Source: Eledone cirrhosa
Taxonomy: Eukaryota
Length of the DNA stretch: 64,000 nucleotides
Assembly: GCA_964016885.1 (NCBI GenBank)
Contig: OZ024740.1
Location: 162,936,001 to 163,000,000, forward strand
Reading direction: 5' to 3'
Shown one piece after another: positions 1 through 64,000 of the stretch (positions within the stretch are counted from its first letter, which is position 1; the number at the start of each line of letters is the position of its first letter). Made by a program: the position numbers and the translations under genes. A model generated the notes under the pieces. That model was not told where the DNA came from. It worked only from the letters and a program-made list of their open reading frames with translations, and made no database searches.

Positions 1-11884: not shown

Positions 11885-14800
11885 GACTGCACGAGGCAGA
11901 CGTGGACTCTGCAAGCCGTAGTGAAGGCAACCCGTCTAGGAGAGCAGTGACTCCAATTAAAAACAACTGCATGGGGAAGATATGGACCCCGTAAGCCATA
12001 ATGAAGACATCCTCTCAAGGAGAGCAGTGACTCCAATGTTAAAACAACGGCACATAAGCTGTAGTGAAGGCTACCCATCTAGGAGAGTAGACACTCCAAA
12101 TAAAAACTGATACAGGGTGGAGAGGACTCTTATGTCTAGTAAGACAACCTTTCTAGTGTTGGTAGCATGAACAATACACCCAGTCCATGCTGTAAAGTGG
12201 TTGGTGGTAAGAAAGGCATCCAGCCAAAATTATGAAAAGCACGACCAATATGATTTCCCCTAGTTACGAACACAGGGCTAACACCAGTCATGGTAGTGCT
12301 GCATATAGTAGTAGGGTGGCTAGGGTAGTCATGTGCAAGAACCCCTCGACCATCATCAAGCAATTGCACAACCACTTTACCTTTCAGGTACATAGAACCT
12401 CTAACCAAGGAAGTAACAACTGTCAAGGTTCAAATCTCAGGACTGCCACCCTCAATGTTGGTACCCTGAAAGGCAAATCAGGTGAAATTATGGAACTGTT
12501 AGAGAGAAGAGGAGTAGATGTATGTTGTGTACAAGAAGTGAGAGGAGAGGTGCCTCAGTGAGACTAGTCACAGGCAAGCACCTTAGATATAAACTCTACT
12601 GGACAGGAAATGACTATGGGGTCGGAGGTGTAGGCATCTTACTAGCTGAGAAATAGATAGATAAAGTGATAGAGGTAGTTAGAGTAAGTGACAGAATCGT
12701 CAAGCTTGGATTAACTGTAGGAAATAGACTGGTGACAATCACATCTACCTATGCTCCGCAGGCAGGACTGCATAAAGAACAAAAGGACAGGTTCTATGAG
12801 GAACTTTTACAGACAACTTCAGGTATTGACAAAAGAGACTTCATCATCTTGGCAAGCGACTTCAATGGACATGTGAGACTGTACCAGGATGGATTCAGCG
12901 GAGTTTGTGGTGGCTATGGTTATGGCTCAAGGAATGAAGAGGGGCTGCGACTCCTGGAATTTTGTTATGCAAATGAAATAACTATCTGCAACACAAATTT
13001 CAGGAAACTAGCCAACCACCTGATTTTATATCAATCAGGTGAACACAAGCCAAATTGATTACTTACTTGTTAGACAACAAGACAAACGGATTGTAATAAA
13101 TACTAAGGCCTTTCCTGGGGAAGAATGCACTGCCCAGCATACAGTTATTAATGACATCAAAATAAACAAAAGAGAAAACAAGACACACAGGAAAATGGAG
13201 ACTGAGGATGTGGAAGCTAAAGGACCTCTCGGTTAAATATAGGTTTAGAAAGGCCCTACATAATGCACTTGATGAGAGGGATGACAAGCTAGATACATAT
13301 AACATAGAGGACAACTGGAAATTCTTATGCAACAACCTTTTGCAAACTACTGATGAGACTTGCGGCTAAAGTAAATCATCAGCCAGACAGAGAGTAACCT
13401 GGTGCTGGAACAGCACAGTAAATGCAGCCATTAAAGCCAAGAGACAAGCCTGGAAAAATGGGGGTAGCACTGACCGGTACCAAATAGATAAGAAAGAAGC
13501 GAGGCAACAGGTATATACAGCTCAGAGAGAGGCTGAAGAAAGTAAATTTGCCAGTGTCTTGAGAAGTGAGGATCAGAGATGTGAAGTGTTCTGTATTGAA
13601 AGTGTTAGGGGCATCAGTGATGCACTTAGCATCACTGATGCCCCAAAGAAAGAGGCCTGGAAATGTTATGAGAGATTGATGACTGTAGAACTGAATGGGA
13701 GGAAGAGAAACTATCTCCAACTTACTCAAAAGGAAGGACCAGCTACTGAAGTTGATAGTTTTAGGGTCAAAGATGCAATTAAAGAGATGAGAATGGTAAA
13801 GCTGGGAGACCATCAGAAATAGTTGCTGAGATACTAAAAGCATCAGGAGAAATAGAAGTCAAACTAGTAACCCACATAGTCAATCAGGTAATACAGAACG
13901 GAGTCATATCCAATGACTGGCGCAGCAGTACAATCATAAATTGCTATAAGGGCAAAGATGATGCTCGAAAAAAGAGCAACTATAGAGGAATAAAACTAAT
14001 GGACCAAGTTATGAAAGTGACAGAAAGAGTTATAGTGCAGATAATTAGGGAAAGACTCAAAATAGATGAGATGCAGTTTGGTTTCATGCCTGGGAAATGT
14101 ACTACAGATGCCCTCTTTTTAATGAGGCAACTACAAGAGAAGTTCCAAGCCAAACATCTGGTGCTCCTTAAGGAAATTAAGTGTAGAAGAATAGCTTGTG
14201 AGAGCAGTGCAAACTATGTACAGAGGAGCTGTCAATAAAGTGAGAGTAAGAAATGAGTTTAGCAAAAAATTCAAAGTACAGGTAGGAGTTCATCAAGGTT
14301 CAATTCTTAGCCCACTGCTGTTCATCATAGTTCTTCAGATCATAACAGAGGAGTTCAAAATGGGCTGCCCATGGGAACTTTATGCAGATGATTTGGTCCT
14401 TATAGCTGAAACCCAAAAAGAGCTAGAAAAAAAATTCTGATTATGGAAACTGAATTTGGAATGAAAAGGTCTAAGTGTAAATTTAGCCAAAACTAAAGTA
14501 CTAATGAGTAGGAGAGAAGATAGGACCCAGATTCCCCCAGGGAAGTGGCCATGATCAATATGCAGAAAAGGAGTAGGCATAAATTCCAAACAATGTACAC
14601 AATGTAAATCTTGGGTACAGAAAAGATGTAGTGAGATAACGAGTAGATTGACAGGAAGGAAGAACTTTGCTTTTAGAAGATGCACAGGAGAAATCGAGAG
14701 GAAGAGTGCTAATGATATAAACCTTTTCAGGTCACAGGAAGGATCCATAGACATGGTTGATAGCTTTTGCTATTTAGGTGACCTAATTAGCAGTGGAGGA

Positions 14801-15200
14801 GGGTGTGCCGAGAGTATAATAGCTAGAATAAGGATAGGATGGAAGAAGTTTAGAGAACTACTCCCACTGCTGACAACAAAAGGTTTCTCCCGGCGTACAA
14901 AAAGAAGGCTGTATGATATCTGCGTGCAGTGTGTGATGCTGCATGGTAATGGAACATGGGCTGTGACTGTTGAGGACACGTATAGACTGGAGAGGAATGA
15001 AATGACCATGTTTCGTTGGATGTGTAATGTAAATGTAAGAGAAAGGTAGAGCTTGGACAAGCTGAAGGAGAAGCTGGGTTTAAGGGGAATCTGAGATGGT
15101 GTGCAGGAGAGAAGACTGCATTGGCATGGACATGTGATGTGCATTGACAATGACCAATGGGGGAAGAAATGCCAGGAAATCCCAGTGGAAGGATAATCAA
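11885..15200 (+). mobile_element. Near full-length decayed RTE LINE (5' UTR with three ~70-bp repeats, APE endonuclease, RT)
   Basis: ATLNVGTL, CCVQEV, YAPQ, DFNGHV and SQIDY (APE); NYRGIKL, QFGFMPG, GVHQGS and YADD (RT); many stops and frameshifts. Confidence 0.92.
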
Positions 15201-15354
15201 GATTGTTTTCTCTCAGCTACTGCTGGAACAAAAGGATGAAGTTGTTTATCTAAAAAACACACATAGTGTTTATGAGGGGGTATGCTTGAAAACAAACCGA
15301 ATATTAAAAATACTATGATATTATTATTATTCACTCACGAATACATATGTATAT

Positions 15355-15626
15355 CATCATCATCATCATCATCATTTTACGTCCGCTTTTCCCTGCTTGC
15401 AAGGGTGGGACGGGAACTGATTCTGGCTTGATTTCTACAGCTGGATGCCCTTCCTAACACCAACCTCATTTACAGTGAGTGCTGGGTGGTTTTTTTTTTC
15501 CGTGGCGCCTACATGTCCACTTTACAGTGTGGGCTGGGTGCTTTTTTGCCGTGGCACCTCCACGACCACTTTGCAGTGGAATGATAGGGACCCCAGTCCA
15601 ACCATCTCATTTCTACAGCTGAGTAA

Positions 15627-15627
<1 letters not shown>
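15355..15627 (-). mobile_element. 5'-truncated SINE with RTE-derived tail
   Basis: Reverse complement of the body and tail of 25173-25515, ending in (GAT)n. Confidence 0.85.
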
Positions 15628-15701
<74 letters not shown>

Positions 15702-16689
15702 TGTGTGTGTGCGTGTGTGTGTGTATGTGTGTGTCATCATCATTTAATGCTCCTGTTAGCAAGGGTTGAACAGGTCATCTCAGACCGAGTCAGACATAGA
15801 ACTAATAACCTTACAGACAAGCTAGAGGCAGCATTTTGCTTTCATAAATTTCCCCAAACTACAGAGCGTACTGGGTGTATTTTATTATGACACAAGTCCT
15901 AGTGAGGCTGTCATGTCTTTGTTACAACTGAAGAACCATTTCAACCCTTTGTTTGGCAAGTTTTCTGTGGTTGAATGCCCTTCTCAACATCAACCACATT
16001 ACATGTGTATATAGTGTTGTGTTATGCACATAAAAACACACACACTATATATATCTCATGATGATGATGATGATAAACACATATATATATACTTGCTGTG
16101 GGTATTTGGTTTACAATAAATACACCATATCCTTGTTTGTCATAAGAGGGAACTAAAAACATTGGCTCTGGAATGAACATCCAGCTGTAAAACATTGCAT
16201 CATAACTAAGCCATAAAAAATAATCACAGGAGAAATACATGTTTAACCCATTTAATAACAACTTCGCCTGAAACTGCCTCTATGATTTAAGGCTTATTAT
16301 TTTAAACTATTCATATTTAAATTAAAACTATCCTTTTCTTAAGTAATATTTCAAACATCAGCTTAATAATGAAAAAGTTAAGTTCTCTAACTAAATCCCT
16401 CCAATTTCTTCATTATTTAAAAAATAAATTGCAACTCAAGGGTTAAGTATTTCATGAGAAATATGGTAACAAAATGATTAATGTTTTCCAAACTCAAAGC
16501 AAACATTAAAACCTATAAAGACAAATACACCAGAAGTAGTGAAAATATGTACCAGTGATATCTATGCATTCTTTAAAAGCATTAGTAATGTAAGTGAATT
16601 GGTTCTAATTAATTATTAGGACTGCGTTATGGATCTAGTTAATTAAGAATGTACAACTAATCATCAGGACTCTTCACAAAAGTTTATAG

Positions 16690-16834
16690 CAGTCATGGGC
16701 AAAATGCGGCCTGTTTGGGTTTTGAAATGGCATGCCTGATTTCAAAATTGCCTGGATTTTTTTAGTAGTGCAGCCTGCCCTATGATGATTCACATCCCAT
16801 GTGGCCCACTGCTCGAAAAGGTTATTCGTGCCTA
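16690..16834. mobile_element. hAT-like MITE
   Basis: 8-bp duplication GTTTATAG at 16682-16689 and 16835-16842; left end CAGTCATGGGCAA..GCGGCC is hAT-like; right end is diverged. Confidence 0.65.
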
Positions 16835-17254
16835 GTTTATAGGCATAATGATTTCTTTTGACTATGTTCAAGGTCACAGACATAGTTGTGAAGGGAATGA
16901 GTTCACTTCACAGCTACATAGTATCAGTTTTAAACTCACTGTGTTGTACCTTGTACCTTGATCAAGTGTCTTCTACCATAATCTTAATTTGACTAATGCA
17001 TTATGAGGGAAATTTGGTAGATTGAAATTGTGCCAAAGCCTGTCATATACACATATAGATTCATAGTACCACACAGATATGGTGAATGAATGCATTCAAT
17101 ATGGTGAAATAGAGTGGAATAATATTTATTCAAAAGTGAGTCAGTGTGAGACACTTCTCACGGTTTCGCAATCCCAATCCTCAGTTGTCAGAAGATTAGG
17201 ATCATGAGATTCCAAATAGCGACTCACACAGATTCACTTTTCAATATGAAGACA

Positions 17255-17425
17255 TGTGGCCGAGTGGTTAAGGTGTTCGACTCATGATCATAAGGTTGTG
17301 GGTTCAATTCCCAGACTGGATGAGGTGCTGTGTCTTTCAGCAAGGTGCTTTATTTCATATATATATAATAAAAAAATGTCTAAACCCATGCTAGCGTGGA
17401 AGATAGACGTTAAACGACGATGATG
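17255..17425 (+). mobile_element. Short tRNA-head SINE with RTE-type tail
   Basis: A box TGGCCGAGTGG, B box GGTTCAATTCC, tail aacccatgctagcgtgg..gacgttaaacgacgatgatg. Confidence 0.75.
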
Positions 17426-17450
17426 AATACTGGTGGTTTAGTTCGGATTG

Positions 17451-17509
<59 letters not shown>

Positions 17510-17916
17510 GTATGCATGTGTATATATATATTTCCACTCACTCACTCACTGTTTCTCCTCTCCTCACTTCACCCCGTTCGCAACGAAAGCAATTTCTCTC
17601 TTTCTCACATTGCATTCGTTCGCGAAAGGTCTTTTTTCTAAGCGCTCATATATTCACCTAGCTTATGCTAACAGAATAACTATGAAGCTTGTTTCCTTCC
17701 TTCTACGGTTAGCTCTACTCTTTGTTGTTTTCCTGTCTCACTCGCTTTACGCGTTTTAATTGTCCTAATAACTTAATTTAGTTATTATTGCACCGATGTG
17801 AGGTATATGATTTTTAATGCAATGAAATATCTATGATCGTCGGCAAATCACTGATGAGGGACTTATTTTATTACATGTTATCCATGTGCTACCAGCAGTA
17901 TTTTTCTCCCCATTTT

Positions 17917-18037
<121 letters not shown>

Positions 18038-19362
18038 TATATATATATAGATAATTTAATATATCTACTAACATAAGCGCACAGATGTACGCCAATGCCA
18101 GCAAATACACAGGTTATGTCATAGTACCTAGGTGGTTCGATGCAGGAGAATGCAGAACAATAATATAAAAGACGTAAAATAAGAAAATTTTTTAAAAATT
18201 AACTTACTTACTTAAATTTTCACTCCAACTAATTAGTTTCTGCAATGGGATAAAGACAGTTACGTAATGAACCGTTGAGAATTTCATTGCGTCATCAGGG
18301 AGGTCATTCTCAGCCGAGTCTCCAGGCGATGCGCGGACACTGGCGACTCATATAAAAATAATAATAATTCGGTAAATGGAACAGCTATCGAGGACTGGAT
18401 TCCAGCTACTGAAAATTCTCACTGCCACTGATCATATGGCCGATTCTAAGGAATCAATCACGTGACGCAGAGGCTAGTCAGTAGGAATGGGGTGGTAAGA
18501 TGACAAGCGCCTACTAACACCCCCCAAAAAATTTTTTAGAAGTGGTTTTGGCAGGTTTGCTCGACAAATCAGTGATTTGGAGATAAATATAGATAATTTA
18601 ATATATCTACTAACATAAGCGCACAGATGTACGCCAATGCCAGCAAATACACAGGTTATGTCATAGTACCTAGGTGGTTCGATGCAGAACAATAATATAA
18701 AAGACGTAAAATAAGAAAATAAAAAAAAAAAAAAAAAAAAAAAATTAACTTACTTAAATTTTCACTCCAACTAATTAGTTTCTGCAATGGGATAAAGACA
18801 GTTACGTAATGAACCGTTGAGAATTTCATTGCGTCATCAGGGAGGTCATTCTCAGCCGAGTCTCCAGAAACTAATTAGTTGGAGTGAAAATTTAAGTAAG
18901 TAAGTTAATTTTTTTTTTTAATTTTTTTTAAAAATTTTCTTATTTTACGTCTTTTATATTATTGTTCTGCATTCTCCTGCATCGAACCACCTAGGTACTA
19001 TGACATAACCTGTGTATTTGCTGGCATTGGCGTACATCTGTGCGCTTATGTTAGTAGATATATTAAATTATCTATATTTATCTCCAAATCACTGATTTGT
19101 CGAGCAAACCTGCCAAAACCACTTCTAAAAATTTTTTTTTGGGGGTGTTAGTAGGCGCTTGTCATCTTACCACCCCATTCCTACTGACTAGCCTCTGTGT
19201 CACGTGATTGATTCTTTAGAATCGGCCATATGATCAGTGGCAGTGAGAATTTTCAGTAGCTGGAATCCAGTCCTCGATAGCTGTTCCATTTACCGAATTA
19301 TTATTATTTTTATACGAGTCGCCAGTGTCCGCGCATCGCCTGGAGACTCGGCTGAGAATGAC

Positions 19363-19442
19363 CTCCCTGATGACGCAATGAAATTCTCAACGGTTCATTA
19401 CGTAACTGTCTTTATCCCATTGCAGAAACTAATTAGTTGGAG
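19363..19442 (+). ncRNA. Type I hammerhead ribozyme, family D (long helix II loop, palindromic helix III)
   Basis: CTCC-CTGATGA-C GCAATG [37 nt] CATTGC A-GAAA-CTAATTAG-TT^GGAG. Confidence 0.88.
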
Positions 19443-19650
19443 TGAAAATTTAAGTAAGTTAATTTTTTTTTTTTATTTTTTTTAAAAATTTTCTTATTTT
19501 ACGTCTTTTATATTATTGTTCTGCATTCTCCTGCATCGAACCACCTAGGTACTATGACATAACCTGTGTATTTGCTGGCATTGGCGTACAATTATTTTTT
19601 AATAAGTTTCCAGTGTCCTCGCTTTGCCTGGAAACTTACATGAGAATAGA

Positions 19651-19731
19651 CTTTCCTGACGACGGAATGCTTCTTTATATTATTCTTCGGAAAATATATT
19701 TACTCCATTCCAGAAACTAATTAGTTGGAAG
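19651..19731 (+). ncRNA. Type I hammerhead ribozyme, diverged family D
   Basis: CTTTC-CTGACGA-C GGAATG [loop] CATTCC A-GAAA-CTAATTAG-TT^GGAAG; compensatory change in helix II relative to 19363-19442. Confidence 0.85.
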
Positions 19732-19920
19732 TGATATTTTAGTAAGTAAGTTAATTTTATAATTTTCTTATTTTACGTCTCTTATATTATTGTTCTGCAA
19801 CCCCATGCATTGAACCACACTGTTATTAAGACAAAACCTATATATTTGCTAGCATTGATATGCATCTGTATGTATATATATGTTACTAGATATGAATTCT
19901 TTATTATATATATATATATA

Positions 19921-20281
19921 TATATTGTTATACTTTGGGAGGGTCATGTTGCCAATAAGAAACACACGCACCAGTTGCTTTCACTTCAATTTATTATATA
20001 TTTATAAATTTATAAATTTACAAATTTACAAACTTATAAATTTCTGGTTGGTTGGTTGGTTCCACAACCAGATAGTTGTTTATATATATATAGTCATAGT
20101 CCTTTCGTCACACACTCTGTGTATAAATTTACATTATAAATTTATAAATATATAATAAATTGAAGTGAAAGCAACTGGTGCGTGTGTTTCTTATTGGCAA
20201 CATGACCCTCCCAAAGTATAACAATATCGGTTTCAACACACGATTTCAGATAAAGAATCTTGCTAAACAAATTCAGAAACG
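19921..20281. mobile_element. Foldback solo copy of the 3' terminal repeat (pLTR) of the Penelope-like element at 53340-57142
   Basis: 19921-20121 is the reverse complement of about 56903-57088; 20122-20281 matches about 56980-57142 directly. Confidence 0.9.
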
Positions 20282-20309
20282 ATATATATATATAGTTATA
20301 TATATATAG

Positions 20310-20362
<53 letters not shown>

Positions 20363-20741
20363 TATATATATAGTTATATATATATATAGTTATATATATA
20401 TAACTGTATATATATAGTTATATATATATAACTATATATATATAGTTATATATATATAACTATATATATATAGTTATATATATATAACTATATATATATA
20501 GTTATATATATATAACTATATATATATAGTTATATATATATATAACTGTATATATATAGTTATATATATATATAACTGTATATATATAGTTATATATATA
20601 TATAACTGTATATATATAGTTATATATATATATAACTGTATATATATAGTTATATATATATATAACTGTATATATATAGTTATATATATATATAACTGTA
20701 TATATATAGTTATATATATATATATATAGTTATATATATAG

Positions 20742-20784
<43 letters not shown>

Positions 20785-20795
20785 TATATATATAG

Positions 20796-20930
<135 letters not shown>

Positions 20931-20937
20931 TATATAG

Positions 20938-21020
<83 letters not shown>

Positions 21021-21073
21021 TATATATATATATATATATATATAGTTATATATATATATATATATATATATAG

Positions 21074-21162
<89 letters not shown>

Positions 21163-21174
21163 TATATATATAGT

Positions 21175-21205
<31 letters not shown>

Positions 21206-21286
21206 ATATATATATATAGTTATATATATATATATATATAGTTATATATATATATATATATAGTTATATATATATATATATATAGT

Positions 21287-21332
<46 letters not shown>

Positions 21333-21856
21333 ACTATATATATGTATATAAAACTATATATATATATATATATAACTATATATATATATATATATAACTA
21401 TATATATATATATATAACTATATATATGTATATAAAACTATATATATATATATATAACTATATATATGTATATAAAACTATATATATATATATAAAACTA
21501 TATATATATATATAAAACTATATATATGTATATAAAACTATATATATATAAAACTATATATATATATATAAAACTATATATATATATATATAACTATATA
21601 TATATATATAACTATATATATATATATAACTATATATATATATATAACTATATATATATATAACTATATATATATATATATAACTATATATATATATAAC
21701 TATATATATATATATATAACTATATATATATAACTATATATAGTTATATATATATATATATATAGTTATATATATATATATATAGTTATATATATATATA
21801 TATAGTTATATATATATATATATAGTTATATATATATAGTTATATATATATATATA

Positions 21857-21914
<58 letters not shown>

Positions 21915-21944
21915 TATAGTTATATATATATATATATATATATC

Positions 21945-22217
21945 TATCTATCTAAGGCGGGTAAAATTCCCGAGATCCATGGACGAGTTCTCTCCAGCGG
22001 TCTCTGTCCCTCATTATCACTGCCATATCCTGCATCTCCAACAGACCAGTGTCTGTCCTTAGGGCATCAACATATGTTAACCTTGGTCTTCCTCTTCTAG
22101 TGTGTCCATGTAGGGGCTCCCAAAGGAGCACTGAGTGCAATGTCAACTCTGGATGTCGGTGAGCATGTCCAGCCAACCTCAGTCTCCTCTGTGTCACTTT
22201 TGAGCTGACTTTTGGGA
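21945..22217 (-). mobile_element. 3' end of a different RTE-group LINE inserted in (TA)n
   Basis: ORF 21952-22197: [33 protein letters not shown]; followed by (TAGA)n. Confidence 0.8.
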
Positions 22218-22232
22218 TATATATATATATAG

Positions 22233-22283
<51 letters not shown>

Positions 22284-22785
22284 TATATATATAGTTTTAT
22301 ATATATATATATATATATATAGTTATATATATAACTATATATATATATATATATAACTATATATATATAACTATATATATATATATATAACTATATATAT
22401 ATAACTATATATATATATATAACTATATATATATAACTATATATATATATATATATATATAACTATATATATATAACTATATATATATATAACTATATAT
22501 ATATAACTATATATATATATATATATATAACTATATATATATATATAACTATATATATATATATATATAAAACTATATATATATATATATATATATAAAA
22601 CTATATATATATAGAAAACTATATATATATAAAACTATATATATATAACTATGACTATATATATATATATATATAACTATAACTATATATATATATATAA
22701 CAATATATATATATATATATATAACTATATATATATATATAACTATATATAACTATATATATATATATAACTATATATAACTATA

Positions 22786-23134
22786 TCATCATTTCATCAT
22801 CATCATTTCATTTTACGTCCCCTTTTTCCCTGCTTGCAAGGGTGGGACGGGAACTGATTCTGGCTTGATTTCTACAGCTGGATGCCCTTCCTAACACCAA
22901 CCTCATTTACAGTGAGTGGTGGGTACTTTTTTGCCGTGGCACCTCCACGACCACTTTGCAGTGGAATGATAGGGACCCCAGTCCCTATCATCTCATTTCT
23001 ACAGCTGAGTAAACTGGAGCAATGTGAAATAAAGTGTCTTGCTCAAGGAAACAACACATCACCCGGTCTGAGAATTGAACTCACAACCTTTCGATTGCAA
23101 GGCCAATGCTCTAACCACTAAGCCATGTGCCTCC
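22786..23134 (-). mobile_element. Full-length tRNA-head SINE with RTE tail
   Basis: Near-exact reverse complement of 25173-25515. Confidence 0.9.
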
Positions 23135-23587
23135 ATATAACTATATATATATATAACTATATATAACTATATATATATAACTATATATAACTATATATAT
23201 ATATAACTATATATATATAACTATATATATCTATATATATATATATAACTATATATATATAACTATATATATATATCTATATATATATAACTATGTATAT
23301 ATATATAACTATATATATAACTATATATATATATATAACTATATATATAACTATATATATATAACTATATATATATATATATAACTATATATATAACTAT
23401 ATATATATAACTATATATATATATATAACTATATATATAACTATATATATATATAACTATATATATATATATAACTATATATATAACTATATATATATAT
23501 ATATATATATAACTATATATATATATAACTATATATATATAACTATATATATATATATAACTATATATATATAACTATATATATATA

Positions 23588-23628
<41 letters not shown>

Positions 23629-23773
23629 CTATATATATATATATATATATAATTATATATATATATATATAACTATATATATATATATATAACTATATAT
23701 ATATATATATAACTATATATATATATATATAACTATATATATATAACTATATGTATATATATATAACTATATG

Positions 23774-23828
<55 letters not shown>

Positions 23829-23842
23829 CTATATATATATAT

Positions 23843-25127
23843 ACTTGGCCTTTGTTGACCTAGAGAAGGCCTTTGATAGGGTACACCGATCTGTCATCTG
23901 GTGGTCCCTAAGGAAGCTGGGTGTTGAGGAATGGCTTGTAAGGACAGTGCAAACTTTGTACAGAGGTACTCTCAGTAAAGTCAGGGTAGGAATGGAGTTT
24001 AGTGAGGAATTCCAGATACAAGTAGGAGTACATCAGGGTTCGGTCCTCAGCCCGCTCTTGTTCATTATAGTCCTCCAAGCCATAACAGAGGAGTTTAAGA
24101 CTGGCTGTCCATGGGAACTTCTCTATGCTGACGATCTGGCTCTTATGGCAGAATCAGTAGAGGAGCTAGAGAATAAATTCCGGCTATGGAAACAGCAGTT
24201 GGAAGCAAGAGGACTGAGAGTAAATCTAGCTAAGACAAAAGTGTTGATGAGTAGAAAAGAGGACAAAACCCTGATTCCGTCAGGGAAATGGCCATGTTCG
24301 ATATGCAGAAAAGGAACTGGCATAAATTCTATAAAATGCACACAATGTAGGTCCTGGGTACACAAGAGATGTAGCGGGATAGCAGGCAAACTAACAGGTA
24401 GGGAGAAATATGTATGCAGTAGATGTACAGGGAAATTAGACAGTAGAAGTCGCACTGATAGACACATTTTTCAAATGCGAGAGGACGCTATAGAAGTGGT
24501 GGATAGCTTCCGGTACCTAGGAGATCAGATTAGCATGGGAGGAGGGTGTTCCGAGGCCATAGTATCTAGAATAAGGACGGGTTGGAAGAAGTTTAGGGAG
24601 CTGCTTCCTCTGTTGACGAAGAAGGGTTTCTCCCTGCGTACGAAAGGCCGGTTGTATGATGCCTGTGTGAGGAGCGCGATGCTGCATGGTAGTGAGACAT
24701 GGGCAGCTACCGCAGAAGATATGCAACGGCTGGAGAGAAATGAGGCAAGCATGCTCCGTTGGATGTGCAGTGTAAATGTGCGTGAACGACCCAGCATAAA
24801 TGTGTTGAGAGAGAAACTGTGTCTGAGAGGGATAGAATGTAGTGTACGGGAGAGGAGACTGAGGTGGTATGGACATGTGATGCGCATGGAGGATGACCGA
24901 TGGGTGAAGAAGTGCCAGGAAATGCCAGTTGAAGGAAGACGTGGTAGAGGTAGACCACGAAAAACATGGGCGGAGGTGGTGAGAACAGACCTCAGATCAT
25001 TGAAGCTCACGGTGGAGATGACGAGGGACCGTGACGAGTGGAGAGATGCTGTGCTGAATAAGACCCGTCCCACCCTTGCAAGCAGGGAAAAGCGGACGTA
25101 AAATGATGATGATGATGATGATGATGA
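23843..25127 (+). mobile_element. Young 5'-truncated RTE LINE (uninterrupted 418-aa RT C-terminal ORF)
   Basis: AFVDLEKAFD, GVHQGSVLSP, YADD, Cys-rich insert, FRYLG, GRPRKTW; stop codon directly before the (GAT)n tail. Confidence 0.95.
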
Positions 25128-25172
25128 TATATATATATATATATATATAACTATATGTATATATATATATAT

Positions 25173-25515
25173 GGAGGCACATGGCTTAGTGGTTAGAGCA
25201 TTGGCCTTGCAATCGAAAGGTTGTGAGTTCAATTCTCAGACCGGGTGATGTGTTGTTTCCTTGAGCAAGACACTTTATTTCACATTGCTCCAGTTTACTC
25301 AGCTGTAGAAATGAGATGATAGGGACTGGGGTCCATATCATTCCACTGCAAAGTGGTCGTGCAGGTGCCACGGCAAAAAAGCACCCAGCACTCACTGTAA
25401 ATGAGGTTGGTGTTAGGAAGGGCATCCAGCTGTAGAAATCAAGCCAGAATCAGTTCCCGTCCCACCCTTGCAAGCAGGGAAAAAGTGGACGTTAAATGAA
25501 ATGATGATGAAATGA
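25173..25515 (+). mobile_element. Full-length tRNA-head SINE with RTE tail
   Basis: A box TGGCTTAGTGG, B box GTTCAATTC; tail cccgtcccacccttgcaagcagggaaaa matches the RTE end at 25064-25090. Confidence 0.9.
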
Positions 25516-25531
25516 TATATATATATATATA

Positions 25532-26270
25532 TATGTTATTACTCCAAGGACCTAACTTATCGAGTGCTTTGCTAACTCATCATTTCATATAAGTAGGCCG
25601 AATTTGCTTGCAAACCGCCTGAGATTCGATTTTACTAAATTTCCAATTATATTATTCTCCTAGATTTAATAATTAACTAATTAATTTAATTAGACAATTC
25701 TGTTGATTGGTTAATTATTTGTGTTTGTTTTATAACATCTAGTCGAGAGCTTATCATGATGATTAGCGGAAATTAAAATATTTCCTTTGTCTAACATTTT
25801 GAATGACCTGCCAAAAACCGGGGGTTATTTCCCTTGCTGGAATTAACACGTGACAGCTATAGATATGATACGCGCTGCATCTAGCAGCAACATTTAGCCT
25901 ATCACCCCTGTTCTGGGTAGAACTAAAAGCCTGTTGAAAAACTGAATACTCCGTTCGATCATGAATACCACGAGCTTGCCAGTCACGTAAGTCTGATATT
26001 TGATTTTGGATTCAAAGAAACACTTTAAACGTATAATCGTTTGATTTGTCCAGGTGTATTTTTCTCAACCTGTTAGTTCTATCGTTACTTTGGTATATTA
26101 TTGTGTGTTAGATTTTGTCTACCACAATGTTCGATTTGTCAAGCTATTTAAACGTATGTTATTACTCTAAGGACCTAACTTATCGAGTGCTTTGCTAACT
26201 CATCATTTCATATAAGTAGGCCGAATTTGCTTGCAAACCGCCAGAGATTCGATTTTACTAAATTTCCAAT
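25532..26270. repeat. Unclassified element with ~115-bp direct terminal repeats (period 623 bp)
   Basis: 25532-25647 is repeated at 26155-26270 with about 2 mismatches; flanked by (TA)n on both sides. Confidence 0.8.
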
Positions 26271-26359
26271 ATATATATATATATAAAACTATATATATAT
26301 ATATATATATATAACGAAAATGTACGACCCCCACTATATCCGTCGGGGTCATACCTTTT

Positions 26360-63035: not shown

Positions 63036-63276
63036 TCACAAATCTGAGAGGCTCTGCAAGTTATGAACATTGCTCCTCTTCTTTGGACTAAATTATGAAA
63101 AACAAAATCTTACAGGTTTTATTAAAGAGAACTTTCATCTATAAAGTGAAATATAGAAAAAATACCCCATGCTTCAATAATATATATACGGAACTAATGA
63201 GATTTCAGAGTTTTCTATGAGGCAATGTGATGTCAAATTTGCAATATCCCCTTTCTGTAGGCTGGATAGGTAATTT
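63036..63276 (-). CDS. Candidate last two coding exons of an unidentified host gene (63276-63190 and 63087-63036)
   Basis: AG acceptors with pyrimidine tracts, GTATAT donor, compatible phases; spliced peptide NYLSSLQKGDIANLTSHCLIENSEISLVPPKKRSNVHNLQSLSDL*. No recognised homology. Confidence 0.25.
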
Positions 63277-64000
63277 CTAAAAGCCATCAAAGTATTATTG
63301 ATTCTATTCTTAATTGTTATAAACCATGAAATTGTTATTTAAATAATGAATTTAACTGCATGTATATGCTCAAGTGTTTACATATTACCTCAAATTATAA
63401 GATTGTTGTACAAACATATAAGGAGCATAGCTGCAGACATGTAGGAGGATAACATAAAATCTGTTGTAAGAGAAAACTGAAAAATTCCAAAGACAGGGGA
63501 AATTATTTCAATGTTATTTTATGCAATGGAAATCCATTCCATATTCTTATGGAGTAATTCCATGTTCAAATTTATATATGATTTAGATAGAAAATTCACC
63601 AGATTGTATAAAGTAAATCATCATCATCCTCATCATCATTTAATGTTCACTTTCCATGCTAGCATGGGTAGGACGGGCTGTCCCTTTGTCAGAGATCAGG
63701 TCTGAGGACCATGTTTTGCTCACACAGGGCTGATTAATGCATTGTCATATTTCAGCGACTGTGAAAAAAAAACAATTGATAAACACTTGGTTCATTTATA
63801 TTCTTCTGGTCATTCTTCAAACAAACATCTTGATCATGTCAACTGAGCAGATCCTACCATATAATCTGTATTTGATATGAACCTTTTACTTTAACAAGTT
63901 TCATTTTGAGTGGTTCATTTGCTTTATTGTCATTAAGAGGAATGAAGCTATTTTATACTTCTCTATCTCACAGCAAAATTAATCTCTAGAATTTGTTCTA

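Follow-up and report, generated by a model that had tools for sequence, protein, structure and literature searches.

The window analysed here, a 64,000-nucleotide stretch of an animal genome of 3.0 Gb in which AT microsatellites abound, contains a cluster of hammerhead ribozyme copies and raises the question of what kind of repeat carries them, how the ribozyme is built and how the repeat spreads. Mapping of the copies revealed that the whole locus is one head-to-head insertion, in which two (AT)n tracts bracket two outward-pointing arms of opposite strand (Table 1). Its right arm joins two families, an arrangement that a template switch from family B RNA to family A RNA would produce. The feature is a non-LTR retrozyme family, large and divided into many subfamilies, whose hammerhead is a variant of the Penelope type. 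On balance, we favour with fair confidence a non-autonomous retrozyme that is likely copied in trans by a Penelope-like reverse transcriptase/endonuclease, its type I hammerhead likely being braced by a GAGAA/UUCUC pseudoknot.

Table 1. Features of the head-to-head insertion, in window coordinates.
Feature	Position	Strand
Left arm of ~1.5 family A units, with its 5′ end at position 18867 and its 3′ end passing into the (AT)n tract 17920-18064	18041..18867	-
Hammerhead copy, spanning CUGAUGA through GUU; predicted cut 18227/18226	18227..18298	-
Hammerhead copy, upstream part lost at the inversion junction	18769..18840	-
Head-to-head junction, 3-nt overlap of the arms	18865..18867	none
Right arm, family A part: begins within a hammerhead (3′ half only, 18867-18880), then one complete unit	18865..19590	+
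Predicted pseudoknot, 5′ strand (UGAGAAU), within the extended helix I, in its internal loop	19353..19359	+
Type I hammerhead (family A), predicted cut 19438/19439	19361..19443	+
Family A hammerhead, helix I	19361-66 / 19439-43	+
Family A hammerhead, core: CUGAUGA, extra C, extra A, GAAA	19367-73, 19374, 19424, 19425-28	+
Family A hammerhead, helix II	19375-80 / 19418-23	+
Predicted pseudoknot, 3′ strand AUUCUCA, on the 5′ side of the helix II internal loop	19383..19389	+
Helix II inner hairpin, ACGGUU / AACUGU	19390..19409	+
Family A hammerhead, palindromic helix III	19427-38	+
Right arm, family B part: member of a second young family, truncated at its 5′ end and with its 3′ end inside (AT)n	19591..19905	+
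Family B hammerhead: GAGAA 19642-46, CUGACGA 19656-62, loop strand UUCUU 19671-75, UUCG hairpin 19676-99, GUU 19724-26	19642..19732	+

A genome-wide search with the core pattern CTGANGAC-N30-60-AGAAACTAATTAGTT returned 10,229 matches (5,544 + 4,685) against 0 for a reversed control, confirming that the hammerhead recognised in the initial annotation is real. The non-coding repeat unit measures 508-571 bp and is present in ~10,000 copies genome-wide, which belong to many subfamilies. Family A units span 542-571 bp, mostly 558-561, and the family B unit 521-525 bp; the ~542-bp periodicity first proposed for the locus thus holds for the minus-strand pair (18782 to 18240 = 542) but not for the plus strand, where the spacing is 558. 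What had been taken for a diverged copy is not a decayed family A unit but a member of the young family B, whose best 40 scored matches elsewhere in the genome are 99-100% identical. Variants of the repeat also appear in three contig sets from sequencing runs, including a G>A change at 19644. Five metagenome matches, none with helices I and II, were taken as chance.

Within the fetched loci 350 copies were found and 251 distinct ones kept; the 233 with intact upstream sequence fell into 46 clusters, 23 of them multi-member. Seventy of the 251 sampled copies run directly into a next unit, forming arrays of up to five or six units. The longest ATG-initiated ORF in 32 natural dimers comprises 84 aa, and predicted folds of unit-length circles beat their shuffles in all eight units folded (z −2.2 to −8.0; 12 shuffles each). 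Tandem units, one type I hammerhead in each and the lack of coding capacity characterise a non-LTR retrozyme. Relaxing helix III in the search additionally recovered family D (L199-L218), an older relative that is 85-97% alike and has the same ribozyme plan, with a GUA triplet, extra bases C/A or U/G, and helices I, II and III that differ from those of the main families. One locus (L031-L033; G000:C28:45835400-45856000) is a locally amplified higher-order array whose blocks each hold one to five family A units together with flanking DNA.

Further repeats occur in the same window. Two inverted arrays at 49097-52036, arranged head-to-head, contain 3.9 and 5.6 copies of a 310-bp unit and are 99% alike; each unit has a CUGAAGA...GAAAC hammerhead-like core, constituting a second, smaller retrozyme-like family. 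More hammerhead-like cores lie at 31380-31660 and 47480-47600, with a single hairpin at 31520-31555 carrying CUGA(U/G)GA on both strands. The segment 17255-17360, with A and B box-like motifs, resembles what we take to be the head of a tRNA-derived SINE.

The available text of the reports on non-LTR (metazoan) retrozymes (PMC7229834; bioRxiv 10.64898/2026.07.22.740005) describes the same combination: non-coding units of low GC content lie in tandem, each with a single type I hammerhead, are scattered as monomers to multimers, have a stable predicted circular fold and co-occur with Penelope-like elements. The unit length found here lies above the 150-450 bp given in the former and within the 51-972 bp given in the latter, as far as their accessible sections state. 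The Penelope-type core and bipartite helix II of the present family differ from the canonical 4-bp helix II in those sections. The available text of the preprint also argues that animal retrozymes derive from Penelope-like elements, and that of PMC7229834 shows circular RNA expression for retrozymes of other animals. Our literature searches found no paper on this repeat family.

The ribozyme has a CUGANGA, GAAA and NUH core and three helices closing in helix I, the layout of a type I hammerhead, and it folds at −18.9 kcal/mol when constrained to that structure against −20.1 kcal/mol unconstrained. Its core reads CUGANGA-C-G...C-A-GAAAC. In 232 of 233 copies an extra C after CUGANGA stands opposite an extra A that precedes GAAA, and for most of these copies the sampling patterns demanded the extra A; helix II consequently does not join A9 and G12 directly. 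These extra bases, like the head-to-head layout, go beyond the initial annotation. The extra nucleotide after A9, the G10.1-C11.1 pair, the long helix II and the palindromic helix III correspond to the Penelope-type consensus; the extra purine before GAAA departs from that consensus as set out in the accessible part of PMC4209133, and literature searches found no description of it. In the available portion of Perreault 2011, the corresponding place is occupied by a U-U mismatch.

Helix I consists of 5-6 bp followed by an internal loop and a distal helix, which is 96% paired and shows no two-sided change. Helix II (6 bp) is paired in 1,376 of 1,398 cells, and its second pair occurs as all four Watson-Crick types, being 100% paired with a two-sided change in 17 of 25 representatives; pairs 5-6, which the MAFFT alignment mis-registers, were counted by anchor instead. 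This strong covariation upholds the earlier assignment of helix II to GCAATG/CATTGC and to GGAATG 19664-69 / CATTCC 19706-11, and the GUU triplets reported for the two copies were found at 19436-38 and 19724-26, GUU being the cleavage triplet of the main families. The long loop II described previously is not a single loop: beyond helix II, most of the 23 multi-copy representatives that were folded form a pyrimidine-rich internal loop and a sequence-variable inner hairpin, often UUCG-capped. Helix III is a 12-nt palindrome, so that cleavage as a dimer would be possible, as the accessible text of PMC4209133 describes. An Rfam search of the locus gave no hammerhead match at the gathering threshold, nor at E up to 10. 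Hammerhead-like motifs with an extra A before GAAA, lacking the pseudoknot loop, were also seen at L179, L185 and L297 (near 326, minus strand).

The minimal hammerheads of metazoan Penelope-like elements, as presented in the available part of PMC4209133, share the arrangement CUGANGAH-G...C-GAAAN-palindrome-NUH, the palindromic helix III, a long helix II, a 5-6 bp helix I and the extra nucleotide between 9 and 10.1. The ribozyme described here differs in its 3-bp helix III, in the extra purine that separates C11.1 from GAAA, in the internal loop and inner hairpin of helix II, and in having an extended helix I with a predicted pseudoknot. The sections at hand describe minimal Penelope-like hammerheads as being without tertiary contacts (PMC6155905) and their in vitro rates as low (PMC4209133).

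Pairing between the purine tract upstream of the ribozyme and the helix II internal loop is predicted to brace the ribozyme as a GAGAA/UUCUC pseudoknot, and we regard this as probable. Five core pairs are paired in 121 of 125 cells across 25 representatives. The variable pair is G-C in 20 representatives, A-U in three and G-U in two; genome-wide it is G-C in 8,815 copies, A-U in 711, G-U in 284 (a count inflated by TTTTCTC registers) and A-C in 81, the latter dispersed over many subfamilies except for one local array. It is the only pseudoknot pair with a two-sided change, from G-C to A-U, in two subfamilies. A tree built from 68 upstream segments that exclude the ribozyme (≤3 per cluster; copies with truncated or microsatellite-containing flanks excluded) placed the two as sisters (99/97), indicating that the 711 A-U copies represent a single two-sided event. 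Loop mismatches at the neighbouring pair number 39 in total, with no expanded family. A second two-sided change, in subfamily C, was dropped, being readable as a one-sided wobble or a register shift.

Family D retains TGAGAAA / TTTCTCA despite its other helices (the core GAGAAA and TTTCTC in most of the ~25 copies listed). The initial annotation's four strands, including GAGAATA at 19642-48 and TATTCTT at 19681-87, were all located; the last of these sits in the inner hairpin, and the homologue of ATTCTCA in the family B copy is TTCTT 19671-75. As an isolated duplex the TATTCTT register is the more stable in this one copy (−4.0 versus −2.9 kcal/mol for the homologous one), but that strand is paired in the predicted fold and unconserved across subfamilies. 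The G-C to A-U change, the few A-C copies and the retention in family D thus lend the pseudoknot moderate support, although the second-copy covariation first adduced for it used a non-homologous register. In the corrected register it is plausible and partly supported.

Such a contact is of a known type, since the available text of PMC3088659 predicts stem I-stem II Watson-Crick pseudoknots in ~40% of hammerheads of all three types; the same text reports compensatory rescue for one in a type II hammerhead. In contrast to what the wording of that paper describes, the pseudoknot here is predicted to connect one internal loop with another, in a type I ribozyme that is eukaryotic and high-copy. By analogy with Perreault 2011, it may supply the tertiary contact between helix I and helix II.

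Analysis of copy ends pointed to Penelope-like mobilisation. Setting aside the copies that read into a next unit and two without context, 179 of the 251 are terminal, and 168 of these stop at one of two internal sites, located ~60-80 nt and 170-195 nt beyond the cut, where (AT)n usually follows; the sample of terminal copies demands an intact ribozyme, and about ten copies were assigned to one site although they belong to the other. The cut site itself was rejected as a normal 3′ end: 236 matches have a non-G after GUU, and among the 100 listed about five diverge there, the rest being point mutants. In 40 of 45 loci with both orientations the arrangement is head-to-head (overlapping loci counted separately). 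Two internal 3′ ends (the tail), inverted 5′-truncated arms and (AT)n targets, together with a CUGANGAH-G core, are hallmarks of Penelope-like elements according to the accessible text of PMC8557442 and PMC4209133. The Poseidon element PAc of the green anole, in the portion of PMC11167929 available, likewise has two internal reverse transcription starts downstream of its hammerhead, AT-rich targets and extension on both DNA strands. PAc is autonomous, and its tail is 30-40 bp, versus ~110-130 here; its starts are not homologous to the target, whereas the ends found here are rich in TA and blend into (AT)n.

Near-intact, young Penelope-like ORFs are numerous in the genome. An autonomous element sharing the unit was absent from 60 loci around two Penelope-like queries, where all that came up was insertions in the neighbourhood and brief, low-scoring matches. 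Some copies have Hydra-like ORFs nearby, but (AT)n lies in between and the ORFs have no sequence in common with the unit. Likewise, in a non-exhaustive search of the sampled loci, no unit flanks an ORF with reverse transcriptase plus GIY-YIG. No linked ORF having been found, the data favour a non-autonomous retrozyme. The earlier proposal of a larger retrozyme-like or pLTR family is sustained by the tandem non-coding units, Penelope-type ends and head-to-head insertions.

Several Penelope-like sequences were recorded alongside. Window segments 26919-27188 and 41757-43552 are fragments of a Penelope-like reverse transcriptase/endonuclease ORF. A 709-aa open frame without a Pfam match (L037:6591-8717) is presumably Hydra-like, judging by its motifs. 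Near-intact Penelope-like elements with ORFs of 703-987 aa (L284-L300), which we assume from their motifs to be Neptune-like, carry a textbook minimal hammerhead, sometimes twice, ~4.7 kb apart. A young family with a 796-aa ORF (L302, L303), found with a query that has a weak GIY-YIG match, gave no hammerhead with the descriptor.

An unexpected pattern emerged at the 5′ ends. In the GGAGUG families, junctions fall exactly at the predicted cut in at least 45 rows among the 100 listed of 117 matches, representing 39 loci; the set comprises GGAGUG-type copies in which the post-cut segment is preceded by C or A, counted by eye. Control positions gave 10 of 62 at −3, 10 of 58 at −6 and 11 of 33 at +3, all fully listed and with all three wrong bases allowed, +3 with a narrower anchor. 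Twenty of the 39 loci were fetched, a selection that includes all fold-backs, and in all twenty an arm begins at the cut. Fourteen are fold-backs in which both arms begin there (in two of them the first base carries a point change), the spacer being 0-1 nt in 12 and the 3′ ends often unequal; L238-L241 are single arms that start at the cut right after (AT)n or unique DNA.

The excess did not recur in the GGAAGUG clade (B, C, G), with 2 of 15 at the cut versus 4 of 16 at −3, and one fold-back of this clade begins at the cut. Among 219 mapped 5′ ends only one lies exactly at the cut, the bin 0-19 holding 17, the highest of 29 bins. Cut-site junctions are a small minority of copies, implying that most templates span the cut site. 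At L243, copies without the whole catalytic part have the upstream GAGAA tract joined to the first post-cut base. The simplest reading of the fold-backs is that two cDNAs on opposite target strands ran off a self-cleaved 5′ end; reverse transcriptase stalling at a re-ligated junction would likewise imply cutting. The junction excess suggests that the RNA of some subfamilies self-cleaves in living cells. No report of such a signature was found in our literature search.

Three other explanations deserve weighing. The same retrozyme might lack a functional pseudoknot, the purine tract instead extending helix I through the U-rich strand, switching partners or forming a triple helix, with UUCUC kept for another contact. 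The tract can indeed pair with the opposite strand of helix I (82.6% paired), with two-sided changes at two pairs, among them U-A to A-U in subfamily C, and the pseudoknot has only a single independent two-sided event. In family D the tract also pairs in a local upstream hairpin, which wins the minimum-energy fold. The outer pseudoknot pair of family B is often G-U or a G-A mismatch (TTCTAT in 10 of 315 instances), and the 3′ strand of the loop, UUUA, for which no partner was found, is equally conserved, so that conservation by itself is no proof of pairing. Yet without a pseudoknot the G-to-A change would need no change in the loop, and C-to-U accompanies it (711 copies versus 81); the pseudoknot duplex is moreover stronger than the helix I extension in nine of ten representatives, with a tie in one, and in family D, where that extension is absent, the values are −7.3 and −0.1 kcal/mol. 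We consider a pseudoknot-free ribozyme unlikely, while granting it some plausibility. It is less probable still that the units are orphan pseudo-LTRs left by 5′-truncated insertions of an autonomous Penelope-like element rather than a self-standing retrozyme. The Penelope-like ends, targets, inverted arms and core would suit such an origin, as would the abundance of near-intact Penelope-like ORFs. Against it stand the 70 copies that continue into a next unit and their arrays, the failure of any sampled copy to extend into a common ORF, and the different, minimal hammerhead of the sampled autonomous Neptune-like elements.

Similarly, the cut-site excess might stem from reverse transcriptase stalling at the three-way junction, from CTCC microhomology or from deletion at the centre of a DNA palindrome, in which case the ribozyme could be nearly inactive in vivo. 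The B clade without an excess, CTCC microhomology at a few junctions (e.g., L242) and a +3 control that is not empty are compatible with these origins. They account poorly for both arms beginning at the identical nucleotide in 14 loci, 12 of them with almost no spacer and many with unequal 3′ ends; palindrome deletion cannot produce the single arms after (AT)n or unique DNA, and the B-clade fold-back begins at the cut as well. An origin independent of cleavage is accordingly improbable in our estimation.

For the favoured reading, a trans-mobilised non-autonomous retrozyme, we infer the following mechanism from the observed unit, copy number, subfamily covariation, ends and layout. Tandem units would be transcribed, and the hammerhead would cut after GUU, either as a monomer or as a dimer via its palindromic helix III. 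Pairing of 5-7 bp that links the internal loop of helix I to that of helix II would keep these helices parallel, replacing the usual non-canonical loop contact. Since nearly all copies cross the cut site, the templates would mostly be uncut multimers or re-ligated circles. The enzyme would nick both strands of an (AT)n target and prime two cDNAs at the internal UA-rich sites that lie ~60-80 nt or 170-195 nt beyond the cut; these cDNAs would then be fused head to head. Where a cut linear RNA served as template, the cDNA would stop at the cut, generating the excess of 5′ junctions there.

The junction peak addresses the question of whether Penelope-like and retrozyme hammerheads cut in vivo during transposition. 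In PAc, the one purified Penelope-like system, insertion did not depend on cleavage, and none of the reads terminated at the cut, according to the available text of PMC11167929. It is possible, though we would put it a little short of an even chance, that a Penelope-type hammerhead has regained a tertiary brace through a Watson-Crick kiss of two internal loops, tolerates an extra pyrimidine-purine pair by its core, and has left a record of germ-line cutting in the genome as fold-backs with both cDNAs stopping at the cut. If only the retrozyme part holds, this is an ordinary large retrozyme family. If the full reading is true, twin priming would be the source of Penelope-type inverted insertions, and DNA by itself would suffice to rank subfamilies by their cleavage in vivo. 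The ~10,000 copies offer a natural mutational series for a hammerhead architecture missed by Rfam. Of greatest value is the evidence, confined to some subfamilies, that points indirectly to cleavage in vivo: a peak of insertion junctions at the cut would serve as a DNA-only readout of cutting during transposition, repeatable in any genome with such repeats.
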